DNA of 63,418 nt, counting the filler, from Choristocarpus tenellus KU-1152 (taxonomy: Eukaryota; Protista; Phaeophyceae): assembly GCA_964200185.2 (NCBI GenBank). It is 7 parts of 7 records of this genome, joined end to end, with 100 filler letters (N's around TTAATTAATTAA, not from the genome) between each part and the next. Parts side by side here need not be neighbours in the genome. Positions count along the whole stretch, not along the records: positions 40,687 to 54,449 come from CAXNAD020001375.1; 6 more parts are not named here. One strand, written 5' to 3'. This document shows positions 1 to 63,418 of the stretch, in pieces (the first letter of the stretch is position 1; the number at the start of each line of letters is the position of its first letter). The position numbers and the translations under genes are program-made. The notes under the pieces were generated by a model that was not told the DNA's origin, searched no databases, and was given only the letters and a program-made list of their open reading frames with translations.

Positions 1-207
1 CCCAAGTCGCTAACAAAACCTACCAATCTTGCACTATTCACAGCCGGTGCAATTCGGGGTCATATGTTATGCCCTAAGTCAAATAGTGTCCTGTGTCATC
101 TGTATACACACACCAGCAATGGGTCAAGATGAGGGTGGATTGAGCTTTGTTGTTGACATCCATGTAATGATCTCCCCCATACTCTAAACGTTTTGTTTTC
201 TTTCCTC

Positions 208-428
208 TGTGTGTTATGTGTGTGTTATGTGTGTGTTATGTGTGTGGTGTAGGTCTATGACATACTTTGGTGTGTACGAGTGCCTCAAGAGAGTCCTTGC
301 TGCAGAAGATGGGACCATATCTGCGCCTGCTATACTTACTTCCGGAGGGGTTGCCGGTAAGATGTTTGCTTGTCGTGTGTGTGTGTGTGTGTGTGTGTGT
401 ACAACTAATGTGTGTGTGTGTGTGTGTG
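208..428. repeat. Intronic microsatellites: (TGTGTTA)-like run and (GT)n runs flanking the first carrier exon
   Basis: Seen directly at 208-247 and 375-428. Confidence 0.85.
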
Positions 429-3400
429 ATTTGACTCGGGTATGCTACTGTTCTACATGATGAGAGGAGGATGGAAGCAATGGTGTAGAAGTAGAGGAGG
501 TTTTTAGTGATGAAGCCTTCGAGTTGATTTTGTCTCCACATGCAAATGAAGAACTCACATACACCTTGGTGGTCTTGTCCACTTCCTCCTCTATTTTCTT
601 CTTCTTCTTGAGTGGAACAGTAAGACCGTCTCTATCCATATATCTATTTTTGGTAAAAAAAAAAACTTTACTCATTTTTTTCATTCGATGTGTGAACGCA
701 TGTATCCTCTCTCCCGCCAGGGTGCCTTCTTTGCCTTCTTTTTTTTGTCTTTGAAATTCAATATATTTTTTTTAGTGCTATTTATTTGTTTATGCAAAGA
801 AAGGGTTTGAGTGGGGGGTTGGGGAGGTTGGAAGCAGGGTTCTATGCAGGGATTCAGTATAGTAGTGGCAGTACGGTACAAATTGAAAAAAAAAAAGAGT
901 GTCTGCTGATGGTATATGTGGAATTGCTTATACCGTGTGGGGGTAAATGTGCAGCGTCATACCACTCCATCAACCGCTGATTTCCTATTCGATAGAAGGT
1001 TCTTCCGGTTCTCAACCCTCTTTGGGAAGGCTTTTCACCCCCCCTCCCTCTCTCCCCCCATCTAAATACACACTATTTTTGTGTTAAATTATGCTTCTCA
1101 CCATCCCCCACCACACACACTCATGTGCATCTATTCTGCAAGGGATGGCAACGTGGACCTTGGCTATACCTCCCGATGTGATTAAGTCCCGGTGGCAGAC
1201 TGCCCCTGAAGGTACTTACACTGGCCTACGTCATGTACTCAGGTGAGACACCAAACTGCTGAAGTAAATCTTATTCTGTTCAGCATCAATTCAGACATTC
1301 TACTTGGCTGGCTATATAAGTATTATTTTATAAGTACACGGGATGGGGTGGCAGTCCAATTATTATTTGATGTGAGGGAGAGTCTTGGAAAAATGCATTA
1401 TGAGGTATACCCTAAATTTCGGGAAAATACTACTCAGTCTTACCTCTATTATACTACGCCTATTGCTGTTGGGTAGCTGTGAGGAAAGCCTTCCCAATGT
1501 GGTAACAAAACTGCCCCACAGAAGTCGTTTGAAGAGATGCTGAAGAGAGGAAGTGCAGTGTTGTCTTAAAACATCATTTATTATATTTCGTAGTTACTGT
1601 AGGTGGTGCAAGTATTTGTTTAGTTGTTTTAAATTTGATTCCGGGTATAGCTGTGGAATTCAATTCCCCTCAGATCATTTGGACATATTGGTAGTTTATA
1701 CAGTGAGTGTCCAGACTCCTCTTGGGTATACAATAATAATAATAATATTTTGATATTTTCCTGTGTTGATGAAGGACATGACGCCTGGAAGACCTTGTAA
1801 GGGAGCAGCAGCATAGTGTTTGCATCAATAAACAATGGAAAATTATTGCATGTACTGTTTTAAGTTTTTTCTTTATCACTTCCTACACATTTTGAGTTGT
1901 TACATTTTTTTTTTTTTAAACGGGAAAGAAGAGAATGCAGCAACAAAAGTGTGTGGAGAAGTCACGAAATAATATTCCAATTGTTACGTGTTTGTTTAAA
2001 TCGGTCAGTAGATATTTCGAAGATAATGAAAAAGAAAAATGAATGAAGCAAAAACATGCATCAAATGTTAACACAGTTGACACACCTCCTGCTGTGAGCA
2101 CAGTAATCTGAGGGCATTGAAGTTAATGCACTTTTAAATAACAATAAGAATAGGAGTACTAATAATAAATATAATAATGACAAGACATAGTAGGGATGAA
2201 AATAGATTTTTCAATGGTGGAGATAGTGGTATAATAATTAATAATATTAACAATAAATTTCCGATGACGTTATGATGGACTATACCCTATACTGTCAGTA
2301 GTAGACCTGCTCTGTGCATTAAAGGTATACCATGTACCGTCATACTGACTTTCCCACCTCCCACTGTGCAGGTCCGTGACATTCTCCTATTTCTCGTTGA
2401 AATCAACACACAACCTACAAATGGACTGCACTAAATTCCCTGAGTGACAGTATTTGACAGAAGAATGGAACCCCAGGAAGGAGAATAGTATTTCGAGCTA
2501 TTGGTGTCTATTACTTTCTATTGCTGTCTGCCAGCACTCTCCGATCATGATAGTTGTATTTCCTTTACCTTGGCCTGTAGACTATACTAAGCTCTCCTAA
2601 GGGGTGCTATATACCAAAAATCCTTCAGTTAACCCTCACTAGATCACTCACATTCCTTTGCAATTCTAAAAAACAATTTAACCTCTCTACTCACTCCTTC
2701 TTAGTCACGTGAAAACATATATTTTCTCTTCCCTACAGCTCACTCCCCTGTACTCTTGACTCTTCACCTCACCACCACCTATTGTCCTGCCTTTCCCAAC
2801 TCCTGCGCAGGAGCCCCCTCATGCCTTTCCCTTATTTATTAAACCCTAATCTCAACCCGTTGTCTTCACACCCACAACGCCCTCCCACTATTCCCTCCAT
2901 TATATGTAAGGCGCTTTCCTGACACAATATATACATGTATCTATATACATGGACCCATTGAGTGACCAGCAAACCTCTTGTAGGAATATGACTTGTATTG
3001 TACTAGAAAAAAGTTGAACAATCTAACCTTGAAAGTGATGCAAGCACCACCCTCAAAAACATTCACCATGTAAAGAAATGTATCATCACACATACACATA
3101 CACATACACACACTATGAAGCGTGATACTTCACACATCTACTTTGGAGTGTGCTATTCTGCTCTTGATTGTGATATCAAGCCTAATCGGATACCCAGAAG
3201 AATCTAATCTATAATCATATAACCCTAACCCCAATGAAATGTATTTCCCTTATCGATCTTTATCCAACCTAGCCCAATCTAATCTATTATAATCTAGTCC
3301 CATTCTCGTAGAACTTAACCTGAGTTAACCTGACCTAACCTAGTACGATCTAATCCATGCAACACTACAACCACTCTTGGTCATGAACAAAAACGCCAAA

Positions 3401-3543
3401 ACAGCACGCTCTTGAAGGAGGAAGGAGCCTCTGCCCTTTACAAGGGCACAGCCCCGGCCATGCTCCGAGCTTTCCCAGCCAATGCAGCATGCTTTTTGGG
3501 GGTGGATGTGGCGAAGAAGTTCTTAGAGACAACGGGGCTCTGA
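253..3543 (+). CDS. Mitochondrial carrier (SLC25) protein, carnitine/acylcarnitine translocase-like; last three exons, 5' part outside the window
   Basis: Exons 253-356, 1143-1242 and 3405-3543 (TGA) have GT-AG boundaries and matching phases (1, 2). Spliced protein: [13 protein letters not shown]...[70 protein letters not shown]. It contains the PxDxxKxR carrier signature and the RAFPANAA motif typical of CACT/SLC25A20-type carriers. Confidence 0.92.
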
Positions 3544-5469
3544 AGATACCACAAAGGGGCTCCTTCCTTTGACAGGGGCAATTCTTTCATCCCGTGTTCA
3601 TAAAACACAACATTTTTCTACTTTGATTCTCCTACTGAACTACGTACATGTCTCTTAGAGCCGTTGTCTGAGCTTCTGACCTCCAAGATAGGGAGGGTGT
3701 TTTTTGTATGGAATATGATCACTACTGCTTTTGGTTTTTTGTCCCGCAGTTATTTTGAGTATGGTACTATCCGTAGTTTGTACTATCCATAGTTGGCGAA
3801 ATCTGCTATTATGTTGCATGACCATTTTCCTGTGGGCTTGAAATGGATAGGGTGAGCGCCAATTCTTTCCTGGATCTCCCAACGATGGAACCATTCCGAG
3901 CCGAGATTCGTATCTTTCCCCTGCCCTACTAACTTGAACTTTGGAAGCATTCCGTAAGCTGTTATTTCCATAAAATGTGCTGTGAAGTGTGTTGTACTTA
4001 ATTGGTGAGAGCATAACCACGACTCCCGTAAGATATCTCTCCTGATAACATTCCTTTGAACAGGCATATTGTTTTAGTGCCAGGAATCATTCAGGTCTAG
4101 AGGATCTCAGTTGCAGTAAATTCGGTTTGACTCACGTCAACAACCTTCAATCCAAGTTTTTCGGTGACGATACCCACGGTGGTGTTTACTCTTTGATTTT
4201 TGACTGATTCGGAGCCTAGTCCATGGTCAACTCATAGACCTTCAAACCCATCGTACTTAGTTGAATACCTGTAGACCCATGAATCTTTTCCAAGGGTTAT
4301 TTCCTTGGTATTGATTTTTCAGAATGATTGTTGAGTAGTACAATGGTGGGAAATAGAGGAAGAGAAGACCATCATCTCGTCGTGCATTGAGGGCAGCTTT
4401 GACACCTGGAGATCAAACGGTGGGTGATGAAGATGAAGTGTAAGGGTATGACCTACTCGGCTACACCGTTCGTGACCCCTGTGGTGTGGATGGGTCGCAC
4501 GCCTCCATTGATAATGCTGCTGCGCATCCTGCTTGGATGGGGGGTATCTTTCTCGGGCGATTTTGTTCCCCACAGCTCACAATGCATCCGTTTTTTGTGC
4601 TCGTCAATGTCATTGTAGTGCTCAAGCTTGGATTGTCTTTTGCTTAAAGGTTAATGTTTTCTTGCTGGATGGATCCCTTGCAGTAACCCTTTTCCCGGGG
4701 AAGGCCTGGTTGATGGTATCATGTTGGAGTAGTAGTGCCTGCTATACACAACCAGTAACACAAACAGGAGGAGCAGTCTTGGAATAGACATTTCTATGCC
4801 GTTGTTGTGCCTTGATGTATTTTTACATGTGTTCCTTGTTTTCTTCTTTCCTGGACTCTTTGTTGATTTTCCTGCATATACGAATGTGTAGTCTCTATTT
4901 TGCTATAGTACATTATTCGTTGTCTTGTTCTGCCATTCTAATCTTGAATCCGTTTGAACCATCGAGCCTTGAAAATATGAGAATACACCGAAGTAGATTA
5001 CCGGAAATGTACATGAGGTAGCACGACTGTGTATGTACTTACCTTTGCCTAAGCATCATCACAGGCAGGCCCATCAAAAGCATTGTCCTTCTTGTAAGGT
5101 ACGTGGTGCTGGCGATGTTGTTTAGCCTTTCGAATATACTGTATCCTTGTTCACTCATTATTATCTCATATTGTTGAATGTTGCTTGGTATCCTACCCGC
5201 TAATGCTTGTCCCAAGTTCCAGGTCAAGACACACCATCAGTTTTCTACATCATTCCTATCATGCATTATATGCAGTATTGTTTAAATCTATCATGGCATC
5301 TATTCCAAATGACATTACCATAGTCCAGTCCATCAATCTATACATTCTCTTCCATCTACTCCAAACACACCGCAACTCAATATCACAAAGCAAGTCAAGA
5401 CAAGAAACTCCAATGTGGTTGTGCACAAGGATCAGTCTCTCAACCACTGCACAGAGCCACAATGGTTAG

Positions 5470-8250
5470 TCCTACAATATGCATGTTATTCACACTATGC
5501 CATCAATTGTTACATGCACTCCTTCCTATATATCTAGTTCCATAGCACTCCTCATAACACCCTTTCTAGAATCTTTCATATAGTCCTCTATACACTTATA
5601 ATGCTACAACAAAACCTCATTAATAGAATGTCCAAAACTGTCAAACGCACGTTTCTATACATGTAGTAGCATAGCCAACATGAAATTCACACCTTGTTAC
5701 CACATACCAACTATCTCACATGCTAACACACTCCACTCTCTATGTATGGTCCTGCAACAAACATTATATTCACAACCTATCATCAAATACTTCATTCACC
5801 TCACATATGGTCCTACAGCAACACAATACTCACACCCTGTTCAGAAATACTTCATACACTCCCCTCCAAATGTGGTGCCAAAACAAAACATCATTCACAC
5901 TATATCCAAATATGTTTCATACACTCCACTCTACATGTACTAGAACAACAAACGTGATATTCACACCCTGTAACAAAATACTCTTTCATGCAACTTGACT
6001 CTATGTCTAGTCCTACAACAAACACAGTATTCACACCCTATCATCAAATACTTAACACAATACTTCCTAAATGCAGTGCTGCACAAAAACGATGTTCACG
6101 CCCTAACGAAATATGTTTGATACACTCCCCTACAAACATATATGCCACAACAAACCTCGTTTATGCTATGTCCAAAAGTGTCACATAGCCTCCTCTGCAC
6201 ATGTAGTGGCATCACAAAAGTGATATCCACACCCTATAACTATATGCGGAGTACTTGATACAATCCACTCCATGTATGGGCCTAAAATAAAAACGTTTTC
6301 ACAACTTACCAAGAAAATATTTCATACACTCCCCTCTGCGTACATTGCTACAACAAGACAATATTCACACACTATACAAAATTGTCTCATGATCTCCTCT
6401 GCACACAGCTATTGCCACACCAAAACCTCATCCACACTATATCCTAGAACATATTTTACACACTCCACTCTACATGTAGTGCCATAGAAAGCATGACATC
6501 TACACCCTGATACCAAATACCTCATACACTCCTCTCTATGTATGTTCCTCTAATATGCAATATACCATCTTCTTGTAATCAAATATTTCATTCATTCCTC
6601 CTACATGCCGTGTTGTAATAAACATTATATTTACGCCCTATCCAAAATTGTTTTATTCGGTCTACACTTGTCATGCCAAAACAACACCTCGTTCATGCTA
6701 TGTCCAAAAATGTAATGTAGGCTCTATTCTATATATATTGCCACAACAAAAGTGATATCCACACCCTATAACTATCTGCGGAGTATTTGATACACTCCAC
6801 TCTATACATCAAACACACCATTCACACCAAATCAGCATATATAACATACACCCCTCCCTGTATCTAGTTCCATTGCACATTTCTCATCAACACAATAGTA
6901 ATGTTTCATACACCTCTCAACACATGCAGTGCCAAAACGAAGCCTCATTCACACTATGTCCAAAAGTGTCACATGCATCCTTTTGCACATGTAGTGCTAT
7001 CACAAAAGTGATATTCACACCCTATAACTATATGTAGAGTACTTGATACACTCCACTCTATGTATGGCCCTAACACAAAACGTTATTCAAATCCAATAAA
7101 AAATACTGCATACACTCCCCCCTGCATACATTGCTACAACAAAACAATATTCACACACTATACAAAATTGTCTCATTGTCTCCTCAGCACACAGCTATTG
7201 CCACAACAAAACCTCATCCACACTATATCCTAAAATATGCTTTACACACTCCACTCTACATGTAGTGCCATAGAAAGCATGACATCTACGCTCTGATACC
7301 AAATACCTCATACACTCCTCTCTATGTATGTTCCTCCAATATACATGATTCATTCTCCTCGTCATCAATACTCCATACACTCCTCCTTACATGCAGTGCT
7401 ACAACAAACATGATATTCACACCCTATCCAAAATTGTTCGGTCTACACTTGTGATGCCACAACAACACCTCGTTCGTGCTATGTCCAAAAATGTAACATG
7501 CACTCTTTTCTACATGTAATGCCATAACAAGGATGATATCCACACCTTGGAGCCATATCCTGAGTACTTGATACGCTGTAATCTATGCATAGTCGTATAT
7601 CAAACATGATATACACTCCACATCACAAAACACTCCCTACGTTCCATTCATATGGTCCCTACAACGAACACATTACTCATCAAATACTTTGCGCACTCCT
7701 CCCTATACACAGTACTACAACAAACATGATATTGACACCCTTTCCAAGAACGTTCCATATGGTCCTCAATACACATCCAATGCACAAGACCTCATGCACA
7801 CCCTATCCAAGAGTGGTACATACACTCCTCTGCACACGTAGTGCCTATGTTGTTCACACCCTGTTACTGAATACTTCACACACTCCACTCTCTGTATGGT
7901 CCTAAGAACAAATTTGCTATTCACACCCTGTCATCAAATATCGTGTGCACTCCTCTTTATATGCAGTGCTACTAAATCACAATATTCACACCCTATCCAA
8001 AAATGTTTTGTACAGTCCTCTACACACGTAGTTCCACAACCGAACCTCAAACTATACTATACTCAAAACGTTTTGTACACTCCTCTGTGCATGTAATGCC
8101 ATAACAAGCATGATGTTCACACACAACAATCAATTACACAGTAGTTTATACACTCCTTTCTATGTAGTCCTATAACAAGTTATTCACAACTTCACCAAAT
8201 ATTAGATACCCTCCTCCCTGCATCTAGTTCCACGGCAAATTGCTCTACCA
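5470..8250. repeat. Degenerate satellite with ~60-65 bp monomers and a ~790-bp higher-order duplication
   Basis: Recurrent monomer cacactccNctctatgtatggtcctacaacaaacatgatattcacaccctat. Block ~6167-6790 is repeated at ~6955-7580 with high identity. Confidence 0.85.
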
Positions 8251-8399
8251 GACCCTTTGTCTACATGGTATATATATAATTATTTTTCCACCCAGCCCAC
8301 TCTTGGTGATAGTGTGAACATATCACGTTTAGAGTGAAAGAAGAATAACCTCTCTCTGAAGCACACACGACTACTTCCCCAGATTTATTACGACCATAC

Positions 8400-8632
8400 A
8401 ACACCTTCCTCCTCCGTTACTCCTTCACACTGCAGGAGAACCTTTCCACAATTACTCTGGACAACCCCCCTTCATCCTTGAGACTGACAGGAGTGTTGGC
8501 TCTCATTCCAGGCAAGTTGTAGTCACAATGACCTCATACATAGTGCTTCGCCTGCCCCCAGATCATCTCTATTGGGTTCAATTCACAGTTGTACATTGGA
8601 AACATCAAGCAGTGTGCTATGAGTGGGCTAAA
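8400..8632 (-). pseudogene. Tc1/IS630-like (DDE_3-type) transposase relic
   Basis: Minus strand reads FPMYNCELNPIEMIWGQAKHYV, matching the LPxYxxELNPIExxWxxxK motif around the catalytic E. Stops flank it. Confidence 0.7.
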
Positions 8633-9015
8633 CAGTATTAGGCACAGGTTCGCCCACGTAGCGTTTTGGTGTTTACCAATCTTGATTTTTTTTTGGAAAG
8701 GTTGGCCAACGATTTTATCGAGGAACAGCATATCTAATGAAAGCTCTGGATCGAAAATATCACTGGCCCAAAAGAACGTTTTCGGAAAAATATGTTTGGT
8801 CGTGATAATTGATTCTGGAAGATTTACAAGGTTGTGCCGAAACCATTCACCTAAAATTTAAACTTACAAAAAACATTTCCGAAAAAAAGCCTTTGCACCA
8901 GTGATAGCTTAGATTCAGAGCTTTCATTTGATATGCTCATCGTCGTTTAACTCGTTGGCCAACCCTCAAAAAAAAATCAAGATTGGTCTCATCCTAGACG
9001 CGACTGCCAACACTG
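8633..9015. mobile_element. Non-autonomous element with long imperfect TIRs (MITE/foldback), abutting the Tc1 relic
   Basis: About 8675-8798 (accaatcttgattttttttggaaaggttggccaacga...aaagctctggatc...) is the inverted repeat of about 8867-8987. Outer ends are cagtattaggca / tgccaacactg. No clean TSD. Confidence 0.75.
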
Positions 9016-9648
9016 TATGAGATCATCAAACCTTTGAGTGTTGTTGTCCCGAGGGTCTTACCGTGGCCACATGCTTTTCACTATTGTTTCGAACTTGAAG
9101 TGGAAAATTTCATCACATTTGAAAATGAAAAACACTACTAGCAGGACACAAATGATAGATAAGACTTTCCCATAGTGAATTTCGTTTTGTCCAAACACTC
9201 TAGTTGTTTGAGGCGCAGGGTCCAATCAGTCGTGGGGGGTGTTCAGAATCACCAGTTGTGTCATGGTGGGGTGCTACCCAGCAAACCCAAAGCTCTCTCA
9301 GCCATCAAATCTTAGGAGAAGTTTTAAGAGAATCCCAGATCCACCGGATGACGTCACATCTTGGTGATCGTCACTGGTAAGAAGTCTGAGAATTCTCAAG
9401 AGTTCTTTGTGTTTGATGTTGTTGGGAACGTCACCAATGACAAAGAAATGTGCGCGCGATGCACTTGTGTGTGCGCGCGGATGTGTATTTGGACTGAGAT
9501 CAGCTCCCAAAGGGACCTGTCCGTCACATAGTCATTAATAGAAAGTACATTATTAGAGAAGAACCTAAAGGTGATATATCCATGGAAAAGGTGGAAATCT
9601 TTGTGACTCTTCCAGTAGTATACTCAATACATTCATATTCCTCTCTTT

Positions 9649-9915
9649 GAGTGAATTATCTTAGACTTAGAGGGTACGAATTTTCCACTGTTTGTCCATT
9701 TGGGACTTAACTTCCCAGGGGTTTTTTTGACATTTTCCTACTCCGAAATGTTTCAATGTAGAGTAGGAGAAACATGTACGTTGTGAAAAAGTGTGTTCGG
9801 AACAAAGATATTGGTACTTCCTAACAAACACAATAGCCAAATTTACATCAAAATCGCAACATTGGATTTTGGCCCCCAAACGGGCGCGGCTCTACCCTCT
9901 AAGATACTTTGACTC
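9649..9915. mobile_element. MITE family A, copy 1
   Basis: TIR ...tatcttag(acttag)agggtac / taccctctaagatactttgactc. The internal sequence is homologous to copies at 14962, 20121, 50170 and 61962. Confidence 0.85.
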
Positions 9916-10251
9916 CTTTCCAATCACTACGTCTTTACAACATTGCAGATCTTGCCTGCTACTACTATGTTTTGTAACTAAATCTCATTCAAATGACACT
10001 TTATATCCTTTTGAAAATATTACACGCCTAAAATAAACTAATATACATATATATCAAACCTCAAATGGAAAAACATAAATAGCATGCTAATATAATTACA
10101 CAGTGGATGTGATACACAAATAATATAAACTAACCAAAACATTTCTGTTACAATCTACATTATTATTCATATTTTAAACCAATCGATATACAACGATATA
10201 TATATGAACGCAACATTGATAGACCAACAGAAAAGAACCTAATGTTTCAAA

Positions 10252-10432
10252 GACCCAAAGTATCTGTGGGGGGCGGGGGGGGTCGACATTAGGGTGTCCA
10301 TTTGGGTCAAAATCAAGAAAGGTGAATTTATATATTATGATTCAGGTGTATGCAACCAAATCACCCAAAAATCGCGACATGAAAAAATTGATCCCAAATG
10401 GACAGCCGCCACCCCCCCAGATACTTTGAGCC
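10252..10432. mobile_element. MITE family B, copy 1 (181 bp, TSD AAA)
   Basis: TIR gacccaaagtatctg..gggg / ccccccagatactttgagcc, with aaa on both sides. Confidence 0.88.
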
Positions 10433-11169
10433 AAATTCAAAACAGACATCTGTAGCATGAAGGGTCATAGACTCATCAAGGAGGTGTGTCTATCTACTCA
10501 AGTCACATATCAAATGATCAAGTCCATTCCAATTCACACACTACCAACACATGATACCACCCTCAGTACCAAAGACAATATCCTAGGTCAGACCCCATTC
10601 AGATGGATGGGCCAGATGGAACCCTGAGCCCCTCAAGTTTTCTCATAGGACCTTGGCAATGTTGGCAGCATCAGTGACACCTTTCCCCCAGCTATTGGGT
10701 GCTAATGAGTAGTGTGTCGGCCTTGACCTCACAGCCCCATCAGAGGTACAAGGAGTATTTTGATATTTTTTAATTCCGTATTCGAGAGAGATACTATTTG
10801 TTTCTTAGACCATTTTATTGTTTTGCTTCTCCTCTGACTACTCTTTGATGATGGGTTCAATATACCCTCTCAACATGGTGATAGATGCACCCTACAATCG
10901 CCTACGATGTTCAACTCACGGCAATTCTACATACAACACACTCTGGAGGCCTGATCCCACACAAACATCAAAGCACAAACTTATGCAACCATCAATGCAC
11001 ACAAGACAAAAAGTATTGTACTACCCCTACCTAGGTAACATCATATATTCTCCAGACACCAATGTAAACCACTGATGTTTCAAGAAAAACACTTTCTGGC
11101 AACAAGTTAAGATATATGTGATTTCCGAAAACACTGGGAGTAAACACATAGTCTTGCAGTCCTGCGGTT

Positions 11170-13333
11170 CTAATAATTGTCCACATTCCATCGAATGAGA
11201 AGCTCAGGCGAGAGCCATGAGCGCATGATCTCATCCATTTTTGAAAGGGTTTCAGGGCGAAGCTCATCAGTGAAAGGGGTCTGGACGTGCTGGTCCTCTG
11301 ACTTCCCCCCTACGTGCAAATCAAAGATCTGCTGAGGAGCATCAATGCAGTCCTTGACGACAACTTTCGGCAAGTTCATACCAAAGAACCCTATGACTTT
11401 GCGGAAGAATGTTGATTTATCAGAGAGCACATCCTCATAGAACAAAAGTAGCGATTCTGATCGAAGAACTGTCCCAAACAGTATATTCCTGACTATTGTC
11501 CTTTGGCAGTAGTTGGATAGCCGACTGATAACATATGAATCTATCTGGACTTGTGGATCTACCTTGTTGTGATTTTTTTCCATGAAGTACAGACTTGTTG
11601 CTGCTGCTCGAGGATCACGAATTATGGCCAACTGGGATCTCTCATCCACAATGCTGCAACCATCATTGCCAAGGGATTCATCCAAGCACGCCAAGAATTT
11701 TATTTTTTTCTCTGGTGTGGTCGCATCAGTAACATTAGGGCATGGATAGGTAAGAGGTTCCGGATTGGCCATAACAAACCGGAATCCGTAATTGATGGCG
11801 CAATCCAATCCAAGAGGGAGATCATGCTTACCAAATTCCACCACACGTATTTCAACCCTGTGTCAACGTCAAGCACGGGGTTACTAAGTCACACTTGAGA
11901 AAATAGGGAAAGAATTTGAGAAGTCGATATGTTGTGCTTACATGCGACTTCTTGAACCTGTAGAGTTGAGTCAACATGTGAGTTTGTAGCTTTGATGACA
12001 AGAAAACAATAGAGTTGTTGGACTAAACAGTTCACAATGGGTAGCGAGGAATCTGGGTAGGAGGAATCAACAATACAGGGACATAACACCGAACTATCAA
12101 ACTTGATTCGCTCCAAAATAATATAACATTAGAGTGAATGCGAGGTCTTTTCCTCTTGAAGAAGAGGGAACTTTACAATATTTCTACCCAGCATGTTCTT
12201 GTTGGGGCCTATAACACCACAACGTGTGCAGAATGTGTCTCTCTCGTTGCAAACCACGGTTCCACATGATAGTGAATAGTTCACCAAGAACATTTGTTGA
12301 AACACTAGTAAACCTCTGAGCTACCGAGCAGTCAGCTGATTATCAGCTCGGTAGCTCAGGGGTTTACTAGTGTTTCAAAATGTGCCAGAGTGATATTACG
12401 TCCGTCAATGCCTTGGGGTTTGTAGTGGTCACCTAAATATATTTTGGAACAGCAAAAAATCGAAAACTCCATTCGACCCAACTGAACATTACAACTTTCC
12501 TGAAACTAAAAAGAAAAACCACTAAGATTCTCAGATCCATAGTGGGAAATTGACCCAAAGTGGTCGCTACCTAGGACCTACTGAAGTGGAATACAGTTGG
12601 CAAGTAGGGGAATGGAATATTGTGAGGTGCTTTTTGATGGTGCATATTACTACCAGAAAGAAGGACTGCAACAGGAGAAATGTACAGATAGCAATGTCTA
12701 CACAAACACAATGGCAAGAAAGTGTGGGTCACAACACAAAGCAGTGTATATTTGTTCTGCATCTCCCTATATATCCTGCCCACATTTTCTCAATCTTCGA
12801 AGTTCATCAAGGTTCGACAGGTACAACTTGCTCATCCAAGAAGGTCATACGAACTTTAGGATTGTACAGTATAGTTGTCACTGCCTGCTTCTGTCACCAA
12901 GGTGAATACAGAGCTACAATATCTACGTCCGAGAGTCATGATTTGGATAGGTACATTGCATTTCTCATACCCCTTTTGGTAAATCATCTGACAATCACCC
13001 CATACTTCGTACATACCTCTTCACTGCAGAACAAGGGCAGGAAGCTTCTTTGCCATTACTCGGTACGAAGACCAATGTTGAGATACGAGCACCCTTCTCC
13101 ACATTTTCGAATGTGCAGCTATCAGTCCCGTAGATATCATTGAGGAAACCACATACAATCCTCAGGGTAGACCTGGAAGATGTGTAAAGAAAGCCCGTTC
13201 CACTCTTTGATTCACCCCGAATCTGAATACTCTTCTCAAGCACTCCATCATCAGATTCAGGAAAAATGTCTTCACATGGCCTGCATACCTCCTTGTAACC
13301 ACCCCATTCTTTTCCTGGTTTGGGGAAGCTTAT
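11170..13333 (-). CDS. Sulfotransferase (P-loop sulfotransferase family); two 3' exons, 5' exon(s) unresolved
   Basis: Exon 13333-13017 carries the 5'-PSB-like QIRGESKSGTGF. A phase-2 GT-AG intron joins it to exon 11857-11170 (TAG), which carries the 3'-PB motif IIRDPRAAATSLYF and LLLFYEDVLSD. The junction reads CSAVKR/VEIRVVEFGKH. Confidence 0.85.
12297..12378. other. Near-perfect 82-nt hairpin (33-bp stem) inside the sulfotransferase intron
   Basis: ttgaaacactagtaaacctctgagctaccgagc pairs with gctcggtagctcaggggtttactagtgtttcaa with one mismatch. Confidence 0.85.
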
Positions 13334-14121
13334 CTGCGTGTGAACATGACTAACTCCTGCAGATTATGCGATTTGGGGGTGTAGGTGGTAAGGAGGTGGG
13401 GTGAAGGAATCCTGTCGATTATTGTCTGATATCATAAACGATTTAATACTTACGGAAAAATGATCTTTTCACAATATCATCTCCAACGTGGGATGCACAG
13501 TGTATTTGTATTGAGAGGATAAAATATGAGCGTGTTACCTACACGTTTTTGGTCGTAAGTTTAATTGCATCAAGTTAAAGTGGAGCGACAGATCCAAGAC
13601 TTGAATATGTCAATACTTGGTGAAAAGAGCTCGTGATACAACCCATGTTCTTTTCATACCCCTGGACCCCAAGATGTTGTGTTTCTATCCCGTATACCCC
13701 AATCTGCATTACCCAAAACTATGAAACACCTATCATGATATGTTATACGGCAATAGCGGTTAAGTAATATGCATAAAGCAAACACTGATAGTATACATTT
13801 CAAATGTATTCTGCGGGCAGTAAGACACTACAGTTGGAGGATGATGAAACCTACTATATGCTCAGCAAACACGACTGGATCACGCCACGACTGCATACAG
13901 ATCTACGAATCATCATAGGAGATATATGCCAGAGAGAGCTCTATGCCTCGCATACGATTCGATCCAGAAACGATCAAACAAGAACAGCCAGATGGAAAAG
14001 CAGAAGAGGGATCGAGATTGAGGTCGAAGGGAAAACATCCCTCGCTTGCCCCCAACTGTCTGTCCTTCCCTCTCCCTGCACAGTCCCATCGATCCAATTC
14101 AGCCATACTGCCATGGACCAA

Positions 14122-14302
14122 GCCTCAAAGTATCTGAGGGGGGATGGTGCCTGTCCATTTGGGGTCAATTTTTTATGTCGCGATTTTTGGTTGATTTGAT
14201 TGCATACGGGGCAGGTGGATGATGTAAATGCACGTTCCTTATTTTGTCCCAAATGGACACCCTGGTGGAGCCCCCCCCCCCCTCCCCTAGATACTTTGGA
14301 TC
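14122..14302. mobile_element. MITE family B, copy 2 (181 bp, TSD CAA, opposite orientation to copy 1)
   Basis: caa|gcctcaaagtatctg...agatactttggatc|caa. Confidence 0.88.
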
Positions 14303-14313
14303 CAAACGCTTAG

Positions 14314-14472
14314 TAATGATCCTTCCGCAGGTTCACCTCCACATCATCTGTTACAACTTCGCCTTCCTCTAAATGTTGAGGTTCAGATAACTTCCTACGG
14401 TACCACGTGCCACAGTCCGGAATCTTCACTGAAGCATTCAATCGGTAGGTGCGACAGGCGATGTGTACAAAG
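14314..14472 (-). pseudogene. Dispersed, degenerate 3'-terminal fragment of nuclear 18S rRNA
   Basis: Plus strand taatgatccttccgcaggttcacct...cattcaatcggtaggtgcgacaggcgatgtgtacaaag is the reverse complement of the 18S 3' end. It has substitutions in universally conserved sites and is isolated from any other rDNA. Confidence 0.9.
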
Positions 14473-14721
14473 AAACTACAAGTACTCATCCAAAGGTATG
14501 AAAGTTGGACGTAGATCTTCAGATTGCTCTTGACTATGATGGTGGTTCTGTATACGGAGGAGAGGAGATTTGAGAATTCCCAAGGGGCTGGTTGGCATCA
14601 TGGATCCACATTGCATGATTTCGCTCTTCCGCTTCGATATCTGTCACATGTTAGTATTATGTGAAGAACAGAGCCCTGTAAGAGTCGAAAGGGAATCTAA
14701 CTGATGGACCACTCAATATTT

Positions 14722-14861
14722 GACTCAAAGTATCTAGAGGGGGGGTTGCGGCTGTCCATTTGGGGTCAATTCTTTCATATCACGATTATTGGGTGATTTG
14801 GTTGCTTACGTCGGATGGATAATGTAAATGCACTTTTCCTGATTTTGACCCAAATGGACAC
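14722..14861. mobile_element. MITE family B, copy 3 (truncated by contig end)
   Basis: gactcaaagtatctagaggggggg...ctgtccatttgggg...cccaaatggacac. Confidence 0.82.
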
Positions 14862-14961
14862 NNNNNNNNNNNNNNNNNNNNNNNNNNNNNNNNNNNNNNN
14901 NNNNNTTAATTAATTAANNNNNNNNNNNNNNNNNNNNNNNNNNNNNNNNNNNNNNNNNNNN
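14862..14961. other. Artificial contig-joining linker (N-TTAATTAATTAA-N, 100 bp); also at 19186-19285, 26338-26437, 32703-32802, 40587-40686 and 54450-54549
   Basis: The same 100-bp N-padded spacer with stops in all six frames occurs six times. Confidence 0.97.
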
Positions 14962-15155
14962 TTTTTTTTTAAATTACATTTTCCTATTCCGAAGTGTTTC
15001 GGAGTAGGTAAAAGGTATACCTTATGAAAGGTGTGTCCGAAACAAGGATATTGACGCTTCCTAACAAACACGATAGCCAAAATTACATTAAAATGACAAC
15101 ATTGCATTTTGACCCCCAAATGGACGTGGCTGTACCCTCTAAGATACTTGGGCTC
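14962..15155. mobile_element. MITE family A, copy 2 (truncated by contig start)
   Basis: Homologous internal sequence; right TIR taccctctaagatacttgggctc. Confidence 0.82.
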
Positions 15156-17384
15156 TAGTAGTAGTAATTAATATTATAATTTATTATGAAATTGATTGGA
15201 AGTGATACAGCCCCCCATCATAACTCTTTTTTAAGAATATTATGAAGGGCTTGGGTGTTAGGGTTCTTTTTCACCTGGCAGGAAAATCTACATTAAAAAT
15301 ATATATATATATTCTCAGTTAAAAAAATATATTGACTACTGTTATGTTCCCATCACTGTGTGTACCCATTGGATACTTATATATATATATATTATTATTA
15401 TTGTGTACCCTTTATTGAAATTGTTAATATTAATGTTTTATTAGTACCTTTTTATCGTCATTATTTATGTTATTTTATTGTGTACCTTTTATAGATGTTA
15501 TTATTCTCTGTACCCTTTATTGACATAGCTAACATTATTTTATACTGAGTACCTTTTATTGTCATTATTGATTTTATTTTTATTGTGAACCTTTTATTGG
15601 TGTTACTTTACTCTGTACCCTCTATTGGCAGTATTATTTTTTACTGTGATAACAGTTATATACATGATTTTAACATGTTGACTTTCTACCGACACCCACA
15701 TCTAAATATTAGTTTTATTAGTATTATTTTCTTTTTAGTTTTTTCAAACCATAATTTTTTTCTTTACATATATTGTCGAAATACTAGAGATGTGGTTGAA
15801 ATTTTATTCTTCCATTATGTTTGATACATATTTTTCTCTATAGTTTCTTAATTTTTCTTTTTGATTTATATTGTATGAGAGGGGTATTATAAATATGGTG
15901 AAATAAGGTGTACAATTATAGTCATAATACACAGTATTGTTTTGATAATATTCCTATTCCTCTGTAGAATATCAATTACATATATAAAGAGATCCTGATA
16001 TCCTTACAGGCAGGTGAAAATATAATACATCCGGCTCAGGGCTAGCAAGAGAGATGTTGATAGCTTGAGAGAGCGATTTTAATTTATTTACATCATCTGT
16101 CAGGCGTATCAACATACACTTTTTTATTTTGTTGATAAAGTAGAAAAATATAAAATAAAATAAAATTGAATCGCGTAAAAAAAAAACGTTACCCACTTTT
16201 ATTGAAAATTTCAAAAATATGCAGTTCGTTGTTGTGGTAATAATAATGATAATAATAATAATAATGGTTTGTGTTTAGATAGTAGTATTCTAATCAAAGA
16301 TAATCAATCACTTGGTAAATTTGCAGCGGTTTTTATTAAAAAAATAGAAAAAATAGAAAAAAAGATTTCTGCACGAAAAAAAATAGAGATCGAGTGGGAT
16401 GATATTATTATTTTAACATTAGAACAGGTTCAAAAAACGCCATATTTTCAGGGGTTGACATTATAGTGCCTAGGTAATATGCCGCCCACATCAATCAAAG
16501 AAGCAAGTAAAAAATTGTCGATGGAAGAGCAATTGTTGAAGCATCAGGAAGTGTTTCCTTAGGAACAGTTGGACAAACGGGTAGAGAGAGAGAGAGAGCA
16601 CAGGCGTGGTAATACCGACTCAAATTACTATATAACAAAAACTACGAGCTGAGTTACAACCGCCTAATCTGATTGAAATAGCACACCTACACCAAGGTTT
16701 GGACCTTCGGCTTGTGCAGTTTTAAATACTCGCTTACCAAGTACTAGAGAACCGTCACCTTTGACGGATAACCTTTTAGGATTACCGACACCCACCCCTA
16801 AATATTATCATTATTATTATTATTATTATTATTCATAAATTGTGACGATTTGTTGGTTCTCATGTTGGGATTATGACCCTACAGGTTTTTGACCTGTTGG
16901 AGAGTGGGTCCTGTGAGTTCGGCCCAGACCTCATGGACGCAGTGGCCTCCTTCGCCCTCTTCAGACACAAGCACTCCAACCACGACCAAGATCAAGAAAG
17001 CGATCAAGAAAGACATAGCGCTACTGCCTATTCAGATGGAGAGACTGAGGGATTGGCCTGTGACACAAGGGAGGGAGGGTCGGAACCCCACACGCTGGCA
17101 GCAGGGGAGGAGGGACGAGAAGTTTCCGGTACTTCTGAAGGCGGTGTTGGTAACACGAGGGATGTTTGTGTCGTTACAACGCACCTCTACTGGCACCCCC
17201 ATGGGTGAGTTTTTAAAGTTTTTTTTGTCGATTGACAAGGGGTTTTCAAGCTTGTAGGTAGGCGTGTGTGTGTGTGTATGTGTGTGTATAGATGTGGTGA
17301 TACGTATGTGCGTTTATTTTATTTTATTTTAGTTATTTGATTCATTGTCGGGAAGTGTTTCTACTGCTTGGTGTGCTGGAGCAG

Positions 17385-17630
17385 TTGTATTTTTTGCTAA
17401 AATTACTCCAGGCGTTTGTTTTGAGGGCTCTTCTGCCCCCATGTGTCTATTGTATTTCTGCTAAAATTACTCCAGGCATTTGTTTTGGGGCTCTTCCACC
17501 CCAGGCATCCTTTGTATTTTTTGCTAAAATTACTCCAGGCATTTGTTTTGGGGCTCTTCCACCTCAGGCATCCTTTGTATTTTTTGCTAAAATTACTCCA
17601 GGTGTTTTTTTGGGGGCTCTTCCGCCCAAG
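17385..17630. repeat. Tandem repeat, 63-64 bp unit x ~4
   Basis: gctaaaattactccagg recurs at 17396, 17460, 17523 and 17586. Confidence 0.9.
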
Positions 17631-17696
17631 ATGCCCTACAGCACAGTACAGTAGTAGTGGTAGTAGCAGAGGTAGTTGATCTCTTTTGTGTCTTGA

Positions 17697-17837
17697 GTTA
17701 GGGTAGAGGGTTAGGGTTAGGGTTAGGGTTAAGGTTTGCAAATCGAAAGGCTTTTGGGGTACAAAGTGTCCCCAAATAAATAAATATATATATATTTTTT
17801 AGGTATTTGATTGAATCTGAGGGTTAGGGTTAGGGTT
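17697..17837. repeat. Short interstitial telomere-like (TTAGGG)n tracts
   Basis: ttagggtagagggttagggttagggttagggttaagg at ~17698-17734 and gggttagggttagggtt at 17821-17837. Confidence 0.8.
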
Positions 17838-18200
17838 GAGGCACCAATCAGGCGTACAAGCCAAGGCAGAGGAAGGACTGTGAGGAGATTTTGAGTTGAA
17901 ATGCAGAAAGACCTCTCTCTCTCTCTCTCTCTCTCTACCTGAAAAAAATGAGTTTTTTGAGGCACACTGTGGAGAGAGGCACGTGTATATAGAAACATGT
18001 GTGCTCTCAGGGTGTGTACCCACAAGAATACAACTGACTAGCGAACAAGATCCTGGTACTAATTTTTTATTATTGGCAATTTCATTGGTTCAATTTTGGA
18101 GCCCTGTTGGTATATATATATATATATTAATTTGGGAGGGGGGGGGTCAGGATTTTTGCTGAAGTGGTTGATATCAGTAGGTGATACTGCAGAGCATGGG

Positions 18201-18240
<40 letters not shown>

Positions 18241-19352
18241 AGGTATTGTTTTGGAAACAGTTGACACACTGTTAGACCTGATGTGTGTTCTGCAATGATC
18301 AGTGATAGTGAAGTGATAGTGAAGTGTGCTGCTTCCTGTCTTCAATGTGAGTTTGAATCAGAGTGTTTTTTGGGGAGGGAGGGCGCCGGGGGCAGGGGCC
18401 TACTGCCAATGTGCAAGAGGGTCTCTAAGATTTTCTTCATCTTTTTTTTCTGGGGTCCCACGAGTAAACCGCTATGAGGTTATACCCTAAATTGTCGGCG
18501 AGGTCCATCTTCGGTCCTGTACCTTTTGTGCACTACCTGCTCTAAATCCGTGAGAAGAAACGCCTTCCTGATGGTAAAATTCCCGACTCAAGGAGGGTTC
18601 AAAACAGATGCTGAACAGAGGGAGCATACTTTGCATGCTTCATAGTGAAATGTAACTCTTGATAGTGAAATATATATATATATATATATATATATGGGGT
18701 TTTTTTCCTGATTTTTTTTTTTAAGGCCTGTAACACCTTTTTGCGTGGTCTTCTACTTTTAAAATGGTGAAAAAAACAAAAACAAAAACAAAAAAATCCT
18801 TTGGTCAATTCGCAGAACAATATCCGAGAGGAAGTTCTGTAAACACCTCACTTACCAGGACAAATGCCCATGCCCATGCCCATGCCCATGGGATGTGCTG
18901 TAAAATGTACCCTCGATAGTTTCTTCTTTTTTTTGTACTCCCAAAACCTACCAACAGCAATCTTAAGACAAAGACAGTGTTAGGTTCATGAGACCCCCCT
19001 CATGTCGATCGATGAATGGGATGGTATATAGGACTCCTCCTGCTGTTGTTGACGTTTCCACTGGAGTGAGACAAAAATATCACAACACAAAACCAACGTG
19101 GTGCAGAAAGCAGCAAGAAGACGCATACCCCCCCCCCCACACCCACCCCCGTACCTACCTCCTCGCTTAACTCTATGTTCCCTTCNNNNNNNNNNNNNNN
19201 NNNNNNNNNNNNNNNNNNNNNNNNNNNNNTTAATTAATTAANNNNNNNNNNNNNNNNNNNNNNNNNNNNNNNNNNNNNNNNNNNNCGCTCGGCCGCTGGC
19301 GGGCTTTGCGTGGGTTGGATGTAGTGGGGGAAGGGGTGGGGGGGCGGAAGGT

Positions 19353-19392
<40 letters not shown>

Positions 19393-19394
19393 AC

Positions 19395-22300
19395 TGCCAC
19401 TCTTGCTCGCAGGAGCTTCAGTTCTTCATTAACCCTGTCCACTGTCTTGAAGGCGTCAACCTGTGCCAGCAGCAGGTGGATGTAAAATTGGAAATTTTGT
19501 GGAGGTGTCATACTGTACCACAACATGTACCACTGTGGAACGAAAGCAAGCAAGGTGGGGGTTTGACCACCAGACCTACACAGATCCAGGTCATGTAAGG
19601 GGGCCACTACTCATCTGCTGCTCGCAGTAGCATTCCCGTCCCTAATCTCAGAATATATATATATATATATATCTTCCCTCGTTGTCAAGTCATGGGAGGG
19701 ATTGGTAATGCTATGGAAGGCTTTTAAAATCCTTTTCTTTCCCCTTTGTTCTTTGTTCTCCTCCTCCTAAATCTCATCATTCTCTAACCTTACGACCAGC
19801 AATCACAGGCAACCAATACCAGGCAAGTCCTCCCCTTCACACACACACGACTCTGAAATATTCCACGCCTGAATATTACTACGAACTCCTTCCTGTTCCC
19901 ACCAATTTCGTTGCACCAACCGCATCTCATTGCAATTGTCCTAACCAACCCCCTCAACATACCAGACGGGGCACATCTCGGCTTGCCTGGGAGCAGCATC
20001 AGACGGGATTCACAATTCCAAGAAGAAAAAGAAGAAAATTTGAGCAGGCAAGAGAATACAAATTTTTAAAAAAGGGCAAACGCATCCGGTTTCAATACTC
20101 CATGCCAAACATAGAGCTTCAAGTGAAAGATCCTTAGAGGGTACGGGTTTTGCCCCTGTTTCTCCGTTTGGGGTTTGTCTTCCTATGGGTTTTCTTACGG
20201 CAATTTTCTGTTCCAAAACGTCTTGGAGTCGTTAAAACGCACACGTTTTGGAGTAGGTAAAATGCGTATGTCCGGAACAAGGATATTGACAATTCCTACC
20301 AAACACAATAGCCAAAATTACATCAAAATCACAACAGTGGATTTCGGCCCCCAAAACGGACGCGACCCTAACTCCTCTGAGATACGTCGACCCTTCCTGT
20401 TCCGTCCGTGCGCAAAGATTAAAAAAAATATAATCAGCTTGCGTCTTAGCACCCCTCCACAACACTCTATTATTATCGTTGCAACTATTCCTATTTTCAA
20501 GATCAATCTTGAAGCGACTACCTCCTCCCCAGTAACGCCTCCTTCAAACCTTGGCTGCAGTGGCACGCTGAACAGCTCCGGTATTGCTACTCTTGCGCCG
20601 TATCATTTTGAGCAGGTGGCGCTGTCCTCTTTGAAAGTACGGCTGCTTAAACTCGCGCCAGTTAGCATCATGCCGGGTCTTGTTGAAGCTGTACATATTG
20701 AGCTACCCGGGAAAGTTGGGGGGGGTGGCGGGAGGGGGTGGTTAGAGATGTTGTTTACACAGTTTGTGCAATGCATTATCAACGAAAAAATATCGAGCCT
20801 TAAACCATCTGGAGCTCATTTATGCATAGATTCGGACAACCAAAACCAGGTAAGAACCACAACAAATCCTCCGACTTCATGGGGTTGTAAGAATTGTGTA
20901 GTTCACCAAAAACACGCGAGATGAAATCTAACACTCAATACAAAAGCTATTGATCGCCACTCTGAAAATATCGGGGGGTAGAGTGCAAATTGTATAAATG
21001 TGGAGTTCGGTATATTCCTCCTTACTTCTCATTATATAGTCCAAAAAACAGGAACAGTGGCACATCCTCTCATGTCTCATCATTTCCACCCAAGCAAGAC
21101 TGTGAACAGACAGCTTTCCTCGAAAGCCATCGATATCTGTATGGCCAACTATGCGGCCCAATCATTCAGAGCACACAAGAGATCAGAAATAGAAGTTGCA
21201 CAGAGTTTGTGGGGGGGTGGGGAGGGGAGGGAAGGATACTAACTATGATAGAGTTCATTGAATGGATCTACTGACTAAGCCCAGTTTCAGCGTGGGGCAC
21301 CATAAATCATCTGATCATCAGGGACTGGTGCGTTGGTGCCTATGGAGAGTGGAAAAGCCACCCATCTACAGTTGCATCCCCTCAAGCACCAATCCACACA
21401 GGCAGCACCTCCAGTTGGCCATCATCCACTTACCATCCCAATCCCCATCAAAAGAGTTGGTATTGGAGCCTCCATAAAAAAAGTATGTAACAATTTGCAC
21501 AGAGGCCCAAGGAAGAACAACTACCGGGACTCACGCAGAAATGTCACGTATTCTGTTATTAAGGTGTACCTTAACCCGCTACAGAACTAACCACAAACCT
21601 CTTTTTCTCGTTCTTCAACACTGAATTTCTGTACTTTCACATTCCAATAAACCTACATCCATATCCACCACCACTGCATCGTCATCAAAACCTCACCACC
21701 ACCTGCCCCCCAACACTCACACACACACACACACACACACACACCGCTTAGCAAATATTCACACCAGCCCCATACATGCATCAGCAAGACAGACGTTGGG
21801 GTCTCGTAACAGTCGCATCATGATCCCACTCACCCCCCGGCCACGACACGCATGAGAAATAACCCACAGCGAACCCTGCCACCCTCAACTACCTGTCGAA
21901 CAAAGCTCTGAAAATTGTTGTGCTTATAGTAGCTCGGGAGCACTGTTGAAGCAAACTCTTCAACACGCTTGATGTGGATGCTGGTGCCTGCCTGGAGAGC
22001 AAACAGGTGGGCAGAGACGAGGATGGGGATGAGGCAAAGCAGGCAGGACGAGTGGGGCGGTTAGTGGGGGGTTGTTAGGGTATGTGCGCAGTGTGAGTTG
22101 AGAATGGGCATGTGTCACAGTCTAGAGCTGAGACAAGAAGTCTCCATGCACGTTTCAGGGGCATACAGTCGAATGTAGTTTTATTTTGCAGGGTGAGACG
22201 CACTGGTTTCAAACCGCAGTTTGTGCGCTGTTGTCCTGCTGAATTCTGTTCTCTAGTCACTGAGCCAAGCATTGTGCAATCACAAACAGGGCGCAAGAGG

Positions 22301-24054
22301 TGGGGTCTGAGCAGGTGCAGGTGGTGTATGCTGACCTGGGTTGGATCACACTCAGTAATGATGTTGAGTGTATCGAAGTTTGTGCAACACAATCGAGAAG
22401 GCATGGGGTAAAGTCCCGAAGTAAGATGAAGAAGCCTCCATGGTTCAGAGGCAGTTCTTGAGGGTCTCTTTTCAAACATGGGGAGTCTTATCATCCTATC
22501 TGGCGCCATAGTGAACACTAGGGGGTCACAGAGAGGTGTAGGAAAAGGTTCATTCCAAGGCATGCAAATCAAGCAGCACCAAATGCAGTTATTTGTCACA
22601 TAGTATGATTAAAACATTAGCAACCTTAACTTGAGTGTATTCAATAGTGTTGAAATTGAATAATGCATAGTTGGATGGGATGAGCACCACCAAATGTGAA
22701 GTTGTTATATTTCATTGATTCTTGGTGTATTCTTTGCTTGTGTAATTCTTTATCAGAGTGGCTTATCACCCCTGACAAAGGCATTTGTAAGACACCATCA
22801 TGAAGAACGGGTACGTGCCTCCTGTACTCAACGGATGCATTGTACGATGTACACAGACACTACAGCATAGTGAAGTTACATCTCGTCAGAGCATTAACAC
22901 CAATTTGCTAATAAGTTGTCTGGAAAAACTCCAAGAACATCCTACAACTCATTTTTAAGTGAAAGGCCCTTCTTCAGTTTACAGCATACGTTTTTCCGAC
23001 CTATGTTCCTTTGACCCTTCAGTACACAGGTCTAAGAACTCACCAGAGAAAAGGTGTCGTGCAATGAACGCATCTATATCCCTACGTAATGTGCTTGTCA
23101 GCCCAAGCGGGGACTGCTTAAACTCCATGTACCGCTTTGCAACTGCTATTATACGTACTTATTCGGTTGGCATAATGCAACTAATGTTACTGCCCTACTC
23201 TTACACCCTTACACGCCATAGCTACCTCCGTTGCTGACATGAAGCAAATTAGAACCTGAGCAGTAAAAAACACCCTTCAAATCCTTTCGGGAGGAAAGGG
23301 CGTACCGTGCGTAACCCACGTATGCATGCAGTGCGTATTGTGTGTATGTGAGTTTGTTTGTCAATGTGCCGTAATAACCATTCACTTGTGACCGCGAGTT
23401 GATACGGTCTCTCATCTCCCATCCATTACGCACATCATTCCACCCGATGCAGCTGTCATACTTGTGTGACTCCAGTATGTCGAACAGCTTCTCCAAGAAG
23501 GCAGCGACAGATTGCTCCCCTCGCTTCCCAAAAGTCTTGTGCAATGCAGACTCGGCATCATCCGCATCCTACGATTGGGAGTGAATGATGTGGGATGGCA
23601 ACCTGATAAGGTAAAAAAAAAGTGTAAGGTCATCCTTCTCCGACTCACACCTTGTGTTCTGCAACTCCCACTTCGTATTAATACCAAACCCCCACATATG
23701 CAAACCAAAACCTCCCAGAGGATACCCAGCAGGTGGTATGGTTATTTGGTATTTGAAAATGAACTGAGTTCCTTTTTCCATCGATCAGCTTTATTCCTGT
23801 GCAGAATAGATTGTGCTATCTGCCCCGCGATCATGTTTCACCTCATTGTCGACTTCCTCAGTTTTGTCCCCCACAGACCCAGTCTCCCCACTCCCATCCT
23901 CGTTGGCGAACCCGCCACCCACAGCTCCAGATATGATTGGCTCAGTATCTAGGCCTGCAGACAGCATTGTCTCTCCCGCCATAGAAGCTGGCACAAGAAT
24001 CCCATCTCCATCGTCACCACTTCCAGTACCCCCACCCCAGACATGATGCCACAT
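19395..24054 (-). CDS. Heat shock factor (HSF)-type transcription factor; 3' end runs into the contig break
   Basis: Exons 24054-23842, 23568-23434, 21991-21893, 20702-20550 and 19460-19395 are all phase 0 with GT-AG boundaries. Spliced protein: VAAFLEKLFDILESHKYDSCIGWNDAGTSIHIKRVEEFASTVLPSYYKHNNFQSFVRQLNMYSFNK...EFKQPYFQRGQRHLLKMIRRK, a complete HSF DNA-binding domain, followed by the coiled coil VNEELKLLRARVA. Confidence 0.93.
20121..20393. mobile_element. MITE family A, copy 3 (TSD TTC), in an HSF intron
   Basis: ttc|aagtgaaagatccttagagggtac...ctcctctgagatacgtcgaccc|ttc. Confidence 0.82.
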
Positions 24055-26449
24055 CTGGGTATGGCTTTTGGATTGTTTTCAACCACACTACCATCTCAGT
24101 AACATGAGGTAACCTTTCTTCCACGGATCTATCTCTTATGAACTTTATTAGTGATGATCAAGATGAAAGATGATCATGCATTTAATAAAAGATGGATATA
24201 TCTTCTGAGATCGGAGTTGGTCATTACACCTTTTTTCATGAATCGGACGAACTGAGGGAAACAAGTAACTCTAACGAAGGAAGTTTGAACAGGCCCACAG
24301 AATCCTTCAACTGGAACAAGTAATATCGAGAAAATAATGTTTATCACCTTCGGCGGGATAGACACACACGTTCCGATGTTCGGTCGAAATTTCAAAACAC
24401 CAGAACCACCCACGAACTCTCACCATCCAAATATCTCAGGATAGATAGTAGGATGTGGAGAAATTATGGAAACACTTAAACTTCGTTGATTTTTCTTGGA
24501 GGAGGAAGAGGGTCATGGTAAGGTGATCTACATTTATTATAAAATGATATATAGTAGTAGTAGATCAGTTTCAGGGTGATATTATTGATAGTGAATAGAA
24601 CACTAGTTTGGGGATTGGACGCAGGCCTTAACCAGAACTCGACATCACAGTCCAGTCTCAACCCTTTGCGAGGTCCTCCACAAAAAGGTCAAATCCTCGC
24701 ACCCATGGACAGTTTATGAACCCTTTAAACACATAATAGATAGGTCGTGACATCTTTTCCCACACCCAACACAGAAATGCTGTCAACCCTTCAATTAATT
24801 GTGGGTGGTGGCACCCACCAACTACGTACCACGGCCCATTTCCTTTCTTTCTTGCCTTACTGCCTCATCACTCATCACACACTCTCCAATTATTATGAAC
24901 AATCCTGGTTGGGTGCTGAGTCTTTGGTCCAGGGTACTAGGGGTGGTGACTAACTTCGTGACAACTCCAACCACCCGTCCGTCCTAAATGCTGCCTGTTT
25001 CTGAAAAGCAGAGAAAAAATCGGCGGCAAGCATTTCCCCCCAACACTAATAATATCAATCGACAAAAATCTAGTAGTCTCTAAATCACCATCACCAAGAT
25101 ATTTTATTGGGCTTACTTCGTTACTACTTGATTGGATCCGGTGAGAACTCACTTTTTAAACGAAGCCATAATCCCAACAACAGTAGTATGAATCAGAGTG
25201 AGGGGTGCCCAAAATCACGTTCAATTTGTTGACAATAGATACTACTACTGTTGATGCGATGGTGACCACAGAAGCAACATTTAAGGCTAAGAATACAACA
25301 ACTGTCTGTATTCCTTACTGATTTGCAGAATATAAGTTTTGGATCACCTAGAGAATCCAGTCACCATAATACTCCAGAGTATAATATAATATATCACTAC
25401 ATACGCAGTGGTAGGTATCTGAAACTAGTGTCAGACACCGACCCCTTCATTTCTACTTGTAGTAAAATGAGATGCAAGACCATATTGAGGGAACAGCCCA
25501 TATTATAGTGATTCTTTTGTTATATACTGTCTGACAAGGATCTGTCTGTGCTGTGAAGCGATAATTATTAAAAATCTACAATTCCCTATTACCACTGTGA
25601 GCGTAAAAGTTACGCACAGACTACAGGTAGACATATGTGTGCTGATTCATCATCAAATATAGCGCAGGCAGACACAAGCAGCTCATCCTTGCTACTCAGG
25701 CACAGACACAGTCCTCCCTTGTGCCTTTCCTTCTGGTGCTGCTCAAGGACTGCGGCTGCTTAGATAGTCGTGTATGTTCCCCCATTTATCATTTTTTTCC
25801 CCTAGCAACAGCCCCCATTGTTTATCCAGACACTCAATTCCTGCCATTCCTTTCCTCCTGGCTAGTACCTGGCGGAGTTTTCCCTAACCTTTCTCCCCCA
25901 GCGCAGCTCCCCCCTGTTTCCCACACACAGCACTGTACCCTGCAGTACCCCATCCCAGCCACCGAAAGTCAGTAGTAACAAATGATGGTTGTTGGAAATG
26001 AGACACAGGAATATTTAGCTATACTATCGTGTTGGAAGCTTCGCGCAATAAAGACTCGTCGCAAGGAAATAATGGTGATTACATTGTAAATAAACACTCA
26101 TCAATAATTATTTAGACTTTTTTTCTTAACTATTGACTGACGTACCCACAAAGTCTGACTCATCGTACTGCTATGTATTGTACCGAACCTTACATAAACG
26201 TATTAGGCTAGGTTGATGTGGCATAGTTGGTAGTAAAATAGTAAATAGTACAAAAAAATAGAAAAATGTGAGAGTTTATGAAGTAAACTGAGTTTGTGGG
26301 CGGGAGAATTCTGGTTGGCTGGGGGCACAGGACAAGANNNNNNNNNNNNNNNNNNNNNNNNNNNNNNNNNNNNNNNNNNNNTTAATTAATTAANNNNNNN
26401 NNNNNNNNNNNNNNNNNNNNNNNNNNNNNNNNNNNNNGGACCACTACAG

Positions 26450-29400
26450 GGAGAGTCTGGAGATTTGTCGCTCTGAGAAGGACAAATCGCAGGGCCGAGA
26501 GGAGATGCTCGAGAAGGAGCTATCGAGCATGTTCAAGAGGGCAACTGCTGCGGTGAGATGGGATGAGGCTAGTCTGAGTCACTGTTGTCATGGATGGACG
26601 GCAATGGGTGGAGGAGGAATGATTGTCTGTCCATGGTATGGTACCTAAGTGGGCATTTCACACTGCCTGAATATTTGACAATGATTAATCACGCTCTCCT
26701 CGTGCAACCGTTAGCTCGAGACCAAAAAAAACAAATCTCCCCCGACCCACTCCTATCCTACCAGTTAGCCCCAAATTGGGATGTCACCAAGTCTGAGTAT
26801 GAGCTTACACTCGATTGAAATAGGGTGGTCAGGCTTCACATCCTGTCTGTGCTTGTGATATGTTGAACAAACGGGGTCTCCCTCTGGCCCTGCGGCCCGG
26901 ACCTCAGTTTTGATACCAAGTCTCAACATGAGACCCGCGCGGCCCGGACCTCAGTTTTGATACCAAGTCTCAACATGAGACCTTGAACCGAGAAACAACA
27001 TCCCTGACCCAAGCCTCGACCTCCACTTTGACACTCAACAAATGTGTCCTGACCTTCTGTTGTGTGATGACTCAGGAGAATTCACTGGCACTTACCACAT
27101 TGTCCCTTGAGGAGACGAGAAGGGACCTTGCTTCAGTTACGAGGGAAAATGCGGATCTGCAGAGTCAACTATCCATCATGAGGCAAGACATATCATATCG
27201 TAGCACTAACCCGGCATGAAGGAGAGATGGGATAGCGGCTGGTGCAGTAGGATCAAAAGTGTAGATATGAATGTAGAAAGCATCTCATCTCTTCCCCACA
27301 CATCTTTACCGGAAGGAGGAGGGTGTAAGGTGAGGCAAGGTTAAGGTTCCGTGCTGTTCTTGGCGAACCATTTCCCTTTGACTGTATGACATACCAAACA
27401 TTGAAATGACCATACGTTTTGTCCACCTTGGCTGCACTTCCTTGATACCAATCTGAAGGGGAAAATTGATGGAAGTGGAGGAGAAGGAAGACAGCGGAGG
27501 GACCATTCTTTCCCAGGTGCCACTTTGTGTTTGATGTGTAGGTGCTCACATGTTTTGTGATTCCAGTACATTCAATGTAGACAATAGGACAGGGTGGACA
27601 CGCATCATCTCTTCACCTTATGTCACGGTCCTATTGTGTGCAATGTACAGAGTACTGTTCATACATGGGTCGAGCTTCATGGGGGATAACGAGGACAAAA
27701 TCAGAGGTGTTAGTAAAGACTTGTTCCAGATAGAATGAAAAATATTGTCATTGACTGTGGAGTAGGAAAAAGCTGAGTGATCCAATTTCCTTCTTTGTGA
27801 CCTGTCGCCAAGGTACATGTCTCCTGTCGCTGACTACCTGCTGATGCCTCGTGCCCTGCCACGTGTTACCTTCCTGGGTACCCTTGTATTGCACTCCCTT
27901 TGTCTGGCTACAAACAGGTCCAAATCGAATCTACACAACTTGGCCTTCTCAATCCGAGGGGAATCTGCAACAAGATGCTGGAACCGATTGGCGGGGACGT
28001 TCATGAGTCTGAGGCACAGGTTAGGAAGCGCTATGGGTCTGGAACTGCTCTCAATTCCTAGACTAGGGGACCTGTTCCAAGGCTGGTAGCAATGCTTTCT
28101 TTCCTTGAATTATTTGGACCTGTTGCTCAAAATCTGATTATTGGCCTGGCACAAGATAGCTTCCTGTATAGTATGCATGTTGTTTGTACCCTCGGCGACT
28201 GAGGATTTGTGCCTGTAGGCTACCTCGCAGTAGATGGTCAGATGAAGTACGATCTTTGTGTGTATATGAGAGTGCAAGATTGTACTCTCATCCCACATAA
28301 TGACACCGGTGTGGGTATGTTCCAGGCACCAGGTGTAACTGAAGTATTAAATTGTTTCAACTCTTTGGCTCTTCCAAAATGAGGTTTGCATCCCATGCTG
28401 TTATCAAGGTGGTGATAGTCTCGTGGTGCTTATCACTAACTCCCTTCTGACATCTGCTGGTGGATTGAACTTCCCATGATGCTCTTATCATTATTGTTAG
28501 ATGCTGCCCCTCTGGCGCCAAATTGCAAGCAGCGTGCAGAGGTTCACAACAGGATGTTTGTTGAAGAACTCCAATGTGTAACACCTCTAGTGCTCCACGG
28601 AATGGCTGATACAATTATATTGCTAGCATGAGTGGTTCTTGACTGTTCATAAATACGTTGTATTCTTCAGTGTAACACCGTCTGTGGGGCATATGTGTCG
28701 AACATTTGCCGATAACCGTCCTCTTCCTCCTCTGCAATTGTCCACAATGTCATATCAGGGGGCTTTCGGGATGTTGACCTTCCTGCAGCCCACAGGAGCT
28801 CTCATTGAAGAAGGGGGCATAGCATCTGACTTGAAGTATGCCCTCAAGACGGCCAAGGTGAGCAAAGTCAACTAGTGGATATATTGTTTTGGACCCACTT
28901 GTGTGGATTGAGGACTGTGTGGGTAGAGGGGGGTCATATGTACTGGTTTCCTTCCAACCATACCCACTCACTCAAACGGTTCACCCTTTTCCGATCAGAG
29001 CCCATAGGTTTGTTGCACCAAGGGCTGTTCACGAACCAGATCTATTCAAACAATACTGTTTCACCAGCAGTTTTGTTTGAGACTCCAATACTATTGTACA
29101 ATGTGCGGTAGACCAGAAGAACCCGGCTCTCAGGAGATGATCATCTCACCTGATTGATACTGGTGGTAGAAGCAAGTCAAGCACTATGATGTGGTCTCGA
29201 GTGGGGTGTTGGCTAAGTGCAACTGCATGCTGGGCCAAGAGGGAAATATCGCTATAGAAGGGTGCAAACTGTTACTGCCCATCCGTATTCCAGTTGATCT
29301 ATTGCTTGGACATTTCACGGTAATTCCCACAACTGCTGTACAGACAGTTTTAGTTCCTCTGATGTGGTATTGATATTGGAGAGTGCTCTGGATGCAACAA

Positions 29401-32325
29401 TGTAGAGCTTTTGTATATTTTCAATACGAATGAAGGTAGTATTTTTGGGTGGCCATGGAACATGGTCCTTGGTTGTGGTTTTGGAGGAGATGAAGGGGGA
29501 ACATTCTAGTCACCTTTGGCCCCTTCCCCTCTTTTATCAAATGCATGTATGTATCCCTCAGGCAGATGAGGGTTCAGTCCGTCAGGGTCTCAATGAGGTG
29601 CGTGTGCTGAAGGACTTGCACCATAGTGGGTGGGAGCACAACCACACCGTCAGATTCTTGGCAGGGGAGGAGGGCTCCAGTGATGGCAGCACACCTATGC
29701 TCCTCATGCTCATGGAGGAAGGCACAGTTGCAGACCTCATCAAGGCCTCCGGTGGTATGACCCACAGGGACCTACTAAGGCAAGCACACAAAGTGTCTTT
29801 TGCAGTGACAACGAGTCCTCCCAGAACTGTACCGATTTTGGTCGTATTCTTCCGTCACAGCACTTTCCCCAGTTGCTGGACAAGGTTTGAACCTTCCACT
29901 TGCCTTAGTGCTTACTTATTGCCTCTTGCGGCGTTAAAGTGATGATGATGGACCCAAAGTATCTCGGGGGGGGGGGGGTCTACACCAGAGTATCCATTTG
30001 AACCAAAACCAGGAAAAGTGCACTTTCATTATCAATCCAATGTATGGACCCAAATCAGACAAAAATCGTGACATGAAAAAAATGTCCCCAAATGGACAGC
30101 CGCCACCCCCCCCCAGATACTTGGACCCATGGCATGTGGTGGGAAGCGGATACACTGTAGGTAATTTTGACCCAAGTCTCACACCAACCAGTGACTTGTC
30201 TGTAGGGTGCGTTGTCTGCCCAATGATGGGTCAGCACTGACTGAAGAACTTGTTTCCCCTCAACAAAATGCCCAACTCCAGGCCCCTTGCGGGGATTGCC
30301 AACGCAGTACAGATGCTGCATGACCATCCTCTGCGGATTCTGCACCGGGATATCAAGCCCGAGAACATTCTATACCGCAGCGGAGGAGGAGGAGAGCGCA
30401 TCTTCATGCTGGCGGACTTTGGACTGGCCCTGTCTACTGCTGGTGAAGGTGACCCTGCTCCGCCAATGAGTTGAAGGGATTACCCGGCTATTTCCTGTGC
30501 AGAACCAGATGCTAGTGTGCTTTACAGTGCCGCACGTCCTTTTCTTCCAAATTGTATCGTTGAGAGCGGGGCAGTTACCATTCTCACTATCTCCATCCGT
30601 ACTCTATTTGGGATGACACAAATCACATGGGAGGGATGTAGAGAAATCCACATGCTTCCAAGCATTAGATGCAACTGTAAATAGTCAAGAATACCATTGA
30701 TAGCATGAATGGTAAGCTGACCTTCCACCTGTCTAAGAGTGTCTATTGTCAATTGTTTCCCCCTATCTGTAGAGCTTGGCCTTCAATCCATAGATAGGTA
30801 GTCGGGTATAATGTCCCTACCCATGGAGTTCCCACGAAATCCATTTTCACTTGTGTTGCCATAGTCGGATTTTGTTTCCTTGAATGATGAAAATTTGTGT
30901 GTGTGTGTGTGTGTCATTAGATTGTTTTCATTTCAAAGTTGGTGCAAGGCCAGAGTGTTTATGGATTGCTGTTCATACCCCAGCACTTGTATTATAATGT
31001 TATATATTATATAAAGAGAGCACTACATAGTATGTATACATTTATATGTAGAGAAATAGAGGCCAATGGAAGAAAAGGAATGAGGAAAGTCTAATGTACC
31101 CTGTACCTAAAGAGGGCAGACCAGAATACCCAGGAACAACGCACTAGCACCCAATAGCTTGGAATGGATGTCATTAATGTATTGAATAATACAGTATAAC
31201 ATATATTCCAGCTTATTCAAGGACTGTACTGTACATTTTCTTTTCTCTTACGAAATCCGTTTTGTATCCTTTTTTTTATCCTCAGTGTGTGTTCTCAAGG
31301 AAGTTCACTGTTTGTGACAGAGGTATTGGCAGGAGATATGGTATGCAAACATATTGCAGGGTAAGGACAGTATGCACCAATTGCCAAGTCAGTCCTCCTC
31401 ACTTATCAATTTTTGCCATGTCGCCCCACACACAGCACACATTGAATCCAATTCTTGACATTGGTCCACAATGACACACGCAACTAACATCCACTTCTCA
31501 CTCAATGAATTACTACAGCACTACCTGCTGCTAAACCCAGCAACCTTGGAGCTGGGACAGCGGAGTATGCTGCCCCAGAGACAATGGACGATGGAGGCTC
31601 TACTCTTCCAGACCCCTTTTGGTGGAGACGTGAGCCCCTGCTGTCAAGGATGGGTAGTGAGGGGTATCTTGCTTCTGAAACGGGATTCTTTCTCTATATT
31701 TGTTGTTACTACTGGTTTTGTATCATACTACTCCACAGTAGATATATTTATTGGGACATCAGGAAAATGTCTCGGCATTGAAAGTAGCAGCAACCAACAG
31801 GTTTACAATGTGTTTTTCAGAGACTTGCTTGCTACAGTACATCACCACGAGAAGAGTATCAATAGGCAACAAAGTTTGGTTGTGCATGCTTCAAGTCTTA
31901 CATCGCTGTCAGATGCCTCATGTCATTGCAAGACTAAACAATGCGAGGAACACTGTATCTGTACATATCAACCAGCAGACTGACCATTGTATGGGCACAG
32001 CTTGACGATCAGTCCATTATGTCTGGAAAGACTTATGAGCTGCACACGTATCCCTGAGATGTCGCTGCATGTTCATGGTATGCCCTCTCCTCCAATGTAG
32101 GTTTTGTATGGTACTGGTTCAAACTACCTCTATAAGCTGAATGAAGACAAGGAAGACACTAAGGAGATGGTGGAAGAGGCTCGGCAAAACCTCAATGCGC
32201 TCAGCAAAGTGAGGCAAGGGGTTCATGAGGACAACTTGCCTGGGGGCCAGCAGGAGCTCTTGGAGGTACAGGACTTCTTGAATGAGGCCCAGAGGAAACT
32301 GCACCTCATCACAAAGGAGCAGCAG
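26450..32325 (+). CDS. Coiled-coil Ser/Thr protein kinase (partial; C-lobe unresolved)
   Basis: Exons 26450-26552, 27076-27182, 27651-27708, 28759-28857, 29562-29779, 30282-30442 (or 30448), 31519-~31629 and probably 32101-32325. Motifs: KIRG/GAFG glycine loop, YALK, alphaC Glu in GLNEVRVLK, HRDIKPENIL, DFGLA, GTAEYAAPE. Phases agree through subdomain VIII. Confidence 0.85.
26892..26982. repeat. Tandem duplication with a 47-bp period
   Basis: gcggcccggacctcagttttgataccaagtctcaacatgagacc occurs at 26892 and 26939. Confidence 0.9.
27800..28400 (-). mobile_element. Possible decayed LINE (RTE-like) ORF2 fragment in a kinase intron
   Basis: IHTKIVLHLTIYCEVAYRH loosely resembles the post-RT TKxxLYxxIVxxxLLYG segment of RTE-type LINEs. 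Many stops. Confidence 0.3.
29951..30128. mobile_element. MITE family B, copy 4 (TSD ATG), in the kinase GC-AG intron
   Basis: atg|gacccaaagtatctcggggg...ccccagatacttggaccc|atg. Confidence 0.88.
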
Positions 32326-32595
32326 GCATGTAGGATATCAGAGTATGCCAAGATCATTATATGCCTATTGGAGAATGTTGGTGTGGGACAAGTCTATCCA
32401 GCATATCTCTTTCCAGGATCGGTGTCATCATTAGGATGCACCAATAGGGTGACACTGTGTAAGTGACTCTTGCTTCCTGTACTTTCGTGTTTGCACCGTT
32501 CAAAGATGTGCACTTTGTACTGGTCTTACTCGTTTTTGTATTAGCAGAGGAAGTTACCTTGTGTACATCGAGTGAATACCTCGTAGAGGATCTGT

Positions 32596-32702
32596 GACTA
32601 AAGGTATCTCGGGGGGGGGGGGGGGGGGGGGGGGTCACCAGAGGGTTGTTTTTTTGGCCAAAAAGAAGAAAAGATAAATTTAATTATATACAAACAACCC
32701 AC
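32596..32702. mobile_element. MITE family B, copy 5 (truncated by contig end)
   Basis: gactaaaggtatctcggggg... left end homologous to copy 4. Confidence 0.7.
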
Positions 32703-32802
32703 NNNNNNNNNNNNNNNNNNNNNNNNNNNNNNNNNNNNNNNNNNNNTTAATTAATTAANNNNNNNNNNNNNNNNNNNNNNNNNNNNNNNNNNNNNNNNNN
32801 NN

Positions 32803-35800
32803 CCCCTTTCCCTCGCCTCTATAGCAGACCGTAGAACTGTCACGACCTTGGTAGGAATCTTTTTGCCGTTCCCAACAAGTTTCTCGCAAGTCGAAACAAT
32901 ACCCGCCACGGGTTCCCAGCTTACGTCCTTAACCCACTTCTGTTTCCCAGTTCGCCCGGATCTATCACCAGCGTGTATGTAGCCTTCTACAAAACTACTT
33001 TTCCCATACTTCTAAAAGGTCATATACGCGGCGTTGTCACGTGTGTGGTCACTGGTCGTCTGAAGCCAGTGAAGATCCACCCCACGCTCCCCGTCCTCGC
33101 CGACACGCTCCGCTAGGATCTTGCCGACCAAGAGCGGCACCTCCGTTGCCACAAAAAAGGCAAGCCTGCCTTCCTGCATAGAGACGAGGTTTGCATGGCT
33201 CGCCGATGTCAACATAGCACGAGGCCAACCCCGTCGACGGAAACCTGCTTCTTCCTTGCCACTGTCCGATGCGGAAGAGTGTGTTTCCTCGAGCCCGCCG
33301 AGATCATTGTCACCGCTGACGAGATTATCTCCTCCTCCCGAACGTTCGCCCTGGTCGGTGTCTTCGATGTCGCTGGTAGGAGTTCCAGCACCATTGTTAT
33401 CGGTGGGAAGCCAATGGACTGGGAGGTCGAAATCTCGTTCCCCTGTCTTTTTGAGAAGCCGCACAGACTCGCTTTGCTGGTGTTTCGCTCTCTGAACGGC
33501 TTCATCGTCTGTGAAGGTGGAATCCATGAGCACGAGAACATCAACGGTATGGAAGCATGAATATTACTTTGTAACCAGGTGTGAGGTTTCACCAATGCGC
33601 TCGGGGAGCATGTGGTGAGATGGAGGGTGTATATTTCGTCGGATTCGTGTCTGTTGATTACAAGACCGGTACCCTCAAAACATTTATCGGGGGTAACCTA
33701 TGGTGCTTTTTATTGTAACATGCGACGATCACTATGCATCAGAATGGAATATTTTTCAAGATTGTTTTTCTAAAGGCTGTAAGGGCTGCCTCGTAAAGAA
33801 GTTGCATCAGATTTTTTTGGCTGCCACCGAATACCAAGATTAGCTATCAAATAAGCTCACGAAAAAATCGACTTACCCAGTGGGTACGTAGCAGGGAGGC
33901 GATCGTGCGACACCTGGTATAGCTGCTCCACCTTCAGGATGACGTCTTCGGGAACACTCTTGAGCTGGTAGGGTGGTACATCTTGGATATGAGGCAGGTG
34001 GCGGATGAAGAGGTCGTGCGGAGGGGCGTTGGGGTTGATATAGCAAGGTCTCCGCCTATCCCACCCCATTTGGTGCTGTGCATGTATCGCTTTACGCTAA
34101 CCTTAACCCGCCCATCACCGCCTTTTTCAACGCGAAAAGCCCTGTAGCTCGTGATATTGGGGACACGCTTGACTCGATCGCAAAGGAGTCCCTTGAAGTT
34201 TCCCTCGTTCCGTAGGGTCTTGCAGTATACTGGAACCTCCGTGTAAGAGGCCTGCAGCTCTTCACCCAGCTGGGTTCTTGTGAATATGTTCTTCCCTTTT
34301 ATACCACGTGAGAACCTGAAGGTGAAATGCAAGCAAGTTAATTTTGAGGCGGGGGCGAAAGAAACGAAGTGGAGAAGCAAGAATATATGCAGGCACATGC
34401 TCTGATGCATGTATATGGAAGTATAGATATAAAAAGGGGTGATGCGTACATTTTTTTTATTGTTTCTTTCGAGAGTATGTTACGAAACAGCTTTGGCAGC
34501 TGCTCTTATCGTTCAATTTTGTTGAGGGGAAATTAAAAGCCAATCAATCAATTACAGTGTATGACCATAAACCTTCCATGGATGCAACAAGCGTGAGCTG
34601 CAAGCCTCAAGGCAGTATCTGTCCGTATCAAAACACTATGTGGCTATCGAACTTGCATATCTTGCCTAATTACCTGGAGAAGATCTGATCGATTTTGATG
34701 TGCGTGTGCCCCACCATCATAAAATATATCTCGACCACACGAATGACACTCGCCGCAACCAACAGCCCCGCATATCCGAGAAAGAAATTGTTCTTGTTCT
34801 CTGAGACGCAGTTGTCAACCTGGCCAATTTGGGGAGTTGGGAGCGAGGGAGGGATAGACGTGAGGCCGATATGTCAGCCCATTTCGCCGCGTTTCGTGGA
34901 GGAACAGGGTATGTTTCCAGTACTGCTAGAGCGCAAGCTCTACATCACCGCCATCATACATGCAGGTTTTAACACACAAACCAAAACTAAAGACCGTGCA
35001 GTTAGTTACTTGGTGACCGGTATTCAGCGAGTATGTGTTGAGTAGGTCATGTCAAGATGAAACTTTCTTACCTACCAAAGGGCGCGCTGGATAATGCAAC
35101 TCCCCGCGTGATCGAGGCTGTTGTGGTACTTGTCGATAAGCCTTGTGAGGACAAGGTGGGTGGCTGTGCAGACAAGGTTACAACCTGCGCGAACGATGAT
35201 GTCCGTCGTTAGTTGGCAAATAGTACTCTGCTTACTTACACATTGTTTATTTGGAGCTAATAAGAGGGGTAATGGAATTTGTTTTTGCAATGTAGAGCAC
35301 ATGCACCAGAATGGCTGATATACATGTCTGTGGGTTTTCCTCCTCGATGATTAGCTCTTACACTCTTCTTGCCCTAACCCTAAGCTGAGGCGTAGGAGGG
35401 CAGGGGAGCACAGCGCATCACCAGTTAATCGAATGTTCACTAGGCCTGCGGTATCTGTAGGCACATCGTGTAAGGATGTACTCGTCCTCCTGTATCTAAC
35501 CTACAGCAGGTCCACTCACCACGACGGTAAATCAAGTGGTGCGTGCGCAACCAGCATCTATTCAGTCATGTGATTGTTTGCCACGACCCACAATACGTAC
35601 CTCCTCCAAGATTGATAGGAGTGAAGAACACCTCCGCGAACTAGCCTTCGACGTGTGCAGCCATGATCTTCTGGCGCTTGGAGTAGCCCCTAATAAGAAG
35701 GACGTGAACCAAAGAAACGTGTAAAGAAAGGTTCTACGGTGCGTCGTCATCATGATCAAAGGAATAGGTAGTGGAATTATGTGCGTCTGTCTTGGCGATT

Positions 35801-38451
35801 ATTTCTTGGGACTTTGCATTCATTCGTAGAATAAAACAGGGTCGTCTATTCTGTTCCGCGTGCGGCTGCAAAGTTGTTGTCGGATGGACTATGCGTGCGT
35901 GTGGTTATCTGTCACCACCGTGGGTAGGTGGGTAAAGTGCTGGGAGGGCGTGTGCTGTCTGGTTCGCGGCGTCTACGGACATGAACACGAAGCCAAGCCG
36001 AGAGGTTTGTCGTCGGCTTTGGCCCGCATGGCGCTGCTGGTGCTGTTGGCGATGACTAGCCGATCCGCTTGGATAATATGGCGAATGGGGGAGAGCAACA
36101 TCACGTCTGTAAATCAAATAAATCTGCTCAGAGTTTTAAACAAATGGCCACTTGTTAACACGTATCAGGTTAGTAACAAAAATGGAGTGTAGTTAACAAT
36201 AAATGTTTGTCTTTGGATATGTTTTTTATTGCTGCGTTCAAGACAAACAGAGTGTTATCGGGATGGTAGGAAGTACGTACGTACGGGGCCGGAAGACCGC
36301 TACATCACCTGTCCCTCCCACAGCCCATTGTACACGACCAGGAAGCAGTCTATCATACAAGGTGTTTGGGAAGGTAATAATAACATTTTTGCGGTGAGTG
36401 AGGCTGCTGCTGCTGCCATAAGCACCTACGTGGGAGTCTTCATTCGCAAAAGGAAACAGATGTTCTTGAATATGGAGGGCAATGACAGCGACATGTTGCC
36501 ACTGTACCCTTGTTGCAAAAATAACGCTGGAGACCTACCTCTCGATGGTCTGACAGCTCCTTATCGATGGACTTAAGGAAGGTGGAGTCGTTCGTGGGTT
36601 TTACACCAGGTGCACCGTGCTGCTTCTCTTTTAATGTGACACATATGTCACATTTCATAAACTCGCCTCCTACCCTCACCCTGATGTTAGGCCTGTCCTC
36701 TCTGAGCTATCGGAGGAAGTGCGCCCTGCTTACCCGCTTGGAAGGGCCGTCAGGATACACCCGTATTGCCTCTTTGCAAAAATCCTTATATAGCTCCTAA
36801 TTAAAAATGTTGGTTATGTGGGCAAGTGAGGAGTTATTGAGAAGGAACATTCGAAGAACACCCCTGGAAGATCTCTCGAAGGCGGGCTGACCAATAACTT
36901 GACTGAGAACGCGGAAGACAGGATCAAGCAAGCTTATATCGTGCGTTACGAAAGAGCAAATACAATGATCTTCGTAAATCTTCCATGAGCGTCATTCTGT
37001 TCGGGCCTCGCTGCCGTTTGCAGAAGCGTCAAAGGAGGCGAATCTACCAGCATCATCATCATCATCACGAAGCGCTTTAGACATATAAGTACACAATTTT
37101 CCTACCAATGTCAGACCGGGCCCGGGGCCGCAGAGCAGGTGTACAAGGCGTTGAAATAACAGTTATTGTGTCTTCCTTCGTAAAAGTGACGAAGAGTATC
37201 ATCATGAACATTGTAATCTCGACATAGCAAACAAAAAAAATAGCCGTTGGTACGAATCTTGACATGTTCTTTTAACCACAATATCAGACCAGTCAAAGTA
37301 ATGAACATCCACCACTCGAAATACTATTTCGATCCACCTTTTCTACGTACTGCTGGGTCACACAGTTTGCGTCTAACTCCAACACAGGGTGCGGCCAACC
37401 TCTCCACAACCAAGGGCAAAACCTACCTGTTTGTTCGCGGCGTAGATCACAATTGTGGACTTGTGAGGCATGAACTGCCCGTATGTATCAGCCCAGTAGT
37501 CTATTCAGGACATCACCAGGTCTCGCTTCGGAGCCATGTCCTTATCTTTGTTCGTGCCGTTCCTGTTGTAGTAGCACACGTATGTATATAAATGGATGGG
37601 AGATGTGTTGGAGGTGGATACGAGGGACGGGGGATGGCATCCTAGAGGGATCGTAGGCCAGCAGCGGATGACATATTCTGTAGATATTTACACGTGGTAA
37701 CTGCTGCAGCAGCGTGGGGACGGCCGGATGAGATGATACTGTTGAAGCATAAAAAAACATATTGCACGTGTATATACATACATAGGTAAGACGTTACTCC
37801 ACGCTAGAGGGATCTCTAACTTTGTATATCAGACATCTAGGCATCGTAACTGCAAAGGAAATGTGGTGAGTACGGTCGGATTACATTGTTCTCAGATAGG
37901 ACTACTATTCAATCATCAAGCAGGGGGGAAAATATACCGGGTACAAGTAACACTGTGTACATACATCAAACCCACCTCTCCACGCCGGTGGATGCTCTTG
38001 CATTAGGTGTGCCTTTGCAAGCGTCGATGACATGATTAAATATCCCGAATGATTACTTGAAAAACTGCATACAGACGGGAATGCCGGCCGCGAGCATAGA
38101 TCCACCTCCAGGTCCCAACTCAATCACAGGTACACGGTCGCCAACAAAGTTCTTGCGATCACAGCAGTTCTCACACGCCCGGATGATGTCCTGCACTTTG
38201 GCCAACATGCCTGCAAGGAAGGACTCGCTATCTGCCGTGAACTTGTTCACACAGGCTAAGCGCTTGTACCAGTCACCCTGTTTGTTGACCGGGATGGGTT
38301 GAGCCCATCCTCGGCGAAGCTTGGCGCCGGTCGCTGAAGCGTCATTGGTATGAAGCTCCAGTGCATCATTGTTGGTGGGCTGGTGAGGGGGCAACACGGG
38401 GGGAAATGCAGGCGACAAAAGCCAACCCCTTGCTGTGGAAGCAACTGTCAT
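32803..38451 (-). pseudogene. Intron-containing DUF7869-type (Sola-like) DDE transposase, decayed
   Basis: Exons in order: 38451-~38056 (PVCMQFFK); ~37560-37427 (YWADTYGQFMPHK); 36796-36539 (ELYKDF...FMKCDIC, in-frame TAG); ~36060-35900 (FMSVDAANQTAHALP); ~35700-35601; 35184-35072 (GCNLVCTATH); 34819-34674 (VDNCVSENKN...FMMVGHTHIKIDQIFSR); 34315-~33914; ~33540-32803. The DNCxxENKN and GHTHxxIDQxFS motifs fit this family. Several nonsense and frameshift lesions. Confidence 0.8.
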
Positions 38452-38528
38452 GGTGTTTTCGGGTAATAGGTGGTCTTGGGCAGTGAGAAGGTCTAGGAGT
38501 GATTAGATTCGAAGGCGAGCGTATGAAC

Positions 38529-39580
38529 TTTGTTTGAGCCTCGGGCAATTCGTGGGACAACCCTGAGATCTATGATCCTGAAAATCCGTGCATTACGCTT
38601 TTCGGAAGTTGTAAATCCGATTATATCCGTGATTTTTATTTTTTTAAATAAACTCACATACGTAATTGATATTGTACGTTTCCAATGTTCCGAAACCAAA
38701 TTTGTTTGAGCCTCAGGCGATCGGTGGGACCACCCTGAGATCCATGATCCTGAAAATCCGTGTATTACATTTTTAGGAAGTTGTAAATCCGATTATATCC
38801 GTAATTTTTATTTTTTTAAATACAAATCACATACTTCATTGATCTTGTACGTTTCCAATGTTCCGAAACCAACTTTCTTTGAACTCCGGGCGATCCGTGG
38901 GCTAACCCTTAGATCCATGATCCTGAAAATCCGTGCATTACGGTTTTCGGAAGTTGTAAATCCGATTATACCCGTACTTACAATTTTTTTAAACACAAAG
39001 CACATACTTCGTTGATCTCGTACGTTTCCATTGTTCAGAAACCAAAACGTCAAAAAACAACTAGCACCCTCTAATATTTTGAAGTACAAAATCTTACAAA
39101 ATTGGACATTTGGATTCTTGTAAGTTCTAGAGACAACAAAAAGGGGTTCTTTGGGTAAACGGGATCCTATCGGATCTTGTTTACCCTTGAACACCCCAAA
39201 CACGTGCATTAGGGTTTTTAGAAATAGTAAATCCAGGACTAACCGTTCTTACAATTTTTGAAAATACAAAGCACGCACTTTATGGGTCTCACACGTTTCC
39301 AATTTTCAGAAACTAAAAGGTCACTTCCAACTGGTACCCACAATTTATTTAAATACTAAAACCGCTTTTTGGCGACTTCAGTATTCTTGAAATACTAGAG
39401 ATGACAAAAAAGCGGATATATAGTTTTAAAGATCCGGTTCGATCTCCTAAACCCTTGAAGACCCAAAACACGTGCGTTAGGGTTTTTACGAAATAATAAT
39501 GATATTCTAATCTTTATATCAACAAATAAAATACAAACCACATCCTTCATTGATCCAATACGTTTGAAACGTACGAAAGG
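38529..39580. repeat. Tandem array of 3 x 172-173 bp units followed by 2 diverged ~270-bp units
   Basis: Units start at 38529, 38701 and 38874 (core gatcctgaaaatccgtgcattac...gaagttgtaaatccgattat). Longer related units start at ~39059 and ~39329. Confidence 0.9.
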
Positions 39581-39827
39581 AAAGGGTGACAAAAAAACAG
39601 CTACTCTCCGTCTCTTTTCAATATAAAATCGTATGCTGTTCGATATTCGTATTTTTTATAACACAATTCTCAACAGAAAGACAAATCTTAGTTTTGAGGA
39701 CCGACCGACCAGATGAAATAAAGCAGCACCTCCCATCCCTCAGCCCTCATATCAATTCATTCCCTTCCGTACATACCACACAGACCTGTCATTTATCGAT
39801 CCCCGTCACACCCTCCCAATCTTTGCC

Positions 39828-40266
39828 ATGTCCAGCATTCCCTCAACAGCAACCCACCCGCCTGCCGATGGCGCTGCCCACGGATCGAGAACGTTGGACA
39901 GCAATCTGAAGGGCATGTCCTCGCTCCTAGAGCATCACTACCTCGGCACGTACCGGATGAAACTCAGCAACATCACATGCACGGAGATGGTGCGTCCCCT
40001 GAGCAAGCGTGGCCTTGCGTGTGTCAGCAAGTCTATACAGGAGAAAGGCTGGCTGGAGCAGTTTTCTCCATCTGTTGTAATCCAGCGAGACTGTTTAGGT
40101 AATGGGGACCAGCTCAACACCGAAACTGCACTTGCCATTCAAGGACGTACACTGGACGGAAACCATAGAATAACGGTGCTGAAGAGAGAGTTTGATCCCG
40201 AACGCACTTTCATGATGCGGGTCTACATGGAGTTCAACCAAGCAGAAGAGAGGCTAATTGCCAACG
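39828..40266 (+). CDS. ParB/Sulfiredoxin-like N-terminal domain protein, first exon
   Basis: 146 uninterrupted codons ending at donor G|gtgggt. VRPLSKRGLACVSKSIQEKGWLEQFSPSVVI...LDGNHRITVLK matches the ParB/Srx pattern R...L..SI...G.L....V...(I/L)DGxHR. Confidence 0.7.
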
Positions 40267-40276
40267 GTGGGTGATG

Positions 40277-40450
40277 GAGTGTTTTCGTTGTTCCATGATC
40301 GCCTGATGACTATTCTGATCAACTAAGCAACTAAGTAAGTTGAGAATCATCACGTTGTTCCATGATCGCCTGACCATTCTGATCAACTAAGCAACAAGGT
40401 AAGTTGAGTGTTTTCGTTATTCCATGATCGTCTGATTACTATTCTGATGT
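40277..40450. repeat. ~65-bp tandem repeat x ~2.6 at the start of the intron after the ParB-like exon
   Basis: The unit gttgttccatgatcgcctga...attctgatcaactaagcaac..gtaagttgag repeats. Confidence 0.85.
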
Positions 40451-40516
40451 ACAAAGTTATTGCCGAGTTTCCTTTGCTTGGTTCATCGTCAGTCAGCCCA
40501 TTGTGAATCTTTTCGT

Positions 40517-40586
40517 GGCTCAAAGTATCTGGGAGGGGGTGGCGGCTGTCCATTTGGGGTCAATTTTTTCATGTCGAGATTTTTGG
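40517..40586. mobile_element. MITE family B, copy 6 (truncated by contig end)
   Basis: ggctcaaagtatctgggagggggtggcggctgtccatttggggtc. Confidence 0.8.
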
Positions 40587-41082
40587 NNNNNNNNNNNNNN
40601 NNNNNNNNNNNNNNNNNNNNNNNNNNNNNNTTAATTAATTAANNNNNNNNNNNNNNNNNNNNNNNNNNNNNNNNNNNNNNNNNNNNGGGGGGCAACACAA
40701 CCCTGAAGAATGTAAAGGAGAAAAAATACTTCATTGGCACCATTCAACTAATGATGTGCCATGTATTGACCCTTGCCCTTTAGCCTGCAACTCACTCTCT
40801 AAGCTCAGTATCACACCGTAGCACAGTTGGAAGAAACAAAAAAATCAAGAAAATAAAAAAAAACCAAAGGGTTGCCAATAGCTATGACAGTATGAGGTAC
40901 ACCACTTATGTATAGATGGACATAGAGCTGATGGTATATCTTTGATCTATCATGTTGTCACCAGCTTCTTTCACAGTCAGACCATGACCACTGACTCCAT
41001 TTCAATATCTACTTCATTGATCCATACATGAAAATTTTCAACTTCTTGTTCGAGGGCAGTTAGGAGGTCAATTCAATCTCAC

Positions 41083-44000
41083 CTTGGCAGCACAAACCTC
41101 TCCTTTGTGGACAACTTGATACACCTGTGGAATTATCACCAAATAACGGAAAACAAGATGGATATGGATGTTGTGCACGCCATTAGCAAAATCAACATGC
41201 TCCTTGTCAGTGTAATACTCACTTAAAGGGTTACCCTAGAACATTCATCCACGCTTGATCTATAATGGACGATTAATAGCTTTCGCTTTAACTTTGTAAA
41301 CCTACAGAGCGTTCTGCTACCACAATAATTTGTCTAAAGCTTCGATAAAATATTTTATCCCTCAAAATTGTTAGGGCTTTAAATCTCAACCAGTGATCTA
41401 TTACGCTATCTTTAAATAATGTCTGCTTCCAAGCCTACCTTCTGATTATTAAAGATACAAACTTTAGTCACCTTATTCATTAAAAAAATAATGGACCTTA
41501 GCTTTAAGTTTGGGCTGTTTCCCTTTAGAACATAGATCTTAGCATCTATGTTCTGTCTGCCCTAAATAATAAATAAGTATTTAACACATTTCATATTTGG
41601 GTAGTTTCACTCTATTGCATTCATTGCCCTCCATAAGGCTGGCAATGTCTGTAGTCGGGGCTACCTTTGACGCCCTTTCCTCTATAACTAATGGCAATTA
41701 GTTTCAATTACTCAGTTACTATTTGCAAAGAGACGAACCTCCCTACTGTACCTCCTTCTCACTGTAGTAGTTTGATCTCTTGAACCAGAGAAGGCAAGAG
41801 ATGAAAGAAATTTGGCAATAGAAAGAAGAAATAGATTTTTTGTTACTACGGAAGTACAATACTGTATTCACTTACAATATCCTTAACCATCAAAACACTC
41901 TAGCCCATTTGCAAATAACACATCTTGTCCAACAAACCACTGGGCCCATTTGTTGCGTAACTTCCATTGCCTTTGACAAGAAATGAGGTCACTTGCTCTA
42001 TATAGTCTGTTTAGAGAGTGCTTTGTTGTGTACTGGTGTAGTGATACGGTGTTGAGTTGTGTTATCAAGAGTTACTTTTTCCCAAGTGCAAATTGATGAC
42101 AATCAACAAATATGATTACATCACAACAGTTTGTCGGAGAAACGCCATACAATTGGTCACATTCTTGAACCAACAGAGCGTGAGCTATTAGTAGCTAGAC
42201 TGAGGTGTGGACATTTCTAACTATTACATACCCCCCCCTTCCCTTCTAGAAGTAGTCCAACCACACAGCCAAACATCGTTGAGAGGATAGCTGGCCCAGA
42301 AGGTGATTTTTTGGTTCTGTGGTGTCTGGCAGGGCCCTGACCTGCGATGCTTTCATTTGTTTAGAATTCTCTGTTAGCCTCCTTGAAAACCAAACTCATG
42401 CATAGACCTCACAATTACACACGTACGTCTTGCTTGGCCACCTGCATTTTGCTCCTGCAAGGAAGGCATTCAACCACCCAGGCACAGCTATCCCCTGATC
42501 CTGTCCTCCTCATGCTGCTGGACCAAAACGCCTGCTAGGTGGTGGAGCTTCTACTTCCTCAAGACACTATGTTGTTTTTCTTTCCTACTGGCACTGCTGG
42601 AGCACAGTGGCTACTAAATGGAGAACCTTTCCCTTTTCTTCCCCCTCCCGACACGGTCCCTCCACTGTTACTCACGCACAGAGCTGTGCCTATAAGCATC
42701 CTCCAGTACAACATCTTGATCATGGGATGTTGGTAGGACCCCACTGTGGTTGTTGCAATTGAGAAGCAAAACTACTCAACAGGATTGTCACATCTTCGTG
42801 TGAGAGTGAGTGAAATTCTATACACGAATGATGTTTTGTCCAAAAGCGTGAAGAAATCGTTGCAAAAGTGAAGTGACCACACTCCCACCCCTGTCCCTAT
42901 GGTTGCACTGACAAGAGTGTGGATGCTATAACTCCCATCAGCACATTCTACATATCGAGAGGAGTGATGAAGGGGATTTCTTACCCCAAAGCACACACAT
43001 AGACCCTGACTGACACCCTCACATATTTCATTTTTAGGGGTAGCAAGTAGGTTACAAAAGTACTTCTTGTCATCAGCATGGTCGAAAAACAAACTTTGCT
43101 TCCCCACAACTTGAGAGGAACCCAAAACAATGAATGAGTAACGCGCATTGGTCACTGAGGGCACTGACTGCAAACCAACTCTATCATCCCAGAGGTACTC
43201 TCGCTGCCCAATGTGTTGGGCTGATTGCAAACAAAGGCAAGTACCTCCACAATGCAGCCTAGTACCATGCTGGAGAAATTTTGAGATTGCACAGCTTGCC
43301 ATTACAAAATTTAGGGTACGGGTTTGTGTCTCTGTGTGCATACTTGAACATTACGTAGGATCACTCACTCACCCACTGCACCACTTGTTAGACTACCTAC
43401 CTTAGAAGCTGTTGCACTAGCAATAATTGTACTGCCAACTGTCCATGCCTTACTTCTTGCTTTGGGTTCAGCCATTCCACTGCTCGCCGCTTCACGTCTT
43501 GCCTCAATTCTAGTCATGGTCCCGTACAGATATTCCTCGGCAATGAAGCCTTGCCACATTATTATTTTGGTCTGGTATCATAGCGGTAAGCAACTGACAG
43601 TATACTATATATATTTGTATAATCCATAGTGCTCACCACTTGAACTCTGGATAATCAAAACCAGATTTCTATGCCAAGGAGTCTGGCGCCATTGAGGTTC
43701 AACCCACGAAATCAAATAGGGAACAGCCTCCATTAAACAGGAAGCAACAAGGACTGCCAACCTACCTACCTAGTCACAGAGATTTATTGGGGGGGGTGTC
43801 TGAACTATAGTGTCAAGAGAGCACGTGGAAAAATACCAAGTAGTGCTCCATCCCATCCCTAAGAGGCAGTCCGTGCATAGTGCTCAAGTTCTCATCAACT
43901 CTTCAAGACAAAGATTGTGGTGAAGTACTGGTATATGGGGGTCACCTCACAGGAAATTACCACAAGCGCTAGCGTTCTGAAGTGAACGTTAAATCATTGA

Positions 44001-47000
44001 TGAGTGTAAGTTATATTGACTAAAACAAAATTCAATGTGCTTCATTATGATGGAAACATGCATGCACCACATGAATCAAGGTGTGCAAGTTTCCAAACTC
44101 TGTGAGTAGAGCACTCAGCAAGCATTTGCGCAAAAGACAACCAAGGGTGTTTTACTGGGCTCAACAGTTAGCATGCCCACTATCTGCCATATGCCCGCAG
44201 CCCACCCCATGGCCTAGCCATGCTGCAGTTGATGGTCGTGGACTCGGCTATGTTTGAACTTGCTTGTAGAGGCCTGGCTAGCAGCACCAGCCGTGTTGAA
44301 GTTGCAATATCCAGGACTGGGCCGTGAATATTACATTGATGGCTGGTCAGGTAATATTCATTTGACACTCAGATCGGCCACGTCATTCCTATGGTTCCCC
44401 ATTCACCATTTACTCTACTGGTATCTTGTATCCTGTACTACCACTGGAAATACTAAATATATCATACAATAGTAGGGTGGCTTTCTATTTCAACATATAC
44501 ATATCTTGATACTTCTAGTATTATTTCCTATTTTCAATTTCCTATCTTAGGCTACTAAAAACTAACAATAAGACGTAACCAAATCCATAAAATAATAAAT
44601 AGAGGGTTCAGTCATTTTCCATGTGTGCACGCCTCCTGGCATTCTCATTGCACATACATATGGATGCATCCTTCATGATTTTGTACCAAGAAAGTCTAGA
44701 GATAAACAGAAAGAGCATCATCCATATGCACACACAACTTTACCCACCACATTTTGTAAAAATTTTGCACTTTTCGCAAGGAGTGGCTGAACAAATTCAA
44801 AGGACCTAGTGCACATGACCCAAACATGTCAGAGAATGCTAAACCCTGTCCGGGCAGTGGACATAGAAGGGTACAATACCCAGTGGATACATAGTCTGGA
44901 CATGCCAGAAAGTATTCAACCCAATCTGACCAGCAGACATGGATCACAATCTGTCGGACAATCGTATGACCGGTTTTGCCAGCAGACATGGGCTGGTTGA
45001 ATACCTACTGGACATGAACCGGGACATATCCGATAATTGTGGGACCGGTCCAGATGGCAGACGAGGCAATTTTAATTTGTTGACCTGATGAAACACCCGG
45101 AAAATAACCAATCAAAATTTAACTTTCAATTTTCGGTTTCGATTATTAATCAAGCAACAATCGTATTTCTTGATACTTTCTTAGGTGAGACTAGAATCAA
45201 AGTAACAATTTTTCCCTTGACAAGACTAAATGAGAAACGGTTCAACTTCATCCACTCTTCCTGTGACAAAACCAACACGATCTCTTCTCTCTCTCCGAAA
45301 CTAAATAAATAAACAGTACTAAAAAAGAAAAAACATTTCTATACCATTTTTTCCGTTCATCCTGCCTGGCCTCAAACATCTTTTTCGAAAACATCACAGC
45401 TCACCGAGGAATACCCCCCCACTGCAAAAGGCTTGCTGGAGGTGAAGGTGAGATCCTTTTTCTCGATCTGAAGCATCTCCAGCCTTTTTTTGCGCTGCTC
45501 CTTGGCTCTCGCCGTGTTGTTCTCGCTTGAGCCCGACCCACTAAGAGCACCTTCCAACATGTGACTGAACTGTGACAACCGAATCTCAAACATCTCCATC
45601 TGTTCCTTGGCAGCAGCTTCCTGTCGTATCTGCCCCGCTATGATCATGTCAGCCTTCCCATCAATCTCAAGGACCACATCCTTGACCTTGCCCACATTCC
45701 CCAGAAGCTCAACATTCACACCCACCTTGAACAGGCAGTTCGGTTGGGATGGGCAAAGCATGGGTGAATTGTAATATTATACAAGTTGGTGTTCACCTAC
45801 ACAGCAATACTACTGATGGTATAATCACACTCAAGGTGCTGAGCAGAAGGCATAGTGAAAGACACTAAAACAGTGACGTAATCAATAGGGTTCCAGCCTA
45901 CAATTTAGCAGGTAGAATAATAGGTGTGGCTTTGCCAGAAACTGTCCACGTTACTAAAGTTAGGGTTAGGGCCAAGGAATTGAGGTTCACAGTCAAGTGG
46001 TCAACTTCTGATTCCTTTATAGGTGGAAATTGGACATTTTCCAGATATATCTATTCGGCGACATACACACAAAGAGATCATATTTGCTTAGAATAAACAC
46101 TAATAAAATACTGCCTGATTGATCCTAGGCACACTGTGAAGCACATAGAATAAGTCATGAATGATGAATTAGAAGGAAACAAAGAAAAAAGAGGCGTGTG
46201 TACTGTCCACTGATGTAACCCACAAAAAACATCCTCTTATCATTGAAGAACACTTACATCAAGAGTGACCAGGGCCTTCTGCACAGCATTATCAGCCTCA
46301 TCAAAGTGGTGTTTGCACGTCCGAGACATTGCAAACTGCGCCAACATGGACTTATTTCCATACTCTACCAGAAGCTGTGATCGAGAGACAATACCAAAGC
46401 AAGAACAAGAAAAAAGAAAAAAAAGTTCAATTGCAAAGACATCAAATAATATAAAAATGTAATTGATATTTCAGTTATTGTTTTCATTGTAAGTATTTGG
46501 TCAACATTACACTAATCATGGTAAACTCCTTCAAACTTCTGTCAAGAGAATCTATGCCTGTTTCCACAAAGGTTAGGAAGGTTCAACAGATCAAAATACT
46601 TGTAACAGATATATCTAGAGTCGTACGAAGTCTGTTGTTGGTTTGAGATTCAAAGTAGAACATTAGCCAGTGGAATAACCCCCTGTTGGGCCCCAAAGCA
46701 TGCCACATAAGAGCACCCTATGTGTTGTTCATCTTCCACCTCAATTCTACTTATCCATGTACTTCTACTGCATCACACTTTCAACAGAGTGTGGAAGGGC
46801 AAACATCAGCCAGCAAGGTCAGGAATACGCTCTACATTATGTTGCAATTCATTAAACGCACTCGAAACACCAAAAAATTATAAACTGGATCAGCAAGTAA
46901 CACTTGTCTCGTATTTTTCCTTACTGTTCCTCTTTCACCGAGTCCTAACCTGTGGTACTGACCAATGGAGTGTACGGTCAATGGTATTACCCCATACATA

Positions 47001-50000
47001 CAAGTACACATACACACATATACACATGCATACATACATACTTACGTCATCAAGGATCTTGATCTTGACCAGCACCTCACATCCTAGAGATCGAAGTGCT
47101 TCGGACATGGGTGAAGGATTCGCCTGAAGGAGCGTGTCAACACCAAGTTGGAGGTGGTAAAGAACATAAACTTGACATTCCAATGTAATAGCCAAAATTG
47201 TGCTATTTAATTTCAGGATCAACAATTACAAGAGGTTAAAGAGAATATGCAGTCCATGATACACCTCAAATATATTATTGTAGTACCTGCCACTAATAAA
47301 AATTAATAGACACAAAACAATAGAACTCTCTGTCATTGTAGTCCAACACAACCCACCCCTTCCCTTCTACCTGTCCGAAACGTCATAACACCCTCAGTTA
47401 CTTCTATTATGCTTCAAAATACTGTACTTCCCTACCTATTTAAAAGAGAAGTGTAACAAACTTTTTTCTTCCATGTTTCTATCTGCACTTTATGAAAATG
47501 TGTAACCCACTGCCAGATAAAATAGAGTCGGTTTTGAAGCCAACTATTTCTCCCACAGTTACGAAACTACCCACCTACCTAGCAACAGCCATCAAATCTC
47601 GTTTAGGGATCCTCACAAGTGATTGTCTCTAAATATGAAAAACAGGTCACTCCATCTCACCCCAAAAACACCACAAATGCGTGTAATTTAATCTCCATAA
47701 ATTTAGCAGAGAGTACACCAAAAAATGAGGGCAACAAGAAGCACTATCAAGATAATAACAGTAGTAGGAACAATGATACACTAATAATAAAGTTATTACT
47801 TCAGAAAATATCAATAACTTCTAGCAATACTGCTGTGCTCTCAAGTACTACTGTAACACTCTGTTGGAAATATTGTTGGACATATACACAGAATAGCTAG
47901 CAACGGTTGGGTGGGTGGTTCTATTGTACGTGGTACTATTACTGTTACCAACTGCTGCAACAATGGGTAAGTAAGGGTTGGCAATAATCTTAAATAACAA
48001 CTACCACACAAAAACCATGCAACTTCAAACTCACTTCCAGCGTGGTATGTCACTCCTCTTGAGGTATCCATTATAGTCATTTTGAATTCATTAAAAGGAT
48101 GTTTCTTGCTTTGACTAAGGAAGATGGCATCATTTGAAAACGGGTATCGATAGCAATAACTTGCTTCTTCAAACTAAATGTACCCACAAAACAGTCAAAA
48201 TGCACTCCACTAGCTGCAGATTGTCTCTATTCTTGCACAGGCAACCAAACATAACATAAGTGTAACATAGACTGTCGAGGTGATGGAAAGGCTACCTATT
48301 CATCCACTTCGAACTGTCTCATGCTGGCGAATGAAATGGTGAAAAAGACTTCAGAAAATATATTTATGGCATGGATTCTGGACTCCATACAAACATGAGC
48401 TCTTCATATTAAATGTGTAGTTTATAGCTATAGTAATGCCTAACACCACTGCAACATAAAATAGCATAATAGAACAAAAAGGTGTGTGCTTGTGTCCGTG
48501 GTGGGGGTGGGGTTCATGACTGATATGTCTCTTTCTCATACCTCAAAGTGATGTTCGAGCTGCACCATCACTTGCTGTAGGTTTTTGGCCCATGTTCTGA
48601 TCTTCTCCATATTATCCTGTTCAAAGGAGATGAACAAAAAACAGGAAACGTAAAAAAAAAGAATTTCATACTATTTAATAGCAATAAAGAGGGACTGCAA
48701 TCCAGCAGTGAAACATAAAAAACAATATATTACATAGTACTGGGAGTTGTAGCTATCGCCAAACATCCCCCCACTCCCCTGCTGCCGCTATTGTCATTCC
48801 ACTCTAATTCTCCATGGAAAAAAGTCTGGCACACAAGAGATTTGAACTCACGATAGGTTTGCAGATACTTGCAAAATGGTTCTGTTCTGCGGACACAGAT
48901 TTGCAAGAAAACCAAAAACGAACATTTGGTGTCAGATTTGAAAGTGACGAGATCGCATACATAGCAGTCATGCAATATACTGCACAAAAACAGTAATACT
49001 TACCCAGCAGCATTCAGCCAGCAGTCAGATTGATTTCGTATGGGGGGATTTCATTTACTCGCAAGGCAAAGAACAAATGCACCAAAAACTCTAAAGGCGA
49101 TCCATTCCTTCCCAACTACCTGTTCCTTAAACTGACATAATGGCTTCACTCTGCCCCACAATAATAGTTACTATTTTGATAAATCCCTGTACCAGAGATT
49201 TTTTGCATGCCCAAATCAACTATCCAAACCACTCACATTCTCCATTTCTTCCACATATTTAAATAAACAAATTTTAAATTGCAATCATTTTACTGTTCTT
49301 CAAATATTAATTAAACAATATATACATTAGGCACAACCAGACAGCACACACTACATGAGAAGGAAAGTTTGAACAGACAGGTTAAGCAAACAACTAAACA
49401 GAACTACACTCCCACATGTAATACATATATCCACAAGACAAAAACAATACACAAGAAAATGTACAGTATCTCTTCCTGCTGCTACATTTTCAAACACGCA
49501 AACACACACCTTCATGTCTTTGTGGGCTTGCACATGCTGCACGACAGCATCTAGCAGACCGTAAACATCCCGGATCCACGGTACATGCTCTGCCACAGTA
49601 CCAACAGCTCTCCACCCCCCCGACATTGCACCTACAGCAGCCGCAGCTCCAACACCAGCGGTAACCCCAGCCACTGTAGCACCTACCCTACTCCGACCTG
49701 CATTCCCTTTGTTGGCTGGGACTTCTGTCCTGGGTGTTTCAGAGAACGCTGGAGTGATGTTTGTTGGTACTCGAGAAGATGTTGGAGGCACATCAGAGTG
49801 ACTCTCACTCACATGTGATTGTGTGTTGTGATCTGAATGTGGTGCAGACGAGCTCTTTCCTCCACCTACCCTCATATGAAAATAGATGCAAATAAAAGGA
49901 GGTGTGCATAGAAAATGAGAGGAGTAGTAAGAGAGGGTAGAGGTGGGGGTGAGAACAGTTGATCAGTTAATCAGTTGATCATCCTAAGCGGTCAGTACTA

Positions 50001-52469
50001 TGCATGCAACTGTCCAGCCCTACTGATAACAATAGACTGGGTATTTATGTAATGTCTTGTACAGAAAACCACTTGATTTGTGCAAATGGTTGGGAAAGAT
50101 TACCAATAAAAAAGTATCTTACATAAACATCGCACTTTTCAACAAAACAAAAAAACAAGTGAAGACACTGAGTGAAAGTATCTTAGAGGGTACGAGTTTC
50201 TCCCTTTTTGTCCATTTGGGGCTTGGCTTCCCATGTTTGTTTTATGACATTTTCCTACTCCAGAATGTTTCGGAGTAGGTAAGATGTAAATATTATGAAA
50301 AGGTGTGTTTGGAATAAGTATATTGAAACTTCCTACCAAACGCAATAGCCAAAATTGTATCAAAATTGCAACATTGGATTTTGGCCCCCAAATGGACGTG
50401 GCTCTACCCTTCAAGTTAATTTGGCTCACTACCATATAGTGTAGAGTTGATAGAGGAAATACCTTGCATTGTATCAACATCAGAAGACAAACTTACCCTC
50501 CGCTTACAAAACAGACCTATGCGTTGGATTCCTTTAAATATTTTACATTAAAAAAATATGTCTCGCCCATGTTCAGCAACCCTAACCCACCAATCCAAGG
50601 GCGCTGTAGAGGCAGCTCAGTCTACTTCAACTGATCTAGCCAACTCACCCTACTGCCTTTGGTTGATCCCGGTGTGCTCTACCTCAAAAGCGTTCCCCCC
50701 CAGTGCCCGTAACACCTGATTGTACCTCTAAAACATAATCTTCCACACCCTCTCAAGCATGTAGCCGTTATAAGTGTGGAACATGCTAGAAACCCACCCT
50801 ACAAGTTCATTAACAGGGCCTAATGCTCCGCCCAAACCCTGCTCTTCAGAGTTGAAAAAAAAAAAAATCATTGGTGTTGAGATCCGGCAACCGCCCTGGC
50901 TACATCCCGCCCCTCATGCTCTGTCCCTCCTGCCCGGCGGCGTTCTGCTTCCTCCCCCCCCCCTTCCCCNNNNNNNNNNATTAACAGGGCCTAATGCTCC
51001 GCCCAAACCCTGCTCTTCAGAGTTGAAAAAAAAAAAATCATTGGTGTTGAGATCCGGCAACTGCACTGGCTACATCACGAGCTTAATGTTCTGTCCCTCC
51101 AACCCTGCTGCGTTCAGCTTCTGCACAACACCCTTGCCCGTATGCGTTGTTGAGCTGTCCTGCTGCATGGATGCCCACTCCAATTCCAGCCACGGCATTT
51201 TGCCTTGATCGCTGGCAACAGCTGCACCATGTACCACTCCAGGTACCACTCGGTGTTGACGGTGACGTCGATCTTGTACTCCTCACTGTTTGTGTGCTGC
51301 GCTGTAGTCTGTTGCGCCTCCTTCATGACGCAAATCCACCAGATCCCGATATTGCCGTTGAAATCATGGGAAGAGTCTGGGTGCGAAACGGTGGAGGTGA
51401 CCGTCACCTTGGATATGCGACTCTTGTGCTTGCACCTTCATCGAGCCCACCTTTTCCTCCCCCAGGAACAAGCGTACCATCTCTCATTCACGGATGAGGT
51501 AGAACCATGCCCTGTCCATGTTAATGGTGTTGAGGCCAGTCCTGTAGGTTTTGCAGGTTCGGGAGATCTGGTCGAGGATGAAGTCCACCCTGTCCTTGTG
51601 AGAAAACGAAAGGCTAGGGGTGACACATCACTGAACCCTCATTGCCCCCATGGCTTCCAGCCAGCAATGAAGCTTTGAGCTTCCGACTGACTGCAAGGCC
51701 CAATTTGGCGAGCTTGGAGGAAAGTTGGTTGATAATCAGCGTGCAATTGCTGGCATTGATTTCCCGTATCTTTGCTTCTTTCATTAGCGTAGAGTCCAAC
51801 AGCCATCCAGATTGTGCTTGTGATCTCAGGGAGACAGCATTCCCATTGTATAACTGTTCTTTGACACATCTCCACACCTGTCTAGGGTAGGGTCTCTCTC
51901 TCCCACTCCAAACTCTTTCACCAATTTGGACCCCACACCCCTCGGGAGCCTCTCTCATGAGAGCCAATGCGTAACACAGAGCAAGTGTGATCCAATATTC
52001 CTCATTCGGCTCGCAGTTCTTTCCCAAAGATGGTGATCTTTGTGCCGGTGACAACAGGCTGTGAGGGCTCGCCGTGGGGGTTGTGAGAGTGTTGTGCAGC
52101 TCCACGCTGCAGCAGGAACATAAAAAAATTATAAAAATATGCCCTGTCTGTGTTACATTCTTCCGGAACAACTTCAGAACATAATTACTTGTAGAATTCT
52201 TTGAAATTTAGTTTCTCTGAGAACAATATTCCAAGGAATCCAACGCAAAAGTCCATTTGGTAATCAGAGGTCATCCCGAAGAGCTACAACTTAATGACCC
52301 AGACTTGGAACAGAGGCGTATATATTTACGTAAGGAAGCCCACCCCAGATGGAACCACAAAGGGTTGCCCAGGATCTCAAAGCAAGAATATAGGAGCCCA
52401 ATTATCATTTAGATTGGAATCTTACATACAGATCATTGAGCAACTGGTGCTCATATTTCCATCTCACCC

Positions 52470-52503
<34 letters not shown>

Positions 52504-54449
52504 CTCACCTGACCGGGCAACACTCTCCTTGAAATCAGGAGGAGCATTAAACCTCATGGGACGATCATCAACACTACCCCCTCCACTCGTTCCACCTTTG
52601 CCCCCTGTGGCATTCTTGTAGGAAGGTGGAGCTTCAGTCTTGACTTCTCCACTATACTCATGAGCTTCTAGGTGTGGGTAAAACAAGTAGAATGCAAACA
52701 AGAAAGAAAATTAATTCTGTTCATCACACAATAAAAAATTATACTTGAGCCCTGTACACCAAACAAGCATGAAACTGCAGAGCCATACCGACATTCCACG
52801 AAAACATTCACCATCTGCGACAATAAGACTTGATCCCTAGGCTGCAAGGGATGACGAACAAATAGTCAAGCGCGGAGAGGACAATCATCAATACATACCA
52901 GAGAAATGTCACCTCTACACCAAATGTGATCAAAGCAAACTCGAAGCATCTTCTCTGCCATATACAGTCACCTGATATTCCCACTGCAGCCCTACCTTGA
53001 AAGGAAGATGCACTCATCCCGTCCAGAGTGCTGGGGTGACGATTTTGGCCTTTTGGCTTTAGCCAGATGCAATACATTGCAATAGCTATTAGAAACAGCA
53101 CAACAGATCCACCAATAGCTACAATCATGATGATGTCCGATGACCCACTGTTGCTATCATTGGTCACTACTTGGTCATCGTCTTCTAATACCCTGGAAAC
53201 ATCATCATCATCTGCAACAAAGCACAAAAGGGCTTCAGGGATCAGAACATACTCTTCACTGTTGTCAAACGAGTGTTGGACCCGTCACTTCAGCTAGCTA
53301 CCAGGAAGAGGTTGAACAAAACCAGAACTGGTACACCATACCAAACCAGGAACTAAAGTAGTGTCAGGAAGGTGTTTGCGGGTACATAATACACAGGAAC
53401 TTTCCCAGTTAGAGTCAAAATATGAACGTAGTCCAACTTCTCACATGAAACTACAGCAGGAGCAATGATGTTTAAATTGGTCTGACCAAGGAACAAGAAA
53501 AAAATAATCTGTTTCTTGATGAGACCAGACTAAATGGGAAACAAGGAAATGACCTTTGCACTCAAGATACCTGGGGTTCCTATCCTGAAAAATTGCATGC
53601 AAAGAAACTGGGGTCGTCCAATCCATCCTCTTGACCCAAAGGCCTTTAAGGACTACTCTTAACAGAATTCTAAACACTGTTACTGCCTGTTTGTACTATT
53701 TGTTCACAAACTAAAAGCAACATGGAATTGTTTGTGATTGATAGAACTTCTGCCTGGTTCCCAAAGTTAGATCACACCATAAAAATGGTGGCAAAAGGCA
53801 ATGGGACCGATGGCATTCTGCTAGCACTAATCCACTATTCTAGAGAGTTGAACCACCAAATATTCAAAAAACTGTATTTTTGAACATTAGTCATAAACGT
53901 ACCAAAATCTGCCATAACTCACAATGATTTTATAGATAACAAATCACGATAATCTCAAGATATAACTAAATCACAAAAAACTCCAGTATCAGTTAGAGAA
54001 AAGAGAAAATCATAGTTTGTTCCTAATACCATGGAGGGCATCAACTTTTACAAAATACTGATATCCAGATATGTGTGAAAAAGCAATGTTGGAAGAAATA
54101 AATAAATGGGCTTCTCAACTAGATTGGCTGTATCACAACATTTACAACTAAGGAATGACGAAACATGTCCCTACTAAGTCTTGCAATTGGAGCAGGAACA
54201 GAAGAAATTATAATCTCTTGAGAGTCAACATCTCTGCTTCACGCTGCTTGGTGCTTGGGAGCTAAAGGCTTTTGCTTTCAAGAAAACAGCAAGGTGGGTT
54301 CTTCCTACTGGGTCCATACCTTGGAGTAACGTGGGATCGAAGAGATTCTCTACCCACAACACCTCACCATCATAATATGATGACGACAGCATATCCAAGT
54401 CACCATCTCCATCCAAGTCTGCTGCCGAAAGACCCCAAGGGAAATCTTG
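41083..54449 (-). CDS. Receptor-like kinase: FG-GAP repeat - TM - MLKL-like four-helix bundle - brace - kinase N-lobe (partial at both ends)
   Basis: Nine exons: 54449-54320, 53211-52972, 52667-52509, 49865-49510, 48616-48542, 47123-47046, 46374-46258, 45725-45405, 41124-41083. All are GT-AG with phases 1,1,1,0,0,0,0,0 and no stops. Motifs: AADLDGDGDLDMLSSSYYDGEVLWVEN (FG-GAP); IIMIVAIGGSVVLFLIAIAMYCIWLKPK (TM); helical bundle VPWIRDVYGLLDAVV...YGNKSMLAQFAMSRTCKHHFDE; LTFTSSKPFAVGGYSSVYQVVHKGEVCAAK (kinase I-II). Confidence 0.82.
41277..41582 (-). pseudogene. NUMT: fragment of mitochondrial large-subunit rRNA (rnl) in an intron
   Basis: ccagtgatctattacgctatctttaaataatgtctgcttccaagcctac is the reverse complement of the GTPase-associated centre. 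ggaccttagct...tgggctgtttccc...ttagca follows in the bacterial-type LSU order. The AT-rich divergence fits mitochondrion better than plastid. Confidence 0.82.
50170..50427. mobile_element. MITE family A, copy 4 (TSD ACT)
   Basis: act|gagtgaaagtatcttagagggtac...tacccttcaagttaatttggctc|act. Confidence 0.86.
50496..52271 (-). mobile_element. Decayed Tc1/mariner of the plant/oomycete DD39D type with TIRs, in an intron
   Basis: TIR ta|ccctccgcttacaaaacagacctatgcgttggattcctt matches aaggaatccaacgcaaaagtccatttggtaatcagagg. Frameshifted transposase motifs: INMDRAWFY, FNGNIGIW, LLPAIKAK, PDLNTND. Confidence 0.8.
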
Positions 54450-54549
54450 NNNNNNNNNNNNNNNNNNNNNNNNNNNNNNNNNNNNNNNNNNNNTTAATTA
54501 ATTAANNNNNNNNNNNNNNNNNNNNNNNNNNNNNNNNNNNNNNNNNNNN

Positions 54550-55317
54550 CAACTGTGAAGGTACCATTCCATCCATTGTTGACTTCCAGTCTTGCCTTCG
54601 AAACATAAGAGTCTTGCCTTCGAGACGTTATATCGTATGTTTCGAAGGCAAGACTGGAAGTCAACAATGGATGGAATGGTACCTTCACAGTTGGAGGGAT
54701 GTGCGGTCGACAAGAATGTCTTGGATATTCTCTTCCATTCCACGGGCGGAACTTCATGACATCGCAAGGACGGTGGGAAAGGAATAATGATGATCTAAGT
54801 TTCTCAACACGCTTAAGCGCCTAACACAAACTCTAGAGGCGCAGCCGGACTGGTTTTTGAATTGGTACTGTATCACTCATGGCTTCTGATGGGTCTCATG
54901 ATGTTCCGCCCCTGGAATGGTAGAGAATATCCAAGACATTCTTGTCGACCGCACATCCCTCCAACTGTGAAGGTACCATTCCATCCATTATTGACTTCCA
55001 GTCTTGCCTTCGAAACATATGTGTCTTGCCTTCGAGACATTATATCGTATGTTTCGAAGGCAAGACTGGAAGTCAATAATGGATGGAATGGTACCTTCAC
55101 AGTTGGAGGGATGTGCGGTCGACAAAAATGCCTTGGATGTTCTCTTCCATTCCACGGGCGGAACTTCATGACATCGCAAGGACGGTGGGAAAGGAATAAT
55201 GATGATCTAAGTTTCTCAACACGCTTAAGCGCCTAAAACAAACTCTAGCTAGGGGAGGCGCAGCCGGACTGGTTTTTGAATTGGTACTGTATCACTCATG
55301 GCTTCTGATAGGTCTCA
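54550..55317. repeat. Tandem ~412-419 bp units, each containing a ~270-nt fold-back hairpin
   Basis: Full hairpin at ~54897-55170 with ~120-bp arms and a ~28-nt loop. A truncated copy starts at 54550. The spacer aggcgcagccggactgg occurs at 54837 and 55256. Confidence 0.9.
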
Positions 55318-57982
55318 CACGGGGTCAGAAGAAACTCACCAGAGTGGGTGATGCAGATTTCATCAAGAAGGAAGGTGTGGATAAGGAAGAGATCACCAAG
55401 GCCAGCGTTCGAGAGACACAATACAACAAGCTGCTCGTTCGCGGTACTTCTCACTCCAACGAGAGGTAGGAGATCGCGGAGAGCCCGGGAGCGCTCTGGC
55501 CGCGAGGCCCGTGAAAGAGGCTGGCCGAGGTGGCAGCCGGGGTACGACCGGTCACCGTATTGACCCTGGGACGACAGGATCCAACTCCAGGGGGCTAACC
55601 AAGGCCCGAAAGAGATGTGATAAGTGTGGATTGGTTAAGCATTTCGGTTCCTGTAAATTTGAAGGACCGTGGTACAGCTGCAGGAAGAATGGCCACCCGT
55701 TCAAGCTGTGTGCCCACAGAGGAGGGCAAACCCGTTAAAGTCGGTGGGGATACTAGCTGAACCAGACGAACAAGCTAGGGAATCTAGGAGGTTCAAGACC
55801 ATGTTAGGCACTGTGGCTCATCATGGCAAGGTGAGATTGGATGCTTTCGAGACGTGGTGTTTTGATTCGGGTGCTTCCAATAGTGCAACGAAAGACTCTA
55901 AGTAGATGTATGACTTCACCACATGTCCACAAGGCCACAACATGACCGTGGCTGACGGCACATCACTATCCATTGCGGGGTATGGCAAGATTGATTGTAA
56001 TTTCAATGTTGGCTGCGATGAGTGGGTGCATGTTACTCTGACATCTGTTACTTTTGTCCCGAAGGTAGCTTTCAATCTTCTCTCTTCACATTCTGCTCGT
56101 AGGGCTAAGGAAGTGAATAGCAATGATGGTGATGATGATGGGGTGGATGAGGCCAAGGACAGCCAATGTGAAAGGGAACTACGACGACTCAGCATTGGCA
56201 ATGATGAAGACAACATCCTTCCCCACCGCACCAGATCAGGCAATCATCCTACTTCCACCAAAGCTTCTGTTTTTGACATTTCCAATTTTTTGTGACTTGT
56301 TTGTCTGTTTCCATAGAGACTACCCTTGTGGTGTGTGCGAGTGATGATTCTATTAGAGTGTTAGCGGATGAATTCCCTTCAGAACCCAAAGACTGTAAGA
56401 AAAGCACGTAGCTCTCCCGAATGTGATTTATGGGATCGAGCTAGAGCAGAAGAGATGTCTGGTTTGTTGTTGAATAATGTTTTGGTGGAGGCCGTATTAC
56501 CCCCTGTACGAAGGGCAATAGACACTAAATGGGTTCACAAGCGTAAGACTAACAAATTTGGTGTGGTAGTTAGATACAAGGCACGATTGGTAGCAAAAGA
56601 GTTTCAACAGATTGAGGGTTTGGATTACCTAGATGCCTTTGCACCAACACCGTCCCCTGCATCTTTGAAAATGGTATTAGCTTTAGCTGCAGACAAGGAT
56701 TGGGAATTGAAACATTGGGATGTAAAACAAGCTTTTATCCAAGCAGACATTAGTGAAGAGATCTCTGTTCATTTATGTGATGGATGTGGTATATGGTCTG
56801 GAAAGATTGTGTGTTGATCAAGGCACTTTATGGCACCAAATAGGCAAGCAGAGAGTTTAATAATCTGTTGGTGCACGTTTTGGAAAAGTGTGGTTTTGAG
56901 CAATGCAAAGCAGACCCTTGTGTGCTACGCTATATAAGAGATGGCATTTTTGTGCTGTGATAGCCCCCCACGTAGATGATGTATTGGTAGCTGGTAAGAT
57001 TGATGTTTTGATTTGGGTTTTCTCTAGGATTAAAGAGCAGTTTTCCATAGCAGACTTTGGTGATGTTGAGTATTCTATGGGTTGTGAGATTTCACGTGAC
57101 AGAACTGCACAGACTGTCACCATCAGTCAGACTAGGTACATTAAGAGTGTTTGTCAAAGATTTGGTATGGATGGGGCAAAGAAGAGGTCGGTACCCCATG
57201 ATCTCTCAAGGACCCTAGATAAGAGTGAGAGTCATCCAAGTGTTGATGAAAGTACACCGTACAGAGAGGCAGTTGGTAGTTTGATATGGGCATCTGTTAT
57301 GACCAGACTTGATATTTCAAATGCAGTTCGTGAAGTTGCTAACCAAGTACAGTAGCAATCCCAAAGTCACATTGGCGTGCAGTGAGATGTATTTTAGCAT
57401 ATTTGAATGCATGTCCCAGTGTTGGATTGAGTTTTGGTGGTTTTTATACTGAGTGTGAGTTGAGTGCGTATGCTGATGCTAGTTATGCTGGAGACTGGAA
57501 TGATTGTAGATCAGTGACAGGAGGAGCAATATCTTGGATGTCAAAGATACAAAGAGTTGTAGCTCTGTCTTCCACAGAGAGTGAATACATGGCTCTTAGT
57601 AGTGTGACACGGAAATTACTTTTCTTGGGAAGTATTTTTGAGTTCATTCAGTCACAGTTTCCTAGGTGTTGTGTTGAATTATTTGAGGATAACGATGGTG
57701 CATGCAAACTAGTACGAAATGCCACAAGCTCTACTAGAACAAAGCACATTGATGTCCAACATCATCTTCTGAGGGATTTGTCTAGAAAAGGAGAGATTCA
57801 TGTTGTTTTTGTTGGTACTGCATATCAGAGGGCACAGATGTATTGACCAAGAATTTGTCAGTCCGAGTTTTTTAGACCACATACAAAGTTTTTTGATGAA
57901 CATGTGACACAACATGTGTGTCTTATTGTTTATTTTTTTGTGATTGTTTGAGAGTTAATACTTGTTCTCAGCAAGGGGAGGA
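55280..57982 (+). mobile_element. Ty1/copia LTR retrotransposon, degenerate (gag zinc knuckles, protease, RT, RNase H; integrase missing)
   Basis: Knuckles CDKCGLVKH and SCRKNGHPFKLC; protease WCFDSGAS; RT KWVHKRK...RYKARLVAK, HWDVKQAF and HVDD; RNase H YADAS, SSTESEY, EDN and RTKHIDV. Multiple stops and frameshifts. PPT aaggggagga at 57973-57982 is followed by TG at 57983 (probable 3' LTR start). Confidence 0.92.
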
Positions 57983-60900
57983 TGTCGAATACCTAGTGTT
58001 TCCGTACGTTATCTGTGCTGATCCAAGTAAACAACATAGCTTATATGTACGTTGATCTTTAGTTCAGTACAATACAAGGTAGTAACGTACGCAGCGGTAT
58101 GTTATGTTACGTGGGCCAATGGGACATTACAAATGGTATAATGAGACAATAGCATTGAGTTGACAATAACCTGCAGACGATTAATAACTCAGTGTGTGCT
58201 TTGCCATGCAATTCAACTGCTAGCTTCCGGCGACGAGCCTTACGTGCGCCAAGCTTTTCAACATCTTGCTTGCCTAACATGCTTCAAAGATGTGCTAGAT
58301 TACGCCTTCAATGAACCATCTCCCACCAATGTCAAGTTCGAGGGAATCTGATGTACATTGGAGGACTCTCACCTCCTTGAGCACCTCGGACAAGGCCTTT
58401 GACGGATGGAACTCGTATCCTCCAAGCTGGAAGCAATTCAAGCTCTGCTATATAGTGCAACTACAAGCCCTCCGGTCCCCTCAAACGATCATGACGGATG
58501 TTAGCTGGCAAGTAAGGCAACCGGAGAGCCATGGTAATTACGATCCAAGTATGTAAGGCGTGTTTTCTGGACGCGGAAGAATCAGCGAAATACATATTCG
58601 AGAGAAATGCCAAAAAGCCTGCACACGAAAGCGTTTCATGAATTTGCTCTCACCAGGATGAATCACATACGTGAGTCAAAATCATTAATAGAGGGAAAAG
58701 TGGACGCTCAACTTGGTGGTGCTTCCTCCTATCTAGCCTTGCCGGGCACTAAGAGTTGGTGGCGGGGTGCTAGGTAAATGTTCGATCCTCGGCGACGCTC
58801 AAGACATGTATCTCAGGAATAAATCGTCACATAGAGCTATCCTGGAAGGTAAGCTAAAGTCGATGCTGGATTTCTTTCGGTAACTAAAAAACCTAACCCG
58901 CACTGTGGTTAAAGTTCTACCTGGTGCTGATCTTGATATGGACCGGTGGGATCTGCACGACCGGATCAGTTGCAGTGGTCGAGTGTCTCCCTAAGTCCCG
59001 CACCTACCCATTGTCGAATTAATCCCAGATGTGAAGCTCATGTATACGTCACGCTCAAGCAGCAGCTGAAGCAGCCCACTTAGATCAGAGGGTACATGCT
59101 CATTCACCTTGTCTGCTGAATACCGCCTTTCTCATTGTCTAACTCTTTGATTGACTATTGTTGTACTCTATCCTTTGTGTGGTATGTGACCTCCCCCTCG
59201 TCGAATTAATCCTGGTACGTGGACTGAGGAGTGCTAGCTTTCAACAGTACTTTTCTTTGTTTTCACGGATGATGCTGAACCTAAAAAGAAAGCTTGGAGT
59301 CAACTATCAGTAAAGTATTATGCTACTGATCAGGAGTAAACTGATTGTCAAGCTGGGTGTGCACAGCAGTCACTCCTTTTCGTGCTAAGCTGAATCAAGA
59401 ACGTGGGTACCCTGATTCTCGCACCCACCTCTCGATTTTCCTCGGTGGACTGATTTTTCTTGGACCAAATGCATATGGTGATGGGCAGTATCCTAACTGC
59501 AGCCCCAGGGCTGAATTATGGTGCCTACTTCCCGCCCTTACAGACCCAGCCAGCAATTCTCATTATTTGTCGTTGGAGTTCCAGGATAGGTCGTTCGAAA
59601 AGATTCGATTCTCCTTTCCTACACGATTCCGTCCCAGAAGTATCCCACCTTGAAATCAATGACCTATTTCAAGCAGTCCAGGGAATGAATTAAGCGAACT
59701 GCGATACCTCAGTTGCACTAGACTCCGGGGTGCTTGAAGTATAACTATGTGTTGCCCCTCTCCCTCCATCAAATGAAGAAGCCACTTCCTGGAGAAATAC
59801 TGTACTTTTGAAGTAATGAAGTGCCTTGTGACCCTGCAGCCTCATGCATGTCATGCATATAGTAAGTCATCCACAAACCTCACCTCCATCGACCCAAAAC
59901 CTCATTCACAGCGCAATTTCTCGACACTTTTGAGATATCTGTTGACATAAATGACGAGAATATGCCAACGATATGGAGATACTCATCTTCTGGATGGAAG
60001 ACTGGGATGTCCAATTAAACCATGAACCCTGAGTATATGCTAGCATATCCAAGGGAAAAGACTACTACTGTGGCATAAACAGTGAGGAACGTTCAATCCT
60101 GTGATCATGTGGTGGAAATCGTGGCATCTCAGGGCAACATAGACAGAGGAAAATGAGATCGGAACCACAACCTTTTACTGTAAGTGAAAGTCTTCAAGAC
60201 TTACGCTTCACTAGGAAAATGACTTGGGGATGAGGAAATAGATTTGAGATTTTCTCATTACCTCTCCCCCAGGCACTTGTCCCTCCAGGCACTTGTTCAA
60301 GTGGCACCTGTTGCATTGAAACTACACTATCACTATACATCCCTCTTGTTCAAAAATCCCCTGCCCTTTACTTGCCCTTAGCACGAAAACATATGCGAGG
60401 AAACTTCAACCCTCACGTCCTTGGAGTGTTCTCCATCAAGAGGCCCATTGACACTTCTCATCAATCCAGGTGAGGGCTGAGCAGCACTGCAAATGAGGAG
60501 GCTAGTTTGTGCTCAACTGGTTTGGTTTCAACTGAATTTCATGCATTTTCTTGCTGACAATATGCATAACATGTAAATTTTCATTCAGTGAGTGTTTTGA
60601 ATAGAGCTTTGAATGATTTTGATTATGTTTTCGTAGTTCATTGTTCAGAACCATACATCTGGTTTTCTTCTTTCCAGTCATATTCGATAAACCTGCTTAA
60701 ACTCTCATGATATTTTAAACACGTATGCAAACAAAAATATTCAATCTGTCCCTTTCTACCAGGCAATCAGTGCGGACGGTTCCCTCTTCTAGTATAGAAG
60801 AAGGAACACTCTCTTGTTGCCGCACTCACCCTCATGATCTCCATCCCTAGCGAGAAACAGTGGATTAAAATAAAAACGAAGTGTTGGCATGATATGGTTT

Positions 60901-61961
60901 GTAAGGTTTATGGCTCAAGCAACGTCACTGCCCTCTAATACCGCAATCCTCACACAGTGAGATCGATGGTGTAGCGGAGGCCATTCGCCTCAGCATTAAA
61001 AAAAGTTTTGCAGCAACCATAATCCAGTCTCTTGTTCGAAGCTGGGCCGCAAGGAAGAAGCATCAGTTGGTGTCGGCAGCTTCAACGCTCCAGCTATAGT
61101 ACAGAATGTTTCTTATTATCTGGAGGTTCGCTATAATGTATCCATTCATATGCTATAACCCATGAGGTGCCATGTATTGACTTCCATGATCTACTGTACT
61201 GGGCCCTTTGTAGCAATAGAATTGAGATGGGCAGGTGATGAGTGAGCTGAACTAAACGAGATTTACGCATGGTTTGGGTGTCTTTCTATTTTTTTATTTT
61301 TTTTTTATGCCTGTTTTTGAATATTTTGCAATTCACCAATATTTGTATGGATGAAGGTCTAAGTTTCCTTGAGGGCGTATATTTCTCTAGAATTTGAAAT
61401 TTTCTTACACAATTTAGCCAATACCCAATACAAATATTTCCATCTAGCCGAATTTTGAGCATAGTTGTCAGCAACTTAAGAATGCCACTCTGGGTTCATT
61501 CTCCTTTATTTTGACTCAGTGAAAATCTTGCATATCCTGGTGGTGGATGTGATGGGTCATTCACTTCTTGACTTAGCCTCTATTCAATATGATTATAGTA
61601 TTGTAGAGCTGAACAGAAAACAACAATGTACCACTCATACTAGTGGGTGACTCTCTCGCACAGTGCAGTCCTCACATGCCCCTTAACCCAACACTGCCCA
61701 TCTGATGGTCAGAGGTAGATGGCTCACTGAGTTGTCGTAGCAAGTAGGACTTCAATGACAATCCGCAGTTCTAATCAGCAATAGACACACATGTGCTGGA
61801 GGTAATTTCACCACCAAACAGTTGGTCCAGGTTGAAGATATCCACTGTGGGAGTGGAATGCACAACAGAAAGTGCCATGGAGATGATCGATTTGTCACCA
61901 TCAACTAAAGAAAAACGACTACTCAATTTACGTACATTCTGGAGCAGGTGTGGATCACTAT

Positions 61962-62220
61962 GACCAAAAATACCTTAGAGGGTACGAGTTTTGCCCTATT
62001 TTTCCATTTGGGACTTGGCTTCCCATGGGTTTTTCGATGACATTTTCCTACTCCAAAATGTTTAGGAGTGGGTAAAATGTGTACCTTTTGGAAAGGCGTG
62101 TCCGGAACATGGATATTGACACTTCCTAACAAACACGATAGCCAAAATTACATCAAAATTGCAACATTGGAGTTTGGTCCCTAAATGGATGCGGCTCTAT
62201 CCTCTAAGATAATTTAGCTC
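61962..62220. mobile_element. MITE family A, copy 5 (TSD TAT)
   Basis: tat|gaccaaaaataccttagagggtac...tatcctctaagataatttagctc|tat. Confidence 0.86.
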
Positions 62221-63418
62221 TATGACCCTCCTTCGATCACATGGCATACAGAGTTCCCCGCTACTGTATGTCCTACATAGTTCTCCAGAGTGAAACACTG
62301 AAGTCTGACTTGTTGAGCCGTAAAGGAAAAACGTTAAACGAGCCTGAGCACTACTTAACCCATTCGATCTGTCTTGCCAGATACGAATTGTTTCTGGACA
62401 AATCGAGGATGAAGCACAAGTGTAAGAGACAGACTCTTCAGACACAGGTACAGAAATATATAGCTGAGGTGGTGGATGGGGCATAGAAACATATCACTGC
62501 TGGTTGATAATCACTGTGGGTATGGAAGTTGGTTATGAGTGAGATTTGCAAAAAAATCTGGAGCAATATTGTTAAGGGCAGATGTAGAAAACTGTCTTTG
62601 ACACCTTACTGTCTCGTATGTGTATGAAGGGGGGGGTGAGGATTAGAGCAGAAGAGGAAGGTTACGGACGGTGAGATTTGGAGCATGATAGCAACACAAA
62701 TTCTTCACTATTTTTTGTTTTGTTGCTAAAAAGTATACGAATATACTGAGGCGTTGTGGCTAGCATCAGTGCCCAAACATGTGCACTGACAGCAGGTGGT
62801 GGTATTGTATCATGGCATAGTAGGGTGGTGAACTGGGGAGCACTGATTATGTAGCCTGGGTTGAAGGCTTGGAATAATCTCATGGAAAGGGAGCTGTTCC
62901 GAACACAACCCTTCTCCTTTTCAAGTTACTCCTCAACACAAACTGCTTCCCAGTGCTCAACACTACTCTAAACGCCAAGCATCAACCTTCAGCCACACAC
63001 CCCAGCTTTGATAACAATTAAAATCCGACCTCTGTCATCACACTAGCCCCCAAACTGCATGGAGACCTCCCAATCCTGCCCCATTGCCTCTACCCATTCC
63101 TCTACATCGTTTTCAATCTCAACCAGAGGGCGATCAGAGTGACTGCAGCTAGGAGGGAACTAGCAGCCTAACGGCAACATCTACATGCTGCAAAGGCTGC
63201 AACATTTTTCTGCAAGTGTGGGTCAGGCAGAATCTGGTCCCGAGACGGTGAATCCACTGCTTGTAATCTGCTGCTGATACATTTGAACAATACAGGATAC
63301 AGAATTAGTAAGCTTGCACGTGGGAATGTGGATGGGTGAATGGTAGTAGGGTGTTGGAACCGCTGTGTGAAAGCTCAGGCAATAATGCTTCTCAATGAGG
63401 CAGTCATTCCTCATATCT

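What the first reader, a model, noticed from the sequence alone, without database searches (positions are those of the whole stretch)
41083..54449. Candidate receptor-coupled MLKL-like protein: FG-GAP ectodomain + TM + four-helix bundle + kinase in one polypeptide
Seen: nine short exons spread over 13.4 kb of one contig, mostly invisible in the ORF track, splice in phase with no stop. They give an FG-GAP (integrin-alpha/VCBS propeller-type) repeat, one TM helix with basic residues on its C-terminal side, a ~170-aa low-complexity linker, a ~125-aa amphipathic helical segment (AEHVPWIRDVYGLLDAVVQHVQAHKDMKDNMEKIRTWAKNLQQVM...LLVEYGNKSMLAQFAMSRTCKHHFDEADNAVQKALVTLD), a helical brace and kinase subdomains I-II. 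Established: 4HB-brace-(pseudo)kinase is the architecture of animal MLKL and plant MLKL-like proteins, and related helical domains execute cell death in fungi; those proteins are cytosolic. Brown algae independently evolved receptor kinases. Inference: the helical segment looks like an MLKL N-terminal domain, so this may be a single-chain sensor-executioner linking an extracellular adhesion/recognition propeller to a cell-death-type module. I do not recognise this architecture as characterised.
Basis: partly seen in the sequence, partly recalled or inferred. Interest (0 to 1): 0.85.

Follow-up and report, generated by a model that had tools for sequence, protein, structure and literature searches.

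The report
Seaweed receptor kinase with MLKL-like bundle
This is a brown-seaweed cell-surface receptor kinase whose inner part carries a four-helix bundle resembling the cell-death module of the animal necroptosis protein MLKL; the same unannotated bundle sits in the published seaweed receptor kinases we could check, which suggests a testable immune role for a family whose function is unknown.

Summary
The nine minus-strand exons are real: GT-AG, in phase, no stop, 498 aa. An RNA-like run covers exons 1-5 and shows junctions 1-2, 2-3 and 4-5. Junction 3-4, across the gap, was not seen directly. It is supported by conserved intron phases in relatives, no coverage upstream of ATG 49875, and matching version-specific depths on both sides. 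The gap is probably a false 170-bp duplication inside a mariner remnant.

The gene is a brown-algal receptor kinase. Relatives with RCC1, LRR and SRCR ectodomains have the same TM-linker-bundle-brace-kinase layout. QAD types share the bundle exon's size. Published tables annotate no bundle and, in the text held, list no FG-GAP or RCC1 class.

The bundle is a four-helix bundle that is MLKL-like by ESM features (0.93), sub-threshold Pfam MLKL_N hits and structure (Z about 10-11). That score ties with generic bundles, and a second model did not single out MLKL. Relatives keep catalytic kinase motifs, so this is not a true MLKL.

Most likely it is a receptor kinase with an autoinhibitory or oligomerising bundle-brace switch, as in wheat Pm13. 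A tethered pore or Ca2+ executioner is possible (about 30%).

The parts
54320..54449 (-). Exon 1 (cut by the piece's edge): last FG-GAP/VCBS-type beta-propeller blade of the ectodomain; phase-1 donor
   Evidence: PF01839 E 4.9e-5, above cut-off; covered and spliced in X2
52996..53211 (-). Exon 2: acidic stalk, single TM helix, basic stop-transfer residues; phase 1-1
   Evidence: KD 2.93; joints e1-e2 and e2-e3 in X2
52509..52667 (-). Exon 3: low-complexity cytoplasmic linker; phase 1-1
50497..52270 (-). Decayed Tc1/mariner element in intron 3 (TIR arms 50497-50542 and 52225-52270); holds the 10-N gap with a duplicated ~170-bp stretch (50808-51121)
   Evidence: mariner call rests on recalled transposase motifs, Pfam gave no hit
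49510..49865 (-). Exon 4: linker, Gly/Ala-rich hydrophobic pre-helix and helix 1 of the bundle; phase 1-0
48542..48616 (-). Exon 5 (75 nt): bundle helix 2
   Evidence: (joint e4-e5)
47046..47123 (-). Exon 6 (78 nt): bundle helix 3, first half
   Evidence: same size and phase in four relatives
46258..46374 (-). Exon 7 (117 nt): end of helix 3 and helix 4
   Evidence: (59% to P0002)
45405..45725 (-). Exon 8: brace helices and kinase glycine-rich loop
41083..41124 (-). Exon 9 (42 nt): kinase subdomains I-II with the catalytic lysine; rest of kinase lies beyond the piece
   Evidence: 42-nt exon also in Discosporangium

Best explanation
One expressed gene for a single-pass brown-algal receptor kinase: FG-GAP propeller outside, TM, ~170-aa flexible linker, then an MLKL-N-like four-helix bundle, brace and a TKL-group kinase. 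Shown: exon chain, expression of exons 1-5, family layout. Inferred mechanism: ligand (wall polysaccharide or microbe, unknown) clusters the receptor; the bundle-brace module, which at rest packs on and restrains the kinase or mediates oligomerisation, is released; the active kinase trans-phosphorylates and signals, probably in defence or cell-wall surveillance. The family probably arose from a cytosolic bundle-brace-kinase that acquired a TM and swappable ectodomains (inference from shared layout, not from a rooted test).
For: Exon chain and RNA joints. Exon 8 alone finds only brown-algal kinases among credible hits. Nine Ectocarpales proteins and one Ascophyllum locus are RCC1-TM-bundle-kinase, with the same intron phases from TM exon to helix 4 in the two genes mapped. 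LRR receptor kinases carry a homologous bundle (hhalign E 1.2e-4, 94). A poly-A-tailed metagenome contig encodes SRCR-TM-bundle-kinase as one ORF (Pfam MLKL_N E 7e-6). These kinases form one clade in a quick tree (SH-aLRT 94) and keep Lys, HRD/HGD, DFG and APE. The bundle is not net basic and is not at a free N-terminus. In Pm13 the bundle does not kill; the kinase does (PMC11297308).
Against: Junction e3-e4 not seen directly. The window's own kinase beyond subdomain II is missing. The closest relative (P0002) shows no TM or FG-GAP within 10 kb upstream, and no other FG-GAP receptor kinase was found. No functional data exist; autoinhibition is argued by analogy only.
Confidence: 0.48

Rival explanations
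1. Tethered sensor-executioner: ligand-driven clustering and autophosphorylation free the bundle, which oligomerises and inserts into the plasma membrane to pass Ca2+ or kill the cell, merging receptor, RIPK3-like kinase and MLKL in one chain.
For: ESM features top out on MLKL_N clusters for both subfamilies (0.93); Atlas model TM 0.65 to an MLKL_N protein and 0.64 to MCAfunc; VIA Z 11.0 to MLKL 6zvo over 136 of 144 residues including the brace helix, with MLKL, Rx-CC and AtMLKL3 at Z 9.4-10.1. A Gly/Ala-rich hydrophobic stretch before helix 1 is conserved in the window and the RCC1 subfamily. AtMLKL bundle+brace is cytotoxic (10.1101/681015). Ectodomain swapping is typical of immune receptors (own knowledge).
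Against: Z values tie with THATCH/talin bundles; the LRR-type model returns only generic bundles; Pfam hits are below cut-off; bundle is internal, 115-214 aa after the TM, and not net basic; Pm13 precedent.
Confidence: 0.3
2. The bundle is a generic four-helix scaffold or adaptor (talin/vinculin/Cbl-like), unrelated to MLKL, that docks partners or the cytoskeleton for a developmental or mechanosensing receptor.
For: Top VIA hits include THATCH, talin and Cbl bundles; no Foldseek, PDB-sequence or Pfam match passes threshold; profile comparison with a bona fide MLKL_N protein is weak (E 0.22; E 0.028).
Against: Language-model neighbours are consistently MLKL_N/MCAfunc/RPW8; weak Pfam hits of two relatives point to MLKL_N as best family; bundle-brace-TKL order matches MLKL; an MLKL_N kinase is sister to the clade in the quick tree.
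Confidence: 0.15
3. Scaffold artefact: an FG-GAP-TM gene and a cytosolic bundle-kinase gene were joined through two copies of the mariner at the gap, or exon 4 starts its own gene at ATG 49875.
For: The gap lies in a multi-copy element (depth); no read or contig spans it; joint e3-e4 not listed; DNA-run depth is higher left of the gap than right; P0002 lacks an upstream TM; cytosolic family members exist.
Against: Both TIRs and one colinear element with a simple overlap; phase-1 donor and acceptor match the family pattern; X2 has zero coverage at 49893-50091, so no 5' UTR before ATG 49875; window-type spliced contigs have depth 198.9 (e2-e3) and 198.4 (e4-e5), and the second version about 300-410 on both sides.
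Confidence: 0.07

Closest known systems
Brown-algal receptor kinases, LRR and QAD beta-propeller classes (Denoeud et al., 10.1101/2024.02.19.579948; PMC3268121)
   Same: Ectodomain-TM-TKL kinase; kinase of the closest relative groups with the LRR class; LRR members carry the same bundle, QAD members share the 192-nt bundle exon size.
   Different: FG-GAP ectodomain, not in the held text of Table S10 (cells and file were cut); different intron positions; belongs with an RCC1-ectodomain subfamily also not found in that table. The paper annotates members only as 'SP, LRR, TM, kinase' and never mentions MLKL.
Wheat Pm13 / MLKL-K (PMC11297308)
   Same: MLKL_NTD bundle, helical brace and an active kinase in one chain.
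   Different: Pm13 is cytosolic/nuclear with no signal peptide, TM or ectodomain; independent origin.
Animal MLKL and plant AtMLKL1-3 (10.1101/681015)
   Same: Bundle-brace-kinase-fold order; bundle superposes at Z 9.4-11.
   Different: Those are cytosolic pseudokinases with the bundle at the N-terminus; here it is internal and membrane-tethered, and relatives keep catalytic motifs.
Fungal HeLo/Goodbye/BaMLKL effector domains (PMC9815663) and plant MCAfunc
   Same: Nearest ESM neighbours of the bundle.
   Different: Found on NLRs, amyloid-triggered effectors or channels, not on single-pass receptor kinases.
Integrin alpha and brown-algal integrin-like proteins
   Same: FG-GAP repeat outside a single TM.
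   Different: Repeat is followed directly by a short stalk and TM, with a long kinase-bearing cytoplasmic part; no Ig-like leg domains.

Membership tests
Brown-algal receptor kinase family | Repeat ectodomain followed by one TM helix | tested here: met
Brown-algal receptor kinase family | Signal peptide | not testable with these tools
   5' end lies beyond the piece's edge
Brown-algal receptor kinase family | TM part and kinase part on one transcript | tested here: inconclusive
   joint e3-e4 not listed; indirect support from phases, coverage and version depths
Brown-algal receptor kinase family | Kinase groups with the Ectocarpus receptor-kinase clade | tested here: inconclusive
   window has only subdomains I-II; proxy P0002 groups with RCC1 (99) and LRR types (94) in a quick tree of 28 rows
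MLKL (animal/plant) | Four-helix bundle of MLKL-N fold | tested here: inconclusive
   four-helix bundle predicted in two proxies; Z 11.0 to 6zvo tied with THATCH 11.1; LRR model does not list MLKL; ESM 0.93
MLKL (animal/plant) | Pfam MLKL_N above curated cut-off | tested here: not met
   no hit for window exons or RCC1 type; 16.8 and 26.0 bits vs cut-off 27 for P0024 and P0020
MLKL (animal/plant) | Helical brace between bundle and kinase | tested here: met
   helices 141-148 and 159-185 in proxy model; aligned with MLKL brace helix
MLKL (animal/plant) | Catalytically dead pseudokinase | tested here: not met
   relatives keep Lys, HRD/HGD (one HRE), DFG, APE; window keeps G-loop and Lys, rest not on the piece
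MLKL (animal/plant) | Cytosolic, bundle at the N-terminus | tested here: not met
   bundle lies 115-214 aa after a TM in relatives, about 170 aa in the window
MLKL (animal/plant) | Bundle permeabilises membranes or kills | not testable with these tools
   needs experiment
Integrin alpha | FG-GAP propeller repeats | tested here: met
   one repeat; number of blades unknown
Integrin alpha | Ig-like leg domains and short cytoplasmic tail | tested here: not met
   short acidic stalk, over 400 aa cytoplasmic part with kinase

The most novel reading that the evidence does not exclude
The independently evolved receptor kinases of brown algae (LRR, QAD, RCC1, FG-GAP ectodomains; an SRCR form in another alga-like eukaryote) are single-chain receptor-MLKL fusions whose tethered bundle forms a pore or Ca2+ channel on ligand binding, i.e. 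a surface-receptor cell-death or Ca2+ module not known in animals, plants or fungi.
Probability: 0.3. Interest if true: 0.92.

Novelty: new variant of a known kind. Interest (0 to 1): 0.68.

Why it matters
Brown-algal receptor kinases are cited as a hallmark of independently evolved multicellularity, but their function is unknown and they are drawn as plain ectodomain-TM-kinase. A conserved MLKL-N-like bundle and brace in the LRR, RCC1 and FG-GAP classes (and by exon size QAD) points to an origin from a bundle-kinase and gives a direct test of an immune or Ca2+ role. The work also adds two ectodomain classes (FG-GAP here, RCC1 in relatives) not found in the held text of the published catalogue. 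No paper in the library links MLKL to these proteins; automatic database tags may exist and were not checked.

Tried and rejected
Searches were exon by exon, and folds used relatives (P0004, P0022) as proxies.

Blank or uninformative results:
- Pfam on exons 2-8: nothing significant.
- PDB sequence searches with bundle profiles: nothing significant.
- Foldseek: no E below 0.001. Atlas fold search of the LRR model: generic hits only.
- Homolog search with the P0002 bundle: itself only.
- Metagenome and viral contig scans: blank.
- No FG-GAP or TM upstream of P0002 within 10 kb.
- Exon 2 versus the stalk/TM of P0007: not significant.

Rejected readings:
- P0003 and P0005 as relatives: low-complexity chance hits.
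- Integrin membership.
- A separate gene from ATG 49875: no upstream coverage, phase-1 acceptor pattern.
- True MLKL membership.

The careful tree did not finish; only the quick tree is cited. Five kinases were left out of it because the motif used to cut the domain was not found.
Full report
Observation. Exon 1 is an FG-GAP repeat above Pfam's cut-off. Exon 2 holds an acidic stalk and one TM helix. The gene is cut at both ends by the piece's edges, so the signal peptide, the other propeller blades and most of the kinase are missing.

Gap and continuity. The 10 N lie in intron 3, inside an element with inverted ends whose broken frames show mariner-like transposase motifs (motifs recalled from memory, no Pfam hit). 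A ~170-bp stretch is repeated on both sides of the gap, as expected for overlapping contig ends. Three runs of one study hold the stretch. One of them, X2, is not on record as RNA but lies on exons 1-5 at about 400-670 and at 0-22 on unique introns, and shows joints e1-e2, e2-e3 and e4-e5. Joint e3-e4 is not listed; the tool reports reads cut at the repeat next to the exon-3 donor and 92 hidden joints, so it is untested directly. Indirect support: X2 has no coverage just upstream of ATG 49875; contigs of the window's own version have depth 198.9 at e2-e3 and 198.4 at e4-e5, and a second version about 300-410 on both sides. Contig depth is a rough measure, so this is support, not proof.

Relatives. 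Exon 8 alone retrieves brown-algal kinases. Nine Ectocarpales proteins have RCC1 propeller, acidic stalk, TM, linker, the same bundle and (where complete) a kinase, and an Ascophyllum locus fits the same plan. In the two genes mapped from TM to bundle, the TM exon and linker exons end in phase 1, the helix-1 exon goes from phase 1 to 0, and 75-, 78- and 117-nt exons follow, exactly as in the window. The Discosporangium gene P0002 is closest (it also has the 42-nt kinase exon) but shows no TM or FG-GAP in 10 kb upstream. No second FG-GAP receptor kinase was found; the searches are word-limited and capped.

The bundle is family-wide. The published LRR receptor kinases carry a homologous bundle between linker and kinase. 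One of them matches an entry of Denoeud et al. Table S10 annotated only 'SP, LRR, TM, kinase'. QAD-type genes in that table share the 192-nt exon size that encodes helices 3-4 in the LRR gene, and three cytosolic members show the bundle in their printed sequence. A poly-A-tailed metagenome contig encodes SRCR-TM-bundle-kinase in one ORF. In a quick tree these kinases form one clade (SH-aLRT 94), with an MLKL_N-bearing kinase next to it (89), and they keep the catalytic motifs. The sample is small and search-biased, so no order of events is claimed as shown.

Is it MLKL-like? For: ESM features give MLKL_N clusters at 0.92-0.93 for both subfamilies, and the Atlas model matches an MLKL_N protein at TM 0.65. 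Two relatives have MLKL_N as best Pfam hit, below cut-off. The proxy model (pLDDT 61) aligns to human MLKL 6zvo at Z 11.0, rmsd 4.3, 136 residues including the brace helix, with mouse MLKL, AtMLKL3 and Rx-CC at 9.4-10. Against: these tie with THATCH and talin bundles, below the tool's bar of about 13 for helical bundles; the LRR-type model (pLDDT 72) returns only generic bundles; sequence searches are blank. I put MLKL/HeLo-like homology at about 0.8. It is not a member of the MLKL family: the kinase looks active and the bundle is internal and membrane-tethered.

Mechanism. Shown: layout, expression of the first five exons, conservation. Inferred: ligand binding clusters the receptor and relieves a bundle-brace restraint on an active kinase, as proposed for wheat Pm13, where bundle and bundle+brace do not kill but brace+kinase does (PMC11297308). 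The bundle is not net basic and lacks a free N-terminus, which fits this reading (0.48). A generic scaffold bundle (0.15) and a misjoin (0.07) are less likely.

Novelty. Brown-algal receptor kinases, including a beta-propeller class, are known, so this is a new variant of a known kind. What appears unreported in the papers searched is the MLKL-like bundle in the family and the FG-GAP and RCC1 ectodomain classes. The library lacks most subscription papers and the supplement was cut, so absence is not proven. Interest 0.68.

Noticed in passing
P0001, P0006-P0013, P0015; loci L002, L004: An RCC1-propeller receptor kinase subfamily (Ectocarpales, Ascophyllum; bundle also in Sphacelaria) not found in the held text of the published receptor-kinase table.
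   Followed up: partly
L005:1029-4886 (P0020): Poly-A-tailed, high-GC3 metagenome contig encoding SRCR repeats, TM, MLKL_N-like bundle (E 7e-6) and kinase in one ORF; source organism unknown, perhaps another ochrophyte.
   Followed up: partly
window 48500-54449: At least two, possibly three, versions of the gene, up to about 10% different in introns, with indels in the stalk and linker and some amino-acid changes; alleles or recent paralogs, not resolved.
   Followed up: partly
window 50170-50410: Very high-copy short repeat (summed depth 1e5-1e6) with short inverted ends, MITE-like, in intron 3.
   Followed up: no
window 50497-52270: Decayed mariner with a probably false 170-bp duplication and a poly-C contig end at the gap.
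   Followed up: yes
Table S10 of 10.1101/2024.02.19.579948, Ec-21_001020 and Ec-21_001070: Family members listed as plain 'kinase' have an N-terminus that looks Hsp70-like by eye; another swapped sensor domain on the same kinase family.
   Followed up: no
P0032 (Chrysoparadoxa australica): TM plus a divergent helical segment before a kinase of the same clade; may be a degenerate bundle.
   Followed up: partly
L001:10001-10486 (P0002): First exon of the Discosporangium model lacks the conserved pre-helix motif and looks mis-started or degenerate.
   Followed up: partly
window 41125-45404: The 4.3-kb intron 8 holds a 189-aa ORF (42772-43341) with no Pfam hit; probably repeat-derived or chance.
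   Followed up: partly
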